From: an uncultured Chthonomonadaceae bacterium | Lineage (GTDB): Bacteria; Armatimonadota; Chthonomonadetes; Chthonomonadales; Chthonomonadaceae | Direction of reading: 5' to 3' | NCBI GenBank assembly: GCA_963835065.1 | Contig: CAWIEK010000024.1 | Location: 88,787 to 152,786 of the forward strand | Length of the DNA: 64,000 bases | The notes under the pieces: generated by a model | The model's input: only the letters and a program-made list of their open reading frames with translations | Databases searched by the model: none | What the model was told of the DNA's origin: nothing | Translations under genes and position numbers: made by a program | In this document: positions 1-64,000 of the stretch, in pieces | How the letters are laid out: each line of letters opens with the position of its first letter | Position numbering within the stretch: the first letter of the stretch is position 1

Positions 1-15
1 CTATCCTGAGAATGC

Positions 16-46
16 CGGTATTCGGTGTTCGGTATTCGGTGTTCGG
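16..46. repeat. Heptamer tandem repeat (TATTCGG/TGTTCGG)n
   Basis: cggtattcggtgttcggtattcggtgttcgg; the same unit recurs at ~15205, and as reverse complement at ~15440, ~16810 and ~62675. Confidence 0.8.
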
Positions 47-380
47 ACAATCCAGCATGTTTATGCTCGAAGGTGAACGTAGTTCATACGGGCTGTTCTC
101 GTTTTCGCCATACAGAGAAACCATTGCGCGAACCGGCGCGATACCCCTTCGCCGCCACCCACGCCTGCTATCGTTATGCCACAAATAGCCCGCGCATCCA
201 CGAAAAATCACAAAAATTGCTGAAAAACTCACCGGCACGGGAGAGCGATACGGAGAAAAAAAGGCGCATACGAAGGATCAGACACAAGATCGGTACTTGA
301 ACGCCCAATTACTGCACCTCTGACATCTCAATACTAATACCACTCAAATAGAGCCAACTTTTTGGTTGAGCGGCAATTAT

Positions 381-476
381 GTAGGGGCGCAATTTATTGC
401 GCCCGCTTGCCGGTAATTCAGCCGATCTCTGCTCCATTACCCTACATGATGCCGACGCAATAAATTGCGCTCCTAC
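381..476. repeat. GTAG-type REP doublet (REPIN-like inverted pair)
   Basis: gtaggggcgcaatttattgcgccc ... gacgcaataaattgcgctcctac: two palindromic units in inverted orientation, bounded by GTAG/CTAC, just downstream of the GT4 gene. Confidence 0.7.
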
Positions 477-480
477 GCCT

Positions 481-1744
481 TTATCCTCGCGGAGGGACGG
501 CGGAGCAGGCTGCGTCGAAAGCCTCAACGCCTTGCTGCCTTTTCTGAAGCAGTTGAAGGTGAAATTGCTGCATCGTCTGCACGATGGATTCCCAACTGTA
601 GTTTTGTTCCACCAGGGCGCGGCCTGCCGTACCCAGGCGCGCGGACAACTCGCGGTCTTCCATCAGGCGGACGACGGCTTGGGCAAAGGCTTGCGGGTCG
701 TCTTCCATCAGCAGGTGTTCGCCGTCGCGCACTTCAATGCCTTCGCAGCCCAGCCGCGTGGACACCATCGGCTTGCCCATCGCCAGCCCTTCCAGCACTT
801 TCAGGCGCGTACCGCTGCCCATGCGCAGGGGAACCACGAAAATGGAAGCGTTTTGAATGTACGGGCGCACGTCCGGCACTTCTCCCGTGACCTTCACATT
901 CGGGCTGGCAAGCCGCAGGATTTCATCGGGTGGCCCCATGCCCACAATGGAAAAGACGGCTTCAGGACGCGCCTTGACGATGTGCGGCAGCACTTCATGG
1001 ACAAAAAATAAAACGGCGTCCGTGTTGGGCCGATAGCTGATAAGGCCGGTAAATACCAGGCTGTTCGGGTCAACGGGTTTGGGAGACGGCTGAAAATACT
1101 CGATGTCAACGCCGTTGGGCGCGACGTGCGTGGGCTTGGCGGGCATTTGCGCGTTTAGTATCTGCTGTTCGCGCTCCGACGTTAAAATGCAGGCGTCCGC
1201 TTTCTGCCAGCAGATGCTGCTCTTCCCGCTTGAACTTGGCGTATTCCATCCAATTGTACAGGCGGCGCAGGGGCGAGCGCTCCGTCTGGTACATGCGGTA
1301 CAGCAGTTCGTACTCCAGGTTGTGTTCATCCACGACCAGAACGGGTTTGGTTCCGAACGGGTAGGAGCCTAACTGACTGGATTCGATCTGCACGATGTCA
1401 TAATTTTCGGTTTCCAGCAGGCGCGTCAGCAAGGCTTGCATGGCCGACGTGCGCAGGCTGCCGGTGGAAAAGGAGCGGGGCGACAACAGCGAAAACAACT
1501 GCGCAACCCGTTTGTCCGCCTGATGGTTGAGCGGCGCGGGAGCCGTATGAACGGCATGGCAGATTTTTTGCAGCGCGGCGATCTTGGCTTCTTCGCCGGG
1601 ATGGGCGTAGCAAAGCAGTGACACCTGATGCGTTCGGGAAAGGTGCTTGAGGAACTGATAGACTCGAATCCCAAAACCCCAGTTCGGCGGGTAAGGAATG
1701 GAAGGCGTCACAACTAAGATGCGCTGGCACATGGGGTTGTTCAT
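481..1744 (-). CDS. Glycosyltransferase family 4 (GT-B), split by one frameshift near 1200
   Basis: N-half in ORF 1106..1750 (ILVVTPSIPYPPNWGFGIRVYQFLKHL, DEHNLEY); C-half in ORF 481..1329 (PNGVDIEYF, GSGTRLKVLEGLAMGKPMVST...GCEGI). Confidence 0.85.
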
Positions 1745-1846
1745 TACCAAAAAACTTCACTGAGGGATATGTCCCGGAACGGTGAAAAGTGGATATATCA
1801 TTCTAGCACAGATAGGGCGGTCGCGCCTACTGCCATGTAGGGAGGA

Positions 1847-1950
1847 AGATAAGAGATAAGAGATAAGAGTAAATGCCTCTGTTACTCAATGTTTTCTCTA
1901 AGCTGGAAAAGCCCGTCAGTTCCAAACTCTTATCTCTTATCTCTTATCTT
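1847..1950. repeat. Inverted pair of heptamer tandem repeats (AGATAAG)3 ... (CTTATCT)3
   Basis: Arms at 1847-1869 and 1927-1950 are reverse complements around a ~57-bp spacer. Confidence 0.85.
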
Positions 1951-1951
1951 C

Positions 1952-3163
1952 CTAACTCCTCCGCGTATTCATAAAGGGCCGTTCGCAGAGCAGGTAGAAC
2001 CCATACGCGACGGCAATAATTATTGGCAGGCCAAAGAGAGCCAGCAGGGCGAAACCCCGGACGTCTTCCATACCGAGCGGGCGCAGGGCGTAGCGCACCA
2101 GAAACACGACAATAGGTACATGGATCAGATACAAACTGTAAGAAAATGTTCCCAGCCAAGCCAGAGGACGCCAGGAACAGACGCGATTGACGAGACTTCG
2201 CGGCGCAATCGACGCGATAACCAGCAGGCAGGCCGCGCATACGCCCGTCGGCAAGTCATACAACGGATACTGCAGAAGGGCATTTTCGTAGCCCAATGCG
2301 GCGGCCAGGCCGGCAACAATGCCGACGCACAACGCCGCCGTCCATCCGAAAGGAAACCGTTCGCGGAAGCGCTGCAAGCGCGGTTCGGTGGAAAAGGCAA
2401 CCGAAGCCGCCGCCATGCCGAGCGCGAACAATCCCAGGTACTGCACCGACATGCGGGCAAAGCGGGTATCCCGCAAAATGTAACACAGCGCATACCCGGC
2501 AAGGAGCAGGGTCAGCGTGACCGCAAAGTTGCCGTAGCGGCGCAGGCCGATGAGCAGCAGGGGAAACAAAAAGTATATCTGAAACTCGGTTGCGATAGAC
2601 CAGTACACATAGCTGATGCGTCCGGCCCCGTAAGCGTTTTGCAGCAGCAACAGGTGGCTGATAAAATCGGACGGGCGCACGGTCATTGCCGAGTCAAAGT
2701 GGCTGCCGCCGGGCGTACGGAAAATCACAAAGATAAAAAACAGCGTGAACGCGATGGAAAAGTAATAGGGCGGGAGGATGCGCCGGAAACGCCGCTGGAA
2801 GAACCGCCGAACGCCGCCCTTCAACACGCCGCCCGCTTTCAGAACCGGCAGCATCAGGCAAAACCCGGAAATCACGATAAACACGCTCACGGACAAATGC
2901 CCGAAGATCAGCAGATAGGAAAGAAAGCCATAAGGAGCCGAGGGAAGCCCCCGTTCCAGCCACAATTCCAGGTAAAAGTGATTGAAAACAACCACCAGCG
3001 CGGCCAGCGCGCGCAAGCCTTCCACAAAGACGAGATGGGGCTTCTGCTCCTCTTTTACTGCCGGGGCGGATTGTTCCGTTGGATGTTCTGCGGCGCGATC
3101 TTCGCGGGCGATTGCCGTTTCCTGCGGGGGAACGGCAATCCTCCTGCTTGCTGCTGTCTCCAT
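1952..3163 (-). CDS. Acyltransferase family 3 (OafA/OatA-type membrane O-acyltransferase)
   Basis: EGLRALAALVVVFNH, VSVFIVISGF, RRFRRILPPYY, YWSIATEFQIY, SYSLYLIH, ERPF motifs; multiple TM segments. Confidence 0.9.
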   Translation of the reverse strand: METAASRRIAVPPQETAIAREDRAAEHPTEQSAPAVKEEQKPHLVFVEGLRALAALVVVFNHFYLELWLERGLPSAPYGFLSYLLIFGHLSVSVFIVISGFCLMLPVLKAGGVLKGGVRRFFQRRFRRILPPYYFSIAFTLFFIFVIFRTPGGSHFDSAMTVRPSDFISHLLLLQNAYGAGRISYVYWSIATEFQIYFLFPLLLIGLRRYGNFAVTLTLLLAGYALCYILRDTRFARMSVQYLGLFALGMAAASVAFSTEPRLQRFRERFPFGWTAALCVGIVAGLAAALGYENALLQYPLYDLPTGVCAACLLVIASIAPRSLVNRVCSWRPLAWLGTFSYSLYLIHVPIVVFLVRYALRPLGMEDVRGFALLALFGLPIIIAVAYGFYLLCERPFMNTRRS

Positions 3164-3318
3164 AAACTTGCCTTCTAACTTCAACACTGCCTCAACACAG
3201 ATGTTGCGCACTACGCAAGAGCGCAACGAAATGAATTTCTTTGCTGTAGGGCGTTCCGCCCAATGTCCGCCTGCGCGGACATAACATTCTTCACGTAAAC
3301 GGTTTCCATCAAGAAGCG

Positions 3319-4575
3319 CTACGGACGATTCTTTACGCTTGCCGACTGACTGCGGGCGCTTGCCGAGATTTTACTCGAGGCAGCAACCACGTTGATGAGC
3401 GGCGCGAGGTCTGCGGCCAGGGCGTTTGCCAGCAGGCGGTTCCCGTCGGGCAGCATGTGGTCATTGTCATGAAACAGCGGGTCGGGAACCAGTTCGCTGT
3501 AATCCTTGCAGGGAACACCCGGCGCGGTCATGGATGTGGCGAGCGCTTTGCGGCTTGCGGCATAAATGGCTCTGGGAATGGCGTAACCGGTGGCTGCCGG
3601 GTTCTGCGGCGTGATATAAAACAGGCACGGCAGATGCGTGTCCGCCGCCATTTGCGCCAGGTGTCGGTAGAATTGGCAGTTCAAATCCGTTTCATCAAAG
3701 TCGCGCCGATAATCCCCCAAAAAGTTTTGCAGTTGTAAACCGCGCCCGTTCCACGGCATCATGCCCAATTTGCCCATTTTTTTGGCAACGCCTACGCCCG
3801 TCATTACGGCGGGATTGGGCAGGCTGTACGGAACGCGCGGCTGTACGCCGAACAGTTTGGCGTTGATGGCCTGCCGCAGTCCCATAAACCGGCAGTTTTC
3901 CTCGATGCTCCAGGTGAGCGCGTCCTCGAAGCGCTTTTTGGCGTCGCGGGCGGGAACATAAGGCACAAGCGCGGGCGGGATGGAAGCCAGATTGTAGGCC
4001 AGCCAGGGTTCCGCGAGCGGGCGCTGAGAAACATCCAGGCTGGTCGTAAAATAATTGCCTTCCACGACGATGCAGTCCGGCTTACCTTCCAGCGCTTTTT
4101 GCAGCAGGCACATCTCATCCAGCGAACGCGCGCCCGCCACGCTGAAATTCCACACATGGATGTTCTGGCGCGGCAGGGCATTACGCAACGCCTGTTCCAG
4201 ATATACGGGGATGGTTTCCGATTTGGCGAGCAATGCGCTGCCCACAACCGTCGAATCCCCGATAACCACCACTTTGTAGGCGGTATCGCGCCGCATCTGC
4301 GCGGCAAAAGCGTTTTCCAGCGCGGGCGTGGGAAAGTTGTCGAGCCGCTCCGTTTGCAGGCAGGTCGAGGTATCGAAATACAGGCGCGTCGCCAGTTCCG
4401 CAAGCAGCAAAAACGCCAGGCAGAACAGCCAGGGGCGCAGCGTGACATACCAGGGCACAAGCGGATTGTCCCGTGTCTTATCCGCCACGACGACATCCGC
4501 CAGTTCCGTTTCCCGCGTCGGATTGCTGCCGCGTACCACTTCTTTTTCAGGTTGTTCGGGGGCTGATTGGTTCAT
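3319..4575 (-). CDS. Membrane-anchored SGNH/GDSL-like protein (DltD/AlgJ-type acyl-transfer partner)
   Basis: N-terminal TM anchor, block I IGDST, block V DNDH; directly follows the MBOAT and the DltX-like peptide. Confidence 0.75.
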   Translation of the reverse strand: MNQSAPEQPEKEVVRGSNPTRETELADVVVADKTRDNPLVPWYVTLRPWLFCLAFLLLAELATRLYFDTSTCLQTERLDNFPTPALENAFAAQMRRDTAYKVVVIGDSTVVGSALLAKSETIPVYLEQALRNALPRQNIHVWNFSVAGARSLDEMCLLQKALEGKPDCIVVEGNYFTTSLDVSQRPLAEPWLAYNLASIPPALVPYVPARDAKKRFEDALTWSIEENCRFMGLRQAINAKLFGVQPRVPYSLPNPAVMTGVGVAKKMGKLGMMPWNGRGLQLQNFLGDYRRDFDETDLNCQFYRHLAQMAADTHLPCLFYITPQNPAATGYAIPRAIYAASRKALATSMTAPGVPCKDYSELVPDPLFHDNDHMLPDGNRLLANALAADLAPLINVVAASSKISASARSQSASVKNRP

Positions 4576-4582
4576 ATAACGC

Positions 4583-4699
4583 TTAAAAATCCACGTAGAT
4601 AAAGTGCGACGCGGTTCCGGTATAAAACAGGATCGTCGCCAAAAGCATCAGCGCCCAAAACAAGCCGCGCAGCAAGTCGCGTTTCCAGGAAGATTGCAT
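4583..4699 (-). CDS. DltX-like small membrane peptide (38 aa)
   Basis: MQSSWKRDLLRGLFWALMLLATILFYTGTASHFIYVDF*: single TM helix and C-terminal FIYxxF motif; lies between MBOAT and SGNH genes. Confidence 0.8.
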   Translation of the reverse strand: MQSSWKRDLLRGLFWALMLLATILFYTGTASHFIYVDF

Positions 4700-4725
4700 G
4701 ATGTTGTATTTTTCTATAAGAAAGG

Positions 4726-5922
4726 TTAGAACATGCGCCGCAGGGCGATAAGCGCTTCGGGCAGGCCGGGAGCGGCGAAAAACACCCATCCGAAGCAGAC
4801 AAACTGAATAGTCAGCGCGGTTCCGAACCAGCGGACGGGTTTTGAATCCGGCAGCGGCTTGACGACCATACGGTAAATTTGCAGCCCCGCCAATCCCAGG
4901 CCGTTCCACAGTCCCCACACGACGAAGGTCCAGTTAGCTCCGTGCCACAGGCCGCAGATCGCCATGACCAGGGTTAGATTAAAGATGGCACGCCCTTTGC
5001 TGACCTTGCTGCCGCCCAGGGGGATATACAGATAATCGCGTATCCAACTGGAAAGCGACATGTGCCAGCTATTCCAGAACTTCTGAAGGTTGGCCTGCCG
5101 ATACGGGCGGTTGAAGTTTTCCGGCAGCCGGTAGCCGAGCAGTTGCGCGCAACCGATGGCGATGTCGGTGAAACCGGAAAAATCGTAGTAGATTTTCACG
5201 GCGTAAGCGTACATGGCGATCCACAACTCTATACGGCTGGCGCTGTAGGGCGTTTTCAGCGCCTGCGTCAACAGGTCGGCGCTGTCGGCCACAATTAATT
5301 TTTTCGCCAATCCCTGCACGATGCGCGTCAGCCCGTCCGCAAGATAGACGGCCTGAAACTTGCCAATTTCCCGTCCCTGCTGCTGAAACAACTGAAACCG
5401 CTTGACCGGCCCCGACACCAGGCTGGGAAAGAAAAAGGCGAACAGGCCGAAGTCCAGCAGGGAAGGCTTGTTCGGCACTTTGCCCAGGTACAAATCCACC
5501 AGGTAGTGAATGAATTCAAAGGTGAAAAACGAGATGCCCCAGGGAACGAGGAACGTGGGCACGTCCATGGACTGCCCGATTTCCAGCGAACGGAGGGCGG
5601 AATTGTACGACAAGGCGAACATGCGCGAATACTTGAAGAAAAACAACACGCCTGCGCACAATACCAGCCCCACGCCCAAAGTAAATTTAACCTGCGTTTT
5701 GGGCGCGTCCCGTTTTTGCAGCCCCCAAATCACATTGCCAATGACATACACGATAACCGTCAGAGTTCCCAGCAGCAGGACGTAGGGCGGATAATTGTAC
5801 GTGAAGTACCCCATGCTGGCAACCAGCAGAAAAACGCCGCGCCAGGAGGCCGGAACCACCCACCAATAGCCTACAAAGACTAGGAGCATGAACGCGCAAA
5901 AGGTCCATGTTGTAAAAATCAC
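4726..5922 (-). CDS. MBOAT family O-acyltransferase (DltB/AlgI-like)
   Basis: GISFFTF, FFPSLVSGP, DFSGFTDIAIG, ENFNRPY, FWNSWHMSLSSW, CGLWHGA (catalytic His); GTG start overlaps the upstream stop (GTGA). Confidence 0.92.
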   Translation of the reverse strand: MIFTTWTFCAFMLLVFVGYWWVVPASWRGVFLLVASMGYFTYNYPPYVLLLGTLTVIVYVIGNVIWGLQKRDAPKTQVKFTLGVGLVLCAGVLFFFKYSRMFALSYNSALRSLEIGQSMDVPTFLVPWGISFFTFEFIHYLVDLYLGKVPNKPSLLDFGLFAFFFPSLVSGPVKRFQLFQQQGREIGKFQAVYLADGLTRIVQGLAKKLIVADSADLLTQALKTPYSASRIELWIAMYAYAVKIYYDFSGFTDIAIGCAQLLGYRLPENFNRPYRQANLQKFWNSWHMSLSSWIRDYLYIPLGGSKVSKGRAIFNLTLVMAICGLWHGANWTFVVWGLWNGLGLAGLQIYRMVVKPLPDSKPVRWFGTALTIQFVCFGWVFFAAPGLPEALIALRRMF

Positions 5923-7571
5923 CGGCGGCTGCCTCCCGCCAATTTTGTCGCCGCGCCGGAAAGGGACAGGTCTTCGGCTTCTTCGCCCTCCATCCATTCC
6001 ACATCGCGGAAGGAGCCGTCCTCAGATTTGAGGGCAGGGGGCGTTTCCTCCTGCTTCGTCAGCCGGGGCAGCGCGCCCAGCAAGCCGAGCCATATTCCCA
6101 TCATCATCATGGTGCGGTAATTGGTAAACTGAAGGTCGTACTTGCCGTAGATGTAGGCCATGAGCAGGAAGATAATGCCCATCAAGCCCGCGCACAGCAA
6201 TATCGGGTTTTTCACGCCCCGACAGATTTGAAGGCCGCGAATGAAAACCGTTGCGATCATCAGCAGAAACGCGAAGAAGCCTAAATGCCCCGTCCGCATC
6301 CAAATCCACATGATGCTGTTATGCGCGAAATACTGCAAAAAGTTTGTCGTGACGTTGGGCAGCACCTGCACCTGAATAAACGGCTTGCCGTAGCCATAGC
6401 CGTACCAGGGTGACAGGTCGCGGGTAAACTTGAGGTCAAAGTTTTCGGCTTCGCGGTAGTTGTCGGAACCCTGATCGCGGTAATCGGGAGACGAGTTGGA
6501 GCGGATGGCGCGGGCAGGCAAGGCCCACGCGCCGCTTGCGTTCCAGGCGACGGGCAGATAGATGGCGGAAAGCACCGCAAACGCGCCGATAAACATACCG
6601 ATCTGCTTGCGCCGCGCTTCAAACAGCGTCCACATAATCGGCAGGGATGCGACAAACGCGATGACGAAGGCCGCAATCCCGGCGCGGCGCTGATTTTCCA
6701 GCACGGTGAAGATCGTGGTCGGCAAAAACAGCCAGCACGCCCTCACCATCGCGCGGTTGCCTTTGTTGAGCGCCAGGAACATCAGCAGGAAGAAAGACAC
6801 GTTCAGCACCAGGCTGTCCTCGTGGTCTAAAATTCCCTGTTCCCCCACCATGCCGCCAAGCTGGAAGTAGCTGATAAGCCCGACCACGCTCAACAAGCCC
6901 AAGCCGACAATAGCGAACCACAACAACTGCTCGACGTGCTTGCGCTCCGTCACCAGGTTCAGCACCACAAAATACATAATCAGCGGATAATACTGCGCCC
7001 GCACTTCCCACAAAGCCATTGTCGGATCGCCGCCGCTGATATACCCGTGTATGTAGCCGATGCTCGTGGTAATCGCGTAAAAGACGAGGACGCCGAGAAA
7101 CGGCCCGCGCTCGATCTTCAGAGTGCGCAGGGCAATAGAGCGCACCAGCCAACTCAGCAGGGCCAGCACAATGATGATTTCCGCCGGGCTGAACTTGAAC
7201 GCCGACAGCCCACCAATGTGGAACATTTCTCCGATGTTGTTAAAATTGAGAAACACCGGGATATTGGAAGTCAGTTTTTGGGTGTTCTGAGCGCGCGGGT
7301 CCATGTCCAGCAGCGTGGTGAATAAGAACACCAGCATCAGCCCATAGCGCGGATAATTCCAGATGATGACCGGAACCATCAGGCAGACAACGATGCCGCC
7401 GCCGATGGTCAGCAGCGTTCCCGCTTCCAGATGGGGCGCAACGAAACTCAGCGTCACCATCAGCCCCATAACAACCGCCAGCAGGGCCACCATCAGCAGC
7501 AACATCACGTTACGACGCATTTTCTGCTGCGCAATCAGGTCATGGGCATGGATAGGTTCCGTGTTAAACAT
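5919..7571 (-). CDS. O-antigen ligase / Wzy polymerase family membrane protein
   Basis: About 12 TM segments, RRAG motif, late loop GYGYG...AHNSIMWIWMRTGHLG typical of Wzy_C. Confidence 0.8.
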   Translation of the reverse strand: MFNTEPIHAHDLIAQQKMRRNVMLLLMVALLAVVMGLMVTLSFVAPHLEAGTLLTIGGGIVVCLMVPVIIWNYPRYGLMLVFLFTTLLDMDPRAQNTQKLTSNIPVFLNFNNIGEMFHIGGLSAFKFSPAEIIIVLALLSWLVRSIALRTLKIERGPFLGVLVFYAITTSIGYIHGYISGGDPTMALWEVRAQYYPLIMYFVVLNLVTERKHVEQLLWFAIVGLGLLSVVGLISYFQLGGMVGEQGILDHEDSLVLNVSFFLLMFLALNKGNRAMVRACWLFLPTTIFTVLENQRRAGIAAFVIAFVASLPIMWTLFEARRKQIGMFIGAFAVLSAIYLPVAWNASGAWALPARAIRSNSSPDYRDQGSDNYREAENFDLKFTRDLSPWYGYGYGKPFIQVQVLPNVTTNFLQYFAHNSIMWIWMRTGHLGFFAFLLMIATVFIRGLQICRGVKNPILLCAGLMGIIFLLMAYIYGKYDLQFTNYRTMMMMGIWLGLLGALPRLTKQEETPPALKSEDGSFRDVEWMEGEEAEDLSLSGAATKLAGGSRR

Positions 7572-7573
7572 CC

Positions 7574-7708
7574 TCAGCCTTTCAGCCAGTTAAACATCAT
7601 CCAGGTCAAAATGACGACGCCGACCCCGAACCAGCCTTTAGGGGAAAGTTTCCGGGTCAGCAGTCCGATGCCGATAAAAAGGAAAAACAACTGGAGATCG
7701 TAGCGCAT
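7574..7708 (-). CDS. Small membrane protein (44 aa), absent from the ORF track
   Basis: MRYDLQLFFLFIGIGLLTRKLSPKGWFGVGVVILTWMMFNWLKG*; fills the gap between GH44 and wzy (10-bp and 2-bp gaps); two hydrophobic segments. Confidence 0.7.
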   Translation of the reverse strand: MRYDLQLFFLFIGIGLLTRKLSPKGWFGVGVVILTWMMFNWLKG

Positions 7709-7718
7709 AAATTAGACC

Positions 7719-9425
7719 TTAGAAAGCACAGCGCAGCAAAGTCAGGGAAGAAGGCGGCAAAGTGAGATACGTTTCGCCTGCGCTCAGTGTAATATCGGGA
7801 TATTGTACGATACTTTTCAGGTTCGCGCCGTCATAACGCCAGACTTGCGCGCGTTGCGGCGCGGCTTGACCACGTTCGCCATGCAGTTTCACGGACACGT
7901 TTCGTTCCGCGCCCTTGTTAATCAGCATTATGGTGGCGGTTCCCGTCAGGCTGTCGCGCGCCGCGTAACTGGAAACCACATCGGGCGCGTCCGAAAGGGC
8001 CGAAAGAGCCGTATCCCCGAAGCCATTGCCTTTGCCGTCGGCGTTGCGATACAGTTTGTACGCGAAAAAAGCGGGCGAGTTTACGGGCGGCGCTGTCCAG
8101 TAACAGGCCATATCTACCCGTTCGCGCCCCAAAATGCCAAGCACATCTCCCACCGCAAGCCCGCCGTTGAGCGTTGTTTCCGCGCCCCAGTTCCACTCCG
8201 TCAAGGCCAGCCGGGTTCCGGGATAACAGCTGTCAATCCATTGATGCAGGCGCGGCAGCAATTGTACGGGCGCGTCAATCCAGGATTCATCGTGGTAGGT
8301 TGCATCCCAAAGGGCGCGCGTGCTGCGCAGGCGGAGGGCGTTCGTCGCGTCATCCGTTTTGCCCGCGTACACCCCCTCCGCCTGCGGATAAAAATGTACG
8401 TCCAGTACGTCCAGCGTTCGCCTGCCGATTTTGCGGTCATGCGCGGCTACCTGCCGCAAAAACCAGGGCAGAAACGGCTGATTGCCATGCGCGCGGCGGT
8501 CGGCATGGGTGGCGTAGGTGTCGCTCCCCCGGTCACGCGGCGAATAAAAGTAACCGGACCATCCCCACGAAACCGGGCCGGTGATTTGCGCGCCCGCGTC
8601 CGCATCTTTCACGGCGTCCGCATACGTCAAAAATGTTTGCAGCAGTTCCTCGTAATCCGCCTGAACCGGGTGCATATCCGTATGCGTCGTGTCCCATAAA
8701 TCTGGCTCATTGTCCATCGCGTAGTAGCGAACGCCGCCCTTCGCCGCATTGCCGAATGTCCGCGTCAGATGCGCCACCCACTCGTCCTGATAAACCACAT
8801 CGTCTTTCAGTTCAGGCGGGTCCGCGAACGCGCCGGGTTTGCGCGGCAGGGAACGCACGGAAACCAATTTCCGGTTTTGGGCAGGGTCGTAGCCCGCAAT
8901 CGCTTCGGAACCCGGCGCAATTGGCGGGCCTCCCTGCGCGGGAACGCCCACCGAAGCATGGCGATTGTCGCTGTCTCGCGCTACCCATCCCATCGTTGGG
9001 ATCGTCAGCAGGACTTGCGCCTTGTATGAAAGCGCCGTCCGAACGTGATTGTCGGCGCACCCGGACGGCAGATTGTCGGGCGGGCCTGAACTGGCGTAAT
9101 TAACGTTAGCGAACTTCCAGTCGCGGGCCGCGTTCCAGCAGTTGCCCCGTTCCCAATTGTAGCGCGTGTTGGGATTGCCGCCCCAGCGCGAAAGCGGAAC
9201 ACGCAGTTGCCTGAAATGTTCCGGTGACGGCGGCGCCATGCCGTAAATCATCGGATTGATCGCGCCAATCGGCTGCGCCATGTCTACGACAATCCCGATT
9301 TCCTGTTCCGGCGTTACGAGTTTCGGCGCGGGCGGCCTGCCTGCCACAACTGCCAGCAATGCCAACAGCCCACACGCTGCGATTGCCGATTGCCGATTTT
9401 CGATTTTCGATTTTGCTTTCGACAC
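7719..9425 (-). CDS. Glycoside hydrolase family 44 (endoglucanase-like)
   Basis: RWGGNPNTRYNW, DNEPDLW (acid/base Glu), LDVHFYPQ, LALTEWNWG (nucleophile Glu); N-terminal hydrophobic segment; exact start uncertain. Confidence 0.85.
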   Translation of the reverse strand: MSKAKSKIENRQSAIAACGLLALLAVVAGRPPAPKLVTPEQEIGIVVDMAQPIGAINPMIYGMAPPSPEHFRQLRVPLSRWGGNPNTRYNWERGNCWNAARDWKFANVNYASSGPPDNLPSGCADNHVRTALSYKAQVLLTIPTMGWVARDSDNRHASVGVPAQGGPPIAPGSEAIAGYDPAQNRKLVSVRSLPRKPGAFADPPELKDDVVYQDEWVAHLTRTFGNAAKGGVRYYAMDNEPDLWDTTHTDMHPVQADYEELLQTFLTYADAVKDADAGAQITGPVSWGWSGYFYSPRDRGSDTYATHADRRAHGNQPFLPWFLRQVAAHDRKIGRRTLDVLDVHFYPQAEGVYAGKTDDATNALRLRSTRALWDATYHDESWIDAPVQLLPRLHQWIDSCYPGTRLALTEWNWGAETTLNGGLAVGDVLGILGRERVDMACYWTAPPVNSPAFFAYKLYRNADGKGNGFGDTALSALSDAPDVVSSYAARDSLTGTATIMLINKGAERNVSVKLHGERGQAAPQRAQVWRYDGANLKSIVQYPDITLSAGETYLTLPPSSLTLLRCAF

Positions 9426-9503
9426 GGCGTTAAAAATGCCCGAACGCCTGCCAACGGTTCTTCTTGATGTGCGGCGTGAACCTGTTGAAAACGAAATTTG
9501 ATC

Positions 9504-10673
9504 TCACGAGGCTACCGTTTCTACCTTGTGAGCGTCTGCTTGCGTTTCGCTCAGGTCTGCGATTCTCGGCAGGGATGTCATGGTCAGCGCTTCCTCCGGC
9601 GTGGCGTGGAAAGTCAGCAATTCGTCACTTCGCGCCGCGCGCAGGGTTTTTTGGACGCGGGCATTGGCTCCGACGAGCCGCACTTCGCACCCCTTTTGCG
9701 CGGCGCGGCGCGGCAGGTTGAGCAGTGTGCCCATAATGGCGGCATCCACGCCTTCTACCCGCGTCAAATCCACAATCAAATGCGCGGGTAAATTCAGGAT
9801 GCGCTCACAGCGCGCATTGAGTTCCGCCTGCTGCGCGCTGTCCAAAACGCCTTCCGCGCACAAAATAACGCTTTCTTTCGCGCGGGATTCCGTCCATCGA
9901 GCGGGGGCAGGCGCGTTTTGCGTTCGGCTGACGCGCCATTGCGCCACAAAGCGGCTGCCGAACTGCCCCACGTCCCGCGTATAGCGCTTCCAAAGCCGTT
10001 TCGGTTCCTGTGACAGCCGAAACACCCACTCCAATCCCGATTTCTGCATCCACTGCGGCGCGCGAACCGTTTGCCCCGCCAGAAAATCAAAGGTTCCACC
10101 AACACCAATGCAGACGGAAACTTCTTGCAGGGCTTCCCGATTGCGGTATATCCACTTTTCCTGTTTGGGATTGCCGAACGCGACCAGCAGAATATCCGGC
10201 CTGGCGGCGCGAATGTCCCGCAGTAAGGGCGCATTGTCCATCTCGTCCAGCGGCTGCACGGGCGGCGACACGCAGCCCACGATTTGCAGGCCGGGATGCG
10301 CTTGAAGCAATTTGGCTTTGGCCTGCTGCGCCACTTCCGGCTTTGCGCCGATCATGTAAATGCGATAGCCTTTTTGCGCCGCAAGCGCGGCCAGGGCCGG
10401 CACGATGTCCGCGCCCGTCACCCGCTCCGGCAGCGCCGTTCCCAATGCGCGCGACGCCCACACCAGGGGCATACCATCCGGCATCACCAGATCGGCGTAG
10501 CGCAGGATATGGCGCAGTTCCGCATCGGACTCCGCATTGATGACAAAATCCGCGTTGGCCGTCGCCACCTGATGAAAGCGCTGTTCGCGTATAAATTGTT
10601 CCAGGCGCTCCAATACTCCCGGCATATCGAGAACGTCCACGGGCGTATTGAGAATGCAGACTAGTTGGCGCAT
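9504..10673 (-). CDS. WecB/TagA/CpsF glycosyltransferase (GT26) with C-terminal STAS domain
   Basis: PDGMPLVW, ERVTGADI, FGNPKQEKW, GVGGTFDF, RAPQWMQKSGLEW, EPKRLWKRY; C-terminal LIVDLTRVEGVDAAIMGTL STAS signature. Confidence 0.9.
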   Translation of the reverse strand: MRQLVCILNTPVDVLDMPGVLERLEQFIREQRFHQVATANADFVINAESDAELRHILRYADLVMPDGMPLVWASRALGTALPERVTGADIVPALAALAAQKGYRIYMIGAKPEVAQQAKAKLLQAHPGLQIVGCVSPPVQPLDEMDNAPLLRDIRAARPDILLVAFGNPKQEKWIYRNREALQEVSVCIGVGGTFDFLAGQTVRAPQWMQKSGLEWVFRLSQEPKRLWKRYTRDVGQFGSRFVAQWRVSRTQNAPAPARWTESRAKESVILCAEGVLDSAQQAELNARCERILNLPAHLIVDLTRVEGVDAAIMGTLLNLPRRAAQKGCEVRLVGANARVQKTLRAARSDELLTFHATPEEALTMTSLPRIADLSETQADAHKVETVAS

Positions 10674-10686
10674 GGCAGTCCTGAAA

Positions 10687-10801
10687 AGTAGTCAGTAGTC
10701 AGTAGTCAGTAGTCAGTAGAAATCCATCTTCTTGTAAACGAACACAAGCGCACAACTTTGAGTAGCAGAGAATTTCTACTGACTACTGACTACTGACTAC
10801 T
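10687..10801. repeat. Inverted pair of heptamer repeats (AGTAGTC)4 ... (GACTACT)3-4
   Basis: Arms 10687-10723 and 10772-10801; the right arm includes the GT2 stop codon. Confidence 0.85.
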
Positions 10802-12297
10802 TGCTAAGTTCATGTCGTTCCGTTCGTTTCCAGCCGCCGGCAGAACGGCCTGCCGCCATTACGGCGTAAACGCCCAGCTTCCACACAATATAAAAGGGGG
10901 CGCGCAGCAGGGAAAATGCGATGCGGGCCGGCATCCGCGCCACCCACATTCCCGTAAACAAATACCCGGCTTGCAGCAATAAAATCAGCGCCCACAGCCC
11001 CGCGAACGCCTGCGCCGTACGCCAGTGCAACCCCCAGCCCAGGAGCGCGCACAGGCCGCCCAACAGCACGGGCAAGGCGAACATTTCGGCAAACGGCGGC
11101 ACGATCAATTCAATCGCCCGATCCCGCAGCAGGCGGTTGCGCGTTCGCAGGCTTTCGCGCAGCAGGTTGGGCGCGACGGTAAACAACAGGCGGTAGCGCC
11201 CGCCTTCCCAGCGTTCGCGCTGACTTTTCGCCTGCGCGCCCGTTGTCGGCATTTGCGCCCATACGCAGGCTTCGGGCGTAAACGCGATCCGATACCCGGC
11301 GCGGCACAGGCGCAGGGCGTATTCGATGTCTTCCGTAATGGAATCGCCCGACCAGGGTATCTCTTCGACCACGCTTCGGGCAAAGCACATGCCGTTGCCC
11401 TTTAATCCGTCCGACAAGCCCAGGCGTTCCCGTCCCAACGGCTTGACGACGTGCGCGAGAGCCAGGGCGCAGCTCATCAGGCGCGTTCGCCAGCTTTCGT
11501 CCGTGTTCAGCACGTCGTACCGAGCCTGTATCGCCTTGTTTCCCGTCTGCAACTCCGCCGCAAACACGCGCAAGAGATTGGGCGATACAAACGTATCCGC
11601 GTCCAGTACTACAACGGCGTCAAAGTGCCGGGCGCGTTCCCAAGCCTCTGTGACGGCGGCATCATCGGCGGAACCGGAAAGCAGCCGCGTAGTCTCGCTT
11701 CCAACATGCGCCCCACTAGCATTTTGCGCCGCAAGCGTTTCTATATTGCCCCGTTCCGCAAGCGCGGGGTTGGAAACCGTGCCGACAACCGTATCGGCAG
11801 AAACGGCAGGCTGCATCAGCCAGTTGAGCATGTCTTCCAGGGCGAAGCCTTTGCCGATGCGCTGTGTATCGAAACGCTCCAACGCCAGCGCGCCGCATTG
11901 CCTCGCAATGGTCGCCGTTTGATCGTTGCAGTTGTCCGCAATCACCACCACTGCCACCGACTCCGGCGGATAATCCAGGCCGCGCAAGCCCTGCAAAGCC
12001 GCGCTCAATAACAATTCCTCATTGTGCGCCGGAATCAGCACGACAAAGCGCGGCAGCGAACCGGAAGCGGTATCCACTGAGCTTCTGCCGGGGTTCAGAT
12101 GAAGCAACAGGAAGCGCGGCGGCATCCGGGCGCGGCAAAATCACGACACGCTTCCTGCCGGGAAGGGCATTGAGCAACAGATACCATAAGTACGCCGCGC
12201 AGCCGGCAAAAAACAGCCAGGGCAGCGCCATAATTAGGGCAAACGCGATTTCTTCCCATGCGGCAAAATGAAGCAAAACCTGATTCCTACTCTCCAA
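10797..12297 (-). CDS. Glycosyltransferase family 2, frameshifted near 12100
   Basis: LIPAHNEE, ADNCND, GKGFAL, LDAD, GNGMCF, TED, QRERW; N-terminal TM lies in ORF 12019..12297. Confidence 0.85.
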
Positions 12298-12303
12298 ACC
12301 AAC

Positions 12304-13030
12304 CTATGAGAAAAACTTTTGCAGCGATTTGGGCATCGAGGTGGACACGCCGTTGAGAACTACGCCCAACACGCGCTCGTTGCCCACCGCATCCATCGCC
12401 CGCTGCACAATCTCGCGCGGCGTCACGCCTGCCGCCACCACCATCACAATGCCGTCCACAATCGGAGCCAGAACGCGCGTGTCCGCTACCGGCAGAACCG
12501 GGGCCATATCCATCACGATGAACTCATTTGCCATGCGCAGGGCGCTCATCACTTCCTGCAGGCGCGGGGAACGGGCCAATCGGTAAGGATTGGCGGCGGC
12601 GCGGCCTGCGGGCACAATGGTAAAGTTGTCCAGTTCGGTTCTTTTGTATGATGTTGGTAAGGTCGTCCTCGCCGCCCTCCAGAATGTCCACCAGGCCGGA
12701 ACACGGCGGCAGGTTCAGGCGGGTTTGCAAATCCCAATTGCGCAGGTTGGCATCCACCAGGGCAACGCGCTGCGACGAGTTCTGGGCAATCGTGCCCGCG
12801 AGGTTCATGGCAACGGTTGTTTTCCCCTCGCCATACACCGCGCTGGTCACGCCCACCACGAAACAGCGCGAAGGGCTGGACGCGCGCTCCAGGTCGGCAT
12901 GCAGCCGCGCGTATTCTTCAGGAATAACCAGAACGCCGTTGCCGTTTTTATGCCCGTTGGAGCCGTTCCCGTTGGGAGAACTGCCCAACCGCGACAACGC
13001 GCCGCCCCCCGCCAGAGTGTCTTGTGCCAT
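12304..13030 (-). CDS. CpsD/CapB-family tyrosine kinase (P-loop ATPase), frameshifted near 12645
   Basis: VTSAVYGEGKTTVAMNLA, LVDANLR, then IVMDMAPVLPVADT...DGIVMVV, LGVVLN in the second frame. Confidence 0.85.
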
Positions 13031-13061
13031 ACTTCTAACATCCGTCCTTGTCAAATTGGAG

Positions 13062-13166
13062 AGGCATTAGGCATTAGATATTAGGCATTAGGAAAATCAC
13101 TCTGGACAGCAAGGCTTTTCCTGATGCCTGGTGCCTAATGCCTAATATCTAATGCCTAATGCCTAA
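13062..13166. repeat. Inverted pair of heptamer repeats (GGCATTA)n ... (TAATGCC)n
   Basis: Arms ~13062-13092 and ~13119-13166; the right arm includes the stop of the co-polymerase gene. Confidence 0.85.
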
Positions 13167-14662
13167 CTTGGTAAACTGGGCCGATTATCGCCGCTTGCCA
13201 TCTGCCGCCGCGCCGCCTTTTTGTTGGCGTCCATGCGCGGCAGAACCGCCAGAACCGGCTTGCCCAGGTGCTTTTCCACTTCAATGGGTGTGCGCAGCGA
13301 ATGATCCATCGATTCGGACAGCAGGGAGAAACAGAACGCGATCAGCAGGCCGAGCAGCGGTCCCGCCGCCAGCATCAGCGCGCCCCGCGCGCCGCCTTTT
13401 TCCGCTTCCGCTTCCGGCTCAACCATAACTTTCAGTTCCTGCGCTTTGGTCTTGGAATCGCGCAGGGCGGTCAGGCGCGCGCTTTCCAGGTCCCCGCGCA
13501 GACTGGCGTGTATGCCGGCATACAGCCCCATGTCTTCGGTCATGTACTTGAACTTCAACGCCTCTTCCGGCGCAATGCGCGCCTTCTGATCCAGCGCGTT
13601 GCGCGCCGCAATCGCCGATTGCAGCGAGGATTGCAGGCTCGTAATGCCCAGCTCCTGATCGGTCAACTGCGTTTTCAGCGCCACATACTGCGGGTTATTA
13701 TTGACGCGAATGGAAACCGCCGGCCCTCTTGTCGGTGCGGTACTGGCCGCTTTTGCCAGGTCGTCCGCTTTGACTTTAGCCTCATCATACGCCTTTTGAG
13801 CCGCCTTCACGTCAGGGTGCGCGTCGGTTTTGGTCAATTTCAGCTCATTGAGATGCTTTTCAGACGCGTCGCGGTTCTGAATCGCAGTGGCATATTCGGG
13901 GGCTGCGCCAGGGCCGAGATAGGTGGTCGAATCGGGAATCGTCGGGGGCGTTGCCTGCAAAGCGGCGGCGATGGAAGCGCGCTGCTTCTGCGCCCCATCC
14001 AGTTGGCTTTGCAGCCGCTTTACTTCACTGTCGCGCTGCATCCACTCGCTGTTGGCAACGTCAAAGCTCAGGGCGGGATCGTGGATAGTCTTCAGTTGAT
14101 AGGCTTTGACTTTGTTATCCAGGTCGCGCTGCTTTGCTCCATAGTCATTAACCAGGGTCGCCAGCAGATCGGCGCGGGTCGTGGTCAGAATGGTTTCCTG
14201 ATCGAAGACGATACGGTTATACTTGCTGTAGAACGCCTTGACGATCTTTTCGCAGGTTGCGTCCGGCCAGTGGCAGGAGATTTCCAGGATGTTGCCGCCG
14301 TCCGAACTGTAGACAAGCGAGTTGTTCACCGCTTTGCAGAATTCCACGAATTCCAGTTCTGTTTTGCCTCGATCCAAATTCGCTTCGCGCATGGCCTGCT
14401 TGATGAAGTTGGGGTCGCGCACCATGATGTTGAGCACATCCAGCTTGAAGCGAATCGTGCCCCGTTGGCTGTCGTCGGGCGCACCCAGGACTTCCGATCC
14501 GGTCATTAGCACGATCATGCGCGCGTTGTAGGACTTGGCGCGGAACAGGTAGAAACCTGTGGTCGCCAGCGAGGCGAGAATGATGGAAACGATAAACAAT
14601 CGTTTGGAACGAAAAATCAGTTCCACATAGTTGAACAACGGCGAAGAGCCATACACACGCAT
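13163..14662 (-). CDS. Polysaccharide co-polymerase / chain-length determinant (Wzc/GumC N-terminal type)
   Basis: Two TMs flanking coiled coils, TDAHPDV motif, C-terminal DHSLRTPIEVEKHLGKPVLAVLP; GGGAGG RBS upstream. Confidence 0.88.
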   Translation of the reverse strand: MRVYGSSPLFNYVELIFRSKRLFIVSIILASLATTGFYLFRAKSYNARMIVLMTGSEVLGAPDDSQRGTIRFKLDVLNIMVRDPNFIKQAMREANLDRGKTELEFVEFCKAVNNSLVYSSDGGNILEISCHWPDATCEKIVKAFYSKYNRIVFDQETILTTTRADLLATLVNDYGAKQRDLDNKVKAYQLKTIHDPALSFDVANSEWMQRDSEVKRLQSQLDGAQKQRASIAAALQATPPTIPDSTTYLGPGAAPEYATAIQNRDASEKHLNELKLTKTDAHPDVKAAQKAYDEAKVKADDLAKAASTAPTRGPAVSIRVNNNPQYVALKTQLTDQELGITSLQSSLQSAIAARNALDQKARIAPEEALKFKYMTEDMGLYAGIHASLRGDLESARLTALRDSKTKAQELKVMVEPEAEAEKGGARGALMLAAGPLLGLLIAFCFSLLSESMDHSLRTPIEVEKHLGKPVLAVLPRMDANKKAARRQMASGDNRPSLPS

Positions 14663-14870
14663 TACCAGTACCTCCCAGCGACGAACAGCGCGCCGTACAT
14701 GCCCAAACATATAAAGGCGCTGCAAACAGGCTTCGCTTTCCCCGATAAGAACAAAGACAGAAGCGCGACAACCGAACAAACGCGAGAACGATTATGGCAG
14801 CGAAGTGACCGATTTTGCCATGCCGCGCATGAACTGCGCCTGCTTGCATAGGAACTCAATTTCTATACAT

Positions 14871-14887
14871 TGCAAGATTCGTGCCAA
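14871..14887 (-). promoter_or_regulatory. Sigma54 (-24/-12) promoter of the polysaccharide operon
   Basis: Minus strand TTGGCACGAATCTTGCA matches the YTGGCACG-N4-TTGCW consensus, ~210 bp upstream of the first gene. Confidence 0.8.
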
Positions 14888-15200
14888 CTTCGCTGTTTCG
14901 CGTATCGTCTTCAAATTATTACTAAGTGAGTTTACCAGCAAATCGCCCATCCTGCCGCCTTTGTTCTCGTTATCAGCCCTTTTACCGCAGTCGCTTGCGA
15001 AAGCAAACCGTTACGAACCTTGCCGCGTCCCGAACGTAAGCTATTGTCGGACGAACCCTCGGCCTGCTATAGAGTGACGGGTGGGAATTCCCGGTTAGGC
15101 AGTTGATACTTCATAGTTGATAGTTGATAGCATGGCAGGAACTACCAACTTTCAGCGTCCCACTGCTTAGGAACCATCCTGCCGGGCGTACCCGTAAATT

Positions 15201-15467
15201 CAGGTGTTCGGTATTCGGGTGTTCGGTGTTCGGGCGTTGGGACCTTATTCATTCGGCGTTGCTTACTAAGTTGCTGATAACGAGCAGTGGATGATTGCGG
15301 CGGGGCTTGTTGACGCTCATATAGGTTCTGTACGGATGCTTTGCCGGTCGCAGGTTCCCCTAACCGGCGCGCATTGGCTTAAAATTCCGAATACCGGTAA
15401 TTATTTTTTGGATAGTCCGCATGAACTTGCTGGATTGTCCGAACACCGAATACCGAATACCCAATAC
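15201..15467. repeat. Inverted pair of (TGTTCGG/TATTCGG)n ... (CCGAACA/CCGAATA)n repeats
   Basis: Arms ~15201-15233 and ~15437-15467 around a ~200-bp spacer. Confidence 0.7.
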
Positions 15468-15512
15468 CGGCATTTTCAAGATAGCGCCGCCTATTCCGCG
15501 GCAGGAGCGCGC

Positions 15513-16736
15513 GTGGAACCTAATCATCCCTCATCATCTCAAAATTCAGTTCCACCCGAAAACCCTGTGGAAGATACCTCAGGGGCGGCGAAGGAAGCGG
15601 AGGACACGTCTGAACTGGAACCCCTGCCGTTTCCTTATGTCAGCGTGATACTGCTGCTGCTGAACACGGCCTTATTTTTGCTGATGTGGAAGCTGGGGCG
15701 CGGCGAGGTGAGTCGCGTGGCCTATTTGTTCGGCGACAAGGAAAACGCCTTGATTCGCGCCGGGCAATGGTGGCGGCTGATTACGCCCATTTTCCTGCAT
15801 GGCGGCTGGGAACATTTGCTTGCCAACAGCCTGACGCTCGTGCTGCTCGGCATGCCGATGGAGCGCATTTACGGAGCGCGTAAATACTTTCTGGTGTACA
15901 TGCTGGCGGGCATTGCGGGCAATGTGAGCAGTTTTTGGTTTTCTCCCGCTTCTTCGCTCGGCGCGTCCGGGGCGCTGTACGGCCTGATGGGAGCCGGGTT
16001 GGTGTTCCCCCTGCGCTTTGGGCGCTACATTGACCCCCGCGCCCGCAAAGCATTTTTGACCCAGTTGGCCTGGGCCGCCTTCATCAACCTCAGTATAAAC
16101 TTCTGGCCGAACACAGGGCTTAATCTGGATAAGTTCGCTCACATTGGCGGAATGATCGGCGGGGGATTGGCGGCGCTGCTGTGGCTGCCGGACGTGCTGG
16201 AAGAGGAAGCGCCTTCACCGCTGCAACACCGCGCCCTCTGGAGCGCAGCCGCGCTGATGCTGCTGACGGTTCTGCTGGCCGGATGGCAGCAGTGGCAGTT
16301 TGCGCGCCATACCATCAGGAGCGTCGCTTCTTATTATACCCTGAATGGAGACGACCCCTGGTGGGGCCTGCAAATACCGTCGGGATGGCTGCCCCGCGAT
16401 ACGGTAGGGCAGGATGGCGTGGAATGGCAGGGACCCAATCAGGCGCGGCTGCAAATTCTGGATAATCAGGACGATTCGCTGCGGCTTTCGCAGGCCGAAG
16501 ACGAATTGAAAGCCCATCACGCGCAGGAGAGTCCGTATCCCATAGACGGCAAAAACGGCATCAAGGCTGTTTACAAGGAGGGCGACAAAACCGTGGAACT
16601 GCATCGGGTCGAAACCGACGGACACGCCATCAACATCCTGCTGACCTGCCCGACCTCAGCCTGGCCCCGCGTTCAGCCTATGTTTGAGGCCATGCTCGGC
16701 AGCGTCCGCTTCGTCCACGCGCCGAGGATTAGGTAG
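15513..16736 (+). CDS. Rhomboid intramembrane serine protease with C-terminal PsbP/DcrB-like domain
   Basis: WWRLITPIFLHGGWEHLLAN, GASG (Ser), AHIGG (His); C-terminal LQIPSGW...FEAMLGSVRF; GTG start after AGGAG is inferred. Confidence 0.88.
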   Translation: MEPNHPSSSQNSVPPENPVEDTSGAAKEAEDTSELEPLPFPYVSVILLLLNTALFLLMWKLGRGEVSRVAYLFGDKENALIRAGQWWRLITPIFLHGGWEHLLANSLTLVLLGMPMERIYGARKYFLVYMLAGIAGNVSSFWFSPASSLGASGALYGLMGAGLVFPLRFGRYIDPRARKAFLTQLAWAAFINLSINFWPNTGLNLDKFAHIGGMIGGGLAALLWLPDVLEEEAPSPLQHRALWSAAALMLLTVLLAGWQQWQFARHTIRSVASYYTLNGDDPWWGLQIPSGWLPRDTVGQDGVEWQGPNQARLQILDNQDDSLRLSQAEDELKAHHAQESPYPIDGKNGIKAVYKEGDKTVELHRVETDGHAINILLTCPTSAWPRVQPMFEAMLGSVRFVHAPRIR

Positions 16737-16845
16737 GTATTCGGGGATTCAGGTGTTCAGGAGTAGCCTTGACGCATGGGAGTAATCTTCTGCGCTTCTG
16801 CATTGCCTGAACACCCGAACACCCGAATACCTGAACACCTGCCTA
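16735..16845. repeat. Inverted pair of degenerate 7-9-mer repeats between convergent genes
   Basis: gtattcggggattcaggtgttcagg ... cctgaacacccgaacacccgaatacctgaacacct. Confidence 0.7.
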
Positions 16846-17616
16846 ACGCTGAACCGGCACGATGATTTCCTGCTGCGCCACTTTGTTTCCTGTGGTTGAT
16901 GACAGGAAAGTAAGCGCAAGACGGACGCGCGAACCGGAAATGCCGTTGGGCAGGGGCAGTCGCAGCGTGGAAACGCCGGACGTATCGAAATGTCCCTGCA
17001 CACCCGGCGCGGAATTCGCTTCCGGGGTTTCACTGTCGGACGAAAGCTGAACGTGGTAGGTCAGGGCCTCCAATGCGCTCGCTTTATCGGGATCGGCTTT
17101 CAGCGAGAGAACAAGCGTCCCGCCGCCGGAAGCATCGGCCAGCCACTCGGCGTGAGTAGCGGTAATGGCGGGCAGGGCCGCGGCGTTATCGGAAGCGTTG
17201 GGCTGCAAGTGCAGAATACGCGCGGCCATGCCAAGCGGTCCCAAAGCGGCGCGCTGGCTTTGTACGAGTTCCAGGCTGCTAAGAGCCAGAACCAGAGCAG
17301 TTGCAGCATAAGCGAGGGTACGGGGCCGGAACAAATCGCGCAGGTTCCAGGCCGCGCCCAAACCGCGTGGTTTCGCTGTTTGCTGTTCCGCTTCCAGGTG
17401 CGCGTCCAAAGCGTCCATGATGCTCGCGTGAAGGCGGGCGGGCGGCTCTGCAAGCGGCATTTTGTCCAAATGCGCCCAGACGGACCGCAGCGCAGACACT
17501 TCCTCGCGGCACGGACCGCAGGCGGCCAAATGGTTGTCCACGCTGACCGTCATCGCCGGATCCAAAGCGCGTTCAATGTAATCTGAAAAAAGTTCGTTTG
17601 CCTGTTGACAGTGCAT
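16843..17616 (-). CDS. Anti-sigma factor (zf-HC2, RsiW-like)
   Basis: C...HLAACGPC zinc motif, a TM segment and an extracytoplasmic C-terminus; directly downstream of the ECF sigma. Confidence 0.88.
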   Translation of the reverse strand: MHCQQANELFSDYIERALDPAMTVSVDNHLAACGPCREEVSALRSVWAHLDKMPLAEPPARLHASIMDALDAHLEAEQQTAKPRGLGAAWNLRDLFRPRTLAYAATALVLALSSLELVQSQRAALGPLGMAARILHLQPNASDNAAALPAITATHAEWLADASGGGTLVLSLKADPDKASALEALTYHVQLSSDSETPEANSAPGVQGHFDTSGVSTLRLPLPNGISGSRVRLALTFLSSTTGNKVAQQEIIVPVQR

Positions 17617-17635
17617 GATTCTTCCTGACAGGGAG

Positions 17636-17720
17636 GTAGGCATTAGATATTTAGATATTAGGCATTAGTAACGAATTTGGCTGCTCGTACTAATTCCTAA
17701 TGCCTAGTGCCTAATGCCTG
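17636..17720. repeat. Inverted pair (GGCATTA)n ... (TAATGCC)n
   Basis: taggcattagatatttagatattaggcattagta ... tactaattcctaatgcctagtgcctaatgcct. Confidence 0.8.
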
Positions 17721-17754
17721 CCGATTGATTGCGCTTGTTTTGACGACACCTGTT

Positions 17755-18333
17755 TTAGAATAGTTCCTTGAGCGGTTCAAGTTTTTCGCGCAGGGTCAGG
17801 CGGGCGCGGTTCAGTCGGGATTTGACGGTTCCGATGGGAAGGGCCAGGGCTTCGGCGATTTCTTCATAAGAAAGCCCTTCCGTGTGGTACAGCACGATCA
17901 TCGCGCGCTGGTAATCGGGCAGGGAATTGATGGCTTGCTGCAGCATATCCTGGCGTTCGCTGGCTTCGGCGCGCATAGCCGGCGTGGGGGCGGGGTCTTC
18001 CACCTGCCGCGCGACGCTGTTTTCTTCCAGTTCGATGTACTCTTCCAGTGACAGATGCTGTTTGTTGCGCAGGCGCTTGCGCCGATCCAGATACACGTTG
18101 GTAACGATACGGAATAGCCAGGTGGAAAAGTTGGCCTCGCCGCGAAACAGTTTCAGCGCCTGAAACACCCGAATAAAGGCATCTACGCTGATGTCGTTGG
18201 CTTCGTCGTAGTGCCCGCTCAGGCGGTACGCCAGATTGTACACCCGTTTTTCGTAGGCGTGTATCAGGACGTCAAAGGCGCGTCGGTCGCCCCGCTTGCA
18301 TTTTTCAATCAGTAGTCGCTCGGTGTTGTCCAT
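17755..18333 (-). CDS. ECF RNA polymerase sigma-70 factor (SigW/RpoE-like)
   Basis: GDRRAF, FRGEANFSTWLFRI (region 2), GLSYEEIAEALALPIGTVKSRLNRAR (region 4). Confidence 0.93.
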   Translation of the reverse strand: MDNTERLLIEKCKRGDRRAFDVLIHAYEKRVYNLAYRLSGHYDEANDISVDAFIRVFQALKLFRGEANFSTWLFRIVTNVYLDRRKRLRNKQHLSLEEYIELEENSVARQVEDPAPTPAMRAEASERQDMLQQAINSLPDYQRAMIVLYHTEGLSYEEIAEALALPIGTVKSRLNRARLTLREKLEPLKELF

Positions 18334-18338
18334 AGGTA

Positions 18339-18407
18339 AGGCATTAGGCATTAGGCATTAGGTATTAGGTATTCGGACTGATATCTAATGCCTAATACCT
18401 AATGCCT
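18339..18407. repeat. Inverted pair (GGCATTA)n ... (TAATGCC)n
   Basis: aggcattaggcattaggcattaggtattaggtatt ... ctaatgcctaatacctaatgcct. Confidence 0.8.
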
Positions 18408-18916
18408 CATCCTCTCTGCGCAAGTTCGCGCAGCAGGCGTTCTTCTTCCCGGGAAAGCGCGTGGCTGGCGCGTCCGGCCTGGATGTATTTGGCATATACG
18501 CGCGCGTCCATGCGGCTGTACACGCTGGTCAGCACCACGCCGTCGCCTTGCGCGTTGAGCAGGGCCAGGGAAAAACTCTGTTCGCCGCCCACATCTTCGA
18601 AGGCGTCGTAGCGTATCAGGTGAACGCGCTGCAAACAGGTGGGCATTTGCGCCTGCAGGACGCCGATGGCTTGTTCCAGGCTGTCCATGCGGCGCTCGGC
18701 GCTTTCCACTTTGCCCAGGTGCGCGGTCAGCGTTTGTTCTAAATTATGGCCTTCCGCGCCGCGCGCAAGAGCGTTGAACCGCAGATTCAAGCGGCGCAGG
18801 CGCAGCGCCATAACAATCACTGCCAACAGCAGGAACGCGACAAGGCCTGTCAGCGTTAGTAACAACAGGGCGGCGTTATCGCCGCGCAGCAGGTCGCTGC
18901 GTACAATATCAGGCAC
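18407..18916 (-). CDS. DUF4446 family protein
   Basis: N-terminal TM, RYDAFEDVGGEQSFSLALLN...GDGVVLTS...RVYAK...LSREE. Confidence 0.85.
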   Translation of the reverse strand: MPDIVRSDLLRGDNAALLLLTLTGLVAFLLLAVIVMALRLRRLNLRFNALARGAEGHNLEQTLTAHLGKVESAERRMDSLEQAIGVLQAQMPTCLQRVHLIRYDAFEDVGGEQSFSLALLNAQGDGVVLTSVYSRMDARVYAKYIQAGRASHALSREEERLLRELAQRG

Positions 18917-18981
18917 TGCGCAACCTCATTGGCAAATTCAGCGCTGTAGAATTCAGCGTTGTCAACAGGAAAACACACATT

Positions 18982-19479
18982 ATGTCACGCTCCGTTCGCC
19001 GCCAGGTCGCTTTCGTGCTGGTGTTTCTGGTGGTCGTGCTGTTATTTGTTACCATGTATCGGATGGCGGTGGTGCGCGGCAATTCCATGGAACCCACGTA
19101 TGTCAGCGGGCAGTTGGTGCTGGTGCGGCGGCGCAACTGGTTCAGCGCGCCCCTGCATCGCAATGATGTGGTGGTGGTGCGCCAGAACCGGGACGTGATT
19201 ATCAAGCGCGTGTATCGTCTGGAAAATGAAGAAATGACGGACACCTTTCCTTATCGGGCGCAGGACGTGAATCTCCGCGTCATGGATTACTACGAGCAGC
19301 AGCCTGCCATCCGTCCGCCGGGTTCGCCGCCGCCCCGCCTGTTCGTGCCGAAAGGGTATATCGTGGTGTTGGGCGACAACCTGCGCGTGTCCGAAGACAG
19401 CCGCATCTTCGGCCCGGTTCCCCTGCGCGACGTGCTGGGCGTCGTCGTCAACAGCCCGCCCCCGCCGTATGCGTGGTAG
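18982..19479 (+). CDS. lepB: Signal peptidase I
   Basis: TM, GNSMEPT (Ser), IIKRV (Lys), VLGDNLRVSEDSRIFGPV. Confidence 0.9.
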   Translation: MSRSVRRQVAFVLVFLVVVLLFVTMYRMAVVRGNSMEPTYVSGQLVLVRRRNWFSAPLHRNDVVVVRQNRDVIIKRVYRLENEEMTDTFPYRAQDVNLRVMDYYEQQPAIRPPGSPPPRLFVPKGYIVVLGDNLRVSEDSRIFGPVPLRDVLGVVVNSPPPPYAW

Positions 19480-19493
19480 GCAAGGAAGGTAAC

Positions 19494-19560
19494 GATGAGT
19501 GATGAATGATGAATGATGAATTGGATGCACACTCATTACTCATCATTCATCATTCATCAC
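19494..19560. repeat. Inverted pair (GATGAAT)n ... (ATTCATC)n
   Basis: gatgagtgatgaatgatgaatgatgaat ... tcattactcatcattcatcattcatcac. Confidence 0.8.
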
Positions 19561-19620
19561 TGCACCTAACACCCTCCATTGTAGCACTTGCCTAACGGCT
19601 TGTAAAGACCGGATATTGCT

Positions 19621-20184
19621 ATGCGCAACGCTGTGCCTGATTTTTCCGCCGTGTTTCCCGTTGTTTTGTGGGGTAAAACGCAGGCGACGTTTGTTCCTGT
19701 CGGCGGGCCGCTTCCTGTTGGGGAGATGGTGGCGGCATTGGTGTTTGCGCGGGAAGCGGGGCAATTTGCGCTTGCCGACATTGCGGGGCGCGGCTGGTGC
19801 ATCCCCGGCGGCAGGCTGGAAGCGGGCGAAACCGCAGAGCAGGCGGCGCGTCGGGAAGTGTGGGAAGAAATCGGCGCCACACTCGGTTCACTGCGTCTAA
19901 TCGGGCATTGCGTTCTGTTCGATACTGTTTCCGTCGCTTCCATTCCCGGCGCGGAAAGTCTAAACACGGCGGATAGTTCGGAGCTTGCTCCCGATGAAAA
20001 CACGCCTGCCCACCTGATTGCCATGTATAATGCGCAGGTGCTGGCGCGGGTGGAAATTCCTACGGGCAGCGAGTTGCAGGGCGTCCGGCTTGTGCGCTAT
20101 GAAGACCTTCCCGATTGCTACTTCACCTGGGATGCCTTAATGGAAGCCATGTTCCGCCATGCGCAAACCATGAATGATGAGTAG
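19621..20184 (+). CDS. NUDIX hydrolase
   Basis: Nudix box PGGRLEAGETAEQAARREVWEEIG. Confidence 0.85.
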   Translation: MRNAVPDFSAVFPVVLWGKTQATFVPVGGPLPVGEMVAALVFAREAGQFALADIAGRGWCIPGGRLEAGETAEQAARREVWEEIGATLGSLRLIGHCVLFDTVSVASIPGAESLNTADSSELAPDENTPAHLIAMYNAQVLARVEIPTGSELQGVRLVRYEDLPDCYFTWDALMEAMFRHAQTMNDE

Positions 20185-20210
20185 GGTCAATACCGTTCAA
20201 ATAAGAGTTC

Positions 20211-20282
20211 GTAGGGACACAACATTTGTTGGTGTCCTCTTTCTGGAAGGCAGCGGGCGGACACAACATGTTGTGTCCCTAC
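20211..20282. repeat. GTAG-type REP doublet
   Basis: gtagggacacaacatttgttggtgtcctc ... ggacacaacatgttgtgtccctac. Confidence 0.7.
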
Positions 20283-20358
20283 ACCGTTGTTTTTGAGGTA
20301 AGGATCGTCTTGTTTGGACGGTATTGTTCCTAAAACCCTAAAACCATAGGAGACAATT

Positions 20359-21387
20359 ATGGAGTTTCGACAATTGGGCGCGTCCGGCTTTCGGGTTCCG
20401 GTTCTCAGCTTCGGCACAGGGACATTCGGCGGGAAAGGCGATTTTTTCAAGGCGTGGGGCGGCAGCGATGTGGACGAGGCGACCCGGCTGGTGGACATCT
20501 GCCTGGAAGCGGGGCTGTCCATGTTCGACAGCGCGGATGTGTATTCGGGCGGGTTGGCCGAGGAGATTTTAGGCAAGGCGATTGCAGGGCGGCGCGACAA
20601 GGTGATTATTTCCACCAAAGCGACGTTTCGGAGCGGCGATGGCCCCAATGACGTAGGTTCCTCGCGCTACCATTTGATTCAGGCGTGTGAGGGCAGCCTG
20701 CGCCGCCTGGGAACCGACTATATTGACCTGTATCAACTGCACGGCTTCGATGCGCTGACGCCCGTTGAAGAAACTCTCAGCGCATTGGACGACCTGGTAC
20801 GCGCCGGCAAAATACGCTACATCGGCTGCTCCAACTTTTCCGGCTGGCACTTGATGAAATCCCTGGCTGTTTCGGAGAAGTACGGATTGTCGCGCTATGT
20901 GGCGCATCAGGCGTACTACTCGCTTATCGGGCGCGAGTACGAATGGGAACTGATGCCGCTTGGCGTGGATCAAAAAGTGGGCGCGGTGGTGTGGAGTCCG
21001 CTCGGATGGGGGCGGCTGACGGGCAAAATCCGCCGTGACGCGCCCCTGCCCGAAACCAGCCGCCTGCATGTCACAGCGGATGCCGGCCCGCCCGTTGCCG
21101 ACGAGTATCTGTACCGCGTGGTAGACGCTCTGGACGCCGTTGCCACCGAAACAGGCAAAACCGTGCCGCAAATCGCTCTCAACTGGCTGCTGCAGCGTCC
21201 TACCGTCGCCAACGTCATCATCGGGGCGCGTAACGAGGAACAACTGCGCCAAAATCTCGGCGCGGTGGGCTGGAACCTGACGCCCGAACAGGTTGCCCAA
21301 CTCGACGCGGCCAGCGCTGTCACCCGCACCTATCCCTACTGGCATCAGGCGGGCTTCAAGGAGCGCAATCCCTTCCCAACGCCCTGA
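20359..21387 (+). CDS. Aldo/keto reductase
   Basis: FDSADVYSGG, SLRRLGTDYIDLYQLH, GKIRYIGCSN, WSPLGWGRLTGK; AGGAGA RBS. Confidence 0.95.
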   Translation: MEFRQLGASGFRVPVLSFGTGTFGGKGDFFKAWGGSDVDEATRLVDICLEAGLSMFDSADVYSGGLAEEILGKAIAGRRDKVIISTKATFRSGDGPNDVGSSRYHLIQACEGSLRRLGTDYIDLYQLHGFDALTPVEETLSALDDLVRAGKIRYIGCSNFSGWHLMKSLAVSEKYGLSRYVAHQAYYSLIGREYEWELMPLGVDQKVGAVVWSPLGWGRLTGKIRRDAPLPETSRLHVTADAGPPVADEYLYRVVDALDAVATETGKTVPQIALNWLLQRPTVANVIIGARNEEQLRQNLGAVGWNLTPEQVAQLDAASAVTRTYPYWHQAGFKERNPFPTP

Positions 21388-21528
21388 CGCAAATCGCAAT
21401 AAAATTCAATTCAGGAGAAAAACACATCTTCAAGCATTCTTAGCAGGATTCGGGCGGCAGGAAGCGTAACATCCGTTTATCCATTTATCAACAGCAGTTA
21501 CGAAGGAAGCCAGTGAAAGGTAAACACA

Positions 21529-23322
21529 ATGTCTGAAACGCCCGCCCGCATTGCCCTGCCCGGCAGCGAACGACACCCCATACCCGGCGCGCGCATCACT
21601 GGCGCGACCCCGCCCGCAGAACAATTGACTGTGACCGTTTACGTTCGGCCCAACCCGAACGCGCCCGCTTTGCCTTCCCCGGAAGCCATCGGCGCGCAAC
21701 TGCCGCAGGAGCGCCACTACCTCAGCGACGCGGAGTTTGCCCAAGCCTACGGGGCTGACCCCGCCGACCTGGAAAAAGTCGCGGCGTTTGCGCAGGAATA
21801 CGGGCTGACCGTCGAAGAAAGCAGTGAGGAAAAGCGCAGCGTTCGCTTGTCCGGCACGGTGGAAGCCATGCAGCGCGCGTTCGCCGTGGAACTGCACACC
21901 TATCAGGCGACGGAAGAAACCTATCGGGGCCGCATCGGGTCGGTGCTTATTCCCGCCGAACTCGAAGGCATCGTGCAGGCTGTTTTCGGTTTGGACAACC
22001 GCCGCGTGGGAAAATCACGGCTGAAAAGGGCAAAAAACGCCCTGCCTCCCGCTCACGCCGTGACCGACAATCGCTATTTCCCCTACCAGGCGGCTCAATT
22101 GTACAACTTTCCGGCCAACACGGACGGACAGGGCCAGACGGTCGGCATTTTCGCTTTCAACGACACGTCCGTAGGCGGGTACAGCCTTACCGCGCTGAAT
22201 ACCTACTTCAGCACGTATGCCCATGTGCCCACGCCTTCGATTACGGATGTCGTGGTGCATGGCAAGGGCAATACACCCGGCCCGGATGATCCCAATCAAG
22301 ACCCCTACGACAGTACGGGGGAGATCATGCTGGATATTCAAATGGTCGGCTCCGTCGCGCCCAAAGCCAAAATCGTCATGTACTTCACGGCGTTTACGGA
22401 GCAGGGCTGGGTGGACGCCATTCATGCCGCTATCACGGATACGAAGAACAACCCCAAAGTAATTTCCATCAGCTACGGCAACCCGGAAGATGATCCGCGC
22501 GGCGCGTGGACGCAAGCCGCGATTACACAGGTAGACATGGCCTTCAGCGCGGCTGCCGCCAAAGGCATCACTATCTGCTGCGCGTCGGGTGACGATGGTT
22601 CGCGCGACCAGGCCAGCGATACCCACGCCCATACCGATTACCCCGCGTCCAGCGCGTATGTGCTGGGCTGCGGCGGCACGCGAGTCAACTCGACGAACAA
22701 TGTGATTACCAGCGAAGTTGTCTGGAACGACGGGGCGGGCTACCGAAGCGGCGGCGGCGTCAGTAACCTGTTTCCCGTACCCGCGTGGCAGCAGTCCGCA
22801 GGCATCCCGCCGTCCGCCAATCCCGGCCACAAGCGCGGGCGCGGCGTACCCGACGTGAGCGCCCTGGCGCGGAACGTGGTCATCATCCATGTGTCGGGGC
22901 AAACGCTGGATACGGTGGATGGAACCAGCGCGTCCGCTCCCCTGTGGGCCGGCCTGATGGCGCGTCTCAACCAGAAGGTGGGAACTCCTGTCGGCTTTTT
23001 CAATCCCCTGCTGTATACGCGCTTTGCGAAGGGCGTTCTGCGCGACATTACCAGCGGCAACAACGGCGCGTATAAAGCGGGGCCGGGTTGGGACGCCTGC
23101 ACGGGCCTGGGCAGCCCGGATGGAACCAAGCTGGCGCAGGCATTGACCAGCCAACCCGTCACGCCCCACGCGCCGCCGCCTGCAACAAGCAACGACGGAA
23201 CACAGCCTGCGGACACAACGGCTTTGCTTCAGGCGCAATTGGAGCAGGAACGCGCCGAGCGCCGCCTGCTGCTTGAAACCTTCGCGGCTACGGTACGTCT
23301 GCTGGATAAGCAGGCATCTTGA
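21529..23322 (+). CDS. S53 (sedolisin/kumamolisin) peptidase with propeptide
   Basis: Prodomain ending GLDNR; GEIMLD (Glu/Asp), ASGDDG (oxyanion Asp), DGTSASAP (Ser), GWDACTGLGSP. Confidence 0.92.
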   Translation: MSETPARIALPGSERHPIPGARITGATPPAEQLTVTVYVRPNPNAPALPSPEAIGAQLPQERHYLSDAEFAQAYGADPADLEKVAAFAQEYGLTVEESSEEKRSVRLSGTVEAMQRAFAVELHTYQATEETYRGRIGSVLIPAELEGIVQAVFGLDNRRVGKSRLKRAKNALPPAHAVTDNRYFPYQAAQLYNFPANTDGQGQTVGIFAFNDTSVGGYSLTALNTYFSTYAHVPTPSITDVVVHGKGNTPGPDDPNQDPYDSTGEIMLDIQMVGSVAPKAKIVMYFTAFTEQGWVDAIHAAITDTKNNPKVISISYGNPEDDPRGAWTQAAITQVDMAFSAAAAKGITICCASGDDGSRDQASDTHAHTDYPASSAYVLGCGGTRVNSTNNVITSEVVWNDGAGYRSGGGVSNLFPVPAWQQSAGIPPSANPGHKRGRGVPDVSALARNVVIIHVSGQTLDTVDGTSASAPLWAGLMARLNQKVGTPVGFFNPLLYTRFAKGVLRDITSGNNGAYKAGPGWDACTGLGSPDGTKLAQALTSQPVTPHAPPPATSNDGTQPADTTALLQAQLEQERAERRLLLETFAATVRLLDKQAS

Positions 23323-23371
23323 CAATCGGTTCCTGCCCGCGCCGGATATGGCAGCACATCGCAGCAACGGC

Positions 23372-23395
23372 TGCCGGGGATTTTCAATCCCCGGC
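23372..23395. repeat. REP-like palindrome CCGGGGATTTTCAATCCCCGG
   Basis: The same palindrome occurs at ~36668, ~38008, ~53746, ~57908 and ~57997. Confidence 0.75.
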
Positions 23396-23417
23396 GCATG
23401 GGAGGTCAATAAAATTA

Positions 23418-25043
23418 ATGAACAGCAATCAACACAATGTTCTAGGCGCAATGCCCGCGCCTAATCCCTGTTCGCCTCCCGGCGTGACCGACAAGCGGGC
23501 GCTTGCCAGTTTTGAGGTCCGATTTACGACAGCGACCGAGGAAGCGCTTGTTCCGATTCCACCCCATACGACGAACGGCGATGAAGCGTTATATAAAGAC
23601 AAGTGCGCCACCTACACCAAAGGCATCAAGCAGGATAGTCCCGGCGTGGTAAATCCTGCGGCCTTCAAGACGTTCCGGGATGCGCTCAACAGCGGCAATC
23701 CCGCCGACTTTGAGAAGATTATTGTCGGCGGTACGCAAACGCTGAACGGCCCGCAGGGAGCGTATGCCTTTACATTAGTGGGCACGGATTCGCAGCAGTT
23801 CGGCAATGCCCCGGCAGCCGAGCCGATTGTGCCCCCTCCGCCCGCGCTGGCAAGCCCCGCTTACGGAACGGAACTGACGGAACTGTACTGGTGTTCGCTG
23901 CTCCGCGATGTCGCGTTCACGGATTATGCCGGCAATCCGATAGCGGCAGAAGCGGCGGCGGAACTCTCGGCCATGCCGACGTATGCGGGTCCCAAAGATG
24001 TTCACGGCAAAGTGACGCCGAATCTGCTGTTTCGCGGCGCATTTCCCGGCGAAACCTCCGGGCCGTACATCTCGCAACTGCTGATCACGCCCACAACGCT
24101 GGGCGCGCAGAAAATCAGCCAGCAGGTGACGACGTATCTGCCCGGTATTGACTACATGACGGATCTGCTGACCTGGGAGGCTGTCCAGAACGGCATCGTA
24201 ACGGGACTGGCGGATCAGCCCGATCCCATTCCGCGTTATCTGCATGACGGACGCGGCCTGGCGGCCTACACGCATGTAGACGAACTGTTCCAGGCGTACT
24301 TTACGGCCTATCTCGCGCTGAAAACGCTGGGCGCGAAACCCAATCCAGGCAATCCGTACCTCGGCTCGAAGACGCAAAACGGCTTCGGCACGTTCGGCGG
24401 ACCGGACATCGCTTCCACGCTTTCCGAAGTCGCCAAGATCGCCCTCAACGCCGTCTGGTATCAGAAGTGGCTGGTGCATCTGCGGCATCGCCCCGAATCC
24501 GGCGGCGGCATCGCGGAACTGACTCGGCTGAATGGCGGCAAAAGCCCGCTCGACGGAGCCTTGAACCACAATGTTTTGAACTCGCAGGCGGTGCAAAAGA
24601 GCTTCAGCAAGTATGGAACCTACCTGCTTTCGCAGCCGTTTCCCGAAGGCTCGCCCTACCATCCCGCGTATCCGACGGGGCACGGCACGGTGGGCGGAGC
24701 CTGCATCACCATTCTAAAATTCTTCTTCGACGGGAATTTTGTGATTCCCAATCCGAAGGTTCCTTCCAGCGATGGCCTAACGCTCGTGCCCTACGGCTAT
24801 ACCGGCAGCGATACCGAGTTGCTGACAGTCAACAGCGAACTGAACAAGATCGCGCATAACATCACGTTCGGGCACGGACTGCACGGCGGTATCCACTGGC
24901 GCAGCGACAGCGATTATTCCATGAAGTTGGGTGAAGCCGTCGCCATCAGTTTCCTGCAGGACAAAGCGAAAACGTACAACGAAAAGTTCGCCATCACGTT
25001 CACCAAACTTGACGGCCAGCCTCAAACCATCAAGAACGACTAA
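23418..25043 (+). CDS. Vanadium-dependent haloperoxidase family protein (PAP2 superfamily) with atypical active site
   Basis: ELYWCSLLRDV, YTHVDELFQAY, QKWLVHLRHRPE, FPEGSPYHPAYPTGH, ELNKIAHN...GIHWRSD, LGEAVAI. Confidence 0.85.
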   Translation: MNSNQHNVLGAMPAPNPCSPPGVTDKRALASFEVRFTTATEEALVPIPPHTTNGDEALYKDKCATYTKGIKQDSPGVVNPAAFKTFRDALNSGNPADFEKIIVGGTQTLNGPQGAYAFTLVGTDSQQFGNAPAAEPIVPPPPALASPAYGTELTELYWCSLLRDVAFTDYAGNPIAAEAAAELSAMPTYAGPKDVHGKVTPNLLFRGAFPGETSGPYISQLLITPTTLGAQKISQQVTTYLPGIDYMTDLLTWEAVQNGIVTGLADQPDPIPRYLHDGRGLAAYTHVDELFQAYFTAYLALKTLGAKPNPGNPYLGSKTQNGFGTFGGPDIASTLSEVAKIALNAVWYQKWLVHLRHRPESGGGIAELTRLNGGKSPLDGALNHNVLNSQAVQKSFSKYGTYLLSQPFPEGSPYHPAYPTGHGTVGGACITILKFFFDGNFVIPNPKVPSSDGLTLVPYGYTGSDTELLTVNSELNKIAHNITFGHGLHGGIHWRSDSDYSMKLGEAVAISFLQDKAKTYNEKFAITFTKLDGQPQTIKND

Positions 25044-25069
25044 ATCTGTGATTGTGGCAGCGAAACATT

Positions 25070-25705
25070 ATGAACGATCCCCTGACGCTTGTAATTACAG
25101 ATACGCCCGGAGACATCTACGCCTCCCTCATGTCCGTTCGGCAGGAGAGTTACTTTCCGTCCGCCTACGACGAGCGTTACTGGGGCGGCGGCATCCACAA
25201 ACTTCTGAGCGCAGAGGAGATACGCCGGATGCATGCCGAGGACGCAGGTTCCATGTTTGCCCTGGCTTTCACCCCGGACAATCAGCTGCAGGCTTATTCT
25301 CGTTTTACAGTGGGAACGAAACTTGAGGAGGTCGCGCCCCGTCATGTAGCCTGTGAACAGGAAGGGGAAGTAACGTTCATTCATATTATAGCGGCGCGAT
25401 CCCAAATTCGGGGACAAGCGCTTACATGGCAGGTGAACGGACAGGCAAGGCAGGGGAAAGTCGGGCGGGTCCTATACGACGAAATTTGTAATTTCAGCAT
25501 TGAGCGCGGCATGAAGATGGCTGTCGCGGAAGTTTGTGTTTATCCCGTTCCCAACATCCCCTCCCTGCTCTTACACCGCAATGCCGGGTTTGTTGCTCTC
25601 GGAAAAGGCGAGGATGTTCAAATTCGCGCCAGCCGCCATGACAGTGGAGAGACGATAGCCTTTAGCCGCTTCGCCAAACCGCTTTTCGATCCTTGTGAAT
25701 TGTGA
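25070..25705 (+). CDS. GNAT-family acetyltransferase-like protein
   Basis: FIHIIAA...GKVGRVLY, AEVCVYPVPNIPSLLLHRNAGF (GNAT C-terminal N..S..H...GF pattern). Confidence 0.6.
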   Translation: MNDPLTLVITDTPGDIYASLMSVRQESYFPSAYDERYWGGGIHKLLSAEEIRRMHAEDAGSMFALAFTPDNQLQAYSRFTVGTKLEEVAPRHVACEQEGEVTFIHIIAARSQIRGQALTWQVNGQARQGKVGRVLYDEICNFSIERGMKMAVAEVCVYPVPNIPSLLLHRNAGFVALGKGEDVQIRASRHDSGETIAFSRFAKPLFDPCEL

Positions 25706-25825
25706 GGTCAACCAAATAAATAACTCAATTCTGTACCGCGCCAACTTACAGATTGAGGAGAAGGACTGCATGAGAAGCACCACATAAAGATTACAACGAC
25801 ATCGCGCTGAACAGGGTCAGAAAAA

Positions 25826-26803
25826 ATGGATAACAAGCAGGAACAGCCCGTACAACAACAGCCTATACAAAACATCCCGCCACTAACCCCAACCGGGCAA
25901 ACACCGGCAAGTGTCTTAAACATAAAGGCCGTAAAATCGGGTGACTTTGTAATGCAGGCTCTTACTCAATTAGGCACGTTCTCTGTTGGCGCGTCGCTGA
26001 TAGGGCTGATAGCCAAAGCGCTTGGAGCCGCCGATGAACAGGTCGCCGGTATATCCATCTACATAATAACCGCGCTCTACATAGTGAGATACCGGGCAAC
26101 GCTCCAGAAGATTGTCCGAGTCTACAGCCTGCTGATTTGCATCATGTCTGTGTGCCTGCTCCTGTTCCTGTTCAAGAACCAGGTAAGTTCGACATTCCTG
26201 GATTCTACGCTCACCCGAACAACCGGAATCATCAAGATTACGCCGAAGGCGAATGACTTTTTGCCAAGTCTTTCCACGTACATCTCGGAGGCAAAACAGG
26301 AGGTCTGGTTCACCGGTATCAGTTTCTACGTAACCCTGCCCCAACATCGAGATACGCTGATGAAAAAACTGGAAGAAGGAGTAGATGTCAGGTTCCTCAT
26401 TTACGATCCATTGAGTAAAAATCTACATGATGTGGCAAGCGGGTTTTCGCAGTCGGATGAAGCCCTGCGAAACGAATGTGACCTGACCATCCAAAACCTG
26501 CAGGAAATGTTGGCCGACGCAAAGCAGCGTAATTTGCCCGGCAGGCTCGAAATAAAGCTGTTTTCGAGTGTGCCGCGTACGCGCATGTACGTGTTTGACC
26601 GCAAGATGGAGACAGGCACAACTTACTTTATCCCGCATGTCGATCAGCAGAATACTCCGAACCTGCCTGGTTTCCTCGTCAAAAACATCAAGACCGGAAT
26701 CACGCAGCCGTACTTTGAAGGAATTGAGCGGCTATGGAACACGGCGCAACTCTACGAAACCTGGCTGGCTTTGCACCCGGAACGGCAAAAGCATCCTCAG
26801 TAA
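25826..26803 (+). CDS. Membrane protein with C-terminal PLD-like (DUF5919-like) domain
   Basis: Three hydrophobic segments, then AKQEVWFTGISF, GVDVRFLIYDP, FEGIERLWNTA; no HKD motif. Confidence 0.6.
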   Translation: MDNKQEQPVQQQPIQNIPPLTPTGQTPASVLNIKAVKSGDFVMQALTQLGTFSVGASLIGLIAKALGAADEQVAGISIYIITALYIVRYRATLQKIVRVYSLLICIMSVCLLLFLFKNQVSSTFLDSTLTRTTGIIKITPKANDFLPSLSTYISEAKQEVWFTGISFYVTLPQHRDTLMKKLEEGVDVRFLIYDPLSKNLHDVASGFSQSDEALRNECDLTIQNLQEMLADAKQRNLPGRLEIKLFSSVPRTRMYVFDRKMETGTTYFIPHVDQQNTPNLPGFLVKNIKTGITQPYFEGIERLWNTAQLYETWLALHPERQKHPQ

Positions 26804-27075
26804 TAAAGAAGATATTCCGCCAACGCCGGTAAAAATCAGGTATACTGCATTGTAATCAAAAATACTTAGTTGTATGTAGGCTTCGCCCTTACAAATACGC
26901 CGGAGGATATGAACCCTCTATCTCGCGCATTTTGCAATTGCGCTATCGAGATAGAGGGGTTTTTGTTTTTGAAGCCTGTTCGGAAATTCTTTTCAGTAGG
27001 AAGTAAGGGTTCGTCAGTCCGACCCATTCAACGTAACGCGCTTATAGGTCTTTGCATTGTATCCGTATAACTTTT

Positions 27076-28626
27076 ATGGACGAGACATTCCTCCATCGTA
27101 TCGAACAGTTGATTTCGGCACGGGCGGGGCTGCAGTTGCGGCCACGTGAGCGTGAGGCATTGCGCGGCACTCTTGCCGCGCGCATGGCTGCCCTGCATCT
27201 GCGTCATGCCGAAGAGTACCACCAACTGCTGCAAGCCGGCACTCCTGACGCCGAAAGCGAATGGGAGCATCTCCTGGCGCGCGTGACCAACAAGGAAAGC
27301 TACTTCTTTCGTGATAAAGGGCAAATGGCGCTGCTGCGCGAGCGCCTTCTGCCGGAACTGATTGCGCGTAACCAGGCGACGCGAACCCTGCGCCTGTGGA
27401 GCGCGGGCTGTTCGACCGGCGAGGAACCGTATTCGCTGGCGATGCTGGTGAACGAACTGCTGCCGCAGCGCCAAACCGCTTCCGGGGCAGGCTGGGAAAT
27501 CGTTATCCTGGGAACCGACATTGACGGGCCGGCTCTGGAGCAGGCGAAGCGGGGGATTTATGGTTCCTGGTCTTTCCGCGTGATGGAGCCGGGATTGCAG
27601 CAGCGCAGCTTTCAGCGCCGGGAGGACGGCTGGCAAGTGGCGGAAGCAAGCCGCTCCTTAGTCACCTTTGGCCGGTGCAATCTCGTCGCCGACCCGTTTC
27701 CAGGCGCGGCAACGGGCATCCACGACATGGACTTGATACTCTGCCGCAACGTGTTTATTTACTTTGAGCGCGAAGCCGTATCCGCCGTTTTGCGCAAGTT
27801 CGGGCAAACCCTGCGCGACGGCGGCTACCTGATGACAGGCCATTCCGAAACCTACGGGCGGCTGATGGAACCGCTGCAGGCGCGAATGTTTCCCGGCTCG
27901 GTGGTTTATCAGCGCGCGGACAAGGCTTCCATTGGCGTGGAAACAGCCCCCAATAGCGTGGGGCGGGAAACGGGAACGGGGGCCGAACACGCTTCCATCC
28001 GCAGCCCGCTTCCCGCGCCGACGCATACGAATGAGGCTGCCCCTACCCGCCCGCTCGTTTCGCCTTTGCCTGTATCGCCTGTTGTACAACAGGTTGAAAC
28101 AGCAGTTTCGCGGCAGCCCGTCTTACTACCCGCTGCGCAGCCGGAACGCGCGTTTACGAAATCTGCAACCGATTCCGTTTCCAGCGCGGCGGCGCGGATG
28201 GGAACGCAGACGCAGGAGGAGCCTGCCGGGGAAAGGGCGCTTTTGCTCCGGGCGGTTGCCCATGCCAATCTGGGCCAATACGAGGACGCGACCGGCTGCT
28301 GCCGCCGTCTAATAAAGGAACATCCGCTTGCTCCCGAACCTTACGAAGTGCTGGCCTCCATTGCCCAGGAACAGGGCAATGATGAGGAAGCCAAAGCGCT
28401 GTTGAAAAAGGCGCTTTACCTGGCTCCCGCGTCGCCCTCCGCGTATCTGGAACTGGGCGCGCTTTACCGCAGCGAGGGCGATGAGGCGCGGGCGCGAAAG
28501 ATGTATGTCACCGCGCTGGAATTGCTGCTGCCGCTGCCCCCGGACGCCGCAATAGGCGCATTTGGCGGGCCGAACGCCCAGGAATGGATACTGCACTTGA
28601 AACAACTGCCGGCGGAAGGAGAATGA
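27076..28626 (+). CDS. cheR: Chemotaxis methyltransferase CheR with C-terminal TPRs
   Basis: TNKESYFFRD, WSAGCSTGEEPYS, GTDID, DLILCRNVFIYF, GHSE; TPRs (LKKALYLAP). Confidence 0.93.
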   Translation: MDETFLHRIEQLISARAGLQLRPREREALRGTLAARMAALHLRHAEEYHQLLQAGTPDAESEWEHLLARVTNKESYFFRDKGQMALLRERLLPELIARNQATRTLRLWSAGCSTGEEPYSLAMLVNELLPQRQTASGAGWEIVILGTDIDGPALEQAKRGIYGSWSFRVMEPGLQQRSFQRREDGWQVAEASRSLVTFGRCNLVADPFPGAATGIHDMDLILCRNVFIYFEREAVSAVLRKFGQTLRDGGYLMTGHSETYGRLMEPLQARMFPGSVVYQRADKASIGVETAPNSVGRETGTGAEHASIRSPLPAPTHTNEAAPTRPLVSPLPVSPVVQQVETAVSRQPVLLPAAQPERAFTKSATDSVSSAAARMGTQTQEEPAGERALLLRAVAHANLGQYEDATGCCRRLIKEHPLAPEPYEVLASIAQEQGNDEEAKALLKKALYLAPASPSAYLELGALYRSEGDEARARKMYVTALELLLPLPPDAAIGAFGGPNAQEWILHLKQLPAEGE

Positions 28627-29655
28627 CACGGAAACAACGCCGTTTCTGATTTTCAGGCTGCGCGACTCGCGCTACGCGGTGGAAGCGTCGGCGGTGTGCG
28701 AGATCGTACTCCTGCCCGAAATCCTGCCGATGGAGGAGACGCCGGGCTATATCGTCGGCGTCGTCAACCTGCGCGGGCAAATCGTGCCCATCATGGACTT
28801 GAACTTGCGCTTCGGACACCCGCCGCAGCGCCGCAGCCTGGAAGATTGCATTGTGGTTTTGGAATGGGCGGGAAGCGCCATCGGCATGATTGTCAACGAG
28901 GTGCAAACTGCGCATGACATCGCGCCGGACGAGAGGATGCCGGTTCCCTCCTACGGGCTGGAGGCGCAATCCGATGCCCGGTTCCTGGCGGGATTGGCAA
29001 AGTGGGGCGAACAGGTCGTGATGCTGCTCCATCTGGATAACCTGCTGCGCCTGCCGCCGAACCGGGAAGAAGGGCAGCGGCGTGGAGGGAAACATGCCGC
29101 CCGTCCTGCCGTCCGCTTTCTGCCCGGACGCCACGCCGCAGGAACAGGCCGTGTTCCGGGAGCGCGCCCGCAGCCTGGCGCAGGCACTGGAAAGCCAGGA
29201 GCAGGACGAAATGCCGCCCCTCGCGGTGGTGCGTCTGGGCGAGGAGTTGTTCGGCATCGACTTGCAGGCGATTCGGGAATTCGCCGAACTGCGCAGCGTG
29301 ACGCCGGTTCCCTGCTGCCCCGCGCATATCGTCGGCCAGATGAACCTGCGCGGCGATCTCATTACCCTGCTGGATATTGCCGGAGCGCTCGGCCTGCCGC
29401 CGACGCCGGGGAAGGCAAACCGCAAAGTCGTCGTGGTGAACAGCGCCGAATTGGGCGCGGGCGTCCTTGTGGACGAGGTACTCGACGTGCTTTCCCTGCG
29501 CGCTGCGGACGTATCACCGGCTCCCGCTTCTGCCCGCGCGCCCGGCCAGGAATATCTGCGGGGCGCGACGCCGTACGGCGACGCAGATGCTGAGCCTGCT
29601 CGATTTGCCCGCGCTGCTGAGGCAGGAAAGTCTGATTGTGAACGAAAACCCATGA
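28623..29655 (+). CDS. cheW: Tandem CheW-CheW protein, about 3 frameshifts
   Basis: PFLIFRL...GVVNLRGQIVPIMDL and ...GQMNLRGDLITLLD in different frames; ends [25 protein letters not shown] overlaps the cheR stop. Confidence 0.8.
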
Positions 29656-31149
29656 CGAACTTGCGAAACTGGAAAATACGGACGAAGCTGGTGCTGATGG
29701 TTGTAGCCTTCGTCACCGCCCTGCTGTCTTACGCCTCCGTGTCCTACAACACGCGCCAACAGCTGCAGATAGACGGTCCCTACTTTGACCGCATTATGCG
29801 TACCCGACAACTGCTGGCGGACATTGCGCCTTCGCCGCTGTATCTCGGCGAAGCGTATTTAATCGCCTGGCAGGTGGTATCCGCGCCGGATGGGGCGCAG
29901 CGCGACGCGCTCATCCAAAAATTGCGCGTACTGCGGCAATCTTACGACACGAACCATGCGCTGTGGCAAAAAACGCTGACCGCCAACCCCGATGAGGCTA
30001 TGAAGCAGGCGCTGCTTGTAAAAGCGCACGACCCGGCGGTACGGTTTTTCGAGACAGCGGAAAAAGCCTTTCTCCCGGCTGTCCTGGCCGGCGACCGGAA
30101 CAAAGCGGCGGCTGCTGCTGAACGGCGCTATGCAGCGCGACTATGACGAGCATCGCCTGGGCATTGATGAAGCGGTACGGCTGGCGGATGTGGAAAACGC
30201 GGGCTTGAAACAGGAAGCGGAATCGCTGATCCATTCCAGGAGTTTGCTGCAAGTAGGCTTGTTGGTGGGCGTGATCGCGCTTTTCGGCCTGGGAATTGGC
30301 CCGCTCATCAGCCGCTCGATCACCCATCCCCTGCAGGGAACGGTGAACGCCCTTTCCACAACGTCGGTAGAACTCGCTTCCACCATTGAGGAACAGGAGC
30401 GCACCGCCATGAGCCAATCCGCTGCGGTGAGCCAGACCACAGCGGCTATGGACGAATTGGACGCTTCTTTCAACCAGACGGCGGAAGTGGTGAGGGTCGC
30501 CGCCGAGCGCGTACAGCAATCCGTCGCCGTCGCCAATGAGGGCATCAAAACGGTGCGGCAGATGCAGGAGGGGATGCTCGATTTAAAAGAAAAAGTGGGA
30601 ACAACGGTGGCGGGGCAGATTCTAAAATTGAGCGAACAGACCGCGCAAATCAGCGCCATCACCAATCAGGTCGGTGATCTGGCGAACCAGACCAACATGC
30701 TGGCGCTCAACGCTGCGGTGGAAGCGGCGCGGGCCGGAGAACACGGCAAAGGATTCGCGGTTGTCGCCGCCGAAATCCGCAAGCTGGCCGATGCAAGCCG
30801 CAGGTCCGCCGAACGCATCAACGCGCTTGTGGACGACATCCAGAAGGCCACCAATGCCACCGTGATGGCAACTGAGGAAAGCACCAAAACGGTAGAGCAG
30901 GCAATCCAGCGCGCGCAGGCGACAGTGGCCGCTTTCAACGAGCTGAAGGAAGCCAGCAACATCGCCGCCGACACCGCGCAGCAAACCTTGCTGAGTGTCC
31001 CGCAGCAAGTCACCGCCGTTAAGCAGGTACTCGAATCCATGGACGCGCTGAATACGGGGTCACGAGAAACCGCCGGAGCCATCGGCCAGAGCCGCGCCGG
31101 CATGGAAACCCTGCGAGAAACAGTATTCCGGCTCAAGTCCACAATCTGA
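29652..31149 (+). CDS. Methyl-accepting chemotaxis protein, frameshift near 30115
   Basis: [15 protein letters not shown]1, sensor domain (GPYF...[11 protein letters not shown]), TM2, hairpin [34 protein letters not shown]. Confidence 0.88.
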
Positions 31150-31203
31150 ACAAGAGCCGAAACAGCAAGAAGTAAAACACCAGGAAACAAGGCAAGTAAA
31201 GCC

Positions 31204-33859
31204 ATGATTGACGACCCGGAACTTCGCGCGCTTTTCAAAGCCGAAAGCGAAGAACATCTGCAAACATTGGAAAACGGGCTGCTCCGCCTGGAAGCGGAAC
31301 CGCGCGATGCCGCCGCCATGCTGGAAGAACTTTTCCGCAGCGCCCACAGCCTCAAGGGCGCGGCGCGGATGCTGGGCGTGGAAGGCGTGGAAACGCTGGC
31401 GCACCACTTCGAGGACGAACTGGGCGCGGCGAAGCGTGGGCACAGCGTCATATCTTCGGCAATGGCGGATCGCCTTTATCGTGGCGTGGACGCCATGCGA
31501 AAACTGGCGCGGGAAGCCAGTGACGGCGAAGCCGCGCAGGTGGACATTCCCCAGGTACTGGCGCAGTTGCGCGGCGACGGCCTGCCCCCTGCTCCCGCGC
31601 CGGAAGTAATGGTTGTGGCCCTCACCCCGCTCGCAAAAGAGCCTGGGAGCGGGGAGACTGGATATTTGGGGGATGGGGCTGAACAGTTACCTGCTGAAAT
31701 AACTTCCGATGAAGCCAAAGCCGGCCCGTTGCGCTTACCTGTTGTACTGCAAATGGAGAATGTTCCGGCCCCGCAGAAGCCGCCGCGCAACGGAGCCACG
31801 CTGGAACCCAATGGGGCCGCGCTGCGCGCTGCCATTGCGCTGCCGCCGACGCGGGAAACTTCCAATGATAAGCCGGCCATCGCGGTTGAGGAACCGCCCA
31901 TTGCGGCTAAGGAACCGTCCGATGTCAGCGAGTTGCCTGCCGTTGGCCGCGAGCCGTTTGATGTTGTCAGTAATGCGCTTGCGGTCAATGGACGAGGCGC
32001 TCGTGTCGCCGGCAGTGTTCAAGATTGAAACCATCCGCGTGGAGCCGCAAAAGCTGGACGCGCTGATGACGCTGGCCGGGGAAATGGCCGTGACCACAAC
32101 GCGGGTGGCGCGCGCCCTGGCTGTAATCGGCGACCTGGTGGCGCTGTCGGAGGAGTGGGGCCGCGATACGGACATGGGGCGTTCCGCGCCTGCCGCCCTG
32201 CCGGACGGCCTTTCCGGCGATTCGCGTCCCGGCCTGCGTGAAAATCCTGCCCGTTTTCAGGAGCGCGAAACCGCGCGGCAGGAACGGCTGGCACACTTGC
32301 TGGGCCAATTGGAGCGAACGAGCGACGAAGGCATTACGCGCCTGGGGCTGGTGTCGGACGCGCTGGACGAGGCGATCCGCAGTATGCGCAGCCTGCCGTT
32401 TTCCACCATCTTCAGCCTGTTTCCCCGCATGGCGCGTGATTTAAGCCGGGAGCAGGGCAAAGAAGTACGGCTGGTTGTGGAGGGGGGAACCATTGCCGCC
32501 GACAAACACCTGCTCGAAGAATTGAAAGACCCGCTGATGCACCTGCTTCGCAACGCCATTGATCACGGCATCGAACTGCCGGACGAGCGCATACGGCAGG
32601 GCAAGCCGCGCGAAGCGACGCTTACTTTGCGCGCCTTCCAGACGGCGGCCAGCGTGGTTATCGAAATCACGGACGATGGACGGGGCCTGGATGTGGAAGC
32701 GATTCGCCGCGCCGCGCTGCGCAAGCGTTTGCGAAGCGCGGCGGAACTCGCCGCGCTGTCAGACGAAGCCGCGCAGATGCTTATCTTCGCGCCCGGCTTT
32801 TCCACCAGTCCGCTCATTACCAATGTTTCCGGGCGGGGCGTGGGGCTGGATGTTGTCCGCGCCAACATCGAGCGACTCAAAGGCATGGTTGATGTAGAGT
32901 CCGTGTCCGGGCGCGGCTGCACCTTCCGATTGCAGGCTCCTATTACGCTGGCGACAACGCGCGTCCTATTGGTGCGAGTGGCGAAGCGGAGTTACGCCCT
33001 GCCCATTGAGGCCGTGCAGAACATTTCTCTCGTATCCCCACAAGCCGTGTTTTCCATGGAGGGGCGTCCCACGATCAGCCGGGACAGCCTGCCCATCCCG
33101 GTCGCGCGCCTGACGGACCTGCTGAATTTGCCGGACGCGCAAACGACAAATCCTGCCGGCAAAGCAAGTCAGGCTCCCATCGGCAAAGCGGGCCAGCCGT
33201 CTATCGGCAAAGCGGGACGAGAAGCGATTTCGCCGGAGCGCCGCCTGCTGCCGTGCATTCTCCTTACCATCGGCGCGGAGAAGTTGGGGCTGTTCGTGGA
33301 TGAACTGCTGGACGAGCAGGAAGTAATTGTCAAGCCTTTCGGCGGGCTGCTGCAGCGCGTTCGCAACGTTGTTGGCGCAACGATTTTGAATACGGGGGAG
33401 ATTTGCATGGTATTGAACCCACAGGACTTGATTGCAAGCGCGCGCAAGGAACGAACCGTCCACGTGGAAGCGGTTCCGAATGAAGAAGCGGAGCGCAAAA
33501 AAGTCTTGCTGCTCGCCGAGGACTCGATTACGACGCGGACGCAGGAAAAACGCATTTTGGAAGGCGCAGGCTACGAGGTCGTTACGGCGGTGGATGGCGC
33601 GGATGCGTTCAGCAAACTGGGAACCCGCAGTTTTGACGCGGTGGTTTCGGACGTGGAAATGCCCAACATGAGCGGTTTGGCGCTGGCGGCGCGCATACGG
33701 CAGGACGTGAAATACAAGGAACTGCCCATCATCCTCGTCACGTCGCTGGCTTCCGATGAAGACCGGCAGCGCGGCATTGACGTGGGAGCCAACGCCTACA
33801 TCACGAAAGGCACATTCGAGCAAACCGTGCTTCTGGACACGCTAAGGAGGCTGGTATAA
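31204..33859 (+). CDS. cheA: Hybrid CheA (Hpt-dimerisation-HATPase-CheW-REC), frameshift near 31990
   Basis: FRSAHSLKGAA (Hpt), HLLRNAIDHGIE, DDGRG, SGRGVGLDVV, CheW domain, REC (LLAEDS, SDVEMP). Confidence 0.92.
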
Positions 33860-34975
33860 ATGTCTCAAAAACCGATTCGGGTATTGCTGGTAGATGATTC
33901 GCCGCTCGCGCTGATCGTGCTGCAGCGGCTGCTGGCGGCTTCGCCGGACATTGAAGTGGTGGGCACGGCGACCAATGGCTATGAAGCCCTGGAGTTGATC
34001 CCCCACCTGCAGCCGGCGCTGATTTGCACCGACTACCACATGCCGAAAATGAACGGGCTGGAATTTACTCAAGAAGTGATGGCCCGCTTTCCGCGCCCGA
34101 TTCTGGTGGTCAGTTCCGCTGTGGGAAGCGAGGCCGACACGGACAGGGTTTTCGCCCTGCTCCAGGCCGGAGCCGTAGACGTTTTCCCCAAGCCGCGCGG
34201 CGGGCCGGATGCCGATGCGGTTGCCGCCGAGCAGTTCGTTAAAAAGGTAAAGATCGTGGCGGGCGTGGTGGTATGGGGCAGGCCGGCAAAAAAGGCAGCA
34301 GTCCCGCCTGCTCCCTCACTTGCCCGCGCAACGCCCGCTCCCTCGCTTGCCCATCTCACGCCCCCTCCGGCGCGCAGTCTGCGCGCGCCGCAAATGGTTG
34401 TTATCGGAGCCTCGACGGGTGGGCCGCCCGCGCTGCAAACAATTTTATCGCAGTTGCCGGGCAATTTTCCGCTGCCCATTCTTTGCGTGCAGCACATCAG
34501 CGCGGGTTTTTTGCCGGGACTGGTAAGCTGGCTGGCGGCGCACTGCCAGGTGAAAATCGAAATCGCGCGCCCCGGCGAAATTGCACAGCCGGGATGCGTT
34601 TACTTTCCCCCGGAAAACACTCATCTAATCATAGACCGCAAAGGCCGGCTGCAAGCCTCGAACGAGCCGCCGCTCGAAGGACATCGCCCATCCGTCACCG
34701 TTACCTTCCGCTCGGCAGCCGAAATCTACGGGGACGCGGCGATTGGCGTACTGCTGACCGGCATGGGGCGCGACGGCGGCGAAGGGATGCAGGCAATGGC
34801 GCAGGCCGGCGCGCTGACTATCGCGCAGGACGAGGCGACCTGCGTGGTTTTTGGAATGCCCAGAGACGCTGTGGAGCGCGGCGCGGCGCGGGCTGTACTG
34901 CCCATCGGAGATATTGCGCGCGCCCTGATCGAAGCGGCAAGCCCCGCGTCGCGTACGCCCGGAGAACGGAGTTAA
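33860..34975 (+). CDS. cheB: Chemotaxis methylesterase CheB
   Basis: REC domain, GASTGG, VQHI, HRPSV, LTGMGRDG. Confidence 0.95.
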   Translation: MSQKPIRVLLVDDSPLALIVLQRLLAASPDIEVVGTATNGYEALELIPHLQPALICTDYHMPKMNGLEFTQEVMARFPRPILVVSSAVGSEADTDRVFALLQAGAVDVFPKPRGGPDADAVAAEQFVKKVKIVAGVVVWGRPAKKAAVPPAPSLARATPAPSLAHLTPPPARSLRAPQMVVIGASTGGPPALQTILSQLPGNFPLPILCVQHISAGFLPGLVSWLAAHCQVKIEIARPGEIAQPGCVYFPPENTHLIIDRKGRLQASNEPPLEGHRPSVTVTFRSAAEIYGDAAIGVLLTGMGRDGGEGMQAMAQAGALTIAQDEATCVVFGMPRDAVERGAARAVLPIGDIARALIEAASPASRTPGERS

Positions 34976-34976
34976 C

Positions 34977-36611
34977 GTGGAAAACAGCGACACCGGCAAG
35001 ACCATTTTAGCGGCGGACGACAGCGCGGTAGCGCGCGCCCTGCTGTCTCGCTTATTGAAGGGCGCGGGGTATCAGGTTGTCACCGCAACGGATGGGATCG
35101 AAGCCGCGCAGCAGGCGTACAGCGTCATGCCGGATTTGATCATTGTGGATATTACCATGCCGCGCATGAACGGCTATCAGGTCTGCCGCCTGCTCAAGCG
35201 CGACCCGGCGATTTCCCATATCCCGGTGATTATTCTCACGGGCGCGGACAGTCGCGGAACCGAGTTCTGGAGCCTGCGCACGGGCGCGGATGCGTTTCTG
35301 TTCAAAAGCGCGGAACCCGCCGAGTTGTTGGCGACTGTGGAACATCTATTAACACAGGCGTCCGCGCGCTCCGGCCAGGCCGGAGGAATTCTCCCGCCGC
35401 CGCAGGGGGGACGAACGCCGGGGCCGGAAGAAATTCTGTTCAAAGTCTGCGCGCTGATGGATGAAGAGTTGTACGCCACCACCATCGAGCGCATTGAATT
35501 GAAAACGATCCTGCAAAACCTGAAGGACGGGGTTTTGACGCTGAATATGGCGCGCGAAGTGACTGCCGCCAATCAAGCGCTGTGCGAGATGCTGGGCAGG
35601 GACGAAAGCGAATTGCTGTCCCAGCCCTGCGGCATAGCGCTTGGGGAACCGGCAGGAGCCATCCTGCTGGAAGCGTTCGCAGCCGCGCTTGCCGGGGGTG
35701 AGGGAGTGGAGCAGGAGTCTGAAATCCGGCATCAAACCGGGCAGACAACGCCGGTTGCCATCAGCGCCGTGCCCCTGCGCGACTTCCTGGGCACAACCGT
35801 AGGCGGTGTGTGCCTGTTCCATGACATCACGCGGCGCAAGGAGATGGAAACGCTGTACGAGCAGATGCGTTCCCTCAACAAAGTCAAAAACGACCTGACG
35901 CACATGATCGTGCATGATCTGCGGACGCCGCTGAGTTCGGTGATTACGGGGATGCAGACGCTGGAAGCGTTCAGCGACCTGGATGAATTGCAGCAGGAAA
36001 TGGTCAGCATTGCGATCACGGGCGGCGAAGTTCTGCTTGGCATGATCAACACGCTGCTGGATGTGGAGAAAATGGAAAGCGGCGAAATGCAGTTACAGTA
36101 TGCCGCGCTGCCTGCCGACGAACTTGTTGCCACTGCCATCGGGCAGGTGGCTTCCCTTGCCGAAAGCAGCGGCCTGACGCTTATGCAGCAAATCGAGCCG
36201 AACCTGCCCTTATTTCAGGGGGATGCGGACAAACTGCGCCGCACGCTCGTCAATCTGCTTGGCAACGCCATCAAATTCACGCCGCGCGGCGGCACGGTGA
36301 CGGTGGAAGCGCGGCAGGAAGCGGACGGACGCGGGCTGCTGTTTTCCGTCCGCGACACGGGCGAAGGCATCCCGCCCGAAGCGTTCGGGCGTATCTTCGA
36401 GAAGTTCGGGCAGGTGGAAACTCGCAAGGCCGGGCGCACTCAGAGTACCGGGTTGGGCCTGACCTTCTGCAAACTGGCGGTGGAAGCGCACGGCGGCAGC
36501 ATCCAGGTGGACAGCGTACCGGGCAAAGGCAGCGTTTTCTCCTTCACGATCCCGCTGACAACCAACACTCTCCTGCCGGACACGCAAGAGCGGCAATTAA
36601 CCGCAGTTTAA
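34977..36611 (+). CDS. REC-PAS-HisKA-HATPase hybrid histidine kinase
   Basis: ILAADDS, DITMPRMNG, PAS, HDLRTPL, NLLGNAIKF, DTGEG, GLGL. Confidence 0.92.
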   Translation: MENSDTGKTILAADDSAVARALLSRLLKGAGYQVVTATDGIEAAQQAYSVMPDLIIVDITMPRMNGYQVCRLLKRDPAISHIPVIILTGADSRGTEFWSLRTGADAFLFKSAEPAELLATVEHLLTQASARSGQAGGILPPPQGGRTPGPEEILFKVCALMDEELYATTIERIELKTILQNLKDGVLTLNMAREVTAANQALCEMLGRDESELLSQPCGIALGEPAGAILLEAFAAALAGGEGVEQESEIRHQTGQTTPVAISAVPLRDFLGTTVGGVCLFHDITRRKEMETLYEQMRSLNKVKNDLTHMIVHDLRTPLSSVITGMQTLEAFSDLDELQQEMVSIAITGGEVLLGMINTLLDVEKMESGEMQLQYAALPADELVATAIGQVASLAESSGLTLMQQIEPNLPLFQGDADKLRRTLVNLLGNAIKFTPRGGTVTVEARQEADGRGLLFSVRDTGEGIPPEAFGRIFEKFGQVETRKAGRTQSTGLGLTFCKLAVEAHGGSIQVDSVPGKGSVFSFTIPLTTNTLLPDTQERQLTAV

Positions 36612-36705
36612 GAGCCTCTCCCAAGAGTTCGCGGCATTTGCGTCCGCAGGACGCTTGACCTTTCCTGCCGGGGATTTTCAATCCCCGGCCCATTAGGAGA
36701 GGCTC
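36612..36705. mobile_element. ~94-bp MITE with IS5-like terminal inverted repeats
   Basis: TAA|GAGCCTCTCC...GGAGAGGCTC|TTA; internal sequence shared (inverted) with 53730-53822. Confidence 0.65.
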
Positions 36706-36738
36706 TTAAAGTAACGACACCTTCAAAGGGGCAGTAAG

Positions 36739-37938
36739 ATGGTTTCTACGATTTCGCGTCCCGATTTCGCTTTCAATTTCGATGCGGCAGCGCTTACGGA
36801 CAAGGCGCGGAACGCGCTCGGCCTGCCTGCTTTCCAGATTGAGGACTGGCGCTGCACAACTCTGACGGGGCACATCAGCAATCCGGCGACCGGCGGCTTG
36901 TACCGCGTCCAGGGAAGCGGGCGGCACAACGCCGGGACCTTACCCTGGTCTCTTATCCTCAAAGTCGCGCATCTGGCCGAGGATACGTCGCAGGGATGGG
37001 GCAGCGATCTCCTGCACTTCGGTTATTGGAAGCGGGAAGCGCTGGCCTACCAGTCCGGGGTTTTGGAGGCGCTTGGCCCGAACCTGAGAGCGCCCCGCTG
37101 TTTTGCCGTGGAAGAGCAGCCGAACGGAAGCGTGTGGCTGTGGCTGGAAGAGATTTCCGAAAGCGGGCCGGCAGCCTGGCCTGTGGCGCGCTACGGCCTG
37201 GCGTCCCGCCACTTCGGACAATGGCAGGGAACCTATCTCAGTGGTCGTCCCTTGCCGGTTTTCCCCTGGCTGCGAACCGGCTGGCTGCGCTCGTGGGTGG
37301 AACATTTTGAGTTTTTAACAAACTATCTGCTGCACCCGGACTTTTGGGAACACCCACTCACGCGCGCGGCATTCCCGGTTCCTGTCGCGGAGCGCCTGCT
37401 GAACCTATGGGCAGAGCGGATGGCGTGGATAGACATTCTCGACCGGATGCCGCAAACCCTCTGCCACTTCGATACGTGGCGGCCCAACCTGCTTGCCGGT
37501 ATCAGCCCGGACGGACAGGAGCAAACGGTAGCGCTGGATTGGCAGTGTATGGGATTGGGACCTGCCGGGGAGGTCGGCAATCTGCTGCTCACCGCGCTGA
37601 TGACTCTGGAAATCAAGGCGGCGGACGCGAAGGTTTTGGACGCCGCGATCTGGGAGAATTATCTGCAGGGCTTGCTGGAAGCGGGTTGGGGAGGCGACCC
37701 GCGCCATGCGCGTTTCTGCTACACGGCTTACCCGGCTTTGCGGTGGGGGCTGGTCTTTCCAATGCTGATGATTGTGCCCTATGTGCTCAGTGAAAGCAAG
37801 CGCGCCGAAGCGGAAGCGAAGTACGGGCAATCCCTTGAGGAACTGCTGCATCAATGGGCGGGCGCGCTTTACTTCCTGCTCGATATGGCGGACGAGGCGC
37901 GCGGCCTTGCCGGTACGCTCCGCGCAGAATTTCTGTGA
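36739..37938 (+). CDS. Aminoglycoside phosphotransferase / choline kinase-like protein
   Basis: LILK, WKREALAY, LWLEEI, TLCHFDTWRPN, ALDW. Confidence 0.8.
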   Translation: MVSTISRPDFAFNFDAAALTDKARNALGLPAFQIEDWRCTTLTGHISNPATGGLYRVQGSGRHNAGTLPWSLILKVAHLAEDTSQGWGSDLLHFGYWKREALAYQSGVLEALGPNLRAPRCFAVEEQPNGSVWLWLEEISESGPAAWPVARYGLASRHFGQWQGTYLSGRPLPVFPWLRTGWLRSWVEHFEFLTNYLLHPDFWEHPLTRAAFPVPVAERLLNLWAERMAWIDILDRMPQTLCHFDTWRPNLLAGISPDGQEQTVALDWQCMGLGPAGEVGNLLLTALMTLEIKAADAKVLDAAIWENYLQGLLEAGWGGDPRHARFCYTAYPALRWGLVFPMLMIVPYVLSESKRAEAEAKYGQSLEELLHQWAGALYFLLDMADEARGLAGTLRAEFL

Positions 37939-38017
37939 GCAACTCTTAATAAGGGCGCATTTCAAATTTCAGGCGTTCACGTTGAGCCTGTCTGCCGGGA
38001 TTGAATACCGGGGATTT

Positions 38018-38902
38018 TCAATCCCCGGAACGGTTGGTTTGTTTCGGAAACAGGGGCGAGGGGCGCATATACGGCACTTGAATGAAGGACGGGGCGTGAA
38101 CCTGTGGGGAAAAGACGCCTGCCGTCAACGGCCCCCCGAAAACGGCTCCCGTATCCAGGCCGATCTTGTTGCGGTGAACGAGAGGCCGTCCCGTTCGCTG
38201 CGGCGTGTGCCCGAAGACGACAATACGCCCGTCAAAGTCGGCGCGGCTTGACACAAACGGTTCTCGAATCCACAAGCGGGGGTCAATCGCCCAGCCTTCG
38301 GACGCCCAGGTCGTTCCCGGCGTCAGCAGCCCGGCATGTACAAAGTGATAGCGCGACGTGACATAATCCATTCGCGTTGCCCGCAGGAACTCCCAATGCG
38401 AGGGCGGAATCGCTGCCAGCCAGCCGGAAAAGGAAGCCTTGAAGTCGGCCAAAGGGCCGGCGGGGATGCGCAGCAGGACATAGCCGATGGTTTCGCACCA
38501 TTCCTGAAACCCCGGCGGCGCGTAGGAAAGCAGCGTTTCCATCCCGCCGTTTTGCAGCCACGTAAGCGTCAGTTGGGCGTGCAAGGCATGATCGGGCGCG
38601 TCCATGCAATTCGGAGCATCGCCGCAGGCATCCAGCATCAGCTGCTCATGGTTGCCGCGCAGGAAGACCGTATCAGGGTGTCGCTCCCGCCATTGCAGCA
38701 GCGTTTCGAGAACACCGCGCGCATTCTCGCCCCGATCCACGTAGTCACCCAAAAAGACTACCGTGTCCTCATCCTGTAACGGCAGTTCCATGAGTTTGGT
38801 CAGCAAAGCCTCCAGCATGGTCTGCTGTCCATGAATATCGCCAATCGCGTAAATCACCGTGTTGATTACGGCGCATTGTTCGGCGGCAAAGGTGTTGAGC
38901 AT
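38018..38902 (-). CDS. Metallophosphoesterase (PrpA/PrpB-like Ser/Thr protein phosphatase)
   Basis: GDIHG, GDYVDRG, GNHE, FVHAG, FGHTP, DTGA. Confidence 0.9.
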   Translation of the reverse strand: MLNTFAAEQCAVINTVIYAIGDIHGQQTMLEALLTKLMELPLQDEDTVVFLGDYVDRGENARGVLETLLQWRERHPDTVFLRGNHEQLMLDACGDAPNCMDAPDHALHAQLTLTWLQNGGMETLLSYAPPGFQEWCETIGYVLLRIPAGPLADFKASFSGWLAAIPPSHWEFLRATRMDYVTSRYHFVHAGLLTPGTTWASEGWAIDPRLWIREPFVSSRADFDGRIVVFGHTPQRTGRPLVHRNKIGLDTGAVFGGPLTAGVFSPQVHAPSFIQVPYMRPSPLFPKQTNRSGD

Positions 38903-39063
38903 GAGGCTGCCTTGCTAACGCGCTTGTTGTCTTCCTGCGCCATAGGTTCTTCTGGGGGCGGAGGCGGCGCGGCGGCGCGTCCCACTGCTACCGAGACGGC
39001 GGGTTCCTCCGCATCTTTACGGAATTCGCGCGCATACCATTCTTCGCTCAGGTTCAGTCGCAT
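38866..39063 (-). CDS. Hypothetical small protein
   Basis: MRLNLSEEWYAREFRKDAEEP... preceded by GAGGA; co-oriented with and overlapping the phosphatase. Confidence 0.35.
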   Translation of the reverse strand: MRLNLSEEWYAREFRKDAEEPAVSVAVGRAAAPPPPPEEPMAQEDNKRVSKAASCSTPLPPNNAP

Positions 39064-39240
39064 AATTTTCCTCACAAGTGTAAGTAGCGGTTCGCCTGTT
39101 CGGGCGACATTACAATACCTGTGTCAACAGTATACACATTTTTCAACCAATTTCCAACGTAGAATCCAATGCGCCCAGCCTGAACCTATCAGGCTGGGCG
39201 TATCTGGAAACTTGAGCCGTTCAATCATCCGCCATTGGCA

Positions 39241-39315
39241 GTTGCGGCAACGAGGCTTTCGTAACCACTGTTGCGGTATTGCGCCTCGTGCAAGCGTCGG
39301 TACATGCCGCCTGCG
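39241..39315 (-). pseudogene. Stranded duplicate of the ABC transporter 3' end (direct repeat of 41962-42036)
   Basis: 59/75 ungapped identity by hand; encodes AGGMYRRLHEAQYRNSGYESLVAATA versus AGGVYQRLHEAQYRSNGFENAVVATA. Confidence 0.8.
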
Positions 39316-39366
39316 AGTAACAAACCCCAAATTGAATCAAGACTGAGTTGAAGCATAAAGAGACAG

Positions 39367-39410
39367 TGGCAGGACGTTTACAATCATAAACGTCCTGCCA
39401 TTTGCTTTCT
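39367..39410 (+). terminator. Perfect 14-bp hairpin followed by a T-rich tract
   Basis: TGGCAGGACGTTTA caatca TAAACGTCCTGCCA tttgctttct. Confidence 0.55.
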
Positions 39411-39417
39411 TCAATGA

Positions 39418-39440
39418 ATACTTTAGTCTGTGGACTAAGC
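39418..39440 (+). promoter_or_regulatory. C-box-like operator upstream of the controller gene
   Basis: ATACTTTAGTCTGTGGACTAAGC contains the AGTC-NGTG-GACT core seen in R-M C-boxes, just before the C-gene ATG. Confidence 0.6.
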
Positions 39441-39450
39441 CGTTTGTATT

Positions 39451-39729
39451 ATGCAACAATTCTTTCCCATGAGAACAACTACGCCATCACTGGAACATGA
39501 AATTGGACGCATCCTTCGCAGGTTGCGCGAATCAAAAGGATGGACACAAGAGGAACTTGCAGACCGCTGCAGTATTCATCGAACCTATGTGAGTCAACTT
39601 GAGCGTGGGTTAAAGTCGCCTACTGTGCGTTTGCTTTGGACACTTTCTGACTGTCTCTCCATCAAGCCGCATGAGTATCTCAGGGAAGCAGAGGAAGCGT
39701 TAGAAGGAGGGGATGATGCCACGCTCTAG
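39451..39729 (+). CDS. R-M controller (C) protein, XRE HTH
   Basis: LRRLRESKGWTQEELADRCSIHRTYVSQLERGLKSPT; overlaps the start of the endonuclease gene. Confidence 0.85.
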   Translation: MQQFFPMRTTTPSLEHEIGRILRRLRESKGWTQEELADRCSIHRTYVSQLERGLKSPTVRLLWTLSDCLSIKPHEYLREAEEALEGGDDATL

Positions 39730-40714
39730 TCTGCCCAAACTTCCTAAGTTCCTGCATGGCAAGATTTACAAGACAGGAACGACGCGCGGCGCGAGTAACG
39801 GTGAGATATATCAAGATCGCGTTCCTCGCGCGAGTACAGTTCTCATTCCGTACCCGAACTGGAAAGATTACCAAGCCTATCAACAGGAGTTCAAAGAAGG
39901 GTTCATTGTTCTAATCTCGCCTACAGATTATTTCAAAAATCCACCTGTTGATGTTGATTTGAAATCAGAAGGGCTTGTTCTAGGGCAGAACGCCCTCGTG
40001 TTTTACCACAAACCAGATCAATGGGATACAAACAACCCTGACGATGCTCCTCTAAACTGGCAATACGCAAAGTGCCGTACCGCGCCTCTCGGCGGAAATT
40101 ACGTCGCGCGTATTTCCGCAACCACTGCTGCCAAAAACAGCGACAGCATCATTCGGGGATTTACTCAAAAGTTTAGCAGAGGAGCCGGTATCAGAGTTTT
40201 TGAATACGCCAATGCCTCAACCGTAGAAGAATGTCGCAAGCAACTTGAAGCGCTGGTTTGGCTTTGTCCTGATTCGGAGGAGGTTATGGCTAAATATGGC
40301 ATGACGCCAGACGATGTGGTAAAACGTAAAAATGCCATGCTGCAGATATGTGATGAACAGGGACTGCTTGACTTCACCAGGCTTATCGAAGCGCGCGTCA
40401 TTAATAAAAACTACAAAACTGTCTGCCCGTTGTGTCTTGAAGAATTCTCGGCACAAGGCTTTTTTACGCCCATGCAACAGGCAGAAGGGCGAACGATTCA
40501 CAACCTTACGGGAACCGAACTGAACCTGTTCCACATTGAGGGACTTCAGGTTGGAGTATTCAATCACCGTAAATATAATGTTGGATGGGGGCATCACCAC
40601 TGCAACACTGTGGTTCGGGACTACGGCATCAAAGATACGCTTGCATGGATGACAAAGGTGTTAAAGCGCAACGCTGATGAAGGTCATTCCGATGATGTTA
40701 GTAATGACAATTGA
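39713..40714 (+). CDS. Type II restriction endonuclease, BstXI family
   Basis: LPKLP...KIYKTGTTRGA...IYQDRV.RASTVLIPY N-terminus; C-terminal CPLC...LFHIE...NVGWGHHHCN; lies between C and MTase genes. Confidence 0.8.
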   Translation: MMPRSSLPKLPKFLHGKIYKTGTTRGASNGEIYQDRVPRASTVLIPYPNWKDYQAYQQEFKEGFIVLISPTDYFKNPPVDVDLKSEGLVLGQNALVFYHKPDQWDTNNPDDAPLNWQYAKCRTAPLGGNYVARISATTAAKNSDSIIRGFTQKFSRGAGIRVFEYANASTVEECRKQLEALVWLCPDSEEVMAKYGMTPDDVVKRKNAMLQICDEQGLLDFTRLIEARVINKNYKTVCPLCLEEFSAQGFFTPMQQAEGRTIHNLTGTELNLFHIEGLQVGVFNHRKYNVGWGHHHCNTVVRDYGIKDTLAWMTKVLKRNADEGHSDDVSNDN

Positions 40715-41835
40715 TACGCCTTCTTTTTCTGCTCGGTCTTTGCTCGCAAATCAGGTAACTCTGTAAGTTTTCGACTGTGTTCCTCGCCACTATACAGATG
40801 AATTCGCGCTGCAATGGCTTCTGCCCATTTTGGATCAATCTCCATAGATACGCAGCGCCGCCCCAGTGTAATAGCCGCCATTGCTGTGCTGCCGGAGCCG
40901 GCAAAACAATCAAGGATTATGTCACCCGGAAAACTTGTTGCCTGAATCGCATGTTCGAGCAGGGCAGCAGGTTTTTCGGCTGGATGCTTGCCCTTATACG
41001 GGCGGACGGTCGGAAACGTCCAAAGATCAGTAAACTCCCTTGTAGCATCCATCGTGAAGGGGCGAACCGCATCTTCATACGGCGGCATAAATTCGATTTT
41101 GCCGGTGGCTAGTAATGCCGCACACATCTTGTTGTAGTTCTCACGGCTTGGAATGTTTCGGCCCGCTTCCCAATTAGACACCGAACCGCCATGATTTACC
41201 CTCCCGTGCGCGCCAATAACCTCACACAAATCTTTCGCGCTGATCCCGGCTTTCGCGCGAACGGCTTTGAGGAAATCACCAAATGGCGAACGCCGCAGAT
41301 TGCCTTCACATGCAGGTTCCACAAATAGGATGCGCTCGGTATGGGGATACCATTGTCGAAGCGCCGATTTGTTCATTTTTTGTTTCCAGCCATCGTAGCC
41401 CGGCTCGTTCGGTTTTGTCCACACGATATGTGACAATACGTTGAAGTCTTTGGAAAATAGAACCTCCAATCGGGCAGACATTTCGGAAGCGCAAAAGCAA
41501 AAGAGTGAACCGTTAGGTTTAAGGATACGTTTCCATTCTGTTGCGAGTTGTGCCATCCACTCTAAGTAATGATGGTCTTCCTCAAAGGACGTGTCTCCAT
41601 AAATGTTCTGTTTCTTCGTGGAATGGTAAGGGGGATCCGTAAGAACGAGGGAGACGCTGTGATTTGGTACTCGTCGGAGCAAAGCAAGCGAGTCGCCCTG
41701 CGCAAGTAATGCAAGCGAGGAACAGGCTCGTATAGAGGAACCAAGAGCCTCTTCAATTTTCTGAAAGTCCTGTTCCCGTGTAAATGTCACGCTGTTTTCT
41801 CTTTGTGTGCCAAAGGGATGGCTGGAAGTGTTCAT
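40684..41835 (-). CDS. Amino (m6A/m4C) DNA methyltransferase, beta class, with internal HTH
   Basis: TDPPY precedes HPAEKP and DCFAGSGST; convergent with the endonuclease; start uncertain. Confidence 0.9.
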   Translation of the reverse strand: MNTSSHPFGTQRENSVTFTREQDFQKIEEALGSSIRACSSLALLAQGDSLALLRRVPNHSVSLVLTDPPYHSTKKQNIYGDTSFEEDHHYLEWMAQLATEWKRILKPNGSLFCFCASEMSARLEVLFSKDFNVLSHIVWTKPNEPGYDGWKQKMNKSALRQWYPHTERILFVEPACEGNLRRSPFGDFLKAVRAKAGISAKDLCEVIGAHGRVNHGGSVSNWEAGRNIPSRENYNKMCAALLATGKIEFMPPYEDAVRPFTMDATREFTDLWTFPTVRPYKGKHPAEKPAALLEHAIQATSFPGDIILDCFAGSGSTAMAAITLGRRCVSMEIDPKWAEAIAARIHLYSGEEHSRKLTELPDLRAKTEQKKKAYQLSLLTSSE

Positions 41836-41954
41836 ACGGATACTATAGTGTACGCGCCCTTCGTTTGTCAATCCTACATGTACAAGCCATAAGAGCGTTT
41901 CACTGTACTGAATAGCCGACACTTCGAAACGCAGTCTTATGTTTTCATCCGTCA

Positions 41955-43704
41955 TCAGGCCGTTGCGACGACGGCGTTTTCAAACCCATTGCTGCGGTAT
42001 TGCGCCTCATGCAGACGCTGGTACACGCCGCCTGCGCTCATCAAATCCCGGTGTCGGCCCTGTTCGGCAACCCCGGTTTCATCCACAACCACAATCCGGT
42101 CAGCGTTTTGGATGGTCGCCAGGCGGTGCGCGATAACCAGCGTGGTGCGGCCTACGGCCAGTTCGGAGAGGGACGCCTGTATCGCCCGCTCGGTTTCCGT
42201 GTCCAGCGCGCGATGTCGCTTCATCCAATATCAGGATCGGCGGGTTCTTGAGGAACATGCGGGCAATCGCCAGGCGCTGTTTCTGCCCGCCCGACAGTTT
42301 CACGCCCCGCTCCCCGATGATCGTGTCCAAGCCTTCCGGCAGTTGCGAAATCATGTCGTCCAGCCGCGCCCGCCGCGCCGCTTCCCACAACTCCGCTTCC
42401 GTCGCGTCCAGTTTGCCGTATGCGATGTTGTCGCGGATGGAGCCGGCAAACAGAAACACGTCCTGCTGCACGATGCCGATGTTGCGGCGCAGCGAGGCGA
42501 GGGTCATGTGCCGTATGTCTATGCCGTCAATGGTGATTTGCCCCGCCTCGATCTCGTAAAAGCGCGGCACGAGCGAGCAGATCGTTGTCTTGCCCGCCCC
42601 GCTCGGCCCGACAAACGCGACGGTTTCCCCGGCGGGAATAACAAGATCAATCTCGTTCAGCACCCGCTTATGCGCCTCGTAGCCGAAATTGACGCCCGTA
42701 AAGCGAATGTCGCCGCGCAGATGCCCGACTTCCACCGCGTCCGGCGCGTCAGCAATGTCGGGAACGGTTGCCAGCAGTTCGGTATAGCGCTTGAAGCCCG
42801 CGATGCCTTTGGGGTACGTTTCCAGCACGGCGTTGATTTTTTCTACAGGCCGGAAGAACACGTTGACGAGCAGCAGAAAGCCCATAAACCCGCCGACTGT
42901 CAACTGCCCGCGCAGCACGAAGTACGCGCCCACGATCATTACGAAAAGCTGCACGATCCGCATGGTCATGTAGCTCAGGGACATGCTTTTGGACATCAGG
43001 CGGTAAGCGTCGAGTTTCGTGTCGCGGTATTTCAGGTTGTCTTTGGCAAACAAACTTCGCTCGTGATCTTCATTGGCGAACGCCTGCACCACGCGGATGC
43101 CGCCCACGTTTTCTTCGATCCGCGCATTGAAATTGCCCACCTGGCTGAACAGGGATCGCCACGTTCGCGTCATGGCCGCGCCGTAGCGCGTGGAAATCCA
43201 CGTCATGGGCGGCACGACAAGGCCGGTCAGCAGGGCGAGTTTGGGATTGAGCGCGAACATCAGGAAGAACGACCCTAAAAAGGTCATAATCGCGATAAAA
43301 GCGTCTTCGGGGCCATGATGGGCCACTTCGCCGACTTCTTCGAGGTCTTTGGTAACGCGGGCGACAAGATGGCCGGTCTTCTGGTTGTCGTAAAACCGAA
43401 ACGAAAGTTTTTGCAGATGGTCGAAAATCTTGCGCCGCATTTCGGTTTCGATAGCGATGCCCAGCACATGTCCCCAGTAGTTGACGATGTACTGCAAAAC
43501 CGTATTCAGCAGATAAATGGCGAGCAGGCCAATCGCCGCTCCCATAATCAAGCCCCAATTCTGGCTCGGCAGCAGCCGGTCCACAAACGTTCGCACGGCA
43601 AGCGGAAACGCCAGTTCCAGCAGTCCCGAAACAACGGCGCACGAGAAATCAATCACAAACAAACGCCGGTGCGGGCGATAATACGCAAAAAATTGACGCA
43701 GCAT
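41955..43704 (-). CDS. ABC transporter, fused permease/ATPase (exporter), frameshift near 42210
   Basis: TMD, GPSGAGKT, LSGGQKQR, ILDEATS|ALDTETE, VIAHRL. Confidence 0.92.
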
Positions 43705-43812
43705 ACGCGGTTTTTATTCCTAACTATGGTTGAAAGCCCCTGGCCCTTTGTCTGATTATACCTTGTTGGCGCTAAGGATGGCAGTGAAAGCGCTGAAGCC
43801 AACGTGTTCGGC

Positions 43813-43841
43813 TTGACATGAAGTGCGGTATCCGCTACAAT
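43813..43841 (+). promoter_or_regulatory. Sigma70-type promoter
   Basis: TTGACA-17 bp-TACAAT, 84 bp upstream of the TPR gene. Confidence 0.7.
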
Positions 43842-43924
43842 GAACTATACGAACAACACTATCGCCAACAAAAGGCTGTACAACAGTTATTGAATAGATT
43901 TTTCCACATGGAGTTAAGTTAGCA

Positions 43925-46900
43925 ATGAGTTTTTCCGCTTCGCGTTCCCCTCGTTATACGCTTATCGCGCTTGCCGCGTTATGCCTGCCCCTTTCCGGCA
44001 GAACGCAAAACAGCGCTCCCCCCGCGCCCGCTTCCCCTAATGGGACGAAACCGCCTGCCGCGTCCGCTCCCCCCAACGGCGCGAACCCGCCTGCCGTGTC
44101 CGCTCCCCCCGCTGTCACGCCGGAAATGAAGCAGGCGATTGCTCAATTTCAGGCGGCGGCGAAGTTTCAGCAGGCGCGGAAAGTCCCGCAGGCCATTGCT
44201 GCGTACCGGGAATTCCTGCGTTTGGGCGCAAAAGCCAAATTCAGCGAAAGCATGATGCAGCCCGCGTATGACAACCTGTACCGCTTGTGCCAGGCCACAC
44301 AGGACACGAAGGGCATGGAATTCGCGCTTGGACACCTTGCCGCATTGATGCCGCAAAATCCCGGCATACAGGTGGAATACGCCCTGCTCTATCTCGGCCA
44401 GAAACGCTTTGACGAAGCCGGCAAGTGCGCCGACAAAGCTTTAGCCTTAAAGCCGCCGCCCGTGCTTGCGGCGCAGGCGCACTTTGTGCGTGGGGCTGTC
44501 GCGCACGTCCGCAAGCAGTGGGCGATTGCGGAAAAAGAGTATGCCATCTCCGACAAACTGGTTCCCGGCAACCCGCAGGCGCAATTTAATCTGCTGCTGG
44601 CGCAAAACGAGCAGAAGAAAACCGGACCCGCCATTAAAACGGCGGAAAAACTGCTGAAATCTTCGCCCCGCATGGTTCCCGCGTGGATGCTGCTGGCGAG
44701 TTTGCGGCAGCAGGCCAAAGATTTGCCCGGAGCGATTGCCGCTTACAACGGCGTCCTGAAAATCGAGCCGAAAAACAAATCGGCGCTGTTCAATCGCGCC
44801 CTGCTGGATCAGCAGTTGCTGCGCGTGGATGATGCCATTACCGCGTATGCCGCTTTGCTTGAGGTCGCGCCCAACGATTACACGGCGCATTACAATCTCG
44901 GCCTGCTGTACGCCGGATTGCGCAACTACACCGCCGCGCGGCAGCACTTCGGCGCGGCGGCAGCCGTAAAGCCCAAGGATACCCGCGCCCTGTCCCAACT
45001 GGCACTGAGCGAGCGCGAAGCGGGTTTTAACACGGCGGACCCGAAAGAACGCGCGCGGCTGCTTTCTCAGGCGATTGCGCATTACAAGCAGGCCATTGCC
45101 CTCGATGCCAAAAACATGGATATTACCAACCAACTGGCCGCCCTGTACGAGCGCGACAACCGCTTTGAGGACGCCATTGTTTTGTTTCGGCAGCGGCAGC
45201 AGCAGGATTTGGACAACCCCGAACCATACCATCGGCTGACCGATGCGTATATGGGGATGCGGCGCATGGACGATGCCATTGCCGAGTGGCGCAAGTACCG
45301 CAGCCGTAAGCCCAACGATCCCGTCTCCTACGCCGAAATCGCAAGCATTCAGGAAAGTTTGGGCAAATGGCAGGAAGCCCACGATGAGCGGCTGGAACAA
45401 ATCAAACTTGATCCCAAAGACGGGTTTGCCAAACTGGGACTTGCCCGCGATTTCCGCGAACTCAAGCAGCCCGACAACGCCGCTTCCGAATACCGCCTTG
45501 TCCTCGACATAGACGTGTCCGCCAAAGACGCGGGCGATAAAGAGCGCCTGTACGTCGCCGCCGCCCGCCGCAACTGGCGCTTGAAAGCGTGGCAGGGATT
45601 GTCCGAACTGTCGGCTGCCGACAACAAGTTCGACGAGGCCATCGCGTATCTGCGCAACATTCAGGAAGATACGGTGCAGCAGGCCAGGCGCGACCAGAAA
45701 CTGCCTGACGCGCAGACCTATCTCGATATTGCCGGCCTGTACGAGCGCGCCAAACAACCCGATAAGGCGCGGCAGGAACTCAAAGCCTTGACCGACGCCC
45801 GCCCCGACGACGACAAAGCCTTTGCCGCCCTTTCCGCCTTTGAAGAGCGACAGGGCAATACGGAAGCCGCCGTCACCGCCCTGCACCGCGCCGAGGAACG
45901 CTCGCCCGACCCTGTTTCCTATGGCCTGCAAAGCGCGAACTTGTACCAGAAACACAATCTGCCCGACAAGACCCTTGCCGAGTACGCCCGCCTGCTGGAA
46001 AAGCATCCCAAAGACGCCCGCGTTCTCACGCCCTACGCCGACACGCTCGGACAGGCCGGCAACGACGCCCGCGCCCTTCCCATTTATGACTCTATGCTCA
46101 AAGCCGCGCCCAAAGACGTAAGGTTGCTGGACAGAAAAGCCATTGCGCTGACCCGCTTGAAGCGCATACCGGAAGCGCGCGCCGTTCGCCAGAAGATCGT
46201 GGACATCACCCCGGACGATTACCAGGCGTATGCCAACGTGCAGTACCTGTATACGCTGGAAAACAAACCGGAAGCGTACCGGCAATGGCTTGCGCCCCGC
46301 GTGGCGGATGATCCCGCAGGCCAAACCGCCCAATCCGCTCTGGTAGACGCCTACGCGCAGCAGAAATTGGAAGATGACGGCTGGAAATTGCTGCAAAGCA
46401 TTGTGGACAAGCACAAGAACGACCCCGACGTACAGGAAGCCTATATCGCCGTCCTTACGCAGCACAAGCGCTTTCCCCAGGCCATTGAGCGCCGCCGCGT
46501 CCTCGCGCAGTCCAAACCCGGCGACCTGAACGAGCAGATAAAATTGGCCGACCTGCTGGCAAGCAGCGGCAATATGGGCGAAGGCAACCACGTTTTTCTC
46601 GCCATGACGGAACGCGCCGATGTGCCCGTTCCCACGAAAACGCAGGCGCGGCGCGTCCTTGCGCAGCGTTACGAGAAGCAGGGCGCAGTGGAAGATGCCA
46701 TTACGCAGTACAAGGCCATCGTCCAATCGGAGCCACAGGATTTAACGTCCACCTTCGCCCTCGGACGCCTGCTCGCCCAGGCCGGCCACGACGCGGAAGC
46801 CATGACGTTTTACGCCACCCACGCCAAAGACCCAAAAGCGCCCGCCCTGCTCCGCGCCTACTATTTCATGCGCCTGGGCGGCGTGTATGAAAAGCAGGGA

Positions 46901-47005
46901 CACAAGGACGAAGCCCTCGCCCAGTACCGCGAAGCCGCCCGCATCTACCCAAAAAGCGAGGAAGCCACCGCCGCCATCGCCCGCCTGACGCCAAGCAACA
47001 AGTAG
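43925..47005 (+). CDS. Exported tetratricopeptide-repeat protein (1026 aa)
   Basis: Signal peptide, Pro/Ala linker, many TPR units (AHYNLGLLY, YKQAIALD). Confidence 0.88.
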   Translation: MSFSASRSPRYTLIALAALCLPLSGRTQNSAPPAPASPNGTKPPAASAPPNGANPPAVSAPPAVTPEMKQAIAQFQAAAKFQQARKVPQAIAAYREFLRLGAKAKFSESMMQPAYDNLYRLCQATQDTKGMEFALGHLAALMPQNPGIQVEYALLYLGQKRFDEAGKCADKALALKPPPVLAAQAHFVRGAVAHVRKQWAIAEKEYAISDKLVPGNPQAQFNLLLAQNEQKKTGPAIKTAEKLLKSSPRMVPAWMLLASLRQQAKDLPGAIAAYNGVLKIEPKNKSALFNRALLDQQLLRVDDAITAYAALLEVAPNDYTAHYNLGLLYAGLRNYTAARQHFGAAAAVKPKDTRALSQLALSEREAGFNTADPKERARLLSQAIAHYKQAIALDAKNMDITNQLAALYERDNRFEDAIVLFRQRQQQDLDNPEPYHRLTDAYMGMRRMDDAIAEWRKYRSRKPNDPVSYAEIASIQESLGKWQEAHDERLEQIKLDPKDGFAKLGLARDFRELKQPDNAASEYRLVLDIDVSAKDAGDKERLYVAAARRNWRLKAWQGLSELSAADNKFDEAIAYLRNIQEDTVQQARRDQKLPDAQTYLDIAGLYERAKQPDKARQELKALTDARPDDDKAFAALSAFEERQGNTEAAVTALHRAEERSPDPVSYGLQSANLYQKHNLPDKTLAEYARLLEKHPKDARVLTPYADTLGQAGNDARALPIYDSMLKAAPKDVRLLDRKAIALTRLKRIPEARAVRQKIVDITPDDYQAYANVQYLYTLENKPEAYRQWLAPRVADDPAGQTAQSALVDAYAQQKLEDDGWKLLQSIVDKHKNDPDVQEAYIAVLTQHKRFPQAIERRRVLAQSKPGDLNEQIKLADLLASSGNMGEGNHVFLAMTERADVPVPTKTQARRVLAQRYEKQGAVEDAITQYKAIVQSEPQDLTSTFALGRLLAQAGHDAEAMTFYATHAKDPKAPALLRAYYFMRLGGVYEKQGHKDEALAQYREAARIYPKSEEATAAIARLTPSNK

Positions 47006-47083
47006 GTGTCAGGTGTCAGGTATCAGGTGTCAGGGAAATTCTTAATACCCACACCTGACACCTGACACCTGACACCTGACACC
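47004..47083. repeat. Inverted pair (GTGTCAG)4 ... (CACCTGA)4
   Basis: aggtgtcaggtgtcaggtatcaggtgtcagg ... acacctgacacctgacacctgacacctgacacct. Confidence 0.85.
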
Positions 47084-47104
47084 TTTCTGCATAGGAGACG
47101 CCCT

Positions 47105-48628
47105 TTGAACGCTGTGCCTTCCGAAACCAAATTGTCCGCCGTTCCCGCTCTGGAAATGCGGCACATCAGCAAGTCGTACCCCGGCGTACAGGCGATTAAA
47201 GATGTGTCGCTGAGTGTCAGCGAAGGGGAAATCCATGCCCTGCTTGGCGAGAACGGCGCGGGCAAATCCACGCTGATGAAGATTCTGGCGGGCGCGGAAC
47301 ACCGCGACGGCGGCGAAATCCTGATTGACGGCAAGCCTGTTTCCATTGAAAGCCCGCAAAAGGCGATGGAATTGGGCGTATCCATCATCTATCAGGAATT
47401 CAATCTGGTTCCCTATCTCAGCGCGGGCGAAAACATCTATCTGGGCCGCGAACCCCGCGCCGCCCTGCCCGGCTTCGTGGATTTCAAGACCCTGTACCGG
47501 GAAGCGCAAAAGGTGCTGGACGCGCTTGGCGTTCGCATTGACGCCCGAACGCCCGTCAACCAACTCAGCGTGGCGCAGCAGCAGATGGTGGAAATCGGCA
47601 AGGCAACAAGCAAAAAAGCCCGTATTATCGTGATGGACGAGCCGAGCGCGACCCTGACCGACCATGAACTTGTCGCCCTCTTCGGCCTGATGCGGCAACT
47701 GAAAAGCCAGGGCGTAAGCATCATTTACATTTCGCACCGATTGGAAGAAGTGTTCGAGGTGTGCGACCGGGCCACCATCATGCGCGACGGAACCCATATC
47801 GCCACAAGGGATGTAAAGGATTTGACCCGCGACGAGATTATCCGCCTGATGGTGGGCCGCGAACTCAAAGACGCCATTCCCAAAGTGCCCGCCAAACTCG
47901 GCCCGCCCGCGCTTGCCGTGAAACATCTCAACCGCACGGGCGTTCTGCACGACATCAACTTTGAAGTGCGGCAGGGCGAAGTATTGGGGATTGCCGGACT
48001 GGTGGGCGCGGGCCGCACGGAAACCGCCCGCGTGATCTTCGGAGCCGACGCGCTGGACAGCGGCACGATTGAAGTGTTCGGCAAGCCCGTCACCATCCGT
48101 TCGCCTCAGGACGCCATTCGGCACGGCATCGGGCTGGTCACGGAGGATAGAAAGCAGCAGGGATTGGTATTAGGCATGGCGGTGCGCGAAAACAATACCC
48201 TTGCCAACCTGGGTTCGCTTTCCGTCGCCGGTTTCATCAAGCGCAAGGCGGAAAGAAGCGCGGCGGAAGAATACAAGCAGAGCCTGTCTATTAAGACGCC
48301 GACGATTGAGCAGACGGTGCAGAACCTGTCGGGCGGCAATCAGCAAAAGGTGGTTCTCGCCAAATGGTTGTTTACGGGTTCCAAAATCCTGATTTTCGAT
48401 GAGCCGACGCGCGGCATTGACGTGGGAGCCAAAAGCGAGATTTACAAGCTGATGAACGAACTGGCGGCAACCGGCGTCGCTATCATTATGATCTCCTCGG
48501 AACTCCCGGAAGTGCTGGGCATGAGCGACCGTATTCTGGTTATGCACGAAGGCCGCATTACAGGCGAACTGTCCCGCGCCGAAGCCACGCAGGAAAAAAT
48601 CATGACGCTGGCAACCGGCGGCGAGTAA
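47105..48628 (+). CDS. Sugar ABC transporter ATP-binding protein (RbsA/MglA type)
   Basis: GENGAGKSTL, MDEPSA, GLVGAGRTE, LSGGNQQKV, DEPTRGIDVGAK. Confidence 0.95.
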   Translation: MNAVPSETKLSAVPALEMRHISKSYPGVQAIKDVSLSVSEGEIHALLGENGAGKSTLMKILAGAEHRDGGEILIDGKPVSIESPQKAMELGVSIIYQEFNLVPYLSAGENIYLGREPRAALPGFVDFKTLYREAQKVLDALGVRIDARTPVNQLSVAQQQMVEIGKATSKKARIIVMDEPSATLTDHELVALFGLMRQLKSQGVSIIYISHRLEEVFEVCDRATIMRDGTHIATRDVKDLTRDEIIRLMVGRELKDAIPKVPAKLGPPALAVKHLNRTGVLHDINFEVRQGEVLGIAGLVGAGRTETARVIFGADALDSGTIEVFGKPVTIRSPQDAIRHGIGLVTEDRKQQGLVLGMAVRENNTLANLGSLSVAGFIKRKAERSAAEEYKQSLSIKTPTIEQTVQNLSGGNQQKVVLAKWLFTGSKILIFDEPTRGIDVGAKSEIYKLMNELAATGVAIIMISSELPEVLGMSDRILVMHEGRITGELSRAEATQEKIMTLATGGE

Positions 48629-48655
48629 AAAACTTTTTACTTGAGGAGTTTCTCA

Positions 48656-49255
48656 ATGGCTGAAGAACCATACAACTATCCTTCTACAACGCCGCCACAG
48701 GCTTATCCTGCACCGCAGCCAACATCCTACGCGCCGCAGGCCGCTCCTGCCTATCAGCAGACGGCGTACGTGCCGCAGCCGGCGAAGCCCATACGGAAAG
48801 GACGGGGCGGCAGCGCTTTGATGGTGTGGCTGTTGGGGGGATGCGGCGTGATTGCGATCATCTTCATTGTCAGCGTCGCGTACTTCACCATGAATGTCGG
48901 CAAAACAATCAGCGATTCTACCGCCGGCCTGCCGAGCGCGGAGCAAAATCTGCTGGAAATACGCGATGCGCTGGACACATACACACAGGAGCATGACGGC
49001 CGCTATCCGCCCACGCTGGACAAGATTGTTGATTCCAAACTCCTCGCGTATACTTCCTCAAAGGGCGCGAAAGTGTACGTCGAGTACACGCCCCCGGATT
49101 ATCATTCGGCAGCGGACGCAGGCGTAGCCGGGTTTTACCTGGGCGACATGATGAAGATGCGCGGCGTGGTAGATCAACGATTGTACATTCGCCTGCTGAA
49201 AAACGGCACACTGGTTCAGGAGCAAATCACGCGATCACCAATCCAGGGGCAGTAG
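48656..49255 (+). CDS. Hypothetical single-pass membrane protein
   Basis: Pro/Gln/Tyr-rich N-terminus, TM (WLLGGCGVIAII), pilin-like segment ALDTYTQEHDGRYPPTL; GAGGAG RBS. Confidence 0.7.
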   Translation: MAEEPYNYPSTTPPQAYPAPQPTSYAPQAAPAYQQTAYVPQPAKPIRKGRGGSALMVWLLGGCGVIAIIFIVSVAYFTMNVGKTISDSTAGLPSAEQNLLEIRDALDTYTQEHDGRYPPTLDKIVDSKLLAYTSSKGAKVYVEYTPPDYHSAADAGVAGFYLGDMMKMRGVVDQRLYIRLLKNGTLVQEQITRSPIQGQ

Positions 49256-49418
49256 TTCTCTGGTTAGACTTAATCGGCTTCAAGGCCCGTCTGTTACCCT
49301 GTTATGAATGGGGAACAAGGCGGGCTATTCCACGTCTGCTTTACAGGCAAAGTACCCACTATCCGGTCAATCCTTCATGTCCATCAGCTTACCGTTCAGC
49401 AAACAAAGGCTCGTAAAA

Positions 49419-50783
49419 ATGGCACGTAAATCACCGTCTCGACGAGCGGTTAATCAGGCGCGGACGCAGCAGGCGGTTCGCAGCGCGGTTGCCGAAGTGA
49501 AAAGCGCCGCGCACCCGTCCAAAACGCCGCCGAAAAAAAGCGGTTTCTCGTGGCTGGCGGCGTTGGGCGCGGGCGCAATGGTTGTCTGGAAAAGCTGGAA
49601 GGCCGGTAAGGAACCGCCGCCGATGGGCTATGACAACGATGAGGCCACGCGGCTTCACGCGCAGCTTGAACGCGAATCGCGGCAGGGAACTCCTCTCGCT
49701 TCTGTTTCCCGCGAACGCGAACAGAATGGCGCATCGCAATCAGGCCGGCGCTCCGGCAATGTGGCTGTGCGCGACAGCAAGCCAAAGGAAGTACCCACCG
49801 GCGCGGATAGCGGGCGTAATTCTTCCGGCAAGGACAGCCGCGACTATCAGGAGCGTTCACTCACAGGTTCGCAGGACGCGCCCAAAATTGACACCGGCTT
49901 GCTTGCGCTGGCAAAAGAGTTTTACAAGCGCTTCAGCCAGGATGAGGTCACGACGCGGGCTGCCGCGCTTGCGTTTGTGGGCGTGTTCTCGCTTGTGCCC
50001 ATTCTGCTGTTTGCCATTGTCGCGCTCGGATTCGTGTTCCGCGACCCCGCCGAAGCCAACAAGCATGTCCAGAACTTTGTCGCGCAAATGCTGCCGGGCG
50101 AGTCGGCCTCGCGCGCCGCCAATGATGTCCTGGCGCAAACCCATATTGTGGAAACCGCGCAGGGTATGACGCGAAATGTCGGCTTGCCCCTTTTCATTGG
50201 TATTGGTTCGCTGCTGTGGGCGGGCATTTCCCTGTTTGCTACCGCCGCCACGCCGATAAACGATGCCTGGGACGTGACCGAAACGCGCAGTTTTCTCAAA
50301 CTGCACCTGACGGCGTTTGGCGTGTTTTTGTCCGCCGGACTGGTGTTTTTGCTTTCCCTGGCCGCCACCGCTCTGCCCAGCGTGGTCAGCGGCTTAAACC
50401 TGCCGTTCTTCGGCGCGGAGGGCATCGTGCCGCTGTGGATGAATGTGCTGACAAAACTCCTTGCCATCGCGCTTGACGCCGCCATGTTCGTGCTGATTTA
50501 CAAACTGCTGCCCAACGCGAAAGTCACGTGGAAAGCGGCACTGTTCAGCGGCGTTGTTACAGGGCTGTCATGGGAAGCCTTCAAAATAGGATTCGGGTAC
50601 TATTTGACGCACTTCGGCGCGAACAGCAACAAACTCTATGGGGCGCTTGGCGGCGTGTTCCTGCTCATTACATGGATTTACTATTCCTGCATCGTGCTGC
50701 TGTCGGGAGCCGAACTTGGAAAAATGTACCACGAACATAAAGAAGAAGGCGGCGTGACACAACGAACTCCCCGCGCGGCGTAA
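49419..50783 (+). CDS. YihY/BrkB family membrane protein
   Basis: AAALAF..FSLVP, YKLLP, W.AAL.GV, YGALGGV..L.WIYYS..L.GAE. Confidence 0.88.
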   Translation: MARKSPSRRAVNQARTQQAVRSAVAEVKSAAHPSKTPPKKSGFSWLAALGAGAMVVWKSWKAGKEPPPMGYDNDEATRLHAQLERESRQGTPLASVSREREQNGASQSGRRSGNVAVRDSKPKEVPTGADSGRNSSGKDSRDYQERSLTGSQDAPKIDTGLLALAKEFYKRFSQDEVTTRAAALAFVGVFSLVPILLFAIVALGFVFRDPAEANKHVQNFVAQMLPGESASRAANDVLAQTHIVETAQGMTRNVGLPLFIGIGSLLWAGISLFATAATPINDAWDVTETRSFLKLHLTAFGVFLSAGLVFLLSLAATALPSVVSGLNLPFFGAEGIVPLWMNVLTKLLAIALDAAMFVLIYKLLPNAKVTWKAALFSGVVTGLSWEAFKIGFGYYLTHFGANSNKLYGALGGVFLLITWIYYSCIVLLSGAELGKMYHEHKEEGGVTQRTPRAA

Positions 50784-50820
50784 ATAGCGGGAACCGACTA
50801 CATTACGGGAACTTGATTGG

Positions 50821-50865
50821 AGCCGTTACGTCATTTCAGCGGGTAATGATGTGACGGCTTTCTGC
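50821..50865 (+). terminator. Hairpin, putative terminator
   Basis: AGCCGTTACGTCATT ... AATGATGTGACGGCT followed by TTCT. Confidence 0.4.
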
Positions 50866-50914
50866 TTTGGCAGGGGGCAGTCAGCATCGTTCCAACGATT
50901 TCAAGGAGAAAACT

Positions 50915-51433
50915 ATGCCGGCAACTATCGAAAAGAACGCAGACCATGAGGAACAGATCAAGAAAATCAATGGTCTAATTAAAGACATACGCTTCGCTAT
51001 GTTGACGACGGAAGAAGAGGACGGCAGCCTGCGCAGCCGCCCGATGGCGACGCAGGAAGAAGAATTCGACGGTACGCTGTGGTTCTTCACGTATGCGGAT
51101 TCGGGCAAGGTGTTCGAGGTGCAGCACGATAAGCACGTCAACGTCAGCTATGCCAATCCCAACGCCAACTCGTATGTGTCCATATCGGGCACGGCGCGGC
51201 TGATACGCGACCGGGAAAAAGCGCGCGAACTCTGGAAGCCCGCCCTCAAAGCCTGGTTCCCACAGGGCACGGACGACCCCAACCTCGCCCTGCTGAAAGT
51301 GGATGTGGACAAAGCGGAATACTGGGACAGCCCCTCCAATAAAATCGTGATTGCCATTGGCCTGGTCAAAGCCATTGCCACCGGCAAGCCCGCCAACAAT
51401 ATCGGGGAGAATAAGGAAGTGGTTTTAAAGTAG
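50915..51433 (+). CDS. Pyridoxamine 5'-phosphate oxidase-like / general stress protein 26
   Basis: IRFAMLTT, SRPMATQ, LWFFT, YVSISG, AWFP.G.DDP, AEYWD; AAGGAG RBS. Confidence 0.9.
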   Translation: MPATIEKNADHEEQIKKINGLIKDIRFAMLTTEEEDGSLRSRPMATQEEEFDGTLWFFTYADSGKVFEVQHDKHVNVSYANPNANSYVSISGTARLIRDREKARELWKPALKAWFPQGTDDPNLALLKVDVDKAEYWDSPSNKIVIAIGLVKAIATGKPANNIGENKEVVLK

Positions 51434-51510
51434 GCAAACACGTAGATAGGTAGATGGTAGATAGGTAGATTATAATCTATGGCTGTTTCCCTTTCTCATC
51501 GTATGATGCG

Positions 51511-51546
51511 GCGCGGCTTGTTCTTTGTTGGAGCAGGCCGCGCTTT
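51511..51546 (+). terminator. Putative intrinsic terminator
   Basis: GCGCGGCTTGTTC ... GAGCAGGCCGCGC TTT. Confidence 0.5.
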
Positions 51547-51657
51547 ATGTCACAGAATCATTGAAAAAAGGCTATACTAATGTCATGGCGCGAAATTTTA
51601 TACGCCGCCCGTACCGGAAAGGCATAGCCGCAAAGATATAGTACAGAAAGGCGCGAC

Positions 51658-52266
51658 GTGGCAGGTACGAAGTCGAGCGTGATCGTGCTTGCGGGCGGGC
51701 AATCCGTTCGCATGGGGCAGGACAAAGCCCTGCTGGAAGTCAATGGCAGCGCGTTTTTGGAACAAGTGTTGGCGACAGCGCGCAGTCTGAGCCGCGACAT
51801 TGTGTTGGTCGTGGATCGCGCGGACAAGTATTCTCATTTTCTTGACGCTTTCCCTGATGTTCGCGTGGTTGTGGATGTGTTTCCTGATGGCGGCCCGGTT
51901 GTCGGAATTATCACCGGCTTGCAGGCCGCAGGTTCGGGAGCGCATTGGGTTGTGCCGTGCGATATGCCCCTGCTCAACCGCAATGTGCTGCAACAACTGC
52001 GCGACGCCTGCGAACCCTTCTGCGATGCCGTTGTTCCTGAAATAGAGGGAGAACCGGAGCCGTTGGTCGCCGTCTATCGTGACACGGCGCTCCCCAAACT
52101 GCGCGGTTATCTGGAAAGCGGGCGGCGTTCCGCGCGGCGCGCGCTGACCGAGCTGAGGGTGAAGACCATTGGCGAACAAGTTCTGCGCCAACTGGACCCT
52201 GCCTTAACAAGTTTTCAGAATGTCAATACCCCCGCCGAACTCGCGCTGCTTCGCCAGGCGCGATGA
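51658..52266 (+). CDS. mobA: Molybdenum cofactor guanylyltransferase
   Basis: LAGGQSVRMGQDKA, GPVVGI, PCDMP, EPLVAVY, FQNVNTP. Confidence 0.9.
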   Translation: MAGTKSSVIVLAGGQSVRMGQDKALLEVNGSAFLEQVLATARSLSRDIVLVVDRADKYSHFLDAFPDVRVVVDVFPDGGPVVGIITGLQAAGSGAHWVVPCDMPLLNRNVLQQLRDACEPFCDAVVPEIEGEPEPLVAVYRDTALPKLRGYLESGRRSARRALTELRVKTIGEQVLRQLDPALTSFQNVNTPAELALLRQAR

Positions 52267-52328
52267 CACAGGACAATGCTGAATGATGAGTGATGTATGT
52301 ACACTAAACCCTCTATGATTAAATTGCC

Positions 52329-53711
52329 ATGACGCTAAACAACTCTTTCGTTTATCCCGACCAACTGGAAATACGTCCTCTGGATCGCCGTCCCGACACG
52401 GCCCTTGACGTTCCCGGCTCGAAAAGTATCACCAATCGCGCCCTGATAATCGCGGCCCTTGCCAATGGCGCTTCGCGTCTTTATGGCGCGCTGGACGCCG
52501 ACGATACCCGCGTCATGATTGACTCGCTGACTCGCCTGGGCATTGCCGCGCAGTGGGAAGCTTGTCCTGTCAGCGCCACAAACACGGCAAACGCGGCTCA
52601 CGCGGCCAATGAGGTTCCTGAAATCATGCCGGCTGCCTGCATTGTCGTGGAAGGACAGGGCGGACGCTTGCCGGCGAGCCATGCCGATTTATTTGTAGGT
52701 AATTCGGGCACTTCTACCCGCTTTTTGACCGCTTTATGCGCGCTCGGCAGGGGCGTTTTCACCCTGGATGGCGTAGCGCGTATGCGCCAGCGCCCGCAGG
52801 CCGATTTGCTCGATGCTCTGCAAACCCTGGGCGTTAATGCCACCTCCATCGAAAATACGGGCTGTCCTCCTCTGCGCGTGGAAAGCGAAATTGGGATGCA
52901 GGGCGGCACGGTGCGGCTGCGCGCTGAAGCCAGCAGCCAGTATCTGACGGCCCTGCTGATGACGACGCCTTATGCGGCGGGCGATGTGCGTTTGGAAGTG
53001 TTGGGCGCGTACCGCCCGCTCTATGTGGAAATTACGCGGCGCATGATGGCGCAGTGGGGCGTGTCCATTGAAGGCAAAGAGGGGCGGTTACTCATCGCGC
53101 ACGGGCAGCAGTATGCGGCCCAGCCCGCGTATGCTATTGAACCGGATGCTTCCAGCGCGTCCTACTTTTTTGCCGCCGCCGCCGTCACCGGGGGCAAGGT
53201 AACGGTGCGCGGCCTCAATGCCGACGCGCTGCAAGGAGACGCGCGCTTTGCCACCGAAGTGCTGCCGGAAATGGGCTGCAAGGTGCAAAACGATGCGGAA
53301 GGCTTGACGGTCATCGGGCCGGCAGGGGGCAAACTGCGCGGCATTGACCGGGACATGAGCCTGATTTCAGACACATCGCTTACCTTAGCCGCCCTTGCGC
53401 CCTTTGCCGCTACGCCGACAACGATACGCAACATCGCGCATACGCGCCTGCAGGAGTGTGACCGCGTGGAAGCCGTGTGCGCGGAGTTGCGGCGGCTGGG
53501 CGTACAGGTGGACGAGCGCCCGGACGGCTATACGATCTATCCCGCCAACGACATTCAGCCCGGCACGGTACAGACCTACCATGACCACCGCGTTGCCATG
53601 AGTTTCGCGCTCATCGGCCTCCGCGCGCCCGGTATCGTCATTGACAACCCCGCCTGCGTTGCCAAAACGTTTCCCGGTTACTGGCAGGCTCTGGAAAAAT
53701 TGCGAATGTAA
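52329..53711 (+). CDS. aroA: 3-phosphoshikimate 1-carboxyvinyltransferase
   Basis: PGSKSITNR, GNSGTSTRF, SSQY, RLQECDR, DHRVAM, KTFP. Confidence 0.95.
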   Translation: MTLNNSFVYPDQLEIRPLDRRPDTALDVPGSKSITNRALIIAALANGASRLYGALDADDTRVMIDSLTRLGIAAQWEACPVSATNTANAAHAANEVPEIMPAACIVVEGQGGRLPASHADLFVGNSGTSTRFLTALCALGRGVFTLDGVARMRQRPQADLLDALQTLGVNATSIENTGCPPLRVESEIGMQGGTVRLRAEASSQYLTALLMTTPYAAGDVRLEVLGAYRPLYVEITRRMMAQWGVSIEGKEGRLLIAHGQQYAAQPAYAIEPDASSASYFFAAAAVTGGKVTVRGLNADALQGDARFATEVLPEMGCKVQNDAEGLTVIGPAGGKLRGIDRDMSLISDTSLTLAALAPFAATPTTIRNIAHTRLQECDRVEAVCAELRRLGVQVDERPDGYTIYPANDIQPGTVQTYHDHRVAMSFALIGLRAPGIVIDNPACVAKTFPGYWQALEKLRM

Positions 53712-53729
53712 TGATTGCCTGATAGCTAA

Positions 53730-53822
53730 GAGGCTATCCTAAATGGCCGGGTATTGAAAATACCCGGCAGGAAAGTGCAAGCGTCCTGCGGACGCAAATG
53801 CAGGGTCTGTTAGGATAGGTTC
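53730..53822. mobile_element. ~93-bp MITE with IS5-like TIRs and TAA target duplication
   Basis: TAA|GAGGCTATCCTAA...TTAGGATAGGTTC|TAA; inverted homologue of 36612-36705. Confidence 0.7.
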
Positions 53823-54502
53823 TAAAGCGCGGGCGGGGCGCTTGAAGGCGGCGTGATACGTTGCCGAACGCGATGCAGCCGCCACTCCACGCCTTCCAGC
53901 CATATATCCACGATTTCATACAACACCCACAACAGCAGCGCGAACGCGATCATGGCGGCTGCCAGAATGGGGGAAGTCAGCGCGTGAATCGCCACATTCC
54001 ACACATGGGCGGGGCGGGTCAGAATGTCCCACGAGTTCAGGCGGACGATCAGGCCCAGGTACACGCCCAGGGACATCAGCAGGTAGAAGGGCGCGGCGAG
54101 CGGGAGCAGGGACACGCGGATTTGCCGCAATGCCTGCGCGACAAGGCGAATGGACAGGGCGTAACACAAAACGCCCGCCGCGCTGTAGGTGACGAAAAAC
54201 AAGCCCTGTTCCGCGACCACCAGTTTCAGAACCGGGTTTTCAACCACTTCCTGCCGCAGCGCGACGGGGGCGGGATCGAACAGAAAATGCCTCCATTCCG
54301 TCAGCAGGTAGCAGGTATTCGGCAGAAAAAAGAACCAGATAAGCGCAAGCAGGGAAAGCCCCAGCCAGGCGGCTGGCTGATCTCTCCACGCGCCGGTTTG
54401 CGTTCGCATATTTTTCAATCCGGCAGCCAGCAGCCCGCCCGCAGCTACCGGAATAACTGCCAGAAACAAATTCCAGCACAGCCAATGCCACGACATCCAC
54501 AT
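53822..54502 (-). CDS. DUF1361 family membrane protein
   Basis: WNLFLAVIP, WFFFLPNTCYLLTE..H, GVYLG...RLNSWD. Confidence 0.85.
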   Translation of the reverse strand: MWMSWHWLCWNLFLAVIPVAAGGLLAAGLKNMRTQTGAWRDQPAAWLGLSLLALIWFFFLPNTCYLLTEWRHFLFDPAPVALRQEVVENPVLKLVVAEQGLFFVTYSAAGVLCYALSIRLVAQALRQIRVSLLPLAAPFYLLMSLGVYLGLIVRLNSWDILTRPAHVWNVAIHALTSPILAAAMIAFALLLWVLYEIVDIWLEGVEWRLHRVRQRITPPSSAPPAL

Positions 54503-54745
54503 ACGTTTCGCTTCCCCGTTGTCGGCCTGATGTTCGCATAATGTCAGACGGACGTTTGCTCTTGATTTCCAATTCGCCGCGAGTTTGTCCCTGCATCATT
54601 ATGGCAAACGGTTTCGTATTCCGCAGAAGACAAAGGTTTCCCGGCAGCATTTGGGAATACGGCGGCAACCTGCCATAATAGTTCCCGGCTGTTCTCCATC
54701 AAAATGGTGGTGAAAGTTTTCAGGTAAAGCGCGTTGGCTGTTCGT

Positions 54746-55030
54746 TCAGGCCGGATCCTGTTTTCGGGTCAGGTTGTAGCCCAGGCGACTGAGCGCCGCG
54801 CCGCAGAACAGGTACAGCCAGCCGGGTAACTGCGTTTGTAAAATGGCGGCAATCCCGGCAATCAGCCACAAGAGGCCCACTCCCAACACAAACCAGCCCC
54901 AAATCAAGCGTGAAACCGGCGTTGTTTTCTTTTGCAAAAGCGTTTTCCTTTGTTTTTTTGTTTTCTTGATGTTCGTAGCGTCTTGGTGGTGAAGAATTCC
55001 CTGTACTTTTATACGGACGAAGTGTTCCAA
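54746..55030 (-). CDS. Possible small two-TM membrane protein
   Basis: Basic stretch then two hydrophobic segments; start codon unclear. Confidence 0.3.
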   Translation of the reverse strand: MEHFVRIKVQGILHHQDATNIKKTKKQRKTLLQKKTTPVSRLIWGWFVLGVGLLWLIAGIAAILQTQLPGWLYLFCGAALSRLGYNLTRKQDPA

Positions 55031-55084
55031 AGTGCAGGACGTGTGCGAGTATGCTCGTGTTCATTTTTGAGGAGAGTTCCAATC

Positions 55085-55771
55085 ATGGCTACCTTTTGGC
55101 ATAAAGTGGGGCATCGGGGCACACCCCGCGAGTTCCCGGCGAACACGATGCGCAGTTTTCAGCGGGCAGTGGAACACGGCTGCACGATGCTGGAATGTGA
55201 CGTGCGGCAGGCGGCAAACGGCGTTTTAGTGTTGGCGCACGATCCGAGCGTGACGGACACGGACGGCAAAACGTATGTCGTGGCGGAAACAGCAAGCGAC
55301 ACGCTGATGCAGCTTGATTTAGGAGCCGGAGAGGGTGTTCCAACGCTGGCGGAATTGACCCATTGGGCGCGGGGGCGGTGCGCAATCATGGCGGACATGA
55401 AATGCGAAGGCAACGGCGTGGAAGAGGGAGTAGTGGCGGCATTGCGCCCCCTGGACATAAGCGCGAAAGTGGTTCCGGGCGCGGGCAGCGCCAGCCGCGT
55501 CCAATTTCGCGCCATTGATCCCACCCTGCCGCTTTCCCTGACGCTCAGTGACAGCGACGCGCAAGTGGTAGACAAAGACAATTGGGAAGGCTTGCTTGCC
55601 AGCCTCGACACGCCCGCCGTCACCTGGCATCATACGCTGCTCAACGCCGAGCGCATCTCCCAACTGCACGAGCGCAACATCACCGTCTACGCCTGGACGG
55701 TAGACGATCTCCCAACTATGCGCCGCCTGCTGTCAGAGGGAGTAGACGGCATCATCAGCAATCGCGCCTGA
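55085..55771 (+). CDS. Glycerophosphodiester phosphodiesterase
   Basis: GHRG, NTMRSF, ECDV, HD, PTL.E, WTVDD, GVDGIISN; GAGGAG RBS. Confidence 0.92.
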   Translation: MATFWHKVGHRGTPREFPANTMRSFQRAVEHGCTMLECDVRQAANGVLVLAHDPSVTDTDGKTYVVAETASDTLMQLDLGAGEGVPTLAELTHWARGRCAIMADMKCEGNGVEEGVVAALRPLDISAKVVPGAGSASRVQFRAIDPTLPLSLTLSDSDAQVVDKDNWEGLLASLDTPAVTWHHTLLNAERISQLHERNITVYAWTVDDLPTMRRLLSEGVDGIISNRA

Positions 55772-55780
55772 CTCTGTTTC

Positions 55781-56245
55781 AGGCATTAGGCATTAGGCAT
55801 TAGCAAGGAGTTTGGCGCGCAGGCTGTTTAACATCCGCGCTATCTCTTCGTATAAGTGAAATGGTTGTGCTGCGCATCCTGTGCGACTCAGGATAATTGA
55901 CCGTGCAGCGTGACAAACCGACAGAAATGTTTCCGTTTCAATCGAGAGAACCTACGCGCAATGGCAAGAATACGCGCAAATCATTCGCGCTTCCTCGTGC
56001 GCTGCCAACATTCCGCAATGTTGGCAGCGAGCGGGGAAGCGCGCAATGATTACGCGCGTAATCTTGCGATTCAGAGCGTAGTTCTCTCGTGGAATTCGGA
56101 AACATGTTCCGTCAGTTTGCTACGCCTGAACGGTACATGAGTCCATCAGCCTTCTGCCAGCACAACCTTTCATTTATAAACGGATAGCGCGCATCCTCAA
56201 TGTCTGCCTTTCCTCCTAATGCCTAATGCCTAATGCCTAATGCCT
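55781..56245. repeat. ~460-bp quasi-palindrome bounded by (GGCATTA)3 ... (TAATGCC)4
   Basis: Centre CGCTGCCAACATT-ccgc-AATGTTGGCAGCG (56000-56029); gapped self-complementarity continues outward to both repeat arms. Confidence 0.85.
55793..56205 (-). pseudogene. Four-helix-bundle (23S rRNA IVP / TIGR02436-like) gene disrupted by many indels
   Basis: Collinear motifs in shifting frames: WQKA-MD, KLTE-MFP, AANIAE, FARILAIAR-GSL-IETETFL, YEEIARMLNSLRAKLLANA*; AGGAGG at 56211-56216. Confidence 0.75.
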
Positions 56246-57263
56246 ACTCTTCCTCGGCGCGGGGGTGGGCTTTGGCGTACACTTCCATCATGCGCTCGGT
56301 CGTGACGTGGGTGTAGACTTGCGTGGTGATGAGATGGGCATGGCCGAGCAGTTCCTGCACGGCGCGAATGTCCGCGCCGTGATTGAGCAGATGCGTGGCA
56401 AACGAGTGGCGCATGGTGTGCGGCGTGGTTTTCAGGCGTTCGGAAGCAATGCGGAAATACTTGTCGAAGGTGCGCCGGATGCCCCGGTCGGACAGGCGGC
56501 GGCCAAACTTATTAAGGAACACGGCGGGGTCAGGCTTGCCTTCGTTGTGGGCGGCAAGTATGGGGCGTCCATTGCGCAGATAGTCGCGCATGGTTCGCAC
56601 GGCCATCCCGCCCATCAGGGCGACGCGCTCCTTATCGCCCTTGCCGTGCCGAATACGAATCTCGGCCTCATCCAAATCCATATCCTGCACGTCCAATTCG
56701 TGCGCTTCGCCTGCCCGTATTCCCGACGCATACAGCAATTCCATCAGGGCGCGGTCCCGCAGGCCATCGGGCGAATCATCGGGGGATTCCAGCAGGGTTT
56801 CGATTTCCGGTTCCCGCAAAAACTTGACGAGACGCTCTTCCTGCTTGATTGTAACAACGCCAATCGTAGGGTCGTTCTGCATATACCCCTGACGCTGCGC
56901 CCACCGGGAAAACGCGCGCAGGGACGCCAGTTTACGCGCCAGCGAGGTCCGCTTGTAATCGCCCTGCTGCAGCTCGGTCATAAAGGCGCGGACATGAACG
57001 CGCTCCACCCGGTGCAACGCCCCCGGCCCCAGTTCGCCATTGGTCTCCACATAGCCCAAAAACTGCGCAATATCGGCCCGGTACGCCTTAACGGTGTGCG
57101 CGGAAGCGTTCTTGGCAAGTTTGAGGAACTGCAAAAAGCCATCCAGAACATCATTGAGGGCGGCGCTCAAAGCGGGTTCCGTCAGGGGTTTGTCCGCCCC
57201 GCCCGTTTTCAGTTCCGGTTCCAGGTCAAGATCAAGTTCCAGCGTATTCGGCGCGTCAGCCAT
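56244..57263 (-). CDS. xerC: Tyrosine recombinase XerC/XerD
   Basis: SAHTVKAY, RDRALMELLYASGIR, GKGDKER, PHTMRHSFATHLL, VQELLGH, TTQVYTH. Confidence 0.88.
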   Translation of the reverse strand: MADAPNTLELDLDLEPELKTGGADKPLTEPALSAALNDVLDGFLQFLKLAKNASAHTVKAYRADIAQFLGYVETNGELGPGALHRVERVHVRAFMTELQQGDYKRTSLARKLASLRAFSRWAQRQGYMQNDPTIGVVTIKQEERLVKFLREPEIETLLESPDDSPDGLRDRALMELLYASGIRAGEAHELDVQDMDLDEAEIRIRHGKGDKERVALMGGMAVRTMRDYLRNGRPILAAHNEGKPDPAVFLNKFGRRLSDRGIRRTFDKYFRIASERLKTTPHTMRHSFATHLLNHGADIRAVQELLGHAHLITTQVYTHVTTERMMEVYAKAHPRAEEE

Positions 57264-57381
57264 GCGCTTCTCCCAGGGGTTAGGGTTTTAGGGTATTCAG
57301 GATATTCAGGAGAAGGAAAGGAGAAGCCGCTCCTTCTGTATTTTCTCCTCTTCTCCTCTTCTCCTTTTCTCCTTTTCTTCC

Positions 57382-57813
57382 TCACCCCTTCTGACGCCGC
57401 TGCAATTCCGCTTCTTCGGCGGCGGCAAGGTCGGCTTCTGTAGCGCGGGCAGGCACGTCGTTTTGCGCAGGTTTTGCGCCGACGGCCAGGATGTCCCGCG
57501 CCGAAACAAGGACGGTGTAGCGCAGGCGGAAGTCGCGTTCCTGCGGGGTCAGCCGATTGCGGCCTTCCTCGGAAAGCCCGTCCAGCCAGCGCGTTTTCAT
57601 AGTCTCCTGCACATCGCCATGCCGGACGGCAACCGCTTCCGGCAGGCTGTCCAATTCGATTTCAACCGCCGCTTCCTCGCTGGCGTACATCTTCTGCACC
57701 ACGCCGGTCAGTCCGCGAAAATGGTTGAAAAACAGGCTGGATTTCACGTCTTCCGCCGTCGCGTTGCGGTCAGCGATTTGTACGCGGTCGCCTTCCTTAA
57801 TCGTTGTCGCCAT
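57382..57813 (-). CDS. Hypothetical protein (N-terminal SH3/KOW-like)
   Basis: IKEGDRVQI...GLTGVVQK; GAGGAGG RBS; co-oriented with xerC. Confidence 0.7.
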   Translation of the reverse strand: MATTIKEGDRVQIADRNATAEDVKSSLFFNHFRGLTGVVQKMYASEEAAVEIELDSLPEAVAVRHGDVQETMKTRWLDGLSEEGRNRLTPQERDFRLRYTVLVSARDILAVGAKPAQNDVPARATEADLAAAEEAELQRRQKG

Positions 57814-57894
57814 AAAGCCTCCTCATCAAACGGGTAATTAGTTGTGTTTAGTATACCTCAATGCTTCCTTCGTTAGGGATTGGTGACCGGGGAT

Positions 57895-58031
57895 TAGGCG
57901 GAGGGTGGCCGGGGATTGAAAATCCCCGGTGTTCAATGTTGCGGACGTGGGAACCTTCATAGAGCATCGCGTCCGCAGGACGCTTGCACTTTCCTGCCGG
58001 GGATTTTCAATCCCCGGCCAATCCCCGCCTA
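57895..58031. repeat. REPIN-like inverted doublet of the CCGGGGATTTTCAATCCCCGG element
   Basis: taggcgg...ggccggggattgaaaatccccgg ... ccggggattttcaatccccggcc...ccgccta. Confidence 0.7.
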
Positions 58032-58034
58032 CCA

Positions 58035-58752
58035 CTAATACGTCCAGGTTTCGTGGCGCGCGGGCAGGCTGTTGAGAAGGGCGCGAGAAGACTGCCAGCG
58101 GGGCAGGTAATGATCCAGGAGGGCGATGAAACGCGCATTGTGCGTCGGTTCCAGCAGGTGAAGCAGTTCGTGGACGACGATGTATTCCAGACATTCCGGC
58201 GGCTTTTTTGCCAACTCCGTATTCAGGCGAATGTGGCGGGTACGGGGGCTGCAGCTTCCCCATTGCGTTTTCATCCGGCGCACAACAACCGCTTCCACCT
58301 TCACGCCTAAAATCGGTTCCCATTTTGCGATCAGCAGCGCGGCGGCGGGAGCAAGCGCGGACCGGTACCACGCTTCCAAAATCTCCTGCCGCTTTTCAGC
58401 AGTGGAAGCGGGGCGAACCTGAAGCTGTAATTCATGGTGCAGCAGCGTGATTTTGGGCGGCGCATCCTGTTCCACAACATGGAGCAGGTAGCGCTTGCCC
58501 CACAGGTAGTGGCTCTCCCGCTCGATATATTCGCGGGGCGATTTCGCGTTCCTGTTTGCGCAGCTTCTGCTGCTGTTGCTTGATCCAGCCCAGTTTGGAC
58601 AGCGCAAACACGCGGATGGTGTCGTTATCCATGCGCAGGGGCGCGGAAATCCGCACTTTTCCAACCGGCGGATAAACGCTGAGATGGATGTTCTTGATGT
58701 CTTTCTTGACGACATCCACAACGATCTCGCCAAGCGTGATCTGCGTGACCAT
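58035..58752 (-). CDS. M48/YgjP-like zinc metallohydrolase (type I R-M associated), frameshift near 58540
   Basis: KDIKNIHLSVYPP, MKTQWGSC, EYIVVHELLH..H...F. Confidence 0.85.
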
Positions 58753-61700
58753 CAGTATTCCCTCTGCTGTACCAAAATGGGAAATACCCGCTCCACCATA
58801 TCTTTATCTTGCAGCGCGTCGTACAGGGCGCGTTTGATAACGTTTTCCCGCGAATCAATGCCGCGCCAATCGTCCGGCCTGACCTGCTTCACAAGCGCGT
58901 CAATCTGAATCGCCCGTTCCAGCGCGGCGTTTTGCGCGGCCTCGCCATAAGGAACCGGGGCTTCGGCCACGCGATCCGCGCTTGGAGCAGAAGGCTGCGG
59001 CCTTACTTGCTGCATCAGATGATTGTACAGGGCGCGTTTGCCGGGCGTGTCCAACTGCGGCGGCGTGTCGTCCCCCGTTCCCATTTCCACGCGCTTCGCC
59101 GCTTCCGCCGCCCGTTTCAGGTACGCCTCGTAGGTGATGGCTTTGGCCTTGCGATCCGCGATAATCTCTGCCAGCACTGCGGACATCTGCTCATAAAACG
59201 CCGGGTCATTGAGATGTTCCCGGATGATTTTGCTGCGGATATTGTTCTCGATGATTTCGGCAACCGCCGCTTGATTGTCCCTGATTCCCTCAGGCATCGT
59301 TTCAACGGCCTTTTCAATCCCCAATTTCACAATCAGTTCCAGCAGGGAAAGGCTGTCAAAGGGTGAAATCTTGCGCGGCTCGTCGGCTTCGATGTATTTG
59401 TCAATCAGATACCGCATATCCGCTTCATAGGCTTTCAGGTCGAGTTTTTCTTCGCTGGCGTTGCGGATGGTTTCGCGCAGATGCAAAGCCTTATCAATTT
59501 GCTTTTTGATGCGCTCTTTATCCGCGCCGTGTAGCCTGCCGCATCCAGTTCGTCAGCGATGTTGGCATACGCGCGCACAAGGGCAACCGTTGCGCGATAC
59601 AGGGCCACGCGCTGCGGCTCATGCGCCTTCAAGTCTTCCGGCAGTTCCGTGTTGCCGCAGAAATAGTGTGATACATCCAAATCTCTCTTTGGGTGGTTGC
59701 CACCGGCTCGCACAACAATACGAGGGTTTCCAGAGCAATGTCCAGCCGTTCGCGGCCTTTGCTCAAGCGGCTTTGCAGCAGAATGTTGGCATCGGTTCCG
59801 TCCGGGGCGCTGTCGTCCAGTTCCGACGTATACACCTCAATCGCGTTCTCGACCTTCTTGAACAGGTCTTTGTAGTCCACGATGTAGCCGAACTCTTTGT
59901 CCTCGCTGTCCAGCCGGTTGGTGCGGCAGATGGCCTGAAACAGCCCATGATCCTGCATGGTCTTGTCAATGTACAAATAGGTACACGAGGGCGCGTCAAA
60001 TCCCGTCAGCAGCTTGTCTACCACAATCAGCAGCTTCATGTTGGCAGGCTCTTTTTTGAACTTCTGCTTGGCGTTTTCCTCATACGTTTCGGTTTTCGTC
60101 ATGCCGGGATTGGCCGCTATGTTTTTCAGCAGTTCGGCATACGTGTTGTAGATAAACTCCCGATCTGTTTCCGTGTTCGCGCCCGTGTCTTCCGTCGTAA
60201 TGTCTTTCGTTTGCGGATTGTAGGAGGTAATCACGGCGCACTTGCCTTTGAAGGGCGTCTTTTGAAACAGTTCGTAGTATTTGCAGGCGTCGTAAATACT
60301 GGATGTTACCAGCAGCGCGGTTCCCCGATGATTGCTGAAGCGCGGCTTGACGTTGAAGTCACGTGATGTCTGCACAACCCGATCCATGCGGGCTCGGGAA
60401 CTTTGCACTTTTGCATGGTTCCCCACTTCTTTTTCAGTTCCTCCTTTTGCCAGTTGTTCAAGCCTCCGGAAATGGCGTCGAACCAGGCATCTATCTTTTC
60501 CGGTGAGTCGAGCATCTGGTCAATATCCCGCGCCTCGTAAATCAGGTCAAGAACAACCTTGTCCTCTGACGGCTTCGCCATACTTGTAGGTGTGGATATA
60601 CCCGCCGAAGATTTCCAGGCTGGTCTGCTTGTCCTGTTTCAGCAGCGGTGTGCCCGTAAAGCCGATGAAAACCACGCCGGGCAATAATGCCTTCATCGTC
60701 CGGTGCAGTTTGCCGCTTTGCGTCCGGTGGCACTCGTCCACAAACACGAAAATCTCGCCCACCGCCTGGCCGGGCTGCGCTTCCAACTCCTGAATAAACT
60801 CCTCGAAGTTATCCACGCCCTTCCTGCCGAACTTGTGGAGCAGCGAACACAGCAGGCGCGGTTTGGCCTGTCCCAATTGCGCCATCAGGTCGCGCCCGCT
60901 TTGGGTACGCTTCACGGGTTCGCCCGCATCGTTGAACACGCGCTCGATTTGTTCGTCCAATTCGTCCCGGTCGGTGACAACCACCACGCGGGCATGGGGG
61001 TTGTTTTCCAGTATCCACTTCGCCAGCAGCACCATCACGATGCTTTTGCCGCTGCCCTGCGTGTGCCAGATAATGCCGCTTTTGCGCTGGTCAATATGCG
61101 ACTGCGCGGCTTTGATGCCGAAATACTGATGGACGCGGGGCAGTTTTTTCGTGCCGCCGTCAAACAGAACAAAATCGCGCATCAGTTCAAGCAATCGGTC
61201 TTTGGCGCACATCTTGAGCAGGTACTTGTCCAGTTTGTAACGGCTGTTGTCCTGCTCGTCCTCCTTCCATTGCAAAAAGTATTTCTCTTCCGTTCCCACC
61301 GTGCCATACTTCAGGCCTTCGGAATCGCTGCCCGCAAACACAAACTGCACCGTGCTGAAAAACCACTCGTGAAACTGCCCCTGCTGGTTGGAGATATTCT
61401 GCCGGATGCCGTCGCCGATGGAAACGCTGCTGCGCTTCAACTCCAGAACGCCGACCGCGATACCATTCACATACAGCACCAGGTCGGGGCGGCGCGTATG
61501 CTGGCTGCCGTGCAGCGTGACCTCTTCGGCAGCGCGAAATCGTTGGCTGCGGGCTGCTTCCAGTTGATGAAGTGAACCGTTTCATGCTTCTCGCCCGCCG
61601 CCGTCTGCACCGCAGCGCCGTACCGCAGCAAGCCATACACGGCTTTATTGTTGCCGTACAACCCCCGATTGGTGTTGTTGGCTTCCACGCGGAGCAGGAA

Positions 61701-61888
61701 AAGGGCGCGGCTATTTGCGCCGGGGTATAGCCGCTTTTGGTCAGAATGCGCCGTAAGACATGGTTCCTCGATGTTGCTGTTGCCGTCCCGGTACATCCGG
61801 TTGCCCAGATAGCGATACCCCAACTCCTGCCGAAACAGGGCAATGACGCGGTTCTGCGTTTCGCGTTCGGTTTTTCCAATGCACTCAT
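58752..61888 (-). pseudogene. hsdR: Type I restriction subunit R with roughly 8 or more frameshifts
   Basis: [61 protein letters not shown] spread over several frames. Confidence 0.88.
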
Positions 61889-62015
61889 AATACGGGATGC
61901 TTTCATTATGTACTATATGCTTGAAGCACACAGCAGACAAAAGACGGGGTAAATTGCAGGAACGCCTAAAATACCCTGGATTGTGGATTTTGTCTAGACT
62001 ATTTTTTATGCCCGC

Positions 62016-62046
62016 TTGACATACTAACGCCGGCATGTCATACTAT
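62016..62046 (+). promoter_or_regulatory. Putative promoter/operator of the TA pair
   Basis: TTGACA...TACTAT (19-bp spacing) overlapping the inverted repeat TGACAT-N12-ATGTCA. Confidence 0.35.
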
Positions 62047-62115
62047 TTTGGTATCACAATCTGCTTATAGGTCGCGTTAATTTTTATTGATACCTCATCG
62101 AATGGAGCAAAGCCG

Positions 62116-62328
62116 ATGCTTATAACCCCTGCACTAGAAAAGGCTAACGACGAAGTTGTGTCTGATTTTCCGCGTTTCGGTACGCCGGAAGAAGAACAAG
62201 AGGATGAGCGCTTGTGGACAGAGCAGTTTGCAAATTCAGAGGATTTTCTGATGCAGATTGCTTCTGATGCTCGTGAAGCGCGTCATCAAGGCTTGTTACT
62301 GCCACTTGAAACTATCTTCGATGATTAA
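62116..62328 (+). CDS. Putative antitoxin
   Basis: Acidic 70-aa protein, DERLWTEQFANSEDFL...AREA...G, 6 bp upstream of the toxin. Confidence 0.7.
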   Translation: MLITPALEKANDEVVSDFPRFGTPEEEQEDERLWTEQFANSEDFLMQIASDAREARHQGLLLPLETIFDD

Positions 62329-62334
62329 ACTTCG

Positions 62335-62597
62335 ATGCAATCGCACATTACACCTAAATTTCGCAAACTTTTCAGGGAGCTTCCACGAGATGTAAAGAAG
62401 GATGCGAAAGATGCCTACAAACTTTGGAAGTCAGACTCAACTCATCCGGGTCTGTTTTTCAAGCCGATTGCAGGGCATGAAGTATCTTTTGGTCTGTTAG
62501 AATTGGGTTAAACTATCGCGCTATCGGATTGAAAGAGGGAGACGAAATCACATGGGATTGGATCGGCTCACACAGCGGTTACGATAGACGGATATAA
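62335..62597 (+). CDS. RelE/ParE-superfamily toxin, one frameshift near 62490; absent from the ORF track
   Basis: MQSHITPKFRKLFRELPRDVKKDAKDAYKLWKSDSTHPGLFFKPI ... WSVRIGLNYRAIGLKEGDEITWDWIGSHSGYDRRI*. Confidence 0.8.
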
Positions 62598-62673
62598 AGG
62601 AGGCTAGATAAACAATCCCAACCAGATACCGAACGATAAACCTGCATCTTTCCAATACCCCAACCCCTCCCAC

Positions 62674-62713
62674 CGAACACCGAACACCGAATACCGAATA
62701 CCGAATACCGAAT
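62674..62713. repeat. Heptamer tandem repeat (CCGAACA/CCGAATA)n
   Basis: ccgaacaccgaacaccgaataccgaataccgaataccgaat, just downstream of the hsdS stop. Confidence 0.8.
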
Positions 62714-62720
62714 CCCCTCC

Positions 62721-62833
62721 TCACCCCAGCCTGATTCTCCCACTCAACAATTCCTGCATCATCCCCTGCTTCACCAGGCGGGCTTTGGCGAGTTGGGCTT
62801 CGAGGGCGGCGATTTCTGTGTCCATATCGCTTA
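62721..62833 (-). pseudogene. hsdS: hsdS C-terminal remnant cut off by the IS
   Basis: SDMDTEIAALEAQLAKARLVKQGMMQELLSGRIRLG* is the conserved HsdS C-terminal helix. Confidence 0.9.
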
Positions 62834-63797
62834 GAATCTATCTCAAAACGAAAGTGGCTCTGCAACGGGCAAGATGACCTCTTGCTTTAATACGTGCAAC
62901 TTGCGGAACCACAGGAGGGCACAGGCGAGTTTGCAGGTTGCCAGGTAGTTGCTGGGCTTTTTGTCCCACCGGATGAGGATGCCGCGCCAACGCGACAGCC
63001 AAGCAAACGTGCGCTCCACCACCCAACGCCGCGCCGGGTGCGTTTTCTCGCCCGCTTCGTCTTTCTTTTCTTCGCCAATGCGGCGAATGTGGGGCGTATA
63101 GCCTGCTTTCTTAGCGGCTTCTTCCCCACGCGGATCGTCATAGCCTTTGTCCAGGCACAGGTTTTGAGGTTCTTCGGGCGTGGGCTGCGGACGGTACACC
63201 ACCACCGCGCTGATCGTGGCCTCAAGCAGATGCGCGTCATTGGTGTTGGCGCTGCTGATACAAATGCCCGTCGGCCCGCCGTCGCCTTCCACTAAAAGGC
63301 TCTTTTTGACGCCTTGCTTCCCACGATCCGTGGGATTGGGACCGACACAGGCGTCGTCTTGTGCCCCTTTTTAGGCACACCGCGCGCTTTGCTCAGGCAG
63401 GCATCGGCAGATTGCCAGTCCCACTCTACGCCGCCCAAGAAGTCGCAATTGCGCAGAAGGACCGCCCACAACTTGCCGAACAAGTCCAGCTTCTCCCACC
63501 GCTGCAAGGTGCGGTGGATGCTGGCATCGTCGCCAAACTCCTTGGGGAGTTGGTTCCATTGGCAGCCGGTACGCGCTCGGTAGATAATGCCGTTCAGAGC
63601 AAGACGGGCATCAATGCGCTTGCGTCCGCGTTTGCAAGGGGGATCGTACTGGTTGATCAACGCCTGAATGTGTTCCCATAACTCGTCGGGAACACGCCAG
63701 ATCGTCGGTAAAGAGGGTGTCTGCGCCATAAGTCACTCCAAAAAAGTAGTCGTAACTTTATCATCGGCAGGCCACTCGCTTATTTTGAGATAGATTC
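62834..63797 (-). mobile_element. IS5-family insertion sequence, 964 bp
   Basis: Perfect 15-bp TIRs GAATCTATCTCAAAA / TTTTGAGATAGATTC; TTA duplication at 62831-33 and 63798-800. Confidence 0.93.
62843..63729 (-). CDS. IS5-family DDE transposase in two ORFs (probable programmed -1 frameshift)
   Basis: orfA DELW...RTGCQWNQLP; orfB LDKGYD, RWVVERTFAWL...RWD; slippery AAAAAGGGG at 63364-63372. Confidence 0.9.
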
Positions 63798-64000
63798 TTA
63801 GAACTTCGGCGATGGCAATTTGTTCGGCTTTGATAGGCGGCCATGCAACCTTGAAGGCGGCCATGTCTTTGTTAGTAATCTGGTTGATTGTCGCGCCCAT
63901 TACCTCATCTATCTGGCGCTTAATTATGTTGGATTGGAACTGGAAAAATAGAAAAATGTGCCGCATCACACCGAAGAATCGCCATAAATGCGCCGAAGGC
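63798..64000 (-). pseudogene. hsdS: hsdS, part upstream of the IS (runs off the window)
   Basis: GATINQIT...WPPIKAEQIAIAEVL joins in frame to SDMDTEI when the IS and one TTA are removed. Confidence 0.88.

Follow-up and report, generated by a model that had tools for sequence, protein, structure and literature searches.

The window, by which we mean the whole 64,000-nt stretch of DNA that was analyzed, contains a small cassette at the junction of two convergent genes, outside any 23S rRNA gene (Table 1). One neighbor encodes a glycerophosphodiester phosphodiesterase (GDPD), and the other an XerC-type tyrosine recombinase. The cassette is bounded by arms of tandem heptamers, 23 nt of which are perfectly complementary between left and right. 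On the minus strand, a four-helix-bundle reading frame terminates inside the left arm (...KLLANA-stop), and the TAG stop codon of xerC forms the outer end of the right arm. The purine-rich GAGGAAAGG stretch just inside the right arm is ribosome-binding-site-like and presumably has that function. As detailed below, the assembled interior is most likely a gene blended with its own reverse complement, carrying ∼40 surplus bases.

Table 1. Features of the cassette and its neighbors, in window coordinates
Feature	Position	Strand	Remarks
Left neighbor: GDPD (PF03009)	55088..55771	plus	directed into cassette
Left heptamer arm	55781..55803	none	AGGCATT x3.3
Four-helix-bundle gene (PF05635/TIGR02436-like)	55804..56214	minus (main orientation)	same direction as xerC
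Central stem	56000-56012 / 56017-56029	none	13 bp, perfect
Purine-rich stretch just inside right arm	56207..56215	minus	GAGGAAAGG, from sequence; X3 record 17 agrees as far as 56207
Right heptamer arm	56215..56246	none	x4.6
Right neighbor: XerC-type tyrosine recombinase	56244..57263	minus	directed into cassette

Both neighbors had been taken as intact in an earlier, sequence-only reading of this DNA. This holds for xerC. For GDPD, the contig of one relative is shorter by a single base at each of 55769 and 55774, and the genuine frame therefore probably extends into the left arm and stops there. GDPD homologues continue past NRA, as does the frame proposed to run into the arm. The last GDPD codons may therefore also carry consensus noise. 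Two other features lie beyond xerC in the window. A purine/pyrimidine-skewed repeat hairpin is found at 57270-57385, between xerC and the gene upstream of it. At 58750-62040, on the minus strand and near the contig end, one gene is split across at least five frames, either as a pseudogene or through consensus noise; from its motifs we take it to be type I restriction subunit-like.

The interior is strongly self-complementary. When the 412-nt interior was aligned with its own reverse complement, 320 of 442 columns matched (score 336). Shuffled versions scored –9 ± 19 (n = 200, maximum 32), and the next-best stretch of the same length in the window scored 68. The fold energy of the interior was –163 kcal/mol, versus –79 ± 5 for 100 shuffles (z = –18.5). 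The central stem is centered at 56014, 5 nt off the midpoint between the arms. These values bear out the earlier description of ∼410 bp between the arms as self-complementary with gaps, with a perfect 13-bp stem at the center and a symmetry axis near the midpoint of the arms. The other self-matches quoted in that description were all found in the sequence.

Gene signal is present on both strands. The minus strand is similar in two frames to a natural homologue, P0001 (E = 3.6e-10 and 7e-6), and the plus strand is similar more weakly. P0001 was the single homologue among 27 candidates, found with the C-terminal piece of the interior, and is a clear PF05635/TIGR02436 member (140.7 bits, over the cut-off of 33.8). 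From P0001 and 119 relatives (120 homologues) we built a frameshift-tolerant profile. Its score was 289 on the minus strand (columns 9-119, 23 shifts), compared with 91 on the plus strand (columns 38-102, 9 shifts). As controls, the antisense strands of 30 intact cassettes gave 35 ± 4 (maximum 43), and 30 shuffles reached at most 49. Along the minus strand, the motifs WQKAMD, ANIAEG and EEIARML follow one another collinearly when the breaks are read as X; members of the family are ∼120 residues long. Hence the collinear but frame-broken four-helix-bundle motifs reported earlier on this strand were recovered. Five single-frame pieces of the window showed no match to family profiles, and a profile search of the genome for four-helix-bundle genes passed over the locus, both misses being expected from the frameshifts. 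The cassette's intact protein was absent from the protein collection, in which the top match to the C-terminal piece was 54% identical. Elsewhere in the assembly, 16 frameshifts were counted over 151,608 nt, in a comparison of 121 orthologues (from 317 ORFs in 19 stretches of the relative G001). A promoter and terminator scan of the locus yielded nothing usable, with two of three promoter-like sites being mirror copies within the blend.

Cleaner copies of the cassette exist in contigs from public runs (X), which represent relatives of the host and not the source sample; no run was found to be nearly identical to the window, and the best share 5–8% of words. The cassette is present in X2, X4 and X5, from three studies (three of the four runs compared with the interior); run X6 gave no cassette match. 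The relatives' copies are ∼10% shorter than that of the window and are non-palindromic. Pieces measure 285 nt in the relative versus 314 nt in the window for X4, 122 versus 141 for X2, and 127 versus 136 and 122 versus 141 for X5, and gap counts imply surplus window bases of about 31:2, 20:1, and 9:0 and 20:1, respectively. All 12 of the indels listed (27 others were unlisted) are surplus bases in the window. Indeed, the relatives differ from the window almost solely by absent single bases, spread evenly. Contigs of X2 and X5 lack four bases at 56007 and one at 56028, indicating that the 13-bp stem is a product of the blend. Past 56119, X2, X4 and X5 all show the family N-terminus in frame. 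In a mirror-letter test, agreement was seen for 18 of 20 extra bases and 18 of 28 substitutions, against a high background of 320/411 (78%).

The relatives also bear on orientation. In X2, the 3′ end of the gene is joined to the GDPD side, and in X3, xerC is joined to the 5′ side. Both correspond to the main orientation, and each of these two runs shows a single orientation only. Ahead of the 3′-end arm, X4 carries GGAG-TAG in place of the window's TTTC; of about 22–23 readable xerC ends, 3 finish in GGAGTAG. These four letters give a weak hint that X4 has the opposite orientation at the GDPD–xerC site, and could instead mark another locus. Cassette DNA was found in none of 67 other genomes of the class. 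A GDPD-led scan of metagenomes returned relatives of ≤68% identity only, with a four-helix-bundle match at 0 of 16 loci checked out of 80.

We simulated the consensus of mixed orientations by aligning ten noisy reads from two intact cassettes of the host genome and taking the consensus, in 40 runs that used MAFFT rather than a real polisher. With ≤30% inverted reads, the consensus was clean, with at most 6 extra bases. With 40% inverted reads, the outcome depended on the rule: a gap-averse rule gave 37–60 extra bases and 4–7 substitutions, whereas plain majority gave a nearly clean consensus and no blend. At 50%, a mosaic with 74–120 substitutions was obtained. Simulated piles thus blend only at about 40–50% inverted reads, and the pattern in the window (∼40 extra bases, one strand dominant) is the outcome simulated with 40% inversion and the gap-averse rule. 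The self-match of the window, 0.82 per base, is slightly above every simulated value (maximum 0.80). In a sequenced fim switch, a near-50:50 mixture is described as disturbing consensus polishing (PMC9980784).

We analyzed repeats and palindromes across the host genome (G000). It contains 2066 tandem heptamer arrays, 183 of which consist of the cassette-arm heptamer. Many arrays form inverted pairs around short non-coding spacers. Such pairs, together with long imperfect palindromes, are apparently gene-less relatives of the cassette arms. The number of long imperfect palindromes (≥100 aligned columns), 698, first suggested a genome-wide artefact. This idea was discarded: inspection of 18 alignments, which did not include the blended locus, and of 7 regions revealed either nested repeats or pairs of convergent paralogues. 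Two such pairs, at C22:89525-91313 and C18:10832-12291, form imperfect palindromes of 1.5–1.9 kb. The blended locus ranks first of 104 pairs of perfect inverted repeats whose low-repeat interiors span 150–1500 nt, and it is the sole one with a gene-derived self-complementary interior. Three intact PF05635 genes in the genome, with arms of 20–32 nt, are clean (self-match –0.07 to 0.07), which argues against a generic hairpin artefact. Another convergent junction (C33:57148-57633) holds a four-helix-bundle cassette in the host genome and two different gene-less hairpin elements in the relatives G001 and G002, so this junction has apparently been colonized repeatedly.

To our knowledge, the four-helix-bundle (PF05635/TIGR02436) family has no known function. 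The family is widespread: members exceeding the cut-off are found in 28 of 68 genomes from the host's class and in 65 of 121 from Brevundimonas. Of 27 such genes in the host's class, 23 lie between inverted arms (local score ≥40); the figures are 60 of 103 overall, after three short loci were dropped, and 47 of 70 in one Prevotellaceae genus. Inverted heptamer arms are therefore normal anatomy of these genes. The cassettes also come and go. The GDPD–xerC junction is empty in six relatives (G001, G002, G009, G011, G030 and L039), and a contig joint in X3 skips 55762-56247, corresponding to the empty-site version. These observations identify the cassette as having inserted next to a housekeeping xerC. 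Both this junction and a Brevundimonas site are known in filled and in empty form; flanks of the empty-site genomes are 76–86% identical, too distant for placing a target-site duplication.

Orientation varies as well. Both orientations occur at 5 of 28 sites shared between genomes, all in two other genera. In Brevundimonas, 90 loci fall into 15 sites sharing both flanks, one of which shows both orientations. This site lies between genes for a CDP-alcohol phosphatidyltransferase and an S46 peptidase, and is empty in five close genomes. G139 and G085 carry the cassette in one orientation, and G080 and G214 in the opposite one; the genes of G139 and G080 are 89% identical and mutual nearest neighbors, and the breakpoints lie within the arms. 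In the Prevotellaceae genus, where 70 of 91 listed places were examined, both orientations occur at 4 of 13 shared sites. Two of these four involve genes that are each other's closest match (71% and 85% amino-acid identity). The genes at the L381/L406/L416 site share just 65–69% identity, making independent insertion possible. Among the 12 loci measured, no perfect arm match exceeds 29 nt, so short-read assembly is unlikely to have placed cassettes the wrong way round. No flip was seen at the three shared sites (9 loci) within the host's class or within one 26-locus Brevundimonas site, and no recombinase was found among identified flank genes of the flipped sites. By flank type, flips were seen at 3 of the 9 convergent sites, at 2 of the 13 co-directional ones (one site call resting on ORFs only) and at none of the 2 divergent or 4 unresolved sites. 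The notion that only convergent sites flip, or that they flip more freely, was dropped (3/9 versus 2/13 co-directional, Fisher P = 0.61). Opposite matches across phyla that share one flank (L116/L117 versus L213; the L123 group versus L163), and L433, were not counted as flips.

We consider it probable that the palindrome is an assembly blend arising from a natural mixture of orientations, with no dedicated invertase; the palindrome as assembled is most likely not real DNA. An armed four-helix-bundle cassette has entered the junction where GDPD and xerC converge. The population that was sampled likely carried it in both orientations at ∼60:40, which the assembler likely merged into a palindrome-like consensus. 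Flipping would occur by exchange or by replication template switching between the 23-bp arms, carried out by general host functions. At this convergent junction a flip would be nearly neutral, since both neighbors end at the arms and the gene lies downstream of one of them either way. The two forms might be co-occurring lineages or the result of within-clone switching. The earlier proposal that the segment is a consensus of itself and its own inversion gains support from the clean copies in relatives, the two-strand profile signal and the simulation, which agree. It had left two sources for the inverted reads. We favor a real mixture over an artefact because cassettes flip between genomes elsewhere and armed cassettes in the same assembly are clean, although flips between species do not by themselves show mixing inside one population. 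The artefact, which we judge unlikely, would mean a single orientation in cells, with inverted or folded-back molecules, generated at the 23-bp arms during amplification, library preparation or sequencing, dominating a shallow pile. Polymerases are known to switch templates at inverted repeats, X2 and X3 show one orientation only, and the residual indels of the assembly are such as a modest-depth long-read consensus would leave. Yet, judging from the simulation, ∼40% of reads would need to be inverted. Moreover, no gene-derived blend appears in the three like cassettes or in the other 100 inverted-repeat pairs, the flanks are without mirror contamination (neither of the two extra bases, at 55769 and 55774, matches the opposite flank), and natural flips exist at sites in other genera. 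Our search of the open literature on inverted-repeat template-switch library artefacts found no paper on exactly this one.

A programmed phase switch, in which inversion of the cassette by the neighboring XerC, or by some other site-specific recombinase, would change the upstream gene that drives it, seems highly improbable. Active switches typically give a near-balanced mixture, as described for the fim switch (PMC9980784), and the stop codon of a recombinase gene lies inside the arm. But the best family of this neighbor is housekeeping XerC (TIGR02224, 314.5 bits, below the 335 cut-off), with FimB/E-type invertase families (NF007370/1) reaching only 59–64 bits versus cut-offs >220. The arms belong to a genome-wide repeat, with its 183 arrays. 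The link to xerC hinted at in the sequence-only reading also fares poorly in light of the empty junctions in six relatives and the non-recombinase identity of the known neighbors of flipped sites. XerC is probably uninvolved in the flip and a housekeeping neighbor only. Least credible of all is that the palindrome is real DNA, a pseudogene part-converted to its own reverse complement by hairpin-templated repair. Such is the sequence as assembled, and the genome does hold 698 natural long imperfect palindromes; those inspected, however, have the other origins given above. Differences from the relatives are almost all evenly spread single extra bases rather than converted tracts or deletions, and the simulation reproduces this extra-base pattern.

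With an orientation mixture as the preferred reading, the cassette is likely an inverton-like element that lacks a dedicated invertase and carries a PF05635/TIGR02436-type gene. Genes of this family usually sit in inverted heptamer arms, come and go at gene junctions, and flip there. This makes a testable case that four-helix-bundle genes are a kind of mobile cassette, with the intervening sequence of rRNA as one place of residence. In long-read genomes, a palindrome with gaps that is enclosed by short arms marks a balanced inversion and keeps a gene from being annotated. The assembled bases at 55804-56214 are unsuitable for use as real sequence. As in a MITE-like mobile element with terminal inverted repeats, the insertion site of the cassette is known both filled and empty. 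We found no paper on inversion of such cassettes in the open literature, subscription journals being outside the scope of the search.

Several known systems offer comparisons. The Coxiella burnetii IVS with S23p is 428 nt long, has heptameric repeats upstream of the start codon and is patchily distributed (PMC4990558). The cassette is like this ORF-bearing 23S rRNA IVS (PF05635, TIGR02436) in size, protein family, heptameric repeats and patchiness. It differs in lying between two protein genes rather than in rRNA, being known here from DNA alone, and in that it is likely invertible, whereas the cited part of that paper reports no inversion. Invertons, such as the fim switch and the intragenic ones found by PhaVa (PMC9980784, PMC10028968), resemble the cassette, in which inverted repeats likewise enclose a segment that probably exists both ways round. 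Unlike in those, the arms of the cassette are tandem heptamer arrays found genome-wide, a whole gene flips, no dedicated invertase is evident beside it, and no regulatory effect is claimed. Avd of DGRs is a homologous four-helix bundle (PMC10053308), and P0001 matches the Avd profile PF22296 at E = 2e-6, below the cut-offs (28.6 of 40 bits for Pfam, 31.8 of 80 for NCBIfam). In contrast to DGRs, the immediate neighbors here are GDPD and XerC, and there is no adjacent reverse transcriptase. Finally, TAACTGA heptamer repeats are intergenic and abundant in Beggiatoaceae, Cyanobacteria and Bacteroidetes (PMC4679880). They resemble the cassette arms as abundant intergenic 7-mer arrays, but are almost only direct repeats, whereas the cassette arrays form inverted pairs around a gene; the term 'four helix bundle' is absent from that paper.

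A broader hypothesis, which we regard as rather doubtful, is that armed cassettes are widespread recombinase-free invertible and mobile elements. An Avd-like protein, together with a host polymerase or reverse transcriptase, would act on the arms, bringing about insertion and in-population flipping and seeding thousands of gene-less hairpins. If the protein does act on its own arms, an unexplained family would gain a role in genome rearrangement. Among the loci surveyed, one Brevundimonas group (L311, three genomes) has the cassette antisense between phage-type portal and prohead protease genes. At L126, L129 and L139, the four-helix-bundle gene contains one internal stop codon, which suggests that the cargo gene can decay while the arms persist.
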